Shown here: one piece after another, positions 1-64,000 of the stretch
How positions within the stretch are numbered: position 1 is the stretch's first letter
Layout: each line of letters opens with the position of its first letter
Source: Microthyrium microscopicum
Taxonomy: Eukaryota
Assembly (NCBI GenBank): GCA_010405405.1
Contig: MU004232.1
Span: forward strand, 2,251,481-2,315,480
Direction: 5' to 3'
Length of the DNA: 64,000 nucleotides
Program-made: the position numbers and the translations under genes
The notes under the pieces: generated by a model
Seen by the model: only the letters and a program-made list of their open reading frames with translations
Databases searched by the model: none
Told to the model about the DNA's origin: nothing

Positions 1-389
1 CCAGAAACTGTTTTCCTGATTTTGACCCTTGAAAGGCAACGACGATGTTGTTTCCTGATCTTGCAACGTAGCCGACAGCACCACTGTTGCTGAAGGTACC
101 AAGGATCGTTGCGCCAGAGGCCTAGAAGGTATCAGAGGGACTTTCAAGATTCTCACAGGTATAGTGAATCGTCGAAACCTACCTGAGGACAAATATCGGA
201 ACCAGTTCCTGTGCAAGTGACGGATTTGGATCCAGCTTTGGTATTGCTATCACAATATGCCGCAGCTGCAAAGTTGGCACCTTGAAGTAGACTATTGAAG
301 TCTGCTGAGGATATAGCAGTTGAGGTTGATAACGGAGAGCCGACAGCGCTCTTGATTGAGCATAAGAGATAAAGTAGAGGAAGCTTCAT
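1..389 (-). CDS. Secreted class 3 lipase (alpha/beta hydrolase), 5' part; gene runs off the window start
   Basis: Signal peptide MKLPLLYLLC, AAAAYC and CTGxxxxxCP as in the Lipase3 N-terminus. After an intron at about 122-182 the frame reads GATILGTF...GYVA...IVVAFQGS, matching lipase_3 IVVAFRGS. Confidence 0.8.
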
Positions 390-1426
390 CTTGGAAAAGG
401 TATGGACTTAATGAATTGACAACTTGATAAAGAATTGAACTGACTTGAGATAGAACTGAACTAAAGACAACAGACATATCGCGACACTTAAATAGTTTCT
501 CTCCATCATTATCCACACGAAAATCTTAAGATACAGCATTATGGCCTGTCAGGTCATGGAAGCATTCATTTTCACGACAACACATCAATACTCCATGATC
601 TTCAGGACGAAATACTAAGCGAGCTCATCATGACTGTAGACTAACGAGTCTCTTCTCTCTCCAACTGGGGATTTAGCTATAGTTTCGGAGAATACAAACA
701 TTGACACTGGTCACTACCAGGATACTATTATGCAACCACGGTCTTGGATACCTACTTCGAGCTTTTGTAGGATCCAGTGGCTTGATCCTACAACATCGTC
801 AACGTACCAACCCCTGCACTTGTTGGCATTCATTCCTTCTCGACAAACCTGAACAGATATTGAGGAGCTTACTTTCCGCATTCGTCGCATTTTGCATTCC
901 TTCCAACTTTTAGTCAGGTCTAAGCAATTTATTATTGGACATAACACCGGAAAGTTATACTCTATAGGCCTCTTGATCGCTGCGGTCCGCGTAATGGTTT
1001 GCGGCACGATCCGTAGCTGGGATCAAATCCTAGAACACACAGCTCGTATACGGAGTAAAGTCCTTTCTCGCATAATTATCCAAGTAGCTAATGTCCAATT
1101 CTAAGTATAACGTCCGAAAATGCCCAAGGGGACCAATACTTCGCAAATCCTACTGCAGTGCTGTCATGCATCTCTAGGTATGGTCCAACCATGAATCTTT
1201 GGTGCGAAGCTCTTGGTATTATTCATCATTTCGATCGCCGAGCGGCGGGATGGCTTAGTAGAGATGGCAAAGATATAGTTCAAACAACTTGGGTGTCACA
1301 TCATACAACAGAGACTTCTGAGCAGTGATATCTGCAGTCATCAGATATCAAAGAAAAGGCTTTGAATACTAATTGAACAAGGTTTTCGCTATTCGGATGC
1401 GACTATCCTAATTGATTACGAATTCG

Positions 1427-3180
1427 CTATACCGACTCTTTTGACCAGACTCCACGTGCTCTCAACCGTTTTCCGTATATGAAAAAGAGATATGGAATGG
1501 GAATGAGAGCTATCGAAATGAACCCAAAGACTGATATTCCCCAGCTCACACCCATATTGTGCAGCATAGGCGTGATGAACAAAGGGAAAGCGGCCGCAAA
1601 CGAAGATCGAATAAAGGTATTGGCAGCCACTGCTGACGCTGAATACTTCTGAAATGTGTCGATCAAATAGTTTAGCGCCGCCTGAAAAATTGTGAAGAAT
1701 CCCAAGCCAAAGCAAACTGCGCCAATTACGGGGGCAATCCAATGAAATTTGGGATCAGCTGTCCAGGCAAAGATGAATAGGCCGATAGAGAAGAAGACAG
1801 ATCCAAACATCATTGGAGGAAGTCGGGCTTCAGGAACAGGCCTGTTACCTGCTTGCTTGTAGCGCTTGAGGTAGTATTTCTGGTTGAAGTAGTTTACCAC
1901 ACCACCTAAGCAGATTCCAATCAGAACAGCTAGAAAAGGAAGTGATCCGACCAGCTGATTCCATCCCCGTAGTTCTTCGAAGACGATTGGAAAAGCCCCA
2001 AGGTTCGCGTAGAGAATACCGTACACGAAGGATGCATATAGTGCCACTAAAAGGCAAATCGGGGTACATAGTAACTGAAACGGGCGGATCAGATATTTTT
2101 CTCCGAGCTCGCGGAGTGAAACGTCCCATTCTTCGTGCTTTGCATGGAGTGCCCAATTGCCAGATTCGTACCGAAGGCGACGAGCTTTGTGGACAAGTAG
2201 AACAGCTGGATAAGACTCGTCAAGCAAAATAACATCCATTAAGAGAAGAAACATCATCAATATAAAGGTAATCTGTGGTCGGTCAGCATTGTCACAGATC
2301 AGGAGATCAATTTGTCGTCGTGAAGTACTATTATCACATGGAGACTTACGTATTCTGTCCATCGCCAGCCTAAAGAACTTTGAGTTATTGCACTTCCCAC
2401 AATTGGTGCAAGCGTAGGACCTCCAATAACAGCCATAGCGTAGCCAAGAACGGCAACTCCTCTAACTTCAGCAGACCAAAGATCCCCGAGTACGCCTCCA
2501 GTGTTGGTGATTGGCGCGCTTCCAAAGAATCCAGTGAAGAAGCGAGATATGACAACTGTTTGAATATCCTTTGATACCGCTGTCGCCAGCGAGAAAATAG
2601 CAGCGATAAAATAAGGGATCAATACTGCTGGTTTTCTTCCATAAACCTCAGATAATGGAGCCCATAACAATGGACCGACGCCAAAGCCGACGAGCAGGAC
2701 AGACAAACCTAAAGTTGAAACTTCCTGTCCGACACGAAATTCCTCAGCGACTTGGATGACTGTAGGCGAATACACTGATGAAGCGAATGTGATCCCCATA
2801 GTGGTCAAGCCATACATGAACGTGGTGATGACCTTTTTCTTGAAAGCCCAGTTCAATGGATTGTAGGGATCATCTGGTCCATCGAAGGTGACAAGTACAT
2901 CAGCTTGTGTTTGAGTATGGGTGAGAGGATGAGAGAAAGGTCCAATTGGCCTTCGAGATCGTATTCGAGAGATAGCTGTTTCGACGCGCTCAAGATGTAG
3001 GTCGGAACGCCTGGATCTACTTCGAGAGAGGCCTGAAGGTCTCTTTTCCAAATTGCGAGCGGGAGCATCGTGTGACGAGGAAGCACCGGTAGAGTCACTG
3101 GAGATTGAGAGTCGAGGATCTGAGTCTGCTGGATTTGGATTCGTTTCCTTGGCCGGAAGTGCTGGATTTGAAGTCTCCAT
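1427..3180 (-). CDS. MFS multidrug/polyamine transporter, DHA1 family; 2 exons, intron 2273-2349
   Basis: FDGPDDPYNPLNW, PLSEVYGRK, GWRWTEY, PEARL and YLIDTF motifs; gtaagt donor and ctgac...cag acceptor. Confidence 0.93.
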
Positions 3181-4065
3181 TATCGTGAATCTCGAATTGG
3201 TTGAGAACTAGAGTATTGGTGACTTGATAGCACAACTTGGCAAGATGGAAATTGATAGCTGTGACGCACATGCATGGGAGGCTTGTTGAAGAGTCGTCAT
3301 TGCGATAACTATCTCAGAATTTTAAGATGTTCGGGAGTTTATACTAGTTGCTAGTGGTACAAAAGGTTCGCGGCAATCGGATCTAATGGTAGCCACCTTT
3401 CCAAAACTTACATGTCCTCATGGTTGCTTTGACAGAGCAGCGACACCGAGTCAACAACTACTACTGACCAAGCGCTGCATCAATTTCTCCCTACTCATGA
3501 TTTGGCACAGACTTAGAGTATGTGGGTCTGGCAGTAAGTACCAGATATGCATGTGTTGAGGTTTCATGACATCACGACATGTTGCGCCAGCACGATCGAC
3601 GCGAAGCCTCGCAGGTCTCGCGCTACCGTATCCGTACTGCATGTCAAATCGCTGGAGCGCGTACGATGGTGCTCGCTTTGCACATCTAGCCGATATCCGA
3701 ACTCCCACAGTAGCTTGGGGATGAAAGCGGAAGGCAAAGTCATTCTGTTGTTCGCGATGAAAGTGTTGAGCGAAGGGATTGTCGTCAGCGATTAACAGCC
3801 GCCATCGCCTTGACTTAGACCCAACGCGACAAGATGTTCTTGAAGTATATACTAGCCCTGTAGCAAAGAATTGGGAAGAAGTAACGCTGGCCAAACTTAT
3901 GGCGCAGATGATACAAGTACGGATAGATACGAAGGATGCATGTGTGTTCAAAATGTTGCATTCTGAATGTTCAATAACTGTGCATGATGCCCAGTAAATT
4001 GGCGCCTTGCCGCCTTGTAGCCTTGGGTCAAGTTGAGCGCCAAATATCAGGCAACCTTCCGACCC

Positions 4066-4111
4066 TCAAACTTCAAATGTTCAAATGTTCAAATGATCAA
4101 ATGTTCAATGT
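4066..4111. repeat. Short tandem repeat of TCAAATGT, about 5 copies, upstream of the DUF1640 gene
   Basis: tcaaatgt tcaaatgt tcaaatga tcaaatgt tcaatgt read directly. Confidence 0.8.
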
Positions 4112-4167
4112 TGATGAGCATTTTCACCGTTTAACCTATTGAGAATATCGAGGCCAAGCACCAAATT

Positions 4168-5394
4168 ATGGCTGGCCTACGTATGCCGATCACCACCATA
4201 TTACGAGCAACAGACTCTTCGGTACCCAAGACACGCTTTCGGGCCCAATCCACGCGATCCCAAGCAAGAGCCGCCGCTTTCTTTCACACAACTCGGGTCC
4301 GACAACGATATGGAACTGCCAAAGAACCTGCTGCTCATCTGAAAGGAGAAAATGAAGAAACAGAGGATGACAAACCAATGAAGGAGAACTCAATCACCCC
4401 AGATGTTGAGGTAGAGCAAGCCGTCCCCGAAACCAAGTCGTTGCCAGCTCCGAAAGATGAACCATCGTCTGCACAAACATCGGATCAGAGCGCGAGTTCT
4501 GATCCACCCGCCGAGCCCAAATCTCCATTGGATAGAGTCCTTGATATGGAATCGCCGAATGCGCCAGAAGACGAAAAACCACCACATCTCCAAGCACCTC
4601 CATATGTCCATCACTTCGACACTTGGTCACTCGTGCGCGATTTACAAAGTGGCGGATTTTCGGGAGACCAAACGGTCACAATCATGAAAGGTGTACGCAG
4701 CATTCTGGCAGATAATATGAATTTGGCTACGAGGGCACTGGTTAGCAAGAGCAATGTAGAGAACGTACGTTACCCGGCCCATGTTTGCATTGGAAACGTC
4801 AGCTTACATGATTTAGGAGTTATACCTCTTTCGCGCAGCATGCTCAGAACTCAAAGCAGAGATACAAAATGCTCGTAAAGCTGAAGCCGACAGATGGAGG
4901 TCTCAAAGGGCGCAACTTCAGCACGAAGTGGATATACTAGGTCAAACCTTGACACAAGAAGCAGGAAGCATGAAAGATGAGCTCAAAGGCTTATTTGACG
5001 ATCGCAAGATGCTGACCAGAGGCGAGCAAAAGAAGGTTGAGGCCAAGGTAGTAGACTTCATCTATTCACCGCCACCGCAGCTAACGTACCCAAGATTCAA
5101 GAACTAAACTACAAAATCACCGTCGCCCTCAATTCTGATGCCAGGAGCAACATTGAGAGTCTCCGGTGGATACTCACTCGCCGCGCTATTCTCGCGTTGG
5201 TGATTGCTGGAGGTATGGTCATAGGTACACTCAACTACTCTCGATATATGACAGGGGTACAAGAAGCCGAAAGAAAGAAGCACACCGCAGATATGGCTGC
5301 TGTTGAGCATGATTCTGTTGCTGTCCAGAAAGGAAGCATTCATGGTTTGGCCGAGGAGATGCTTCTTGCCCCTGAAGGTGTCTCTAACGGCTGA
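4168..5394 (+). CDS. Mitochondrial DUF1640 / CCDC90-MCUR1-like coiled-coil membrane protein; introns 4765-4816 and 5048-5094
   Basis: Arg/Ser-rich presequence, PPYVHHFDT motif, ESYLFRAACSEL after splicing, coiled coil and a C-terminal TM helix (LRWILTRRAILALVI). Confidence 0.85.
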
Positions 5395-5603
5395 AAGTAT
5401 TCTTCATCGTCTCCATTTACATGTGTGACTTGCTGCAGCCGCATTTGCTTATGGATCACTCGACCAACACAAATGGCAAAATAAACATCACAAGTTAATT
5501 GGAAAATACAATACATACATTATGACAAAAGCAGCACCCTCAATCCCCCAACAGATACTGCATTCTTTCACTCTGAGCCTTCTCCTTGACCGTCTACTCC
5601 CTC

Positions 5604-6586
5604 TTACGTTGAAGGTCGCACTGCTCTAATAGAAACATATCTGAACTTGTCCGCATTTCGATAGATCTGGACAGCGCTATAGGTATTTGGGAACCGATCC
5701 TGGAGTCCGAGTATCTTGACAAATTGGTATGGGACATATCCAATGAATGCCAGAAGTCTCCACAGCGGAACAACTTCACTAGAGAGGTCTTCAACATCAA
5801 TATCCAGGAATCCCAGGTCTTTCAGTTTACCCTCAATGTCGCCCCGCATACGAATACCAGGACAATGAGTAAGCCGGAAGACTTCTCTGATCTGATCGTT
5901 TGTTTTGGTGAAATCTGCGTGGTGTAATACCAATACTCCGCCTGGTTTGAGAACTCGACGAAACTCTCGGATGGCCTAGGATTTGTCAGTGCAAAATCAC
6001 GGAATTGTGCTGCGAACACCACGAAAAGTCTGATGGACAATATCATGCATGTATTGCTTACCTGGATTGGATTCTCCGCATGAACGAATGATTCCATGGC
6101 ATAAATTCCATCGAACCCAGCATTTCCAAACGCAGCTAGGTTGTGAAAGTTGCCTTCCTGAACATGTATGTCGTCGACATGATCACATCGCCTGATATTC
6201 CTATTCATCTCTTTCACGTGCTCGGGCACCAATTCGATTGCCGAAACTTTCAGGCCCATGTCCGCCATATTGATCGCAACACATCCAGATCCTGCGCCCA
6301 CATCAAGGACTTTGGCACCGGGAGGTAACTTCAGTCTCAGAAACAGTTTGCGCTCCATGGCCTTCTGAGCCTTGCGAATGGGGAATGGCCAGATCGCCCC
6401 TTTCTTATAGAGTCCACAGTGTCGATTGTTGCCTAGGATCCAGCGGTATCCAATCCGAGACTCGATGCGACGATAGTATTTTTGGACAGATCTTCTGATT
6501 GGTCGTTGGTCGTCTGCTGAGTACCTGATTGCTCGCTCAGGGAAGACTTCCACTATGGACAACGTTCTGGCTAAACCAGTAGCCAT
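5604..6586 (-). CDS. Class I SAM-dependent methyltransferase (sterol C24-methyltransferase-like family); intron 5976-6061
   Basis: VLDVGAGSG motif I, FDGIYAMESFVH, and spliced AIREFRRVLKPGG. Confidence 0.88.
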
Positions 6587-7051
6587 TTTGCGGTCTGAGT
6601 GCTTTAGGAATGGTAGCTGTCAAAGCTAGAATTCATCTGAACAGGAAAGTCGGGACGGGGAGTGGAAAGGTTGCACTTCTGACGGCATTTTATTACCTAT
6701 ATTGTGTAATATCGCTGTTACTTGCCTCTTTTCACCAAATCGCCAAACGGGTCAACAAACACGGCATGCTCCCATCGAGTGTGATGTCTACCATCTGCTA
6801 TGCGCTTTCACTAAGTGGTGTAATTCACATTAAACGCGCAAGACTCAACCTGCTATCGAACACGCCATGAAAAGATATATTATTTTGTCGTAAGCTGCAA
6901 TAGACACATTCAAGCCGCTGCGAATGCACCAGTACTTTATCGACCGGTCGACTGCTGATCTAATAGAACAGTCGTTGCTGTCATCATAACTGGCACTTGA
7001 ACAAGTATATTCACTTCCAGCCGTACAACCGGGATACGAGATCTACCATCT

Positions 7052-8762
7052 TCACTCCCGCTTTTCGTCCCCGCGCGCCATGATACTAGGCGGGATTCCG
7101 TCTTCTGCCAACGCTTTCAAGTCATCCTCACCCATCTCGCCATCCCAACCTTTGCTTAGGAGGTACAATCTAAATTTCTCATCTTCTTCAGCAAGGTCTT
7201 CACCCTGAAGATTTGGGATGAACACCCAAGTGACGAGAATGCCAACGACACCTGCAAGATATGTTAGCACTTTTACTCCGTCTGCAGACGTCTAATCCTA
7301 GCACATACCACAAATCGCAGCGATGATGAAGGTCCAGCGTTTACCAAGGTGATTCTGGATTGGTGTAAACGCCTCAGTCCCAATGGCAGCTCCCGTCTTT
7401 CCAACAGCTGCAGAAAGCCCATAGCATGTCCCACGCACAGCGGTTGCGTATGATTCAGATGAAATGAGTCCTAGCATATCTCCTGGGCCAAGATTGCCTG
7501 AGCTCTGCATCAAACCATAAAACACCACAAATAGTGGCACAATCTTGGTGATCTTATCATACGAGCAGCCAATGATCAAGCCAAAGACCAGATATCCGGA
7601 AAATCCAAGCATCATCGTTTGCTTACGGCCTATGCGGTTGCACAACCAGGCGCCCATGAACACGCCAGGCAAGCTGATGGCACCTAGAAGTAACTGCCAT
7701 TCTGCAGTAGAACGAAGAGTGTTTTTGCTGCTCGAAGTTACACTGCTGATGATTGTCCCGGAGAAGACGCCGTTGGGAAATGTGACGAAATCATATAGAA
7801 ACCATGCGCCGCACGTTCCTATCAGTCTCCACCAATAGTACTTAATGACAAGACTGTATGGCACTCTGCGTTTGATCGCACCGCGGCGATATAACTTGGA
7901 ATTGAGCATCTTGATCCGGAAGTAGAACACGGAGAGCGGCCAGATGACTCCAATGCCAAAGCATACTCTCCATATCGTGGAGTAATGCGTCCATCCAGCA
8001 GCGGAGCCGACTATCAAGAATATCGCTACAGCAAATGGTCCACCAAATGATAGTGGCAGATTTGTGACCAAGATGAAAACTGGACCACGCTGTTTCAAAG
8101 TCCGCTCATTGGCAGCCTACAGAGCTGTTAGCTCGATGGAATTGAGTGGCATATTTACTACGCTTCAGTTCCAAGTGCTTCTTGTTCCATCGTGCATGAA
8201 AATCAGGGTAGACCTTACGTACCTCACTTGCACTAGTGCTCGAAGCTGGGTATTCACCTCCAGTTCCAAAGCCAACAATGCCTCTAGAGACGATCAACAT
8301 CCAGAACATGCCCTGGATCGTGATGCCATGGGAAGCAGTTGCCAGAATGCCACCAACAACAATCATCGCGGTCGTAATGACGATAGCAAACTTCCGTCCC
8401 AGATAGTCGCATGTTAGACCGATGACAATTTGTCCAATGATCTCTCCAACAAGCAGAGCATTGCTGACAGCCGTACTATAGTAAGAAGTATACTGTTTCG
8501 GATATTCAGCCTTGAGGACAACATTGGTCATAGTCATGAGATTGTTCTGATATCCATCACTGATAAGAGCAAATCCAGAACAGATGATCGTGAATATATC
8601 ACTGATTCTTTGCCTTGCGCTTGAAACTTCTTTGGAAGGAGCCTCAGGATCCTCCGGGTTGGCAGGCGTGGAGGGATCCATTTTCACTGCTTTTATGTCA
8701 TTGTCATGTCCAGAATCGTGGTATTGTGGCGACTTCGTATCTGCCATTGTTGGGTCCGCCAT
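7052..8762 (-). CDS. GIT1: MFS glycerophosphodiester (glycerophosphoinositol/choline) permease, Git1-like; introns 8117-8222 and 7252-7308
   Basis: SGFALISDGYQN, DYLGRK, GGEYP, WFLYDFVTFPNG, GPGD and ESYATAVRG motifs. Confidence 0.85.
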
Positions 8763-9579
8763 GATTAAAGATGAATGTTGTCCAGATTATCGTGACATTT
8801 TACCACAAATAGTATTTGCGATATGAAGAGCAGATGTTCACTTGGAGGGACGCACGACTGAAGTAGTTGCATGCCTGCACGCGACTATGGTCAATACAGG
8901 TATTTGGCCGAACTTGAAGCTAAAAAGAATGATCGACACAACGGCTTCCTGTCGTGTCAGCAGGGAACCCCATTGCACAACGCCAAGCCAATGATAATTC
9001 ATCGTGTAGTTCATGAGTGACGCCGTCGTGGTCAAGTGAGCTCTTTGGCCTATTCCCGGTTAGTGACGATGCCTGTCAAGGCCGTTATCTGGTGTTCCTT
9101 GAGTCAATGTCTGAACGTGCAAGTTTTAGATCACTTCAATGGCTGCTCAAGTACTTAGTCGAGTAGGTCTCTATATCCGCAATTTTCACTAAGTCTAAAT
9201 TCTTTGATTTTTTTTATCCACGACCTAAAAGTGGAAATGCTTACAAGTTTGGGATTTCAAGCATGCAAACATGTGCTCTTCTGAAGTGCATTTGTTCACT
9301 GTTAGATTAGATACGGAAAGTTGCATGATTGATGGTACTCTTAGGATAACAGACAGAAAGCGATTTTACATGAATCTGGAATCAGAATCTAATTATCATT
9401 AGAAAGATACAAAATAGCTTACAGATCCGATCTATGGAGCTTGAAAGATACACCAAATTCCAATCGCGAGAAGAAATTCCGGCGGCAAGCTCTACAGAAT
9501 TAAACAGCTATTATTACTTGCAATGTTTTTGACAATGGCAATAGCAAGAATTTTACCCTTCAGAACAATTACACCAAGT

Positions 9580-11986
9580 CTAAAGCGGAGGTGCACTATC
9601 AACAAGTTAGCAATATTCAAATCCCAGTGACTGCCAACTTACTTGGGATCCATCATACACTGATCCAATCTCATAAGTTGCTTGCCAGTCATCTTTGCAT
9701 ACTGGATAAACTCTTGAAGATAGGAAACAGTGCTGGGGTAAAGATAATGCATAACAACCAGATTACCACCCTTATCAACATCTCGTTTGAAGGCAGCCAG
9801 CTGTTTTTCAGGAGTGGACCCAGTGGCCCATAGCCAATCTTCAACATCGACGGACCAGTTGACGATGTAGGCATTTTTGTTGCCACTTGCTTGTGTCCAC
9901 CTGTAGCGCATGCGTGCCCCTTCGGTACCGAATGGTGGACGGAAGTAGGGAGAGGTTAAGCCTGGGAAAGTTTGTTTGACGACGGACAGGTCGTTGTTGT
10001 ATTCCCAATCGATGGTATCGTAGTTTGGAAGTCCTTCCATCTTAGGATGAGTATAGGAATGCAAAGCGATTTGGTGGCCTTGTGCGGTCATTTCGTGGTA
10101 AACGTTGCTTAAATTGGTGGAGAGGTCTAGAAGAGGAGCACCGACGGTGAAGAAAGTGACCTTGATGTTTTCTTGCTTGATGATGCTCAGAACTTGCTGG
10201 GCTAATTTTGGATCGCCATCGTCAATGCAGAATGCAAAGCTGTTCGGCCGCTTGCAAGCAAAAATAAGCTGACCTGTTGGTAACTTGGATTCGATCTTGA
10301 ATCCAGCTGGAACCGACGGCACAATTTCGATGAGTGATACTATGGTTGCATCTTGCGAATACCATGCTTTCAAAGCTACTCCGATTGTACGAGTTTTGTC
10401 GATATTGAAATGAGACATTGGCACATAAATGTCCCCGTTGGCTGCGTACCGTGACGCTTCCACCTCATCCCAGGTCTCCGGGTATGGCGCGATAGCTTCA
10501 TTGCATCCCCGGTTGTGTTGCTGGAGGGAGATTGAGAAGGATGTGGAACCGACGTATTTGATATGCAGATACGAGCTCTCATAAGCTGTCATATCTTTAC
10601 AAGTACCAGTGAACTGAGAGTAGAAGGAGTAGTCAGGATCAGGGGATTGGATCTGAAGAAGTCTACTTCCCCATGTGAGGATCATACCGTCGTCACCGCC
10701 ATGATATTGGCCTAACAAATTTGTATCTTTGTTGGAAAAGTTGTCAATAATCAAGGGTGCTGCTGTTCCTGATGGGGCCGCAATTTCATCCTGGGGAGCA
10801 GAAGCTTGGGGACTACCATGAAGGATGTATTCGGATACTGAGCCCTTGCAATAGAAAGAAATAGGTCCAACGGTGACTGGAGCGACTAGTCTCGAAAGGA
10901 GGAAGTGATGTAGTTTTGAAGCATCAAGCCCAGGGAACTGCGAAAACTTGAAAGAGTAGAGCCTTTCCGTGCCGTCAAATGTCCATCCCAGGACATCCGT
11001 TGCAACATCAATGTCCTTCACATTAGTATCGCCACAAGAATTGGAATAGCCCATTTGTAGAACGAATTGCGTTCCTGCTGGAGCATTGATTCGCATGCTA
11101 ATCCCTTCATATTGACCAATTGTATCCATACATCCAAGTTGAGTGAACCAGTAAGATCCTAGATTCTTCGGCACAAAAGTTCCACGATTTTGGACTGGAT
11201 CAACTGTGACTGATTGCATGGTTGCATCGTCCGACGTTGGTCTGAGGTTGGCATTGTAATATAGGAACGTCATGCGAGACTGAGAAGTGAAATCTTCTAT
11301 GAGAAAATTGCTACAAGCTCCAGTGTCTTTTGGAACAATGATAGTTGGAACACCTGTGATTACTGGTGATTCGGCTCCTTGAGGGGTTGACACAGCAGGT
11401 TTTGGGATTGTACAAGCAAGTCGTACGGAGCCCAAATGCCAGGCAACATCGTTCTGAGAGAATGCATACCAAACAAGGCCGACGATGGCATCTGGGTTGG
11501 CGCTTGGCCAAGACGTCCATGGAACTGTAAACGACTGTTTCTGTCCTGTTAAGCCAGTGACTGTATGATAATAGCTCGTCTTTGTTGCTTGTGAGCATGA
11601 TGGCTGAGTTTGGAGCTCAATTCCCACAGATCCGCCGACAGGTCCTTGTATAACGAATTGCAAAGCATCATATCCTTCTGATCGTGCTGCTTGACATCCT
11701 AAAGACTCGTAGAAATAGCCCCCTTGCTTAGGAGTGACCGAAAGTGCACCTCCTGCAACAGATCCAATCGAGCTCATTGACCCATCGTCTGTATTAAGAT
11801 GTTAGCAAGATGAGAGCAAGGGCTGGAGATAATTTGGTACCTACCGCTAGTAAATCCCCGAAGGTTGTTCCTCTTCTCTGAATGATTCGAAAAGTCGTCT
11901 ATTAGAAGTCCAGCAGGACACAATGCCAATGTTTGCTTGAGAATCGAGAAGAAGACGCAGTACGCTCCCAATAGAGTAGCGTGCAT
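9580..11986 (-). CDS. Secreted CE4 polysaccharide (chitin) deacetylase with three tandem N-terminal repeat domains; introns about 11790-11844 and 9596-9642
   Basis: Signal peptide MHATLLGAYC. NodB motifs IDDGD, HSYTH, RPPFG, DVEDW and VMH. The last micro-exon gives PNAPPL*. Confidence 0.9.
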
Positions 11987-12671
11987 TTTAAGATTAAAGA
12001 TTAAGTCGGCATAAAAATAATTCAATTCGAAATCGTTCAAGCTGCCATATAAGCAGAGTATCAGTGTATCCTCCAAGAGGAAATTCGGATATGAATGGCA
12101 ATCAAGTGAGGAAGAAAACAGAACGATGCTGTTTGTTGACGAAAAGAGGTCGACTTGTATATGTGCTGAACCCTTTTCGTGTTAATATATTTCGATAGTG
12201 CAAGCATACAACCTGTTGCGTGTGCGCAAACACGGCATTTTTGTACTCAAGACAAACGTGAGCTAATGCAGCTAGAAAAGCGCTTTGCGAGGCCTATAAA
12301 CAGCAAGTTCGCCTCGTTACAATTGGAAAATTGTGATATAAGGTTGGAAAAACTGGTCTAGATGTCATCGTGGGTAAATAGAAAGTGTGGCCATCAGGCA
12401 CTGGATATTGAGTAGTTCACTAGACGGACCGAAGCCAGGATAAGTCCATTTACAAAGTGCTAAAACTATTCTAAATATACAATGCATCCTAATCGGAATG
12501 GAGCACTGCACAAAAATCCTTGCTTCGGATCTTCTACTCTCACCGAAAATTGGCGGAGTTAAAAGTTGAATGCCAACATATTATTCTCTAAGTCTACGAA
12601 GTCCCACATTCCGCATGGAAGTATTGTTACATTACATTAACCATTCCATCGTTTCTTGATAAGTATCGATA

Positions 12672-13791
12672 TCAAACATCCTGTTCGGCACGGTAGGTCT
12701 TTCCAGCGCCCGATCTATGGCTGGCATCATCTTCAGCATTAGACCTTACTGGCTTTATCAAGTACCCAGTTGTGACGCAGATTAACACAACAATATATTC
12801 CATGAGAGAGTGCATGCAAACAAGTGGAGCGATATCTCCCGATAGAGGGCTCCATTTGGGGTTTGTGTCAAAAACGGAGAGCAGCGCATAAGCCAGCCGG
12901 ACAGTCAGAAACGGGAAGGAAATGCTCATTGCTTTCAGAAGCTTTGCGTCGTTAGCGATGTCCTGTCTATGGAATCTGAAAATTTACCTTCTTGCTGTCC
13001 AAACGTAGCTGGCTGGAATTCAGCCACATCCATGATGCAAAGAGCATTTCTCCAGCGAGAATGAGCAAAATGACGATATAGCCAGCTTTTGCCAGTTTGT
13101 GTCCAAGCTGAGTATCGGTGGGATTTTGATAGTGCCCGAGAAGAACTGAGCCGGCTACCAGTAATATGATGCCAACGAAAAAGAGTACTCTGAGACCTAT
13201 GATGGTCATTTTCATGGTAGAACTCTTGGGAAAATCAAGAGCTTGACTATGTACAAAATGGTTAGCACAAATTTGTAATGAGACGAGTAGTAGCTGAAGT
13301 ATTTTCGCCCTCCATTTACAACAATAAGCACCAGCAGCTCTTCTGAAGATGATATATTTCCATGGCATCAAATGCGATAGAATGTAGCCTAACGAACTGT
13401 GCAGGGAGTCGTTCATGCATTTTGACCACAGACAGGGAAAGAATCCTGAAACTCACATGAGCCTAAGTAATCCGACTAGGACAAGAATCAATGGAACTAC
13501 TCCAGCACCCTGGAATATGCTGGCGACGATGATCCAACCGGCTTCGCTGTCATGATTTACGTATTCGATAAGCAGAATTCCGCCTGTGAAGCGCACTAAC
13601 CAAAATGTCAGAAAGACGTTATTTGACGTATAGTGTAGCCTACCAATTGAAAAAGTAAGACAGCATATCCAAGCCATTCTTGAATCTGAGTGTCGTCGAA
13701 ATATCAGATAGGCGGCTGCAATAATGATTGGGAGGTAGAAGGCGCTTTGTGCTGCACCAACACTCGAATGAGGAGACCACATTGTGAACAA
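12672..13791 (-). CDS. Multi-pass fungal membrane protein (DUF7702 / RTA1-like); about 4 exons
   Basis: About 7 hydrophobic segments across ORF pieces, FSIVR and PFLTVRLAY motifs, canonical introns including a 210-nt one at about 13248-13456. Confidence 0.75.
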
Positions 13792-14796
13792 TAGTATTGG
13801 ATGTATTAAGATGTAGATTCAAGATCATTTATAATTGTGTGACAGTGTGAGGAAGAAGTTGAGTGGGACCTTGAAGGGTACACATCGCTGTCTCTTATAC
13901 ATGATTTCGTTGTCCTGAAAGAATTTTGAAACTCTCTTCTGCGTCAATGATTTGCACGAGTGTCGCTCATTAGCACCATGTTGAATGAGGCTGAAGCTTT
14001 GTAAAGCTGCGAAGTCGTAATGCTGCTCGCGCAATGCTCCGAAACGAGACAGATACCAGTCAGTTAGGAGAGCCAAAAGGACTCGAACATGGTGGAGCTT
14101 CTTGTTAACATGGAGTCCAAACTAATCGTGGCTGTGTTTTGCTGCAGATATGCGACTAGGGACAACTAATCTGCTTCTTGGTGAAAAGATCGAGTCGGCG
14201 AGTTCAGACTGTTCAAGGAGCGGAGTTGATCATCAATTGATCGTCAGAATGTATGAAAAGGAGTTGTCTGGCACTTCTGGTTAGAGGCGTTGCAGGGCGA
14301 CACGAGACTTGATTGGCTACGGGTGTTAGATGCGTGCAATCCCTGCCATTTTTCTTTCGCCCAATGCTTCTGTTTTGGGAATAGCGGTTCCAGTCTTCGT
14401 ACTTCCAACTTCCCGGCTTTTGGCAGCACAGCCAGCAACCCCTCCAGTAGGTCTCATGAGTTATACGCGCAAGTAACGAATCGCTAGATCGGCTTCACTG
14501 GTAGCTTATCAGACTTGTTCGAGCTCACAAGCTCAATGCGATTGAGGCTGAGGGATAGCATGGATAGTCCATCGCCTGCATACGAATGCTGCCTGCCAGA
14601 TCTATTGACTGATAAGTTAGAGCCGTTGTCTGTATTCCAGTGCAAGACTTCACGTATCACCCCCTCTCTTCGCTCTTTGCTTCCCTTTTCGTCTGAAAGA
14701 GACCCCCAGAGACTGTATACTGGCTGAAGGAACACTAGCAACCTACACTCGCCTAATAGACCTATCTAGGTAGATTGCTCACATCAGTCACGCGTC

Positions 14797-16460
14797 ATGG
14801 TCAATGTTCCTGGTCGTTCCAAAGGATGCCAGACGTGCAGGAAAAGGAAAATCAAGGTACTGCTACCACCGTGCGATTTTCTGTATGTGGTGGCTTGACG
14901 CTAACAACAGTACGCAGTGTACATTGGAACGGCCCGAGTGCGCTCAATGTATGAAATCTGGACGAGTATGTCTTGGATATCAACGTGATAGAATATTTGT
15001 GCATTCAGATGCAAACACAGTAGCCGAGAAGAGTCGGGGACAAGTCAAACCACGTGTCATCACGACATCGAGTCCATCAACAGATACGTCCTGGAGCTCG
15101 CCTTCGTCAATTGACTCTAGATTCGACCTTGAGGTTGATCCTGATGCCTCCTTGAGTCTCAGCTCCACTGCTTTGCGCAACTACGTACTTTCCGACTTTA
15201 TCTCTGGCTACAAGGGCCTCTATCAACTTAGAAACGCGAGCACTCCAAATTGGTTGAGGATCATTCCCACACATGCAAACCCTACCAAAGCTCTCGAAAC
15301 TGCAGCCTTTGCAGTATCATTGGGAACGTTAGGCGATACTCTTCAGAATCGAGACATGCTCTCTGAAAGTCTCCGACTGTATACTCGAGGGCTCAACGAT
15401 ATGCAAGCAGCTTTGTATGATCCCAAGCTGATGTATGAAGACGATACACTTGCAGCATGCATGCTTCTTGCCATGTACGAAATCTTCCAATGTCCTAGTA
15501 ACAACAGGAAGGCTTATGTAAACCATGCCAACGGCTGTGCAAAGCTAGTGCAGTTGCGGGGGCCGGCTGCTCACTGCTCCGGACTTGGTCACTCAATATT
15601 TCAGGGTTTTAGATTTATGGGTGTAAGTCTAATCACTCCTAGATATCAGATGTCTAATTCTTTCACTGTAGACCCTAGAGGCACTACTCACAAAGCATAC
15701 TTTCTTATCAGAACCCGAATGGAAAGCAATTCCATTCTCGAATCAAACAAAGAACCCAGGTCAAAAGTTGTTGGATCTCTTGCTTGAAGCTCCGGACATA
15801 TTAAAACGAGTGGAAGAGAGAAAGACAATGGAACCCGCTGAAGGGTTGAGGTTTGAAGTGAAGCTACTACAAGACTGCGCGGAAGTGGACATCAGAATGC
15901 AGGCCTTTCTCCCAGATTTTGAAGCCCACGAAGGATGCACGTTATACTGGCCGACCGTTTCGAAAAGGACGAAAATCACTGAAGACCTGGACAACAACCT
16001 TGAGACTGACGATTCCGATGGATTGCACTCGATAGCCTATGCCTTCCCTTCAATACCGATCGGGGTCAACATTATGCTCTACTGGTCGTCTCTTAGTCTT
16101 CTTTGGTCCGGAATGTGCCATTTATACGTAGAGATCGCTTCCAAAGCAACTCTAGTCGAGCTTCCAGATGGGTCGCTACTCGGCAGATTCGATGGCGATT
16201 CTTCTGATGACACTTTTACGTTACCACGCCCTACGAGATACAGAGAGTTTCCAGATATGGCACGCAAGGTTTGCCAGTCTTTCGAATTCTGTATACAGGA
16301 CGCAGTCTTCATGCCAACGATGATCGCGCCGTTTACTATCATTATCGATGTTCTAAGTGAATGGCCTGGACATGAAAGGATAATAAAATTTGCCGATGAA
16401 GCCCTGGATGAAATCAGAAGAAGCGGCATCAGGATGGTCGATCATATCAAGCGAGTTTAG
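14797..16460 (+). CDS. Zn(II)2Cys6 transcription factor with fungal_trans_2-like domain; introns 14857-14917 and 15623-15671
   Basis: Spliced MVNVPGRSKGCQTCRKRKIKCTLERPECAQCMKSGRVCLGY; LLAMYE and HANG..LVQLRGP. Confidence 0.93.
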
Positions 16461-17841
16461 ATTCCTTACATTGTATCATACAATATTAACAAGTTCGTCA
16501 AGGCAAATTCTTGACTGCCAATTTAGCGATGCCGGTCGCCAAAATTTGCTAGACCGCAGTGTATCCGTCAAGTAAACTCGTTCGCTATGAGCATGCCACA
16601 AACCAAAGAACAGGGGAACCATAACCACTCCAGACCAGATTTGAATCGCTCTTTGACGTTACACATGGTACTTTAGAAGATGATTTGAAATCACGCCAGG
16701 ACCCAATGCCTCAGTCTCAAAGCAGTCTATGGCTTCACGGCGTCCACACGTGGCAAGATGAAGTTGCCGTGCGAGACTTCGGAGGAATATCCATACGCAA
16801 ATAGGATCTCAAAAGACCCAAGTAATATTCATATTAGACAGAACTAAAAATCATGGTATGAGCAAGCCATTTGCTACAAGAACACCGTTACATGTTACTG
16901 AGATGGTGAGTGTGGACAAGACAATCATCAACCTGATGTTGCCTACGTACCTAGGCCTGTCCAGGCACTGGGCTGGACATTATTCGGATATCATCCACTA
17001 CTCATATCTTTCTTATTTCCAGCGATCTTTTCAATCGAAAAGATGTTCCTTGTAATGCGGTATGTTCCATAGCAGTTGGAAGCTAGAGTTGGGGCGCAGG
17101 TGATCCCAGTTTGAACCCCAGTCTTCCACATGGCAGCTCAAAATAACTTCCTCTTGCTTTGAACCTCGATATTCCAAGCTTTCTTTTACTAGAATGAAAG
17201 GAGTTTCTCACGTTCCTAAGAAGGTCTTATCTACTGCTATCTTTGTTCATATATGGTAGTAAATATCGCAGTGACGAACAACTGTGCTGGGATGCAGAAC
17301 TAATCATGGATATAAATGTTGAGCCAAGAATAAATATGCTGTGCTGCTCAACACGCGTTACTTAAGTGCTTACATCAACCCAAAAGTAGACCTTAAGCTT
17401 GAATCTCTCTATGCATGATATGAAACGTTAGGACTCCCTTGGTGTAAACCCATTTGGGGAAATTCCGATGCTCGCCATAAGCATTTTGGATCGTGGTGCA
17501 TCTTGCGATAGCTTCAGCCTCGATGCAATGTCTATTTTGTTATTTTTGATCACGCTCTAGGCAAGAAGTTGAAGATTTAGCAGGCCTAAGCATGTCGATA
17601 GCCTTGTACAGTCTTCACTAGCAGCATCGACGTAGATACTATTAATATCAAAGAGTATCTACTACAGGAAGAGAGTTGATGTATAAAAGAGCACAATTGC
17701 TGCCCATTTTACTCCATTCAACAGCTCAAACTTGAACTACACAAACACAACAACGACAACCTATTTCTCCTCAGTCGCAAATTCCATCATCTTATTACCT
17801 TTACACCTCTCGACTCCAGTATCTCTTATACAACCGCAATC

Positions 17842-18429
17842 ATGAAGACCAAATTTGCTATCACTGTCCTGGCCGTTTCTAGCCAGATCACTTCCGCTTC
17901 AATCATCAAGCGTGATTTCTCTCAAGCAGACGTCCAAAACTTCGTCAACACCTGGAATACCGATGTACAAAACGTCAACAACTTTCTCGACGATGTCTTT
18001 ATCGGAGGCCTCACCACTGCCAACCCTGGTGCTCTTGCAGATGCCGCCCGAAATGCTTTGACTTTTGCATCAGACGAGCCCGTCGAACTCATGAGACTGG
18101 GCAGTCTTCCCAATCTCTCCGGACAAGGAATGGATGCTGCCATGAATCTCATGATGGTCTTCGGATCTCAAGTGATTGATAACCTGAACAATATCATTTC
18201 CAATCCTACAGATAGCACCATCGTCAATAATGCTGTCACCGGTATCAACAACGTACGATGCTTCAATGTCCTACCCGACCTTTGCAACTTATGGCCAGCA
18301 TCCTTCTCTGCGGTTGGTCTTGATCCTGCCACGGCCCCTGCACCACTTTTCGAGAAAGCTTGCACTCAGATTTTTGCAGCTGCTGGCGTCACCCCTCAAT
18401 GCGAAGGAAAGGCGCCTGTTGTAGCTTAA
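17842..18429 (+). CDS. Secreted 195-aa protein of unknown function (4 Cys, Kex2-like KR site)
   Basis: Signal peptide, IIKR/D site, TATAAAA about 160 bp upstream, strong C-ending codon bias. Confidence 0.85.
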   Translation: MKTKFAITVLAVSSQITSASIIKRDFSQADVQNFVNTWNTDVQNVNNFLDDVFIGGLTTANPGALADAARNALTFASDEPVELMRLGSLPNLSGQGMDAAMNLMMVFGSQVIDNLNNIISNPTDSTIVNNAVTGINNVRCFNVLPDLCNLWPASFSAVGLDPATAPAPLFEKACTQIFAAAGVTPQCEGKAPVVA

Positions 18430-18959
18430 AGTTGTAAACAACAAACTTTTATGAATGATTCAATGATCGCCTTGGTTGCATAGCGGGCAGGTAGGATGGA
18501 ATACTTGATAGTCGTTGAGGAAGGAGTACATGATCTTTACTTGGCTTTTTGAGAAAAACATTTGATATCTGAATTCAGTTCTTTCCCATTTTAAGTTCCG
18601 CGGTTTCTACAGAATCTTCTGTTGTGGTGGCTTTGCTTGTTGGTGATTCTGTCTTCCACAATGTTTTCAGGTAAAAGGCTACTTTCGTTTACCCGTACGA
18701 AGGACAATGCAACTAATGAGGAAGAAACGTGGTGGATTTGATGTCAGTCATAATACCGTGGCGGGTGAAAACAGACAGATATCTTGCATTATGTGCAAAG
18801 TACATACCCCAAAACCATTAGACAAACTGAGTCCATACGTAACAGGACAAACGCTTCAGTCCTTCATCTCCTAAGATTTACTTTGTTACAATATAATTCA
18901 AGCTATTACCTCGACTCCATGCTGTGGCCGTTCACAAAGTTTCATCATAGCTGCTCCAA

Positions 18960-19406
18960 TCATGATTTTGAGTCTTCCGATTTCTCACTTGCACTTTCCT
19001 CGACGACCATGTCTTGTTGATGATCTACTTCATCCTTCTCAAGTCGCTCTCGGATTTGTTTCCGTGTCATAGGGTTGAAAATTGCAAGATAGAGCCCCCT
19101 AGTGATACCGGCGAGCACCGCTGTCGTTCCAAGGCCCAAAAAGGTAAGAGAACCAGGATGTATGAGGAGCTTCATGGCCGGAGTGACAACTTCTTGACGT
19201 TGATAGGTAAGATCCGGATTCATGGTTACAAGCAGTGCAACAAGTGCCGTCAATATTAGTCCAAGCATTATCATTCCCAACGCTGAAATCAAGGCTAGTA
19301 CGATGGCGATGTTTTTGGTTGTCTCTAGCACCTGAAAGCCCTGAGCGACGAGAGGGGTGACTTGATCGAATGCGGCATTGATTTGACGGGAGTAGGGTAT
19401 GCCCAT
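18960..19406 (-). CDS. Conserved-looking fungal small membrane protein (MGIPYSRQINAAFDQVTPLV...)
   Basis: Start at ACC-ATG, two hydrophobic helices and an acidic tail. Confidence 0.75.
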   Translation of the reverse strand: MGIPYSRQINAAFDQVTPLVAQGFQVLETTKNIAIVLALISALGMIMLGLILTALVALLVTMNPDLTYQRQEVVTPAMKLLIHPGSLTFLGLGTTAVLAGITRGLYLAIFNPMTRKQIRERLEKDEVDHQQDMVVEESASEKSEDSKS

Positions 19407-19959
19407 GGTGATTAATTGTCCAGTGAATGTGCCAGTACGATTGGCATATATGCACCAAAACAGCCGCGAGTTGAGGTGATCGTGATGTTCGAAAATTGTT
19501 ATGATTCTATCTTGCGCAATTCTCAAAAAAAAAAGTTATGTGACGTACTGCAGCTTAAATTAGTAGATGATGATGATATGCATATGCATGTGCAGCTCAC
19601 TTCGGTATCTCTGCGCCTTGTCCAGCTCTGAACCAACAAAGTCATTGGTCTGTAAGAATGAAACCGCAAGGATCAAACCCCCAGTCAAAGACACTTAGAG
19701 ATCACTGGTTGCCTGGCTGCGTGTTGGTTATGGTGTAAACGATAACTTACAACCTACCACTACGTACAACAAACTCTCTCATGTACTCTAGAATGACTGC
19801 TTTCTATGAATATGAGCCATGAACGGCTTCGTAACACTGTCTAAGCATGCGGCGAAGCCAACTCCTGCGCTTTCAATGCTAAGATTATTCGAACTTGGGG
19901 CGATGATCACCACTTTTCAAAGGAAACACAATGAAAATTCGATCTATGTTTTACATAAC

Positions 19960-21643
19960 CTACGTTCCCTTGACCCTGACAAACATAATAGCAATGCCCA
20001 TAACCTCGTCCCACTCTCCATCAGCATGAGCGTTGCCCTTGTTCTTATCAAAGTCATAGTACGCATTAAGATTCCAGAGTTGGCCCTTCTTCACTGACTT
20101 TTGAGCAAGTGTAGGACCATGGCACACTTTTTGTTCACTAATGTGCTTCATTCCAGCTCCACCATGGTTATGTCCACCAGCAGCGGCACCAGGGGCGGCT
20201 GCCATACCAATGTACTCGGGCTTAGTGCCGTATTCTGTCATGCTGTCGCAGACTGGCTTGCCGTCGAGCTCCAAAGTCATGCGGTTGCCACCATCGTGGA
20301 GATGTTCTGTTTATTTTAGCGCGATTGCAAAAGTTTGAGAGAACGAGTGCTTCTTACCGATTGAGCCGATGACCTCAGCGTCATAAGTCGCGTTCCACTT
20401 GTAGTTGAGTGTGAATTGGTCTACTCTATGTTAGCATTTAGATGCATCAATGCGTGAAAGTCACTTACTCTTGCCCTTGGGAGGGTTAACTTCTGATGTA
20501 CCGCACTGTCGGACGTCGAACCAGATGATCTTGATGTCATCTTTGAATGGGTGGCCATCGACAATGTCGTAAGTCATGGTCATCCACACTTGCTTGTCTT
20601 CTGGGTTCTCGTTCATGAGTTCGACCAGAGCGGCAAACTTGTCCTCCTTCTTAAGCTTGTATCCAGCATCCTTGACACCCCAGTCTGGCCATACACCAAC
20701 AGTACGTTCGTTTCCAGAAGCGAAGATGCGCTCGGAGGAGTGAGAGGTGGCACCGACTGTGACATGGGGAACAGAGACGTCGCGGTTGGCACAAGGGGGA
20801 TCCTCGCGACCTGGACCGTTGTTGAAGAGAACCATACTTTGTAAAGTTAGCTTCAAGATTATGTATATAAACGTATTGAGACGCTTACTGATGTAGCCAA
20901 AGTCCAGAATCGATGTTTGCGTTGGTTCCGTTAAGATACTCTAATCCAGCGTTCATGCCCATAATTGTGCAATCGCCTTCACATGGTCTAGGGAATGTTA
21001 GAAGAGCTCATTTCGATATGTTCAATAGAGCATCTTACTTTGCCATGTTGGTATGTGGGAAATTTGACAGCATGCCCATCTCACCCAGCATATTCTTTTT
21101 CTTGGAGCTAGGTATGCTGTAAGGTCCATATCTAACTTTGATGGTCTTTGCACCAGGGACATCGGTTCTTGATTTCATGGTAACTTGTCGCTCTACAGAG
21201 CCTGCCGGAGCGGGTATCGTTCCATATCCAGCTAGTATGAAATGTTAGTTCGTGATCATATTTGAATCCAGCGCAGCGTACCATTCATTGTCGTCGCTGT
21301 CCATGGACCAAGACCACCAGGAGCAGTTCTGGTGGCACCAAGCAATTTTGCGAAGGCTGTCAGTGAATCGGCTAGAGATTCAGGTCAGTTTATATACCTT
21401 CCAAGCATCAATGCATTTCAACATACTGGCTTTTTCTTCTCCCATGAAATGTCCTAGACCACCTGTTACACTGGCTGTTATCAAGTCTACCACTCCTCCA
21501 CTTGATGCTGAGCTCGATCCTGAGCCAAGTAAAGATCCTAACATGGAAGAAATGCCACTACTTTGTCTCTTATTTAATTCGGTAGGCACAGCCAGCGCAG
21601 TCGCCTGACTGGCCGCTAAAACGAGTGTGAGAATCTTGGCCAT
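19960..21643 (-). CDS. Secreted multi-exon protein, candidate copper type II monooxygenase (PHM/DBH-like) fold
   Basis: Signal peptide. Spliced motifs KVRYGPY, LWLHHMV, ERIFASGNER, HLHDGG and DEVMGIA. About 6 canonical introns. Confidence 0.75.
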
Positions 21644-22514
21644 TGTTCAAAGGAGTGTAAACATCAAAAAAAAGTGACAATCTTTCGGCACAGAAATGGA
21701 GAGAATCCTTCTAGAAGAAGTATCAATGTTTCCGAAGCTTCGTACTTAAGCAAGCCCCCAGCGGATGATCGATGCACATGGTAGATGGCCGATCAAGGCA
21801 CGAGCCAGACTGATTATCATGGTTGGCTCGCAGCTATTAGTTAGATGCCGATATCAAGTACGAAGGAACTCACTACTGACAAGGCCGTAAGAGGGCCAGT
21901 TCGGTTCGACCCGTATAATTTGGTCTGGTAGCTAGGGTTGTTAGATACACCCAAGCGGCTCTGAGATTGAATATATAGATTAAACTTACCCGTAAAGGGT
22001 ATACTTGGGGTTATAATAAAGCCACCCAACTCATCTCGTTCTGGGCTTTGCCCCTGGGCTGGAGTTCTCAGCGAATCAGACTCAGCTAGGTTACAATATG
22101 CTTTCGTAAAGTTATGTATTGAGCCGGGTACAAAAGTTTCCACCTAAATGCCTGGTCATCCAGGAGTATTACGTGAGGTCAGATATCTCGATATTCCAAC
22201 TTGAACCCGGATGTAAGATTAATGAATGTGAGACACACAAGCAGCCTCACAACTGGCAGAGAAAATGGCGGGAGTGCCTCCACCAAGACGATGTAGCTAC
22301 AATGCTTAGATTTCGCTGTGAGGTGGAAAGTAGAAAGTCGCGTGAAACATCAAGTAGATGCAGCATCTAAGCATTTTCTCTCTCTGAAAGACAATGCTGT
22401 CCATAATCTGTTGCGTAGACTGGCTAGTTATTCTATGCTTCAGTTGGTTCAGTAATCACAGACTGTGACGATTCAACTGCTCTGGTCTAGACATTCTTCA
22501 CGTAGTCTTTGACA

Positions 22515-23008
22515 GTGTGGGTTCCAATGAAAGAGCTCGAGAATAAGATCTTGGCTCCACTGCTCTACATAATCCGGATGACAGTACCACGCAAATGTTA
22601 ATTCCGGCTAATTTTCCTCAAGGGCATTTCCATAAATGTCGCCAATGCACTGTGTAAGCCTCGCCGAATGATCCAAGAGCAGTAGGGCAACCGTGCATTG
22701 GTGGATAGTTATATAGAGACAACTGAAACGAGCCGCCATCCTGGATGATCAGTATCGATTGCGATCCTACTAATCATGCCTTGTCATACACGAGCGTTCA
22801 GGACACAGAAAGGTCTGTCAACGATTTCATGAACGAATCTGATGTTCTGGTTGCCTTTCAAACAATATATGGCCAGATCCTTTGGCAATATCTCGAAAAA
22901 TCCGAAGAAACCGAAAAGCTGATGGAACCATACATCCCATCGATACGAAATCCGACGAAAGGACTGATGAATTCGATTTCTGAAGCAGGAGCCAAGGCCG
23001 AGGCTTGA
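22515..23008 (+). other. Possible small intron-containing gene or gene relic
   Basis: An 87-aa ORF with protein-like composition, plus upstream intron-like segments (gtacc...ctaat...aag and gtaagc). No family recognised. Confidence 0.25.
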
Positions 23009-23337
23009 ACAGCGAGGGTGACAGAATGGAGTAGACAGCCATTCAGACTCGAGATCTTATGGCGCGGGCGCATCAGGCATCGCCGAAAGTACTCGGCCGG
23101 TACTGTTAATTCGAAAGTCCTTGAGGTCCACTATAGGGAGGGATGCGGAAGAATCTCGGTGTTCTCCTAAAAACCACATTCGCATGCGCACTGAGATCGT
23201 GATATTTTCTTTATGTTGGTAAACAGAAACCTCGAAAATCTCCGAAGCACGTGTAAACCAGCTTAAAAAAGAAGAACCAGTCAGATCTTGAGCCGCTTGA
23301 GGCTCTGCGAAATGCCTAAGTTTGCAACTTACCAGTT

Positions 23338-26300
23338 TTAGATCTCTAGACCTGAAACAACTTTTTTGAGTTGTGCTACTGGCTGGCTCCAATCTTGGTC
23401 CTTGAGTGCAGCTGATGGCCTTATTATATGGAGCGTTTCAGCCGCGGTAGACCGTACCTATTTCAATGTAAGCATCTACATACTAAAAATGACCTTGATT
23501 TGACAAACCTTCGGAAATGGGTGCAGGAGCATATTCTTGATTTTCGACCGTACCGGATCCTGGATCTGTTCGACCTCTGCGAGAGCACGATAGACTTCCA
23601 ATGCAGCAAGTATCTTGGGAATGTTGCTTGTTTTGAAATGAGATTTTTGGACCAAGGAAAGTAGGTTGATAAACCTGTCTCCAATTAACACTGCAAACAG
23701 ACTCTTGCCCTCGTACTTGTTTCACTCACTTGACTTTATTCTTCCCTTGTTGAGCCAGTCTGTACGCTCCGAAGTCTCCTAGAAATGCGAGTGTCTCCAG
23801 GAGAGGCAGTGAAACTCGATCATTCTTCAAATTCTCTTGCAAGACGTCCATCCAGACAGTGAGAAAGGAGAATATCCGATCAGCTCCCTTATTCAGGTTA
23901 ACCTGTGTCAGCCAGTTTGAGAGCGCTTCCCGGGATAGCTGAATGGCAACGTCAGAGCCCATCCCGGCAGTACTACAATAGCCTTCCAAAATAGCACGTT
24001 GTATTTTAACAGAAGGCGATGAGTAGAACTGTCCTAACGTTGCTGCAAAATACGGCAGCGTGTCGACATCTTCTGCTGAGGCATTTGGAAGAGAACTGTC
24101 ATAAAAGTCAGCGAACGTTCTGGCATAAAAAAAAGGAACACACTTGTCAGGATCGCGGGCTTTCAGAGCTTTTGAAGCACCAACTCGAACTCGGTCAAGT
24201 TTTTCCAAGCTTAATCGTAATACGATGGAATATAATGTCTCGTCAGTATCTGCAGGAAAAGGCACATGAAGTCTCCAAATATCTTCAACCATATCCAATG
24301 CTTGTATGCGCACGAGTGAACCGACGTCTCCTCGCTCATCAACGGTGGTATCGTTCAGACCAATCAAAACAGCATCAGTAATGTTCTGTGCTGTTTTAGT
24401 GTATGTTTCGGAATCAGAGCATGGACTCAGAAGTATTTGGTGAAGACTTTTCAGAGCCAAGACTCGTCCCTCGACTTCAACGGGCGGAGAACAGCGAGAT
24501 ATCAAAGTACTGACAATATGCGAGTCGTCCAGTTTCTGATTTGTCATATGTGGCTGGGCAATACCAAGAGCCAGAACCAAGCCAGCCATTCGATTACCAG
24601 GGCCGGCTTCGAGCGTAAAAGCAGATATCCAGTCTTTTGTTGTTGCTTCCAAGTCCTGGATATAGGGAATCACAAGGGGTAGTGTTTGGGGGATAAGTTC
24701 CAGTACGCTTGCATCACTTCGACGAATACTTCTTTCAAACTTGTCAAGGAAATACTCAAGCCCTTCTTTTTCAGTCTCCGAGTAGTCTTTTCGTTGAGAA
24801 AAGGTGTTGCAAAGAGCGGCGACTAGCTGTAGCGTTGCACCGGCTGTAATTTCCGGTCGACGAGTTATCACGCGATAAGCCTCCGCATCTTCTGGAAGTA
24901 TATCCTTCGGAGTACTCATAACTCCGCCTAGTGCTTGCCACAGATCAGCATCAACATGCTTGGTCACCGATGCGTTGAGAAGAGAAGACATTGCCACTAA
25001 AATGCCATGGCGATCTTCCACTTTCTGCTTTGGAAGACCTTGGATATCCTCTAATAGACAATTGAGAATCACTGCAGAGGCGCCTTTGTCTGCGGCACCG
25101 AGACATGAAATACTTTCAGCCGCATGTGCTCGAGAAATCATATCAGGTGCACCTAGTCCACGCCAGCCGCGAAAAGCCTCAAAAACTGGGGTCCAGTACG
25201 ATTTGTGTAGGGTGGTAGCCTGAACAGCACGCTTCATAGCAGGACCTCTCAAGCTCACACCATGATAGTCCACAATCTGAACAAGCGCAATTCCTTCTGG
25301 GACTGAGCCTTGGTGACGGCCGATGAGCTCTTGAAGAGCAGCTGAGGAGCCGCGGCGAACATTGCCAGCCGGGTCAAGGCAGGCAGACTGAATCAATTCT
25401 ATGGCTAGAAGATGTATTGCAGATTGCTGGGAAGACGTTGTAGCAGCAGCACGAATTGTCGAAGTGTCTATTGCTTCGAGCTCCAAGGTAGTGTAACGTC
25501 GAGCGAGCGACCAGACTCCAAAATTGGCCGCATCGCGTACGTTCGTACCAATTGAAGTACCAGTTGCTGATCTTTGTTCAAATGTTAGAGCCAGAAGCAA
25601 GGCATTCAAGGTTTCCGGGAGCTTTGTGACAGGGAGCGCTCTTCTAAATAGGAGATGTGAAAGAGTCAAGGTAAGGCCGTGCCATCTCAAGGGATCGACT
25701 GCTGCCATATTTCTCTGGTCATTGTCCCAGAGCACGTCTTCACTTAGCCCTCCGAGTATAGCTTCAAGAACATCTGCGCCAGTGTCGGGGTCCAATTGCA
25801 TCGTCACCTGACTGAGTGATTTACTGGCGGCCATTCGAACGGGTGTGTCGTTGTCTCCCAAAGAAGATAGGAAAAACCCAATTGCCTCTTCGAGGGTCGA
25901 TTCTGGATCCACATTATCGATTTCTGTGCTGAGAAGCTTTATAGCTAGATGTCGGGTCATTTTGATGACAAGTTTACGCACCACAGCAGATAAACGCAAA
26001 GTCTCCAAGGACTCATCAAGCATAACTGCTTGAATGACTTCATGGATTTGTGGAATGACATGCCCAATTTCTTTGATGTTACCAGACGCCAACAAGCGAC
26101 TCAGGAACTGAAGGTTTCCTAAAGATTCGTATAGTGTTTTCCCAGCAGCTTTCCTTTGAAAGATTTGAATGACATACTTGACAATTGAATCTAGTAGTCC
26201 CAGTTTAAGCATATCTGGTCTCAGGCATAACCGTACAAGCATGGTTGCTGCTGCGTTTTGCTCCTTGGTCGGCGAATAAAGATGATTCAATACCACTGGC

Positions 26301-26920
26301 ACTAAACGTCTTGGTATCCCAGGCACATTGAGAGGGAGCTCAAGGCCTGGTAATAAGGATTTTGTTTCTTCATCTGCAGTTGAGATTGAAGCCAAATCAA
26401 ATGGCGCAAGAAGTAGCAGCGCAAGCCATAGAAGAAGGACATAACGTTCCTCCCATGATGAGGCTGATCTGTTTGCTGATGCCTTTTCGAGGGCGAGTAC
26501 AAGAGGCTCTAGGTGTTTTGGTTCGTTGTTCAAAATGCCAACAATAACTTTTTCGCCACGAATCTTACACAGCGTATACAAGACCTTCCCGATAACAATC
26601 GATATGGTAGTCTTCCAAGTTTGAGTGGGAGTAATTTGATAGCGAGCAGCCAAGCACTTCAAGTAGGCAGTCCATAACTCGGTAACGAAGAAACTGAGAT
26701 GAGGATCAAGAAGTTGAGGGTCGGCTTGGAAAGGTTCGATTCTCTGGAGTAGTCGACCTAGGTCTATGTGCTTGACATACCGATGGACCTTTTTTTCACC
26801 ATCTGGCCCAGCCCTTTTCCAGAGGATGACTTCAAGAAGTTCGTAGATGCTTTCGATCAGCTCACCTGAAGCTCGTGTGAGTTTGAGATCTGCATCAGCA
26901 TCGGCGTCAATATCCTGCAT
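23338..26920 (-). CDS. TBCD: Tubulin-folding cofactor D; introns 24096-24143, about 23676-23730 and about 23458-23504
   Basis: PFQADPQLLDPHL, LLLWLALLLLAPFDL, VRDAANFGVW, NVRRGSSAALQELIGR, DERGDVGSLVR and LLHPFPKVR. Confidence 0.95.
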
Positions 26921-27046
26921 TGGAGTATTTCTCGAGCTTTCACGATTTTTAATCGAATTTGTGGAAGATTTCGAACGATAATTCTAAGATTGTTTCCAAG
27001 ATTAGGCAACTAGAGAGTCAAAGTTGTAACCCTAGACCTACAAGCA

Positions 27047-27071
27047 TCGCGACTTTTTGACGCGACGCGAC
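27047..27071. promoter_or_regulatory. Clustered CGCG / MCB-like boxes in the TBCD-POL32 divergent promoter
   Basis: TCGCGA...GACGCGACGCGAC about 65-85 bp upstream of a DNA replication gene. Confidence 0.65.
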
Positions 27072-27133
27072 TTCAAGCCTTCAATGGATATCCTACCATG
27101 AACATTACAACCTAATTCTGAGCCTCTGCAAAA

Positions 27134-28540
27134 ATGGATCAGTACAATACCTACCTAGCAACGCAAGTGCTAAGCGAAGGACAAATAGTGAGACATATCG
27201 CTCTTTATGAAGACACCATGATCTAATTTCCACTCTAGGTGACCTATCGCTCGCTGTCCCGCGCCTTGAAAGTCCATGTCACACTGGCAAAGCAAATGCT
27301 ATATGCTTTTCATGCCAAAGAATCGGCGAAAGATCCCGAATCCATCAGCGCAACCTACCTGCTCAGCGGAGTACTCAGACCGCCAAGCACATCCGAGTCC
27401 ACTCCCCCACCACCCGCAACCGATGGAGAGGATACAATCATGGAGAGTAGTCCGGTGCCTAGCTCCTGGATAGACCAGCCGACTCCCTATGTAGAAGTGA
27501 CACAAGTCACAGACTCACCATTAATCGAGCGTGTAAACGAGGAAGAAACTTTCGCAGACAGTATATCCATCATACTCGCTCGACAAGAAGAACTCGAGGA
27601 AGTCAAGGACCAGTTCGAGGAGATCAACTGGATCCACGTCTACAGTCTCCAACCCGCCACGCCCGCCGACATACACATCCTCCACACTGCCAATGGCACA
27701 TTTAGCAAGAACAAGAACAGGAGTCTAGCCACCAACGACCCTATCTTCGGCACCATACAGAACCCCAACGTCCGCACTCGTACCGTCGTAAACGCCGTCC
27801 CCATATCCGCCGCCCCCATCAAAGGCAAACCCTCAACCAAATCCGCCGCCCAACAACCTACCGCATCACGAGCACCAATCGAAACCAAACCAGCACCGAA
27901 GCCCAAGCCAAAGTCCTCACTAGCCTCCGCCTTTGCCAAAACACCCGCTTCAAAACCAAAAACCACGCCCATAACCAAACAACCCGACACAAAAATGGCC
28001 AACGCACCCACGTTCTCCGACGACCAAGACGAAGAAGCCTCAGACGCAGACTCTCCCCCTCCCAACACCGAACTCACCAGCGCCGCCCGCACCGCCAAAG
28101 CCGCGCGCCAAGCCCAACTAGCCGCCCTAATAGATTCAGACTCTGACGCCGAAATGGCCAACACCGGCGCCGACAAGACCCCCTCCCCAGCCGCCGCAGA
28201 AGAAGAGGAAGAAGTAGACGCAATGGCAGTAGATACATCAGCCGCGCTAGACGCACCCATACCCAAAGAAGAGACCGAGCACGCAACCGTTACCAACGGC
28301 CGGCGCCGAGGCAAACGCCAAGTCGTCAAGAAGCGCACCTTTGAAGATGAAGATGGCTACCTAGTGACACGCGAGGAGATGGAATGGGAGTCCTTTTCGG
28401 AGGACGAGCCGGCGCCGGCGCCGACAAAGAAGGTTAAACTCTCAGCAGCGAGCACAGCAAGTTCGGGCCCGAATAAGAAGAAGAGTACAGGTGCACCTAG
28501 TAAGCAGGGCAGTATTATGTCGTTTTTTGGCAAGAAATAG
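27134..28540 (+). CDS. POL32: DNA polymerase delta subunit 3 (Pol32/Cdc27/p66); intron 27188-27238
   Basis: VTYRSLSRALKVHV..AKQML, DEDGYLVT..EWESFSE and the C-terminal PIP box QGSIMSFF. Confidence 0.95.
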
Positions 28541-29245
28541 AGGGTGATGGAGGGTGGGTGGGCATTGATGAGAGGAGTCGGTGGACATGGTGGTATCGGG
28601 GTAGTTTTTGTGTAATATATATCCTGTGGACTGAACGTCGTACCGCAGGAATAGCGTCGTTGATTTACGGGTAGTAGCATTTTGTGCATGGTATCACAGA
28701 CAGCATTTGTAGCATTGGAGCAACGAAGGAAATGAAAAATAAGATTCATACATAAACGAAGATGAAAAACCTCCTTTGAGCGCCGAGGGCAGACGTGCAA
28801 TTTGATGTCGGAGCCGACGGTCTCCTGCAAGATATGATATAAGCAACGCGTGTATCTCTATAAAAGAAAGATCCATGCATTTTCTTGAAGTCTGATCAAA
28901 GGGTCTGAGAGGAAATGTTATGAAAGTCCAAGATGTATTTGGCCACCAAACAAAAAGATATGAAAGCAAATTCTGCCAGTATGGTTCGTAGCATCATAAC
29001 GACTGAGAAGAGACGCTACAACGCCAGAAACACCAAACATAATGACCGAGCATGTCAACTGCGGCAGTGATCCATATCCATAAAGTCATAACCCCATAAA
29101 ATGCAAAGGTAAAAGTCATGAACGGTCATAGATCCAAAGAAAATGCTTCAAAACAAAACGCCAGGTTCTTTTTCAAAGTAAGCATCTATCCAATAGGAAA
29201 GTGGGTAGACCAATAGTGGAACTTCAGTCTTTTGAAGAAAATAGT

Positions 29246-31578
29246 TCAGCTGCGACAGTATGGTCGATTCATAGCTGCGATTTCTCGAGTAACAGTCGCC
29301 CATTCAAGCTCGCGGCGAGGAGGCTCGCCTCGGCGAACTCGGAGCTCTTCTTCCCATTTAAGAAGCTCATATGTAAAGCGTAGATGAGGCTGAATGATGA
29401 CATTGAGGCGTCGGGCCCGAACAAAGCAGCTGCAGATGATTAGATTTCTATTGCAGACCACACTGAGGATATCAAGTAGAGGGTCTTACTATGCTTGTGG
29501 AAAGGTCAATCCCATCTCCTTCATAACTAATGCAATGCAGATAGTTGCTGAGCGAGAAACACCGACACGACAATGCACAAGGGTAGCAATGCCATCTTCT
29601 TTGCCTTGATCTGGGGTTTGTTAGGACATCTATCAATATTGAAACAGAGAGAAGCTTGACTTACCAATAAAATCCAAGCAGCGTTCAAATTCACCCATAA
29701 GACTGTCTACTCCATTATCTTGTACATTTTCAACAACGACGAACTCGAAACCGTCGTGAGAGCCACCTTCGATCTTGGTCGGAGTAGTGGATCTATCCGC
29801 CCAACTGACTCTTTCGCCAACGCTTACAATTCGACCAATTCCAAGCTCCCTAAGCAGAGGAGCATTGTTTGCGTGCGCCAGATTACCGAGATACATGTAT
29901 GGTAGGACACGGCTTGGAAGAGAGCCATCGTGCTTAGCCAACCATTCTGGGTCGGCTGGTACACTGACCTTGGAGCCAGATGACTTGCGTGATGTCCAAA
30001 CAGGTGACTCTGCCAGAATCCGGGCCTGAATACTGGTAAGAAGTGCCGCATCGGTGGAATAGGCGAAAAAATTACGTTTGTACTCTCGGTGAAGCTTAAC
30101 CCAGGCATCCGCGACCGTAAGTCCATGAGCGTACATGAAATATGTCAGCCCAAGCAATGAAGACTCAGTATATCCATCAGGGCAGTGTATAAGAACCTTC
30201 CGCGCAATATCTGGAGCCTGCACAGCTGGGGCAGAAGTCATCTCTGTATCCCCATCCTTGTCAATGGATGTTTCCTCTGCGCCTGCGCTAGTCTGGTCAG
30301 AATGTTCCATTGGTTCACGATTGGTATCGTCATGAGTAACGTCCCAGATCCAACGACAAATATTCATAAGGCCGTCAACCTCAGCATGGCTCCATGTTGG
30401 TGGCAGTATACTCCCGGATCCTGGAACCTCAAAATGGACTGTGGGACGTTCTGGTTTGTCTAATGCAGCAGCCAATTCGTCCAAGGTTTTGTGATCTGGA
30501 ATTTGAGCCAAATCCGAGGCCTCGATAAATACATCAAACGCAGAGTCAACAGGACTGAAAGTAGGGTCAGGAGATGGTCCCAAGAAAACATTTGGCGCAA
30601 TTTCAGATGCGCCGGTCATTTGTGCCATTTCTAGTCGCTCTGAAGTGAAAAAGTCGTGCACTTTGCCGGTTACGACGCCGTTGGAATCAATTGCAACGAT
30701 GTCTGGATGGTTTACTTCGAACGACCGAAATGGTTCTACATTATCAAGTTAGCTATCAATAATTGAAAGTGTTTGGGCCGAGAGCAATTACCTTGAACAG
30801 CAAACGTATTGAATTCTCCGCTCTCCCAGCCTATAGAGTGAAGTTGTTCTTGCAGATTTGACTGTGCCCATGCAAAGCGCTGAGCCAAGGTGATCACCTC
30901 GTCCGTGTGTGTCGTTTCATCTCCGTAGACAATTATATCGGATACAGTGGCCATCTTGCAGGCTTGAATCTGAAAATTACGCACCGAAAATCCATCCCTC
31001 GGATCTGGATCGATGAATCGTGACTGCTGAATTGGTCCAGTCAGGCTATCGGTAGCCAGAATTTCCTCAGGAGCCACGGCACCCTTTAATCTTGCGAGTG
31101 ATAATTCCCCTCCGGCTTTGACCAAGGTTATACCTCGTAAAGACTGTGGTACACGTCTGAGTGCTCGACGTCTTGCAACGAAGAAGGCCAGTTGAATGGC
31201 ATTGTCGGCATGAAGGCCATGTAACCAAGGGAATACTTGCTTGGGGTCGGGAAGAGGTTGTGTAGCTTGATATTCCAAGGCATCGGCGACGGTACTAGGT
31301 TCAATGGAGTAGACAACAGGAGTCTCAAGTATTTTTGTGAAGTTCTCGACCGGGTAGAGTAGTGACAGCTGCGATCGTGAAGTAGGAATCTTAGTAGGCG
31401 GCGAGGTAGGTGGCGTATTGAGAGAGACGGCGGGTGTCGGGCCAGGAGAGCATACTGGAATGTGCTTGTTGGGTATGGGAGCAGGAGTTCCTCTTAGTGA
31501 GGTATTGAGAGTGAGATGAGGAGGAGGAGTTGTTGGTCGGCTAGGAAGTGTCGGCGCCTGCTCTACGATGGTAGCCAT
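29246..31578 (-). CDS. PPS1: Dual-specificity protein phosphatase Pps1-like; 4 exons
   Basis: VFPWLHGLH, FSVRNFQIQ, HCPDGYTESS, PSRVLPYMYLGN and the spliced catalytic VHCRVGVSRSAT. Confidence 0.92.
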
Positions 31579-33514
31579 GTGTGATGGCGGGGTACTGTAT
31601 GATGAGAAGACACTGTTCTAGGCCAGCAGCGTCATTCGAAGAAAGATGGACAGTGAAACCAGTCACTTGAGCCAAACAAACTGAAGAATTGGAAACCAAA
31701 TGAAGTAAATTTTAAACAGAAGCAGCGTGTTGTAAGTGTCAAGCCAGTGGAGGGAGGGGTGATAAGGCTGGTGGCACAGGAAGGATGTGGTATGACAGGG
31801 AAAGCAATCAGAGCCACCCGGTTGGGCGGGCGTGGAATGAGGACCAAATCGTTTGGCTAGAAGTATGTGTTTCGGGGAGATAGTCGAAACCGGAATGTTA
31901 AGTTGCAATGTAAATTGTGTATCCAGCAAGAAGACAGAACAGAGGTAATGGAGGATGAGGACAAGTGGGGACTATTGTATGCGTGAGGGAGGCTTTAGCA
32001 GAGAGGTTTGTAGACCGGGTGCTAATGACAGGGTCAATATCAGAGGCAAAGCATGAAACGGTACCCAACTAACACGATTATCAGTTCGTTGTATCAAAGT
32101 CGATCTCTCCAAGAAATTTGTGGAGTTGTTGTAGTCAAAGGCAATCCCATAGGCGCTGCCAATGGACTGATGGATTGGGATAGAAGATGTAATGTGCGCA
32201 GACAGAGGATACGGTACAACAGGCGAGATGATTCTACAGTCTTCACTTTTGACAGACGGACAAGATGTTTGGAGTTGGTGGTTGTTGGATTGATGGAGTC
32301 GACAGTCGACACTCGGATCATCATGGCTTGCGACTGCACTTGTTGTTTGACCCCGCTCTCAAGCCGCTAACTCTGACGATCTCTATATTGATTGGCTCAA
32401 GCCCTGCGTCTGGCTTTTCATCTAGCCTGTTAAGGACTAAAAAGAAGACTATACCCATGGCTTGCTGCCGTTCCCTGCCTGTCAATCTTTAGTCCCATAA
32501 AGTAGTGGATATTATGCACAAATTATATATAAAAATAATCTAAAATAGTTCCTATATTCTGAACTGTCACCTGGCCAACATCACCTTTTTTCCACAGTAG
32601 ATTCTCTTCGAATACCTCATAGGTACTAGTAGGTAACTAAGTGTTCTTGCCGGTGCTGAGAGCAGACTGTAGCGTCCCCGTTTAAATCAAAACTAAGTAC
32701 CACAGTACGTATCGGCGAGTTTAGATATCTGACATGGCTGTACACAATGTGTAGCAAGTATAACTGTGGTTTCTAACGTCTTTTCGAGAATCAAACCACC
32801 TTTCGTCGCCTGAGTACTTTTACAAAAAGACAACGCATGACATACCTACTTAGGCCCACTTGCTCTTCTAACTATTAGCATACCACTCTCTAACGATAGG
32901 GGTGGTTGGATAACCACTATGGCAGGACTGTTCTGGTAGTGCTCAGGCTGACATTTGGATGTTGAATCTGCTTTGTTTCTTACAGTTCCATCAACAGTTT
33001 CAAGTTGCGCTAAACTCTTTGCAGGCCGTATCAAAAATAACTCTGTTGATGGCGATCCCTGCTTTTGCTTTATGATGAGTTGCCCTTGGGTTGTAAGACA
33101 GGAGCGACCGAAGTAGAAGTTGATCAGTTAGGTACCGACTGTTGAACCGAACCACAACCATTCTCGAAGATTTTAGAAAGTATGACTACGGGTCCAGATG
33201 CGGAAAGCTAGATCTCTGAAAAGATCTTGCTCTGGATAGTGATGCGTCCTTCCAAGGTTACCAAGTCGAGCATGCATACATCAACATCAACATCCTCAAC
33301 CATGGTACACAGACTGAACAGGACCAGAGTTCAGCAGTTCATCTTCCCATCAACACAGCTCCTCTTGCCTATTAAAGAACACCCTCTTCCCCCAGAAGTG
33401 TCTCAAAACTTACTTTCCCAATAACTCAACTCAACTTGACTTGTCATATCACATCAAGCCATAAACCAACCAACACACTCCAAACACCAACCACAACCAA
33501 CCTGCCACATCACC

Positions 33515-34051
33515 ATGAAGCCAACAACCATCGCCCTCAGCCTCACCGCCATTCTCCCCCTCGCCAACGCCGGCGTAATCACCAAACGCGGCGGCCCAAT
33601 CTTCTGCACCATCGATCCCGGTGGCCTCAAAGACTACATCATGACCAACAAGGCCGACCGGGACTACCAATCCACCAAAGACTGCTGTGCGGCCGTCAGA
33701 CACACCGCCTTCTTCAACGAAGATTCTCACAAATGTCAGGGGCCATTCGGCGGCGTTGATAACGCAGTCAACTGGGGCGGAATGGTGAAATGCTGCACGA
33801 GCAGAGGAATGGGCAGTCATGGAGATAAGCTGATTGGTAAAGCGGATCCGCAACAGGAGGCGATGTGGGCGGAGGAGAAGGAGGGACATGATCGGGAGGA
33901 GCAGTGGGATAGGGAACAGCAGCATGGCAAGCACGACAAGCACGACAAGAATGGGGATGGGAAGAAGGGCAAGGGTAAGTTCTCTCCTCATTATCGTGTA
34001 GGCAGGGACTTGATGGATGAGGAAGTAGAGCAGGGGGGAAGAGTTATCTAG
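33515..34051 (+). CDS. Small secreted Cys-rich protein with a charged C-terminal tail
   Basis: Signal peptide, TKR site, six Cys (C-CC-C-CC), CACC-ATG context. Confidence 0.8.
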   Translation: MKPTTIALSLTAILPLANAGVITKRGGPIFCTIDPGGLKDYIMTNKADRDYQSTKDCCAAVRHTAFFNEDSHKCQGPFGGVDNAVNWGGMVKCCTSRGMGSHGDKLIGKADPQQEAMWAEEKEGHDREEQWDREQQHGKHDKHDKNGDGKKGKGKFSPHYRVGRDLMDEEVEQGGRVI

Positions 34052-34266
34052 CAGCTAGATTTGGCGGCGAGGAAGGAGGATGGTTGATCTTGCCATCGGA
34101 TCCAAAAGCAAGATTTTATGTTTAATGCTGTATACTTTAGGTTTAACTACCTACAATGTAAAAGTGTTGCTTAATCGTTCTGCTTCGAATGATGCTCTTA
34201 CATTTCACATTAGTTCCGACATTCCCGGTTCATTCTTGTTGATTTGACTTTAAACTTGAGAAATTA

Positions 34267-36896
34267 TTAAACATTCATTACATCATAGACCATCACCAAT
34301 CCAGAGTAGACTCCCAGAGAGGCCAAAATGATACTCCACGCAATAGGGATATGTCTTAAAGCCGCATTTCTCTTCGAAGGCTCAGCGCTCAGTGAACCCT
34401 GAGTTGTTGAAAACACACTCTTCTGAGTGGCGGGTGTATCATCGGTGTCGGTATTGCCTCCGCTATACTCAGCCACAAGACTGGTCGGAATGACCGATGG
34501 CTGAACTGTTAATTCATTGACCACCAACTGACCACCCGATCCCACCGAAACCGTACTGCCGTTCGGAAGCGTTATCTGCCCTTTCCCAGGCTTCAGATTT
34601 ACACCACTAACATCATAACTCCCGTCACCCTTGAGCGCGGCAAACCATTTCATATCATTTGTGCCGTCCATCATGATCCCCACTCGTCCAGAAGGCCTTT
34701 TTTGCAGAGGAACAATTTTACCATCGACAAGAAGATTACCTTTGGTATCTGCAGATACAACTGTGCCGTCCCGTACAGTGACAGACGATGATGAAGGGAC
34801 TACCACCTGACCACCAATATTGAAACTTCCATCTTTGAATCCAAGAACTGGTTTTTCTATGCCGTTCTTGGTGATCAACGCGCCAATTCGTGGTCCTGGA
34901 CTCCTAGAGGGAGGTTGGGAATTGCTATCAAACGGGGCCCCTGACCCGGCCTGTAGTGGTTGCGCTGTTGGTTTCGGAATCGACATTGATCCTGCATTTA
35001 CGCCTTGTGCTGGTACTGCCGCGGGTGGGAGTAGATCTGGTAATGCCAACGTGGATGGTGGGGGCTTCGACGGATCAACTGTACTTGGCCTACCATTTTT
35101 GGATCCGTCAGGAAGTTGTCCAGCTACAATTGCTGGTTTGTTGATACCGGGGCCTTTTAGGTCAGAAATGCCGTCAACTTGATGGCCGTTCATTGTGACA
35201 GGCGGATCCATAATACCTATTCAAAAGTTAGGTAGTCTCCTGTAACATCTGTATCTTGATTGCCTACCGCTAAGATGGAATGTGCACCCAGCCCATTCGG
35301 GAAACAGCTTTGTCAAGATATCAGGATAAGCGAGCTGAACAGAAGGATGATCCTTCACGATATATTGGCATTTGGTGTCGTATTGACCTCCTAAGCCGCA
35401 CCAATCGGATGAATATGCGCTCACTGGATATGGCCACTGAATGCCAGCAAAATTGAGCGGCAAGGTTGTTAAGAGGCCCCGATTCCAGCGCACACTTGAT
35501 ACATCCTGGGATTTCAGTGTAATCAAAAGGTCAGTGACACAGTACGGATCTTTCGAAAGCATGTCATGGCGAAGAGTGCTTTTGCCTGGCTCGAAGTCTT
35601 CTAGATCTCCTCGGTGGTTGCCCTTGATCAAGGCGCCGTTGGCGCAGATGTACTTGTAATTACTATCTGGCTTCGATTCCAAGCGATCAATATCGCCGAC
35701 GAGGCTCACATAATCTATGTGGAAGTATGCGTGGTCCAGGGCAACGGTCTCGAATCTTTCTGATTCTATGTCCAAGGCAGTGTTGGTGAGAGTGATCTTT
35801 GCTAAATTTGGATTTGCACCTTGACGCGGTTAGATATTCGAATACTATACTTAGTGTCTTTGAAATGTATGCCTACCATCTTGCTCTGTTCGCTTGGTTA
35901 TTCTCTGGGTGGGCACAGGATCACAGAGATCTCTTTGAGTTGGTACAGGCGAGTAAAAGAAAGTCGCTCGACCTCCTTCAATTGTGCAGGATGACTTTCT
36001 CAAAAACCGTTCCCACTCTTTATTTTCTTCGCACTTTGGATTGATCAGCAACTCATAAGCCTCCAAATCAGCTGGGTCTAGTGTCTTGCTGGCTTCGTAT
36101 TTGCTCTCGAATGACTGGAAGCTCTGGCGCAGAGTTGAGTACAGATAGTTACAATCATTGGCTCCCACTGCTGCACAAGGGAAGTATGGTGATAGACGGA
36201 CCGGCGTAGGTAGACTTGTAGGCCATGTTACTGTAGATTCATTCCAGAGGCGCTTGCTGACAAGATATGTATGCTTCCCGCCACAAGCAACAGAATATGT
36301 CGAATACTCAATGAACACATCACTGGCATGCTTCTTTTCGCTTGTTGATAGGCCCCAGTTTTTTAGGAGTGCGGCTTTCTGTTTGACTAGTCCTGAATGA
36401 CAGCAGGTAGCATATTGTGTTCCTACAACAGTAAGATTCAACAGAGACCTGATTCTAGTTTGTTCTTCAATAACCTGATCCAATTGTATCTGGAAAGCTA
36501 CAGTTACCAGATGTAACATTTGGAACTATAATTGACGAATTAAAGTCGAAACCGAGCGGCCAAAGTGGGAATTTCTTCCAGTCTACATCTCCGAGGTCTC
36601 CGGGGTTACCTGTGATGAGGTAACCTGTGGCATTGTACACCTCAGTACTTGATGGAGACGGGACAGGGGGAGGCGTAATGCTCGCAGGAATCTTCAAGAA
36701 AGTTGAAGTACTATTCCACTCGACAGTAGATGTAGCATTCCTACCTTCAAGCGCAGATCGCTCGAAATCTGTTTCTGCTCTCAACGTCAGCTCAACTCAT
36801 CCCTCGAAGTTCCTGCAAAGAATTAATCTCACCATTCCAAAGATTTCCCAGTACAGTGCTACCAGTCAGAAAGATCAAGTATAGTAGTAAGTACAT
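34267..36896 (-). CDS. Large secreted or cell-surface protein: Cys-containing N-terminus, DPP motif, Pro-rich linker, beta-hairpin repeats, C-terminal hydrophobic anchor; about 5 exons
   Basis: Signal MYLLLYLIFLTGSTVLG. Canonical introns join ORFs 36467-36784, 35851-36519, 35221-35775 and 34267-35211. Repeats of IGGQ/VSG..L.PG...T..DGT.VS. Confidence 0.75.
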
Positions 36897-37770
36897 TGCA
36901 ACTCTGAACTTTCCATAGTGGTGAAATCGACCTACCACGTAAGCAGTTTGTGGAACATTAGCAAAGGGATATGTTGATAAGCATATATGTAATGGGCGAT
37001 TCGAGCTTTATGACAAAAGTTTTCTGATCCTTCTATCACTTAATAAACTATATTGGATCTGCCGGATAACCACTTTGGGGCTAGTTCGTTCGGCTTCATG
37101 GTCCGCATAGAATCCTACGTAGTAGATATATTGCTTAGCCAGATCAAGGCAACAAGTCAATTTGTGAACCTGCTGTGATACGAACTCTTTAGGAATATTA
37201 TTGCTAACTCCCAGGGTTCCGAAGATCTTTCAATTGCAGGTTGCGCTACACCATGTTATTGAAACCACTTCCATGATACCCTCACCATGACTTAGCAAGC
37301 AACCGACCGACAAAATAAATTGCGCACACCCATCATCTTTTTTGGCTCTCATCCGCTATTCTATTGTACCCACTACTACATTTCCGACGAGTAAATAGAG
37401 CCACTTGGGGAATGTCGTGTATGATGGCAATTCGAGAGTATGCCCTTTATAAGTGCGTTGGTAGATCAAGGTAGATATCGCACTCGATACAGGTAGCGGC
37501 TAGACTCGACACTCATTTTCAATGATTTCTCAACACAAACCATGTTTAAACAGTAGAACAGTTCTTACAAGCCATTTAATGTTCTTACTCATCCGGGACG
37601 CTACTTTACCACGGCGGCATTATCGATAGAGCAAGTGAGATTCAGAAGCAGCAGCATCTTGGAGTCCAGATTTAGGTCGGTGTATTCAATATCCGGATTA
37701 TTGAGGCACAGTTTGTTGGTTGCATCATTCAAAAGAGCTGGCTGCTGACAACTTTAGAGTCGATTGCAAG

Positions 37771-38225
37771 TATGCCTGGGCATGGGTTGGGTCGGGTTGG
37801 GTACGGGTTTCGTAATTTCAAAACCCGACCCACGTGGGTCGGGTTTTCAAAATATATTACCAAACCCGTACCCAACCCAAGGTTTTTGGGTTAGCCCTAT
37901 GGGTTGCTTAGTAATTAGATTTAGCTCTGCTAAGAACCCATTGGGTCCAAGCTAAGGCCTAAAAGGGTTTAGCATTAGCTAAGAAAGGGGAAAAAGCTTT
38001 AAGCTAAACCCTTTTAGGCCTAAGCTTGGACCTAAGGTAGCCTAATCTTACCCAATGGGTCCCTCATTTGGGTCCTTTGGGTTCTTTGGATCTAACCCAA
38101 GGCTAGCCTAATTAGCTTGGGTTGGGTACGGGTTTTGTAAAATATTTTGAAAACCCGACCCAACGCCAAGAACCCGCATATTTTGGGTCGAACCCAATGG
38201 GTTACCCGACCCACGCCCTGGCATA
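37771..38225. mobile_element. Non-autonomous DNA transposon (MITE), hAT-like, 455 bp
   Basis: 8-bp TSD ATTGCAAG at 37763-37770 and 38226-38233; imperfect TIRs TATGCC(T/CA)GGGC(A/G)TGGGT(T/C)GGGT; subterminal GGGTY repeats; nested internal inverted repeats. Confidence 0.92.
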
Positions 38226-38884
38226 ATTGCAAGTTGGTAATCTATTTTTAGATTTAAAGCCACCGAACCACCAGTCAAACTCCAAACAAGCAAAAGTAAT
38301 GGCCTTGCATAACCTGCCACACTTTTCCTTGCCTTGAATCTCACAGCTCTAGAGTCTAGAGACGAGAAGAACAGCACATTTTGTCTCCTTGAGCGTTCAA
38401 TATAGCCGTCTTGCATTGTTTATATCCAAGTATTGAAAATCTACACTTGGCCAAGATTGGAAGGTCTCGGGAAAGGCATTCAAGACCAGTCCAGTTTTGT
38501 CTGAGCATAGTTGAATCATCCAATAGATTTCCCTTTTCTTTTGATCTCCAGACTTTTGTGGAAGCATTACTCAATCCCTGTAACGCCCTGACATGGCACT
38601 TGCCCCAGCCCTGCTGAAATGGATCAATCAAAGTTTGGATAGTCCCTTTGCCGCTCAGCCTCATTGGTTTGAGCCGCAAATCTCGCCCATCCCCTTTTGT
38701 GAAGGCTGGTCCCATGTATTGAGCGCCTCCACTCGTGTTTCTGCCACGACTTCTTCAAACATTCGCTTTCTATGTAATTTACGCGTTACTCGACCTCAAG
38801 ATACCGCACACCTGTCAACTCTAACACTCGTTATAGCGCTTTCACAACTTACGACGAATACAATATTCCAGGATTTGATACACG

Positions 38885-39976
38885 ATGCCCAACGCTATCA
38901 GGGGGCGCGTCCTGAGCGGCTTCATCCGATTACTCTCCCTCGCCCTTCTACTCGAAATATGCGCTGCCGACGCTGTTGTCGACTTCTCTCTATACCCTCA
39001 AAATGCTCAATCGTGTCTATACTCAGCTCAAACAGCTACGAAGTGCGATAGTTCCACAGTCCCTAAATTCAATGCCTGTGTATGCGGTAATGGGAACGGA
39101 TTTCTCGACAATGCCGCAAAATGCATTGGATCATCCGACTCTGGCGATTTGTCCTCTACCTACGCCGTGCTAAGCAGCAATTGCGCAACATCAAATACTC
39201 CAGTCTCGGTCTCTCTGGATTCTTGGTTGTCTAAAGCGTCTGCTAGCACGGCATCTGCTTCAGCGTCCACCAAAACGGTGCAGAGTGTCACAACTGTAAC
39301 GCAATCCGGATCAACGAAAGTTTCCACACAACTATCAACATTGGTTACATCCGTAGCTGCATCTCCTATAATATCAACACTTGTCCTTCAGTCTACAAAT
39401 AATGCTGGCGCAACCATCCCGGTTACCAGTGTACTTACATTTGCTCCGATCCAAACCGGGTCGGGAACATCAGGATCAACTTCCTCATCTTCCGCAGCCG
39501 CTACCAATGCTTCGCACGGACTGTCACAAGGGGCTGTTATCGGAATTGGAGTTGGCGTAGGAGTTCCAATTGCCGCCGCCCTCTTTGGCTTGGTTGGCGT
39601 GCTCATATGGCGAGGAAAGAAGAAGGACAAGAGAGCAACGATAGATGGATCAACTCTCGGATTCCCGCCTTCAAATGGCACGAGACCAGAATCCATGGCA
39701 ACCTTACAAGCCGATGGGATGTCACCATACATGGCTCACCAAGGCACTTCGCCTGCACAGGCGCACTACAAGCATTCAAGTGCACAATTCTCGCCACCAA
39801 TGCAGTACGCCCAGAACACGCAGTACAATCCTGCAGGCCAGAACATGCCTTATAACTACTCTCAAGTACCCATGTCAGAAGGGGCATATGGCATACCTCC
39901 GCCAGCTAACAATGCGGTTGAGGCTCCAGGGTCAGAAGTGCCTAGACCGCAAGAGCTACCTACACAACATTATTGA
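38885..39976 (+). CDS. Single-pass cell-surface protein: CFEM-like 6-Cys domain, Ser/Thr stalk, TM helix, Tyr/Pro-rich tail
   Basis: Signal peptide, C..C..CVC..C..C pattern, GLSQGAVIGIGVGVGVP TM segment, then RGKKKDK and EAPG...ELP. Confidence 0.85.
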   Translation: MPNAIRGRVLSGFIRLLSLALLLEICAADAVVDFSLYPQNAQSCLYSAQTATKCDSSTVPKFNACVCGNGNGFLDNAAKCIGSSDSGDLSSTYAVLSSNCATSNTPVSVSLDSWLSKASASTASASASTKTVQSVTTVTQSGSTKVSTQLSTLVTSVAASPIISTLVLQSTNNAGATIPVTSVLTFAPIQTGSGTSGSTSSSSAAATNASHGLSQGAVIGIGVGVGVPIAAALFGLVGVLIWRGKKKDKRATIDGSTLGFPPSNGTRPESMATLQADGMSPYMAHQGTSPAQAHYKHSSAQFSPPMQYAQNTQYNPAGQNMPYNYSQVPMSEGAYGIPPPANNAVEAPGSEVPRPQELPTQHY

Positions 39977-40482
39977 TGAATTTATGCATGGACAAATGGA
40001 ATACAAGCAGGTTTGGAAAAGATTTCGCATAGCGCAGTACTGTATATACCACTTTAATTATCAACCTAATATTTACTCCACCTCGCAGACGTACCAAACA
40101 CCTCAGATTTCACGATCTCGAAGTGGTGAGATTCAATAGTCGGCCTTCGGAATCAATCGCTCACCGAAAGATCCTCAAAGAATGGATTTTACTAGTTCGT
40201 GAAACAGTTGTCCAAAGATATCAAAGAGCGTTCTCGGTTGCATGCTCTTTTACTGGAGTCATCGATCTCATGGTGCAGCAATTATGCATTTCAACCGCTA
40301 CCGGCCCGCTCGTGGCAAGTTCGACCTGCATGTACCTCCCCACCAAAACTGGGAAGCTCCCACCAGAAAAGTGACTAGATCGATCTTGAGATTTATTCCA
40401 GAAAAGCTGCTGCCTACTAATTTGAACTTCTCATCAACTTGCACTGTGCTTTGGTGGTGAATCGACAGTTCTGACAACTACA

Positions 40483-43400
40483 ATGGCGGCTGAAGGGCTC
40501 TCAGCGACTATCGTCACCTTCAACAAAACAATACTCGAGCCTACCAATAATCGCCAATTCTTTTGTCATAATTATGAAGGTTGGGGTCCATTTTCAGACG
40601 GCTATTACGACTTTACACCGTGCTTTGTCGACGTTCCGGTAGTTGCAGTCTCGCTCTTTGGTATCATAACCGGGGCAATCACAATATGGTATTTGCTCAA
40701 TAAACAGTCGAAACAACCTACACCAAAAGACTGGCACTATTACACAAAACTGGTAGGTCAAACACGCAGCTTCATCTTACCTCGGATGCTGACATCACTA
40801 GGTTTTGGTCTCTGGCATTGCAATCAGCACTTCCCTTCAAGCATTAATACAAATATTCGCATATAATGATGTGTGGATCGGAGACTTTCGATTCTGGTCC
40901 ACCTTTCTTCAAGTTGCTTCGCTCGGAGTAGCATTCACAATTCACGAACTCGAGCATGAGCGGTCCAGAGTCCCAAGTGCAACTCTCCTATTCTTCTGGC
41001 TCTTCTACCCCATTGTCAACGGAATCAAAGCTCGGTCGCTTTACATTCGGGGCGTTGAAAACTACCAGACTATCTTCGCCCTTTTAGTGACAAATCTGGT
41101 GCTATCCAAGATTCTGTTCTTCCTCGAAGTGTACATTGAAAAAAAGCAAAGCCCATATCGAAAAATTGGTGACCTCAAGGAATATCCTTCCGAGTACGCC
41201 AATATTTTCTCCCAGCTTTCATTCGGATGGCTCACCCCATTCATTAAGTTCGGATACAAAACTTACATCACTCAAGAAGATCTGTGGAATGTGCCTGTGA
41301 GGAACACTGCTGGCATCAACTGTGATGAGTTTTCTTCCAGCTGGACCAAGCAGGTCTACAAACAGAATCCTAGCGTCTGGGTGGCGCTTCTCAAGACTTA
41401 CGGCAAACGATACGTCTGCTTTGTTCCAGTCAAGCTTTTTGGCGATTCTTTGGCATATATTCAGCCTCAGCTACTAAGACTATTGATCGAATTCGTGGAG
41501 TCGTACTCTGGAAAAACACCTGACCCTGTTCTGCGAGGATTCATGATTGCTGGTGGAATGTTCGCCGTCTCTCTGGGTCAGTCGATTTGCAACAACACAT
41601 TCATGAACTTTGCCTTTGAAATTGGCCAAAACGTCAAATCGGGATTGATTTCAAACATCTATCGAAAATCGCTCCGACTATCGAATTCTGGCCGAGCATC
41701 AAAGAGCACTGGTGATATCGTCAACCTTATGGCTGTTGACACTTTGAGAATCTCCGAAGTTTCAAGGCAAGGACATCAATTGTGGTCTGCGCCATTTCAA
41801 ATCATTCTTTGCATGATTTCTCTCGTCCAGCTTCTTGGATGGGTTGGGCTTGCTGGAGTGGGTGTGATGGCATTCATGGTTCCTCTCAACATGTGGATTG
41901 CAAAGTTGATGAAAAAATACCAAAAAGTGCAAATGCGGAATAAGGATCAGCGTACAAAAATCACCACTGAAATCCTACAAAACATGAAGAGCATCAAACT
42001 ATACTCCTGGACCGAAGCTTTCGCCGCCAAATTGACCCATATTAGAAATGATCTTGAGCTCAAGACACTCCGCAAGATTGGCGGAACTCAAGCAGCTTCA
42101 CGATTTTGCTGGAATGCCACTCCGTTCTTTGTTTCTTGCACCACATTCACACTCTACGTGATGTTCAAGGATAAACCACTTTCGATCGATTTAGTCTTTC
42201 CCGCTCTCACCTTGTTCAACCTCCTGACGATGCCGCTTCAGCAATTGCCTAATGTCATTACATCTGTAGTGGAATCAACCGTGGCTGCGGGTCGTTTGAC
42301 TGAGTTTTTTACTGCTGACGAGATCCAGTTGGATGCAGTCAACCGCCAACCTGCTGCCAAGAAAATTGGCCAGGAGTCAGTTCGTGTTCGCAAAGCAGCG
42401 TTCTCCTGGGGCTCAGACGAGGGCGAGCGAGCTACTCTAGCGAAGATCGATTTCACTGCCCACAAAGGCGAGTTAAACTGTATTGTTGGACGAGTTGGAA
42501 GTGGAAAGTCATCTCTGCTGCAAGCACTCCTGGGAGATTTGCACAAAATCCGTGGTGAAGTTACCGTTTGTGGCTCCATCGCGTACGTCGCTCAGAACGC
42601 GTGGATTATCAATGCATCCGTCAGAGACAACGTACTCTTTGGCCACCATTATGACGCTGCTTTCTACCAAGCAACTATCAAAGCATGTGCCTTGGTCGAA
42701 GATCTCGCTGTTTTGCCAGATGGTGATCGAACAGAAGTTGGCGAAAAGGGCATTTCACTTAGTGGTGGCCAAAAGGCTCGCCTGCAGCTCGCGAGAGCCG
42801 TTTATGCAAGAGCCGACGTTTACCTATTGGACGACATTCTATCCGCTGTGGACCAGCATGTCGGTCGTCATATTATCAACCATGTTGTTGGACCACGAGG
42901 TCTGCTGCGTCATAAAACACGAATTCTTGCCACAAACTCAATACCGGTGCTCAAGGAAGCCAACCACATCATGTTGCTGAGCGAAGGACGTATAGTTGAG
43001 CATGGAACTTATTTGGAGGCAATAGCTAAGAAAACGGCCATTGCAGCACTTATCGACACCGTCAAAAGCTCTTCGGATCAACAAGCCGACACACCGGTAT
43101 CTTCTGCATCGTCACCCACCAAGCTTTCACACGCCAATAGCTCAGCTGACGCAAGTGACGAGGATCCTTTGTCAGATTATGACGACGAAAAACATGCTTT
43201 GCGAGACGAAAAGGATAGTAGAGATAGTACAGATACCCTCGAAAGACTGAGCATCTCGTCAATCACCAAAAACAAAGAAAGTGATGAGGAGATTGCTCTT
43301 CTTCCTGTTTCACGACAAACGCAAACCAAGGAAAAGTCAGAGCAAGGCAAAGTCAAATGGGACATCTACATGGAATATGCAAGAGCCTGTAATGGCCATG

Positions 43401-45161
43401 CCGTCTGTTTGTGGTTCTTTGCCATAATGTGCACACAATCATTACAGGTCTCCAGCTCAGTCTGGCTCAAGAATTGGGCAGAAGTCAACGAGAGCTCCGG
43501 AGCGAATCCTGAAGTCGTCAAGAACGTTGGAGTCTATTTTGCTCTTGGTATCTCAGGTTCAGCAATGCTTGTCGTTCAAACTATGATCATGTGGCTTTAC
43601 TGTTCAATTCAGGCATCGAAAAAACTTCACGAAAATATGGCACATGCTATGTTCCGAAGCCCAATGAGTTTCTTTGAGACTACTCCCATGGGCCGCATTC
43701 TCAATCGTTTCTCAACAGACATGTTCCGCGTTGACGAGGCTATTGGAAGATCCTTCAGTGAACTGTTTAGCAATGCTGCGAAGACAATGTTTACCCTTGG
43801 AGTCATCTGTGTCACCTCACCCCTTTTCATCTGCATCCTCATCCCTCTTTCAGTACTATACTTATGGATCCAGCGCTATTACCTGAGAACCAATCGTGAA
43901 TTGAAAAGATTGGAGAGTATCTCAAGAAGTCCCATTTTCGCGCATTTCGGAGAGTCACTCTCTGGACTATCAACCATTAGAGCCTTTGACCAAGCTCAGC
44001 GATGGGCAGATGAAAACGAACATCGTGTTGATAACAACAACAAGGCATTTTTTCCAGCTATCCACGCAAACCGTTGGCTCGGAATTCGGCTCGAATTTGT
44101 TGGCGCCATGGTCGTATTTGGAGCTGCCACCCTCTCGATCGTTGCTGTCGTCCGAGGCGGCGGCCCATCGGCTGGTATGGTCGGTCTTGCCATGTCGTAT
44201 GCTTTGAATATTACTCAAGCTCTCAACTGGATGGTCCGTCTATCAGTCGAAGTGGAGACCAACATAGTGTCCGTGGAGCGAGTCCTGGAATACTCTCGCC
44301 TGCCATCCGAAGCAGAAGATGTCATTCACAATAATCGCCCTGCACCAACGTGGCCAGCGAAGGGTGCTATTCAATTCAATGATTATTCCATGCGGTACCG
44401 ACCAGGACTAGACCTTGTTCTCAAGAACATTGCTTTGTCTATCAAATCACAAGAAAAAATCGGCGTGGTTGGTAGAACTGGTGCTGGAAAGAGTTCATTA
44501 ACTCTGTCCCTTTTCCGCATTGTCGAAGCGGCGGAAGGTGGTATCGATATCGACGGTATAGATACCTCTACGATCGGACTGGCGGATTTGAGAAGTAAAT
44601 TGGCCATCATTCCCCAGGATGCTGCGCTATTTGAAGGCACAATTCGAGACAACCTGGATCCCAAGCACTCCAAAAGCGACGAAGAGCTCTGGGATGCCTT
44701 AGGTAAGTTCTCCCCACTTCTTTCATAAATCTTCCATGTACTAATGAACTCCAGCACACGCACGTCTAGCAGATCACGTTTCCAAAATGACCAATGGCCT
44801 CGACGCTGCCGTTCTTGAAGGTGGTAGTAACCTCTCTCAAGGCCAAAAACAACTTGTCTCACTCGCCCGCGCCCTCCTCACCAGCTCCTCCATCCTAGTT
44901 CTCGACGAAGCCACCGCCGCCGTAGACGTCGAAACCGACGCCTTGCTGCAAGACACATTGCGCAGCGACATGTTCGCGAACCGTACGATTATTACCATTG
45001 CGCACCGAATCAATACCATCATCGACTGTGATCGTATCGTGGTACTAAATAGAGGGGAGGTAAAAGAGTTTGGGTCGCCCCACGAATTGATAGCAAGCAG
45101 ACGCCTATTCTTCGAGCTAGCGAAGGAGGCAGGGCTCGTTGATGCTGATGGAAAACGATGA
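40483..45161 (+). CDS. YCF1: ABCC/MRP transporter, Ycf1-like; introns 40753-40801 and 44703-44754
   Basis: TMD0 (EGWGP..DFTPCF); NBD1 GRVGSGKS and LSGGQK; NBD2 GRTGAGKS, LSQGQKQL and LDEATA. Confidence 0.88.
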
Positions 45162-45850
45162 TACATGACTATAATGAACAACGATAATACATTAACATAG
45201 GCAATACAAAAGTTAGCCCCGTGCTTCTTTACTAGCTTCCAAACATAGCTGCAATTAGATTGAGCTTGTTCGTGGCACGGGGCAGAAGCAATTCATATTA
45301 AAACATATGGTATTTCCGGCTCTTTTTGATATCGCAACTATCATTGAGCGATGGCTGGATACTCGAAAGACGGTTATCTTCACCATCACTTCTTATCCTT
45401 TCATGTATTCGATTCTCTGTTCCGATCAGTTCTCTACCTTGAGATCTTGTACCTTGGCTTGTTGAGATTTCATCCGACCGAGATGTTAGTCCGGCTTTAT
45501 GCTGTTTTCTACCCGGCTTGCGAGCCATCACAGACAGAACCTGTCTGCTCTAAACCGGAAAAATATCACATCGAAGATGTGTTTCAGCGTTAAGACAAGA
45601 CTCAATTTACTAGTACTATACAAGAGGTAAGGCTGGCCCGCCGTGACGAAATCACTGGGGAATCACCTGGTAGGAGCCCTGTCAAGTCTACATAATTTCC
45701 GAGCTTGATGAATGTCTCCTCATTAGGTCTAGATGCTAAACATCATCGGCAATATGATAAGAACTAATTAGTAATATATATAGGTAGACTTTGGGATTCC
45801 CAACGACCTGGTTTCATCTTTTTCAGCATTGTCGACTCGCTTAGCTCAGC

Positions 45851-46703
45851 ATGGTTTCTTCACTACTTCTCTCAGCGCTTTGTGCTGTCGTAGCAGCAGA
45901 AGATACCTGGGGACCAGCGGTCTCGTTCGGACCCTCCAAGTCAACGATTATCAGGGCAATTACTACTGTACAACCTGGCAAAGCGCCAGCACAGCCTCAT
46001 GCTGGCACCATCATAGAACCAAGATGCACCACCAACACCACCAAACATGGCGAAAAGAAGAGGACAAGGCCGAATGCTGGATTCCTGACCATCTGGCCCG
46101 GAATGTCCAATGGCACAGGCAACTTGATCCAAACTACTCTCGAATCGCATGAGGAGGGCAAACCACGATGCGGCGAGAAGACTGGCGAATGGTGTGTCAT
46201 GGCCAGCGTATTCGGTGACTTCCCAGGCCTCAGAACGAAGCAAATTGATGCCAAGTCGCAAGGAGTCGTCAAAGGAACTGATAAGATCACCATTGAGTAC
46301 CGTTTAGAGAAGGATGATATGACCTGGACACAGTAAGCCTTCGTGATGAATGAAGAGGGAGACTCGATGACTGATTGATTCTAGAACCGTCACGAACACT
46401 GCTACCAAAGCAGTACTCTCCAAACTCTCGACCAGGTCCGAGCCATATATGCGAGGCTATGGTACAGGTGTTGAGTGCCAACATGACTGCCAGGGCACTA
46501 TCGAACCAAACTATTATACTGATACTGTTATTACATTCAAGTCACCGGAGCCAAAATTCGAGCTCCATGCTTCTGGGGGCCTCACAAACCGAACGGCGTT
46601 GTACACAACACCAGTCTCAGAGCAAGGAGGAAGAGTATGGAAAGTTGCCAAGATAACAATACCTGCTATGTATGATAAGCCCATATGCGGAGGTACTGCT
46701 TAG
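45851..46703 (+). CDS. Secreted beta-sandwich protein, possibly glutamic peptidase (G1)-like fold; intron 46333-46384
   Basis: Signal peptide; IWPGMSNGTGNLIQT, EWC, TWTQTV, GTGVEC and WKVAKITIP. Confidence 0.75.
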
Positions 46704-47378
46704 GTGATGTCTAGGCAATTATATGAAGACATACACAAAATACAAATTGGTTATTATCAATTCAGTTCAGGGGCTGTACATGGCTCTAATCCAGAATAAG
46801 ATGTGCGATGGGAATCAGTCCCACTGAATCACTGCGTATCTGCATATGTGCTACCATTTTGTAGACCAAGGAAGTTCTTCGAAATTCCGGTAGCATTCGA
46901 GACTACTTTAGAGGTAGGGAAAAACGTAGTTGGTTTAAGATGACCTGCAGAGATTGAATGTGTCACCAGGCCGCCAAATGGGCCGCTTTCCCTAGCTAGC
47001 TGCTATAGTGCTCTCAAGTTCTCAACCCAGCGAAAAGAACCATAATACCCGAAGTACACAAAGAAAAATACGCATGGAATGCAGGACTTCGACACAAGAG
47101 GAGATCTACAAGCCTACTTCGAAGATGTCTCAATAGAGCGACTCCTCCAGTACTAGAGGGAGCCTGAGCTACCTTGTAGGTCAGCATCATATCCCGAGTT
47201 GAAGAAGCTTCCCAACTTTTTATAAATGTCGCTACTGCCCTTGAGATTTCGCTATTTGGAACACTTGCTATTCGAGGCGAAAACGGCTTTAATCAAACAT
47301 TGACACTCCCAGCACCGAGTCATGATAATTACTGATCAACTTCGACAAGTCTCAAGAAGTCTCAAGAAGTCTGTAATA

Positions 47379-48386
47379 CTAAGCCCTGAAAGGTCCCAAA
47401 ATATCAAATGAGATTCTGAGAGATTCGACCATGGCGTACGCGTTTTCAAACCCAAAAGCATCCACTCCACCGACACGGCTAGCCCACGATCTGGTTGTAA
47501 TGTTTGCACAGCGTTCCGCAACGATGTCAAGATAAACCTTGAACTCAGCATATCCGTTGTTAGGGTTGTTCTTTAGAACGGTAGGCAGAAGATTTCCAGC
47601 TCCGAGGAGAGTGTCATTAGTTGCTGAGAGCAATATGGTGTCCTTGCAGTTTTGAAATAGGTCATTGACATACGCTTGTTGGGTAAGAACGTCTTCCCTA
47701 ACTCCAATCCGATTCAAGTGACCACCAATGTAGTGAGTGAAGTTGTATCCAAGAATGTCGTTATGAGCCTTGATCCAGTTCGGTATATTGGTAGACTCGG
47801 CCAGCGCAGCGAACGGTGCCCAGCCCGGAAAAACCACGTCGACTAGCATAAGAACCTTTGCTGCTTCCGCGTATATGAAGATGTTACCAGCACAGTGGTT
47901 CTCGCCCTTGTAGGACAGCTGAACAGTCTGGTTTCCGACGACAAGGTTTAGATTGTCCTTGAATGTTGTCGTTGGTAGTGGTCTCATTGAATCAGACGGT
48001 ACCTCCTTCAGAAGGCGAAGAGTTTCTTCGTGTGCAACGATGTGGACTTTTGGGCCGGCAAATCGATATGCTGATCCAATATGGTCCGCATGCGCATGGC
48101 TGTAGACCATGTGGGTGACTGGTTTGTCTGTGACGTTTCCAATCGCGTACTTTAAGAGTAGGTCCGTGGTTGGGGGCGAATCAATGAGGATCACACCCTC
48201 AGTTGATACGACGAACATAGATTGATAGAAACCATCCAGGACCACATATGTGCCATAGCCCAAAGGCATCGTCAGGAATCCAGAAGTCGGCATGGTAGGG
48301 CCATTAACAGACGCGGGTAGCGGATCGAAGGTTTCAGTGATCTCTCCGATATGAGATATTTGGCTCATTGCAATGTTGCTAAACAT
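47379..48386 (-). CDS. Intronless metallo-beta-lactamase-fold hydrolase; start codon uncertain
   Basis: ILIDSP, YSHAHADHIG (HxHxDH), ENH, LVD and IGGH. TATAAA at about 48544-48549 favours the Met at 48386 over the longer ORF start. Confidence 0.88.
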   Translation of the reverse strand: MFSNIAMSQISHIGEITETFDPLPASVNGPTMPTSGFLTMPLGYGTYVVLDGFYQSMFVVSTEGVILIDSPPTTDLLLKYAIGNVTDKPVTHMVYSHAHADHIGSAYRFAGPKVHIVAHEETLRLLKEVPSDSMRPLPTTTFKDNLNLVVGNQTVQLSYKGENHCAGNIFIYAEAAKVLMLVDVVFPGWAPFAALAESTNIPNWIKAHNDILGYNFTHYIGGHLNRIGVREDVLTQQAYVNDLFQNCKDTILLSATNDTLLGAGNLLPTVLKNNPNNGYAEFKVYLDIVAERCANITTRSWASRVGGVDAFGFENAYAMVESLRISFDILGPFRA

Positions 48387-48969
48387 GCTGAAAAAGAATA
48401 TCGACAACTCATCTTGACTGTTGGAGTGGGAAATGATACTACTTATCACCTTTTTCGAATTTCGAGGTTTTGATGAAATTGCAAGTAGTGCGCCAAAATC
48501 TGTCTGTGTCGAGTTCAAACTATTCCTTTCTTCACGGCGTGATTTATACTTCACTGTGATCACTGAGCTTATTGTTGGTAAGATCTGTACTCTTTCTGAA
48601 CGACTAATCAGAAAGGCATCCATGAGCAACGAAGCAAGTCCGCCGGAAGCCCAATGCAGCCACGGTCAACCATGCCGATTTGCCTTTCCTAGAATAAATA
48701 GGTGTTCCTTAAGTATTTGAGGGATGCAGACAAAGTAATCGATTGTTTTGCACAGTTGAAGTGAGGAAGGCGCATTTGGTCTGTGGGTCGGGTGCAGTAC
48801 ATTTTCCGTGGAAGTGAGCATGCCTCTACTGATGACATCGCAATTGCTTTAGAGAAGAAAGCTGATAGCAACTTTACAAACAATAAGATACTTTCAGAGG
48901 ACTGGAATTACCCGGGATATAAGCAAGCAACATAACCACATTGACAGTACGCGCTGGAAAATGCTCTAG

Positions 48970-50376
48970 TTACGTGGTGGCTTTGGCCGCCTCGAGATCA
49001 GCAATTTGCTTGTTCTCGGCCTCAACATCAATTACGGATGGGACCTCCTCTTCTTGCGTGTTCTCTGGTTTTCGTGCGTAGCAGAAACACACTCGTTGAT
49101 AGAGTCGAATCTTCTGTGCCTTGAATTCAGCCCTCGAGTCGTCAATCAACGTTTGGACTTCTTCTTGTGTCTTGCCCAGGGCAGCTATGACTAGAGGTCC
49201 CGCGGCCTCGATCGCATCATAAAAGTCGAGATAGGTAAATCTTCCCAAAATCTTGTTCTTTTGATGCTTTGCCCACGGCCCAATAGGCCAATTGACCCAC
49301 TTCATATGGATATCAACGAACCCAGCTGCCTCTAGCCATTCTCTCCATTTCTCGGGAGCCTCAAAGTCGAGACCGATTCTTTTGCCTGCTTCTAACATAA
49401 CGTCTCCATAGTCACGAACTCTACTAATGGCTTCATCTTCAGGATTATTGCATCCCGTGGGAAAGGATACCTGTGACCATTAGCGTCGGGTCCAACTATG
49501 ATTCGTTCCGAAACTCTTACATCTTGCATTTCGAGATATCCGCCAGGGTTTAGATGGCTAACATTATGTCAGCAAATTGTGTTGTATCCAATGATAACTA
49601 CCTAGATACTTACTCAAAAGCTTGCTGTATGAATCCGGGCCAGTCTTTGAGAGCAGCAACCATTGCCCGCGAGTGTATAAAGTCGTACGTTTCTTCATGC
49701 ACCCAATCGGTTTCGACATTATCAACCCTGAAGCTACAGTTCACAGGTACGTATGCTGGTTGTATGGGGCTCAGATCCACGCCCAGAACCGAAGCGTTTG
49801 GATAATCATCAGCAAACTCAATAGTCCACTATGATCGTGTTAGATACGAAAGGGTAAAAACAACGGACGTACAATGCCTGTTCCACACCCAACATCAAGA
49901 ACACTTTGAACATCTTTCGGTATTGGTGCTAGAAATAATTTGCCATCCACCGATATGCGAAAAACATGGTGTTGAAGGTCAAGTCGGTCTTGTTCAGCTT
50001 CATCATTAGGAAGCATATATACTCCCGCGTCGTATCCCTGAGATAGTTAGTTCAGACTATAAAACCATGACCTGCGATCTCTACATGGTATCTTCGCCCA
50101 TCTTTGAATTGGTAAGCATATGCCGAACTCGCCAAAGATTCAGTTCGCCTGTACTGTGGTCAGTATTGAATGTATTTACCAGTGACTTGTAAATGTACCC
50201 TGTAGATTTGATATCACTGATTGCAGAATCGGCATCATCGCCCAGAGACGATGGACCAGACTAAAGGGGCAGTCAATTTCAATATGAAGCCTGACGAGAT
50301 TGGAGGTCTGTCATACATCCGTTTCTAACGGCGTCGCAGGTCGATTGTGCTCATGCTCGGTCTCCCGCGCAGACAT
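48970..50376 (-). CDS. LaeA-like (Methyltransf_23) SAM-dependent methyltransferase; about 7 exons
   Basis: Spliced GRRYH, LPNDEAEQDRLDLQHH, VLDVGCGTGIW, DLSPIQP, LNPGGYLEMQD and WPIGPW. Confidence 0.92.
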
Positions 50377-52774
50377 TTTGATGTGTGTCTGAAGTTATTG
50401 ATAGAATCCGTACCTAGCAACTACTGTCGTCAATTCTGTGTTCGTTACGCACGCTTCACCATGCCTTAACAATGAGCTACCACATTATCACATACCTGCG
50501 TGCGAGGTGAGCTCAATGAACGTTCTTGTTAATCCAAAACTATAGAACGATGACCGCAGTGCGCGAAGGCTGCTCAGCTGTCTCTAAAACAGTTGCACGT
50601 TAAACCCAAGGCGAGACTTCACAAACGAGAAAGATCGCAAAAGTTACAACTCCATCGGGGGGTATCCGATTCCCTTTATGTCATTGGCTCGCCTGTCCCG
50701 ATGGGGCGGGCCGGCTACCCGAAGCGTCGTACCACCGGACCTGACTTAGATCCTTCTATCTTTTGTTGTTCGCCAGGACTTTGACACCTCGACTTCATCG
50801 CGATTAACGACAGCTCATTAGGCGCTTTTGCCATCATCCAAACCGCTGCACATAAGGAGTGTGTACCGATGAGAAAGAATGCGATCTGCTTAAATGCTTG
50901 CGCCAGCCTCAGAACTCGACCTCAGTCACGCGTTTTCAATTTCAAGCAGTTCGTTCAAGCAAAAGTCGGGTTACGTCCGCCAGAAATGGGGTGCATATCG
51001 CCTGTGCCCCCAATAATCTGTGGACTTTTTCGGGATTTGCATGTTCAAAACATGCTATGCCCAGAAGAGCTGTGTCTCCCAAGTGTGTCCTGTAAGCGGA
51101 GAAAGCAGTCATTACTGGTGACAGACAGACAAATGGGGCTGTAGCACTTGTACAGCGAGAGGGTGCGTTTTGTTTTGGTTCAGGCGGGCGCTGAAGATGT
51201 GATCTGTTCATGGGATTATGGGACTGGGTTCGCAACACTTTTACATTTGATTGAGAATGAAGTAGAGGCGATAACTGGTAAAAGATTGAGCCTGTTGATT
51301 AGTATGTGCTCACGATTCTTTGACAAACTCATTCTGATGGTAAATCAAGTTTGAGGCAGATAGCCTGATACATACCATCTTAAAGCGGGAGCATATCTTT
51401 AGTCCATGAAACATGCCGTCTTCCTTTCCTAAGTATGTCTTTGAGCCTTCCTCATCTGCTAAGGTACCAAAGTGAACGAAGAAAATGACAGATGGACCTG
51501 CCGCCATTATCAAGGTGACTTAGTCAGGCTAGCGGTTCCTAGACCTAGATATGCGTATCAATGGGCGGTCTAGCTATTCCTTTGCAAGATATGCTGGCTC
51601 AGATACAATGCCCCAAGAAGAAACAAATTATAAAGCACAGTCAACATGTGTGATATAGCTGAATATATCATTACCAGAAACTGAAGCGACAAGATCAGCT
51701 CCACATCAGAGCAGTTTGATCGTAAGTTCCTACTACACGCCATTTCCTAAATTATCTGTCGTGTGGCTACGGTTTAAGAGTTCCAGATAAGCCATTGAAG
51801 ATTTGCGATAGACCCTGTTCCTATCATTTTGCTAATTTCATCTATAGAAGCGTTCATCTTCGCAGTAATCAAATATGTACCGAGAGGTTAGTCGTGGGTA
51901 CACCTGTGGGCATGGTTGGGTCATGAACTGGGAATCATGTGGACACCGCAAGCAGCCGGGACAAAAGCCTGTCCTTTCAAAGGGAGGATCGCGATAAGTA
52001 TGGTGACTATGGACAACGGGAACGAAAAGAGGAAGACGCGTCCCATGTGCGCACAGAAGAGAAAGGTTCAAATGTGAAGTGAAGACTCACAAGAAGGGTT
52101 AAGAACTTAAGATAGTGCCTGTGAAAAAAGCAGCCCATTGTAGCCTTACGAGTATTCGTGTCGCTAGACCGTCTTGTCTGGTTATCTAAATTTAGTTTGG
52201 AAATAGGGGGTGAAGGCCATTCAATACAATGTTGAATACAGCGGCAGATGGAATCTGTTAGCTCATTAAGTAGTAAGTAGTGTCTGCGATATGATCAGTG
52301 ATAGGGTCATCATAAGCTGTCAAGTGATAGGTAATGTATAAAATACTGCAAATAAGCGTCCAAATAGAGCGGCAAATGTAATTTATGGGTGAATTCAGCT
52401 TGGGGGATGACTGATAAACATTTACTAGGCGTAGACGATTTGCGTATAAAAGGATAGCTCACCCTGCCTCTGTTGTGAATGCAAAATAAGAACAAGAGAG
52501 GCATCAATTTCTGACCGACAGACTGATATCCAAGAAAAAGAATTTTGCTTGTGTAAAATTCTTTCGGCGCGATAGCCCAGTACGCAACGTCATCCAGGTC
52601 AATTTGAGTATCAGTAGCTCGGTCCTGACCTTCATTCGGCTCGATAAGATTGTAGTCCTACATTGAAAGTAAATCTATTGACGACATTTTCAATCTGACT
52701 GACAGAGACATTGAATCACCGTAGTTTGCGTTCTAGATAAGTACATAATCGGGTCTTCTGGTACTTCATTCAAA

Positions 52775-52978
52775 ATGTGCGATTACCAAGGAATAAGTTT
52801 CTCGTGCGATCATAAAGAAGTTAGGGTGCGGAAGGAGTGTCATGAACAACGTCACCTCAACCTCCAACTTGATGGAAAATCCAGAAAGCGATGCAGGCGT
52901 CCATTCAAAATGTCATATGGGGTAGCATATGTCGACCAGGCATGTCCCACGATATGTGGCGGACCACCCTGTAGCTAG
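52775..52978 (+). CDS. 67-aa Cys/His microprotein (MC-x8-CxH family), paralog A
   Basis: CAAA-ATG context; aligns with the ORF at 53827. Confidence 0.7.
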   Translation: MCDYQGISFSCDHKEVRVRKECHEQRHLNLQLDGKSRKRCRRPFKMSYGVAYVDQACPTICGGPPCS

Positions 52979-53826
52979 GTAAGTAATGAGCAAAAGCGGA
53001 AAGACCTTTGAAGTCGTATGGAGGCTTGTTTGAACCCATAGAAAAAATCTGGTTAATACATCTTGAATCAGATATCAGCAAGTCTTTGGCGCGGATTCGG
53101 TTGAACAAATCCTCGTCTTCAATTGTTGAAAGTCTATACCATCTTCCAAGGCTCTTATCCCTTTAAGGCCCAAATGAGTGAAGCATTCGAACAGATGCGT
53201 CGATTAAGTATGGTACGGTGTCTGCCAGACTATTTTTCAGAACAGTATGCCCATATCCCATGACTGCGTTTCGCGTAGCAATACCAACTCTCAGGATTGC
53301 GGAAATGAAACAAGCTCAAGATGTTAAGGCATAGCAAGTAAATGATGCTGATGGCCATTGAGCACGATTTGTAAGAGGATTGAGATTTTGTGGCTGGAAT
53401 GTTTTTGTCAAGGCCATTAAATCCTTGATTTGTTATAATAAGGTTAGGCTCAAGTAGCATGATACCTTGGTCGACGACAATACCGTGTCATGTTGATGGA
53501 TGGAGTTTCCAGGGCGTGCCACGCAGGCTACGAACTGGTTGCTTCATTGACCTTTATATCAATATTTGTGCATTATGCATGTGTAACCGTTGACGCTCTG
53601 GGTATAAATTCTCGTCCCCTTCCATCATTCCTGGGACCAGAACCCCAGAACAAAATCTTCCTGCGAACTATCGACGAAATTCAGATCTGTACTCTCAATA
53701 AAAACTTGCTGATATCTAGACAACATCTTACCAGTTAAAATAAACCGACAAGCTCTTCAGTACGTGTGCGTAGTTTCAAAATGCTATAAATATCGCTGAG
53801 AATGATCTAGTTCTCCATTTATCATA

Positions 53827-54039
53827 ATGTGCCAATACGACGGCTTCATATATGGCTGTGGCCATAAGAAACTTCGTCTACTCAAATATTGCCATAGTGC
53901 ACGAAACGCACCGGGTCATCAATGCTTCTCCCCGTGGCAGATGAAAGAAGAAATCCAACTTCCCAACGAGCGGTGTCCAGACTGTAGAACACAAGGACTG
54001 CCGCGTTTCATTTCAGATGACGCGCAGATGCAAAGCTAG
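53827..54039 (+). CDS. 70-aa Cys/His microprotein (MC-x8-CGH...CH...C...CxxC), paralog B
   Basis: TATAAA at 53603, 5'UTR intron 53760-53810, CATA-ATG context; aligns with the ORF at 52775. Confidence 0.8.
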   Translation: MCQYDGFIYGCGHKKLRLLKYCHSARNAPGHQCFSPWQMKEEIQLPNERCPDCRTQGLPRFISDDAQMQS

Positions 54040-56034
54040 TTGCAGAATTATATTCACCTGGGAGTCTCGATACAGGAAATTCTGGAGTCGTACATCACTT
54101 TCTCTCTATTTTGGCAACGGCGTCCAAGTTTGTTCCATCTTCCATCATTTTCGTGGACACTTTGGATGTGACTGCAACTTTGCGTCTGCACAGCATATGA
54201 AGATGGTTATCTTCTTACGGCAGTTCTTTTGTCTGGCCTTAGCTCACGAAGCAGAATATGGAATTGCTCAAGATCTGGAGTTATGGGTTGGGGTGGATGG
54301 GAGCTGCAGGTACCCATTTTTGAACTACTACATCATCGATATCATGTATACCTCATACATAACACTTAATTCACCAATGTACATGTCTTCATATAATGCT
54401 GCGGCTTACTGAGTGAAGTCATGGAGTCTAGTAGCACAAGAAGCGAGCTGTACTCTTGAGACATTTCTGTTGCGCCGCAGCTGTGAGACATTGAAAATTC
54501 TTGCATATTGCAGAATTTGCACACAATCTACGGATGTTCTATACTTCAATTTAGATACGTCGAGTATCATCAATTCTGAGTATCCTCGGTTCGTGTTACA
54601 ATTGATACAAGCCTGAAGATTCAATACATTTGTTCTTTTGTGCCACAGAGATCTTTATCAAATCGGAATCCTTACCGTCAAGGGAAATGAGAAAACGATG
54701 CCACCGTATCACCAATAGCCTCGCCTTAACAGCGGCCTCTTGTATAATCCCTTGGAAGTTCCAGTGTGTCTTCGACGGTTAAGGTGGCATGTGTCAGCCC
54801 TGGCTCTGAATTCCCAGTTTTTTGTGTGACTTCAGACTTTGTGCCAGGATGGCGATTTCCACGCGAGATGCAGTTTTAAGCGCATATAGGCAGATCCCAG
54901 TGACTATGTGTACTACGGTCAGTATGCAAGAAGGCTCCCCGCTTGCATAGCAAGGGACTTACAGGAACAGCGGGCCGATGCTGGAGGTAAGGAAGTGAGA
55001 GGTTTCTTTCTTAATCAAACGGTAGCACAATATATGTAATTGCGCTTCGACTCTCAAGACCAAATTCGCTGTGCGAACCATAAAGCTGCTCCTATGCATA
55101 GCATGTTGAAGCCGGTGCAACATCAAAAAGTCGGTCTGGGGGGCGTCAAAGTATTGCATATTTCAGAGTACTTTTGTTTGATTGAGGAGACGGTGTAAAA
55201 TCGCTGGGTAATTTATCTCTCTGTCCAAAAGCCTCGGTAAGGTGGAATAATTCTCTCTTTAGGATTGGTTATGTGCTCATCACGTCAACGGCAAGTGTAG
55301 CATGTGCGATGTGCGACCTAAGATGCATTCAAAATGGCTTACAAGTTGGTAGTACCACATAAATTGTTGATGGTAGGGCTTGTGGGCGCAAGTCAAGTTG
55401 AGCCTCCCGAATTCCAGCAACCAAGTATTGACTTTGTCAGACTCTCTTAGTGCATTTCCAGGCTAGCGTGACCAGAAGAAGAGTCGCAAGGCGGCGAAGC
55501 AGGAGATCATCAAGAGAATGCTAAATTACGAATTAAGGATACGCTGCTAGCCAACGTGCTGCGGGCTGGGCATTTCGTCACTGCAAGACAGCTTGTGGAA
55601 AACAACGCTATCGGAACTTGCCTTGAGGGTATTGTATACCTTCCAACCTCTGGCTATACTTCGTTCCTGTACGGTAAAATAACCAAGCTTAAGACACTTC
55701 AGGTTTCGAGCAATTGAAATAGCAGACCGCTGCTCAGGCATGCTGGCGGAGCAGCAATCCTCTTCCCTGAATTGGGATTGAAATACTCTGAGTATATCAA
55801 ACAAACCGTTGATCTATGTGCCTTTTCGCGAAGAACTTTAGTGAAAAAGTGGTGATAGAGCGAAGTGATGTAACATTTGACGTTGAGACGAGGTGAAGTT
55901 GGGGTTTTGCCGAATGCGGAGTCATTCAAAGCCGTTTCCGAATCGATGGCGTTAGCTTCCCAGATAATCACCCCAAACCTCCAACAAAACCTTCCTTTAT
56001 ATAAATCTATCTTCATTTCCAGGATACAATCAAA

Positions 56035-56833
56035 ATGTCAGATCCATCAGCACACGGTGGCGCATCAGGCGAGACCAAGGGCAAATTCGAGCCCAAGCAG
56101 CCTGTTCAACTCAACCCACCAAAGGATGATCCTATCACGTTAGAGCATCTAGCAAAATGCGATGGTAGGTGCCCCTTGAAGAGCTTGGATATCTTAGTCA
56201 TTTTCAAAATCGAGAACGGGATATTTTGGCCGCGTTGGCTATGCGCTTTAGAGATCCAGTGACTAACGAGGCACAGGTGAACATGAAGGCTTTCCAACTT
56301 ATGTCGCTATCAAGGTACTTGCTTACACCTGCTCTCTGTTACAAATGCCTATATTTTCGCACAGGCAGCAACCCGATTTCTCTAGCTACTATCGTACCAC
56401 AAGTCTAACGTCAACCAGGGAACAATCTTCGACGTAACAGGAAACAAGTCCTACGAAAAAGGCGCAAGCTATCACGGTAATACAAGCCCCATTTCAGCTT
56501 TCTCCAGATCATTCTTTTACACATATCGTCCACTCAACTCTAGGCACTACTCCTTTTTCAAAATGTTTATGGATGAATGTGTGACACATGACTCGCTCTT
56601 CTTGCCTCATGATACCTTCAAAGGTGTGGAGTACTGACAAATCCTCAGTTTTCACAGGCAAAGATGCATCACGAGCTCTAGCACAATCTTCGCTCAAGGC
56701 AGAAGATTGCCGTCCGGATTGGGAGGATTTGAACGATGACCATAAGAAAGTGCTCAGTGATTGGTTCACGTTCTTCAGCAAGCGGTACAACATCGTTGGA
56801 AAGGTGGCACAGGAGGAAGGATCAAATCTTTGA
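56035..56833 (+). CDS. Small cytochrome b5-like heme/steroid-binding (MAPR-family) protein; introns about 56165-56276, 56314-56418 and 56477-56648
   Basis: Spliced LAKCDG..GFPTYVAIKGTIFDVT..SY...SYHVFTGKDASRALA...LSDWFTFFSKRYNIVG. Confidence 0.92.
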
Positions 56834-57123
56834 TTGCTGTCAATGCAGGAATGAAATCATCATAGCAATGCACAAATTTAGAGCTTATGGTGTTTCGAGT
56901 CATTGTGGGTGTCATCAGAGAAGTGTACGATTCGTCGGAGAACTGCCTAGCTATTGAATGAAAGCAGAAGAGGAAGGCCTTCATGAAGAGCTGAGAATAG
57001 ATTCAAACCAAAGAGCCTTTATTCGCTCGCCTCAACCAGAGGATAAATTGCTATGCTACAGCTTAACCCAAACCAAGAACTCAACTCAACCCCATCTTAC
57101 ACAAACACAAACCCACACACCTA

Positions 57124-58774
57124 TCACTTTTCTTCCTTGAACGCATCTTCCACTTCTTTCGGCACCTCCTTCTTTCCATCCTTAACCGCCACCGATGATG
57201 ATTCACCCGCCTTGGAAGCCTGGGCTGGCTTAGTCACGCTAGACTCGCCAACTTTGGTATCCTCCTTGTCCGCATCCTTTTTGCTCTCAGACGCCTTACT
57301 GCCTGTCTTAGAAGAAGAATAGTCGTCGTCACTATCGCCCAAACTAAACGGATCATGATCATCCAGGCTCGTAGGCTCCACACTCGTCAACGGCTGCCAT
57401 TTGCCGCCTGCCTTACTACCCTGCGCCGGCGACGGTTTGCGGCCGATGCCCATCGGCGAGGACGAGGAAGAACCGGCCATTATGCCGGACTCCTGGCCGT
57501 CGCCTGATGTTTGGGTTTGCTTGAACAGATTGGGATTGGCGAGGGGACGTTGGCCTCGCGCTTGTCTTGCTGGGGGAGCTATATTTCTTGTTAGCGATCT
57601 TGTAATTATCGAAATGCACGAGGCAAAGGATATAATGTCATAATTTTCCTACAGGGACGGGTGATTTCGCGAAACTCATCACGAATCTGAAAGAAAGCAT
57701 GACGCGCAAAAGAAGAGAGGTACTTGAGCCTACTTTCGTCTTCACGAAGTTCCAGGCGGTGTCCAAAGTCGTCAGCAAGTACCTGTGGGTCAGCATCGTA
57801 GCGGTCATGTTCGCCAGAGCGACGAGAGCTTTCGGCGTTCTTGCGGATACCATGGATCTGGTTGGATTGCGAAGGGCCAAAGTCATTGCGTGGTGGTTGA
57901 GGGCGTCCACCGGGGCGGGGAATCGGATCCATGCTTTCGTCGCCGTCGAGTTTTTTCTGAAAGTCGCCCCACCACTTGTTGACGGTGCTCTTCGTCTCGT
58001 TGAAGGTCTTGGTGAGCTTCTCCTGAATTACTGGTAGATCGTCTATATTCGTTTAGCATTGGCTCCTCTCCAAGTAAGAACCGCGTACCGTCGAGGAAGC
58101 TATGCTCCTTTTCGCCATGCATGTCGTTTGCATTTAGTGTTGACTGGCCAGTCGAACGTCTAGGTAGTGGGGGGTTACCGCGACCACGAGAGCCAAAGCC
58201 CTCATATGAGCTCTCGTATTGTTCGGCTAGTTGTCTAGCATACAGCTCGTCCCGTTCGATCTGCGACATCGTCTTACGAGGCGGAGGTGGGGGAGCTGTC
58301 TCCTGGAAATCAGGATCGGACATGCCTAACTTGTTGATTAGCGATATGTATCTTTGAAATTCACGTTTTCATACTTAGCAGTGCGTTGAATGCAGGCTCA
58401 ACTTTTCCGCCACTAGCTACCAAGACGGCCTTGATAACCTTTGCATCCATGCTGGGAAATGCTTCGATCAATGTCTGCTCGGCCTGTGCTTTTGGGCTCA
58501 AGGGGCGCGGAGGCTTCGGTGGTGGGACGGGACCTTCATCATGTTCGTCCTGAAAGCTCACGCGCTTCTTGGGTGTTGATGAGCGTTCAGGGGCAGGAAG
58601 ATGAGCTTCTGGGACTTCGTCGTCTGCGTCGAATAGCGCGTCCGCTTCACGAACAGTTCGTGGCGACTCGGCGCCAGTTGAGGTTGCGGACTTGAGAGCG
58701 CTGGATGCAGGAGCCGTGGACTCAGTAGCAGCCTCGACCTTCTCGGCCGGCTTTTCAGATGCCTTGTCCGCCAT
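57124..58774 (-). CDS. CUE5: CUE-domain ubiquitin-binding protein, Cue5-like; 4 exons
   Basis: LIEAFPSMDAKVIKAVLVASGGKVEPAFNALL, DELYARQLA, YDADPQVLADDF and KWQPLTSVEP. Confidence 0.88.
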
Positions 58775-59721
58775 GTTCCTGGATGGTTATCTGCTCGTCA
58801 CTGCGACAGACAGGGAGGTGCTGGTGGATGTCGAGGTGAAGAAGAGGGCTCCTGGCAGGCAGAAGAGGAGAAATTTGAACGGCGGTAGACGTGCGAATGC
58901 AGGTACCTGACTTGGGGAAGCTGCAAGTGTATGCAAACGCGGTCGGGCTTTGGCGCCAGCGATGAGACGCGAGGAAGCTGGACAGACGTATAGCACCTCC
59001 TTGTGGTAGATCAGAGCGGAGTGCAAGCTCCTTTACACAATATAGAGCAAGTGCAAGGTGTAACAATGCAAGACTTTCCTCTAGGACCGGGTAATAGGCA
59101 AATATGGTTGGGAAACCGCCATCTGAACCAGCTTTGATAGAGAAGAATCGGGAGCCTTGAGAGCGCGGGGGAAACGTCATGCTGTGGCGTCGCCGTTGAA
59201 ATTGTGGCGTTCAACAGTCAATTTGCTGACTCATCACGAACTTGGGTGTGGCGTTTTATAGCGTTGACATTTTCTAACGTCAAGTCGCATCTCTTCGTCC
59301 CGATCCAGGGGCATAGTAGCATCGGGAGTTGACAACTGTGAGGTCGTCAACACAAGGTTCAAGGGACAAGTCAACGATATATCTTGAACCTGCTTCGTTG
59401 GCGGAGGAACATCGGCGAAAGCGCCCGGCCATACTGGTTCTTTGAGGTTTCAACTGCAGTTGCGCTAGACATTGCGAGGTAGATTGAACCAATCTCTGAG
59501 GTTGGAGAGACCCAGAATAGACAGTCTATAGCACCGTTAGAAGTAAACCCGGAGCGTGGTGCATCTGAACATACCTTCCTCGAGGGTCTGCCTAGCCCAA
59601 ATCCTTCTGGTTTGCTGCGTTGTTGTTCTTTCTCTTTCACCTAGTGATCCCCCCTGAATCCACTACCCATTTGCTCCGATACCCAAACAACACAAACACA
59701 ACCAATTACCTGACCCCCAAA

Positions 59722-61898
<2,177 letters not shown>

Positions 61899-62032
61899 GT
61901 CAATTGAATCATCTTCCACGATGCATGAGCACTGTGAGGCAATTCCTGCCGTGTTATTATACGGCAACAGATCGGGCAATCGCACGCCGAGACGCTCCAC
62001 AACGCCCTATGACCAGTAACAAGCCCGAAAAG

Positions 62033-63811
62033 TATATAAGTAAGCAGCAGGCCCCAGCCTCTCGTCAGTCGTCCAAATTCTCACTTTCATCCTCCTCTCA
62101 ATCTTCTTCTTCCATCTCCTCGTCCATCCACCGCAACACAACATCCATTCTTACATCTTTGTTCCATCCTTAGGCGTATCTTTCAGAGTCATTCTATCGC
62201 CTCTGGCACTTTTCGAGAAGAAAGTAAGTCGTTCTGACAGCTTCCCGCTCCGAAATCCATTTCTCACATCAGTTTTTCACTGTACATCCATCAAAACACA
62301 TGAATATCCTCATTGCTTTGATCCCCATCACTGTTTATACTTTCCATCATCAATGCTGCTAAGCTCGCCATGCTACGGCTTATTGAAGCTGTCTGCATGT
62401 GCAGCTCATTGTCATAGTCGTCATCAATCCCTTGGGCTTTGATTTCTGCTACTCAGCATCCATCAATCAGCACAATCAACACCATTACCCCATTTCCAAA
62501 CTACCCCATTATCAATAATGATTTTCATTCTCATCTACGGCAGTACACCGTATGTTATGACTTCTCAGAGCTATTCGCAATGAGTTCCTTGCGTTCTCCG
62601 CTGAAACCCTCATTTCACGCTCCACCTCCACCTCCTAAGCACCACCCCGAAGCCATTCCACATCACAAACAAGCTACTTATATACCTATCAGTCCTCAAC
62701 AGCAGCTGTTGAGTGACTTTGAGCCAATTGTGGCTCAATCGGGTTGCTTATGGTGGATTTGTTGTTTTGCGAGGCTGCAGTGTTGCCAGTCTACCCCTAT
62801 TCCACTCGAGCTTGCATTGCACATACCATTCCTTACTTTGCCAGTCTTATTATTTGTGTATAGACGATGCTAACTTCGCTCTTCTCAGTATTGTTCAACT
62901 CAATCATCCTCTTCCTCAACAGGAAGCCCTTGTGGCCTCCTTGCGATCCACCGTGCGGCGTGGACAAGGAGGCCACAAAAACAAAGCTGGGTCTAGAGTG
63001 CGGACATATTCGACGGTTGGTATCTCTCTCGTGTGCTCAACGTGTTGACTGACAGATGCTGTAGATAATAGAGTCACCGTCGATTCGGCGGTGGTATAGA
63101 GCACCCTAATCGTGGAACCAGCCATGGTAAGTGTCACATCGCAGTTTAATTATTGGACAAGTCTAACTTGAACTGCTGGTAGATGCTTTCTGGTATAACA
63201 GTCCCTGGAGATCTGGCTTTCAGTACCTGTGGCATCTGATCCAGAAGTTCGTGTGTTCTGCCTGGTGGTGGAAAAGCCCTTCGATCATATCGACATTGTC
63301 GGTGTGTCGGCTCAATTTCTTAGGCTGGTCCATACCTCCACACCAGCATGGACCAGCTTATCTTTCCGGGACCATGATATCCATGATGGGTCTGGCTTTC
63401 AGTACCTGTGGCATCTGATCCAGAAGTTCGTGTGTTCTGCCTGGTGGTGGAAAAGCCCTTCGATCATATCGACATTGTCGGTGTGTCGGCTCAATTTCTT
63501 AGGCTGGTCCATACCTCCACACCAGCATGGACCAGCTTATCTTTCCGGGACCATGATATCCATGATGGGTCTGGCTTTTAGTACCTATGGCATCTGATCC
63601 AGAAGTTCGTGTGTTCTGCGTGGTGGTAGAAAAGCTCTTCGATCATATCGACATTGTCAGTGTGTCGGCTCAATTTCTTAGGCTAGTCTATACCTCCACA
63701 CCAGCATGGACTAGCTTATCTTTCTGGGACCATGATATCCATGATGGGTCTTTCTTTCTGTAAGTTTGACTCTTCTGGAGTTTGAATCCTTCTGCAACTC
63801 ACACTTGATAG
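62033..63811 (+). ncRNA. Putative spliced Pol II transcript without a long ORF (lncRNA, long 5' leader or pseudogene)
   Basis: TATATAA at 62033, a CT-rich tract, and five co-oriented intron-like segments: 62224-62272, 62550-62888, 63016-63055, 63127-63182 and 63760-63811. Confidence 0.4.
63212..63748. repeat. Tandem repeat, 3 x 179 bp
   Basis: Copies start at 63212, 63391 and 63570. Copies 1 and 2 are identical; copy 3 has 10 substitutions. Confidence 0.97.
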
Positions 63812-64000
63812 ACTATGTCTGCCACTTTAGCAAAACAACACGGTGGATCTGGCTGATTGAATACACTAGCCGCATGGCTTTGGATCCGCTCTCCATTCAA
63901 TCTGCAACAGGATGAAACTACTCTGCTAGATGGCAATCCACTCTGAGGTGACAAACCAAGCAGGATTATCTCCGTCGCTGGGCTCTAATTTATCACTCAT

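Follow-up and report, generated by a model that had tools for sequence, protein, structure and literature searches.

The locus and its transcripts

The window analysed here is a stretch of 64,000 nucleotides from Microthyrium microscopicum (contig MU004232.1, positions 2,251,481 to 2,315,480 of the forward strand). Between a methyltransferase gene and a gene for a putative b5-like heme-binding protein it carries two short open reading frames, henceforth ORF A and ORF B, which a first-pass annotation had described as a tandem pair of Cys/His microprotein genes. The features that matter for what follows, all on the + strand, are these:

50798..52216, + strand: spliced RNA contig (depth 72.8) with an intron at 51722-51847 (GT..AG) and no long ORF
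51875..51997, + strand: 40-aa ORF in exon 2 of that contig, ∼900 bp 5′ of ORF A
52669..52705, + strand: candidate 37-nt 5′UTR intron of ORF A, with GTAAAT...CTGAC..CAG legible in the sequence
52775..52978, + strand: ORF A, 67 aa, a putative lineage-specific tandem duplicate, fast diverged
53603..53608, + strand: TATAAA, 48 bp 5′ of the first transcribed base seen, a putative promoter element
53651..53826, + strand: observed 5′ leader of ORF B, with one exon at 53651-53759, an intron at 53760-53810 (51 nt, GT..AG) and a second exon from 53811
53827..54039, + strand: ORF B, 70 aa, canonical for the microprotein family and, given its place beside the b5-like gene, the positional orthologue
56035..56833, + strand: gene for the b5-like, putatively MAPR/Dap-type, heme-binding protein, four exons and 136 aa, from RNA joints and the spliced frame

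Both ORFs were recovered at the positions and on the strand first assigned to them, with their starts 1052 bp apart, and each start codon is preceded by the reported A at −3.

Transcript evidence comes from one public run of the same species label, used in the form of contigs, in which GT..AG or CT..AC joints are seen at neighbouring genes. The contig for ORF B spans 53651-53759 and 53811-53841, is bounded by adaptor at 53651 and at 53841, and extends 15 bases into the coding sequence. The splice from 53759 to 53811 (run X7, depth 3.7) bears out the 51-nt 5′UTR intron that had been proposed for this gene, and the TATA box proposed alongside it is present as TATAAA at 53603. Two upstream ATGs lie within the intron, so that the spliced leader of 125 nt contains none. 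ORF B is represented by this single short contig at a depth of 3.7, as against 1308 for the b5-like gene: the two genes are thus unlike in expression level in that sample. No RNA contig covers ORF A or its candidate intron, which, given data in contig form, is uninformative either way.

The earlier view of ORFs A and B as the only credible genes in the interval is not borne out. A second spliced + strand contig, at 50798-52216, sits between the methyltransferase gene and ORF A, and the two ORFs are therefore not the sole transcribed units. This contig carries the 40-aa ORF, whose M1, Y9, C11, G12, H13 and C22 line up with those of the microprotein family. When 474,670 bases were searched in six frames for the N-terminal family pattern, 59 of 60 matches fell inside hits of the family HMM; the exception was this ORF. 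Compared directly with the family, it reached an hhalign probability of 7% over 7 columns and gave no HMM match. It may be a third, degenerate relic copy. Other neighbours in the window include Methyltransf_23, Lactamase_B and ABC transporter genes.

A family of small Cys/His proteins

ORFs A and B are true paralogues: BLASTP aligns their products at 34.7 bits (E 2e-9; 17/58 identities) with the Cys/His pattern in register, as the first-pass annotation had it. Its further claim, of conservation at the level of protein with diverged DNA, also holds. Over the first 27 codons 44/81 bases and 12/27 residues are identical, with a synonymous difference of 0.89 (saturated) and a nonsynonymous difference of 0.36. 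The flanks of the two ORFs share no DNA similarity by blastn, and no tandem-unit repeat structure was found around them at the DNA level. Both proteins have P36 and M39, residues that are rare in the wider family (P36 occurs in 6/142 aligned rows).

A profile made from A and B alone, searched against 1.84 billion representative sequences, returned 27 proteins at E values up to 1e-3. Two of these (P0004 and P0007) were judged on reading to be repeat artefacts; the remaining 25 were judged true relatives. A profile of 27 sequences in turn found 119 protein clusters and no Pfam domain in any of them. NCBI names such as ‘hypothetical protein’ are attached to about 64 of the 119 (counted by eye), which runs against the suggestion that size-filtered annotation would miss such genes: the family is undescribed, rather than overlooked by annotation. 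A ‘Cyanovirin-N domain-containing’ UniRef label on one cluster was taken as a cluster-label artefact. Going by genus, we take almost all of the named source organisms to be Sordariomycetes, and Melanomma pulvis-pyrius to be a Dothideomycete.

The family is defined by a core of ∼55 aa that begins at Met1-Cys2. In an alignment of 142 rows nine Cys/His positions are near-invariant: C2 (140 rows), C11 (141), H/C13 (His in 104, Cys in 35), C22 (142), H23 (142), H31 (140), C33 (141), C50 (137) and C53 (136). M1 (140), A25 (141) and R26 (142) are conserved to a similar degree. The protein starts exactly at M1 in 109/142 rows; since the rows with longer N-termini still retain M1, these are probably over-extended gene models. 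A search for longer proteins gave no credible fusion with the family domain: the one match, P0143 (592 aa), has the domain at its C-terminal end and looks like a poor gene model.

ORF B falls squarely within this family. A family HMM that drew on 140 relatives and excluded both A and B matches it over HMM positions 1-55 (E 1e-25, 88.6 bits). Homologues that retain the Cys/His pattern, for which a search had been proposed at the outset, do exist. ORF B holds all nine positions, R26 and the Met1-Cys2 start. Its closest relatives are 55–56% identical, and it differs from most members in having S24, A28 and P36-W37 in place of F, D and V-K. A word-index search with ORF B alone as query gave no candidates.

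Selection was examined over the first 47 codons in a set of 38 different core DNAs taken from metagenome loci. For close pairs the synonymous to nonsynonymous differences include 8:1, 12.5:1.5, 9:3, 6:3 and 3:0, with omega values of 0–0.16. These values for close orthologues indicate purifying selection, and answer the dN/dS check that had been suggested. In the full set of 120 pairs whose dS falls in the range 0.1–1.5, dN/dS has a median of 0.32, with 21/120 above 0.5 and values up to 1.04; the high values are attributed to distant pairs with saturated or codon-biased synonymous sites.

The statement that no named function is known for these proteins has survived a wider search: no named or characterised family was matched in Pfam, in the PDB, by fold or in the literature. 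In Pfam neither of the two ORFs, nor the 40-aa ORF, nor any of 27 family members brought a family to its cut-off; the best match was PF23470 (E 0.2; 11.9 bits, where 26 would be required), and weak Cathelicidin matches were seen in 10/27 members (best E 0.002). A sequence-profile search of the PDB gave 0 matches at E values up to 10. The ESM Atlas returned unnamed Ascomycota clusters only, with scores of 0.93 for B and 0.86 for A. Literature searches by locus tags, motifs and keywords, with supplementary tables (e.g., of expression) outside their scope, gave no description of the family. Together the above analyses define an undescribed family, widespread in filamentous ascomycetes, of which ORF B is a transcribed, probably intracellular member. 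That ORF B is a real conserved gene we regard as very likely. The opposite reading, in which neither ORF makes protein and both are chance frames or dead relics, could draw on the single low-depth RNA contig of B and the missing contig of A, and is hardly tenable given the full-length family match of B, the strong purifying selection in the family, and the intact start context and ATG-free spliced leader of B.

The standing of ORF A is different. The two ORFs are unequal: B is a canonical member, whereas A matches the family HMM in the N-terminal hairpin only (positions 1-26; E 1.9e-6, 27 bits). It lacks the near-invariant His31, Ala25 and Asn27, and CxxxC replaces CxxC. Placed first in a MAFFT alignment, A aligns over the whole core, with H31 changed to Lys, A25 to Gln, N27 to His and CxxC to CxxxC, and with a 7-residue insert after the substituted positions. 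With a partial profile match and fewer than all nine ligand positions it stands outside canonical membership, and is still a family homologue. In a 161-row tree its end branch measures 7.67 against a median of 0.12 (∼60 times the median); the row nearest to A by path is B, and the two fall within a 5-row clade with SH-aLRT 97, in a tree where B was entered twice and the tool warned that A joins another long branch (P0012). Profile and ESM Atlas searches found no relatives that are specifically A-like. Repeat-induced point mutation was considered as the source of the divergence and found no support: the composite RIP index is negative across 48–58 kb.

ORF A is probably a tandem duplicate of a B-like gene, made in this lineage and now either decaying or changing role. 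Its function is doubtful, and that ORF A taken alone is a chance frame or dead relic is plausible, if somewhat short of an even chance.

Gene neighbours and predicted fold

The b5-like gene had been mentioned only as the boundary of the interval. It is better described as a conserved neighbour of the family. In the window it begins 1999 bp downstream of ORF B on the same strand; in 80 related metagenome loci a b5-like homologue directly adjoins the microprotein gene in 51, and where at least 2.7 kb of downstream flank is available it is found in 22 of 23. The exception (L059) has 5.8 kb of downstream flank without a b5-like gene. When loci are grouped into lineages by 90% clustering of the microprotein core, the neighbour is present in 22/28; of the six lineages without it, five have downstream flanks of only 344–1212 bp and the sixth is L059.

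Arrangement and distance vary. Among the 51 loci the b5-like gene is convergent with the microprotein gene in 47, downstream on the same strand in two (the arrangement of the window) and upstream in two. Gaps in the 49 loci with the gene downstream range from 200 to about 2600 bp, and the two upstream cases lie at 1.7 kb (L008) and 4.0 kb (L046). As to the identity of the neighbour, an exon piece of one homologue (L038) matches 1j03_A, a plant ‘putative steroid binding protein’, and 1t0g_A, a b5-domain protein, at E 2e-4; single exon pieces of the b5-like genes gave no score against Pfam.

The recurrence of this neighbour makes the b5-like protein, or its heme/P450 pathway, the leading candidate for a partner of B, although we consider such a partnership possible rather than likely. 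A more specific version, in which the microprotein and a soluble DapB-type b5-like protein would form a two-gene module conserved in filamentous ascomycetes, a new two-metal mini-fold dependent on an N-terminal Cys binding or sensing the heme carrier and so tuning the heme of sterol P450 enzymes, is speculative and would on present evidence be surprising. A Cys-Pro heme-regulatory motif was looked for and discarded as a family feature, with P51 in only 8/142 rows.

Structure prediction, which had been proposed together with Foldseek as a check, gave a confident AlphaFold2 model of B from a 142-row alignment (pLDDT 84.3, pTM 0.62) and no clear fold match. The elements of the model are strands at residues 3-9 and 14-20, a helix at 23-27, a strand at 38-45 and a helix at 51-55: a predicted domain fold, that is, in which a β-hairpin would be followed by a short helix, one further strand and a short closing helix. 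The model of A (pLDDT 69.1, moderate) has the same order of strands and helices. For the model of B, Foldseek against the PDB found no match at E up to 1e-3 (best 0.78), VIA-align against 48,161 chains gave three at Z of 2 or more (best 2.6), a second look with VIA gave Z 3.0 for BofC and 2.4 for Zur, and a fold search of BFVD returned nothing. The predicted fold thus appears to be without a clear match in the PDB or BFVD, and a weak or missing match is no proof of a new fold.

The suggestion that the conserved Cys/His residues are metal ligands gains from the family alignment, where nine such positions are retained and His13 is replaced by Cys in 35/142 rows. An exchange of His for Cys at a single ligand is characteristic of zinc sites with a structural role. 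Divergent partner copies at two loci (L011 and L012) have lost H23 and H31 together and have gained a C-terminal CxxC. The swap at position 13 and this joint loss with gain are as would be expected of metal ligands, and the Cys/His set probably binds metal. Nine positions would suffice for two tetrahedral sites, most likely for zinc. A first ion may be held where the C11-x-H13 knuckle in the hairpin turn is tied to C50-x2-C53 at the start of the last helix, and a second where the hairpin's open end (C2, C22/H23) is tied to the H31-x-C33 loop, an assignment that follows the order of secondary-structure elements rather than model coordinates. The proposed second site would account for the obligatory start of the domain at residue 2.

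It is possible that the invariant C22-H23-x-A-R-N-D-P block forms an exposed binding surface; the microprotein itself would be a zinc-braced binding module, not an enzyme. Net charge over the core is about neutral (median 0), and nothing therefore points to nucleic-acid binding.

Alternative readings and comparison with known systems

Taken together, the explanation that we favour, and hold to be rather probable, is that ORF B encodes a zinc-braced module of the family, kept beside the b5-like gene, and that ORF A is a fast-diverged tandem duplicate. In this lineage a B-like gene would have been duplicated in tandem, and the copy would then have diverged very fast.

The alternative that survives best accepts the zinc-braced module and treats the b5-like adjacency as inherited synteny, with a partner elsewhere, for instance in ribosome biogenesis. 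In 20 loci the microprotein gene is preceded, on its own strand, by a gene for a Nop4-like protein (PDB 9qjc_B, E 3.3e-108); these include 18 of the 18 loci of one microprotein subfamily (type I) that have more than 3 kb of upstream flank, and an arginase-family gene is also found near microprotein loci. Because of these two genes the block as a whole could have been conserved as a syntenic island. Convergent genes with a short gap between them are not easily separated, and gaps of 200–600 bp may preserve the adjacency passively, a point that weighs against the favoured explanation. However, all 12 loci of the second subfamily (type II) with a flank of that length lack the Nop4-like gene, as does the window, whereas the b5-like gene is adjacent in both subfamilies and persists through three different arrangements. 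On these counts the b5-like linkage is the deeper and more general of the two, and B is the positional orthologue. We consider inherited synteny possible, yet appreciably less likely than the favoured explanation. A complex prediction for the Nop4-like protein of one locus (L011) with its own microprotein scored 0.00 and gave no answer.

A second alternative concerns the metal. The Cys/His set might bind iron or an iron-sulfur cluster, so that B would be a rubredoxin- or Rieske-like carrier, or a redox sensor, for its heme neighbour. The CxH and CxxC knuckles, the three conserved His and the heme-protein neighbour are all in keeping with this, as is a weak Pfam match of B residues 39-56 to a rubredoxin-like zinc ribbon (E 0.2). 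No significant rubredoxin, Rieske or CDGSH match was found by sequence or fold, though, and the exchange of His for Cys at position 13 speaks instead for structural zinc; we regard binding of iron as improbable.

To a similar degree improbable is a system of two microproteins, in which A and B would both be functional, as a heterodimer or with divided roles, a reading implicit in the first-pass annotation. ORF A does retain an open frame of 67 codons, seven of nine ligand positions and the predicted strand order of B. Moreover, pairs of this kind recur: at four loci (L011-L014) a canonical copy is followed ∼970 bp downstream by a divergent one, and the first 32 residues of A resemble that divergent partner (E 3e-6). 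Against this stand the profile match of A to HMM positions 1-26 only, its branch of ∼60 times the median and the lack of A-like relatives in our searches. A tandem copy at another locus (L062) has lost C2 and C11; since ligands have plainly been lost there, duplicates of this family seem to undergo birth and death.

We see very little prospect for a further group of readings, in which the ORFs would encode secreted effectors, antimicrobial peptides, buffers of the metallothionein type, or precursors for the peptides of a secondary-metabolite cluster. Both products are small and Cys-rich, and the Methyltransf_23, Lactamase_B and ABC transporter genes nearby might suggest such a cluster. Yet inspection by eye agrees with the earlier report that neither A nor B has a hydrophobic N-terminal stretch of the kind found in a signal peptide, and the family begins with a polar Met-Cys hairpin. 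Metallothioneins have a very high Cys content, few aromatic residues and no regular secondary structure, whereas B has 7 Cys in 70 residues, many aromatic residues (several Tyr, Phe and Trp) and a defined predicted fold of three strands and two helices. As for a cluster, the conserved neighbours in the 80 related loci are the b5-like and Nop4-like genes, and 40 long flank ORFs (from 24/80 loci) include no methyltransferase, Lactamase_B or ABC transporter family.

If the favoured explanation is correct, a family of ∼55 residues under strong purifying selection is present in at least two classes of filamentous fungi, many plant pathogens among them, and has no name, Pfam model or solved relative, nor any paper found within the scope of our search. 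The locus would in addition display the birth and death of microprotein duplicates, with a tandem copy diverging ∼60-fold faster than its parent.

Comparison with known systems begins with the proteins closest at hand. B has in common with hypothetical proteins of Pezizomycotina (for example K505DRAFT_250649 of Melanomma pulvis-pyrius, GLRG_04280 of Colletotrichum graminicola and FOBCDRAFT_223142 of Fusarium oxysporum) the whole 55-residue core, the nine Cys/His positions and the Met-Cys start; A has in common with them only the N-terminal half. Among the weak structural hits the only metal-site folds to recur are those of the C-terminal Zn(Cys)4 dimerisation domain of Fur/Zur/PerR (2fe3, 4mtd), at Z 2.1–2.4 and an rmsd of 8.2 Å over 49–50 residues, which is below the level of a shared fold.

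A parallel in kind is offered by the C(P)XCG zinc-finger micro-proteins of the archaeon Haloferax volcanii (PMC11241148, PMC10716476). The family resembles them in being stand-alone, in its size (under 70–90 aa) and in a fold expected to need zinc bound by Cys/His. It differs in having no sequence or fold match to them, nine ligand positions for probably two ions, and a domain that has to start at the N-terminus.

For the neighbour the relevant system is DapB of A. fumigatus, one of the Dap/MAPR proteins DapA, DapB and DapC: it is reported to be a b5-like heme-binding protein of 127 aa without a transmembrane segment that lowers the activity of Erg5 and Erg11 by heme depletion, and the susceptibility of Aspergillus to azoles is set by this supply of heme to sterol P450 enzymes (PMC4791848). 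The b5-like protein of the window (136 aa, no evident transmembrane segment) resembles DapB in length and in this lack of a membrane segment. The near-constant linkage of the family to a gene of putative Dap/MAPR type would provide a testable handle on function, in a setting where the delivery of heme to Erg11 and Erg5 matters for antifungal susceptibility. In the databases the family is known only as hypothetical proteins; what appears to be new is its conserved gene partner, together with a predicted fold that is so far unmatched.

Gene block around the microprotein family

The Nop4-like, arginase-family and b5-like genes found with the Cys/His microprotein family are a conserved block, despite Nop4-like identity between loci that drops to ~50%. 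In 20 metagenome loci from the set L001–L043 and L063, the microprotein gene is preceded on its own strand, at a distance of 0.9–3.3 kb, by a Nop4-like gene encoding three RRMs, and an arginase-family gene lies nearby, on a variable side. Examples of the Nop4-like gene are:
L002:2578-5124, same strand as the microprotein gene
L011:2292-4517, same strand as the microprotein gene

Two long tandem-repeat proteins, P0004 (488 aa) and P0007 (402 aa), also scored against the two-sequence profile built from A and B, the microproteins of the window; their scores come from repeated short Cys/His-like stretches, and they were set aside as artefacts.

Transcripts around A, B and the b5-like gene

Upstream of A the window holds two divergently oriented units:
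48911-50528, minus strand, methyltransferase gene (weak Methyltransf_23 match on one exon)
50798-52216, plus strand, spliced RNA contig (depth 72.8; intron 51722-51847, GT..AG)

The methyltransferase gene contains seven short introns of 44–75 nt, all within one RNA contig (depth 612). Its transcript's 5′ end is separated by ~270 bp from the start of the spliced plus-strand contig, which contains no ORF longer than 91 aa and may be a non-coding RNA or the carrier of small ORFs.

Within the A–B spacer, positions 53289-53573 carry two 151-base contigs from run X6, which derives from another organism; each has one mismatch, and in one of them 48 bases form a loose end at 53289.

At the other end of the interval, a single RNA contig (56648-57734, depth 1308) joins the b5-like gene's last exon (plus strand) to a facing minus-strand gene, whose intron at 57579-57733 reads CT..AC. 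The two convergent genes thus seem to abut or overlap at their 3′ ends.

Tandem copies and intron position in relatives

Tandem copies occur in other loci:
L011:6982-7161, divergent tandem partner
L012:6801-6980, divergent tandem partner
L062:2213-2434, second tandem copy, Cys2 and Cys11 gone

The divergent partner, with equivalents in L013 and L014, has the canonical microprotein gene on one side and the b5-like gene on the other. It retains C2, C11, H13, C22, C33, C50 and C53, has lost H23 and H31 jointly and has gained a C-terminal CxxC; the changes could be a compensatory ligand exchange. The L062 copy looks like a decaying duplicate.

One lineage group (L019–L043) has a reading frame in which Met-Cys-Gln is followed by an in-frame stretch and then the conserved hairpin, for example:
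L022:1078-1347, Met-Cys-Gln and in-frame stretch
L039:4854-5222, Met-Cys-Gln and in-frame stretch

This stretch resembles an intron placed directly behind codon 3. In contrast, B has no intron there; its own intron stops 16 nt short of the ATG.
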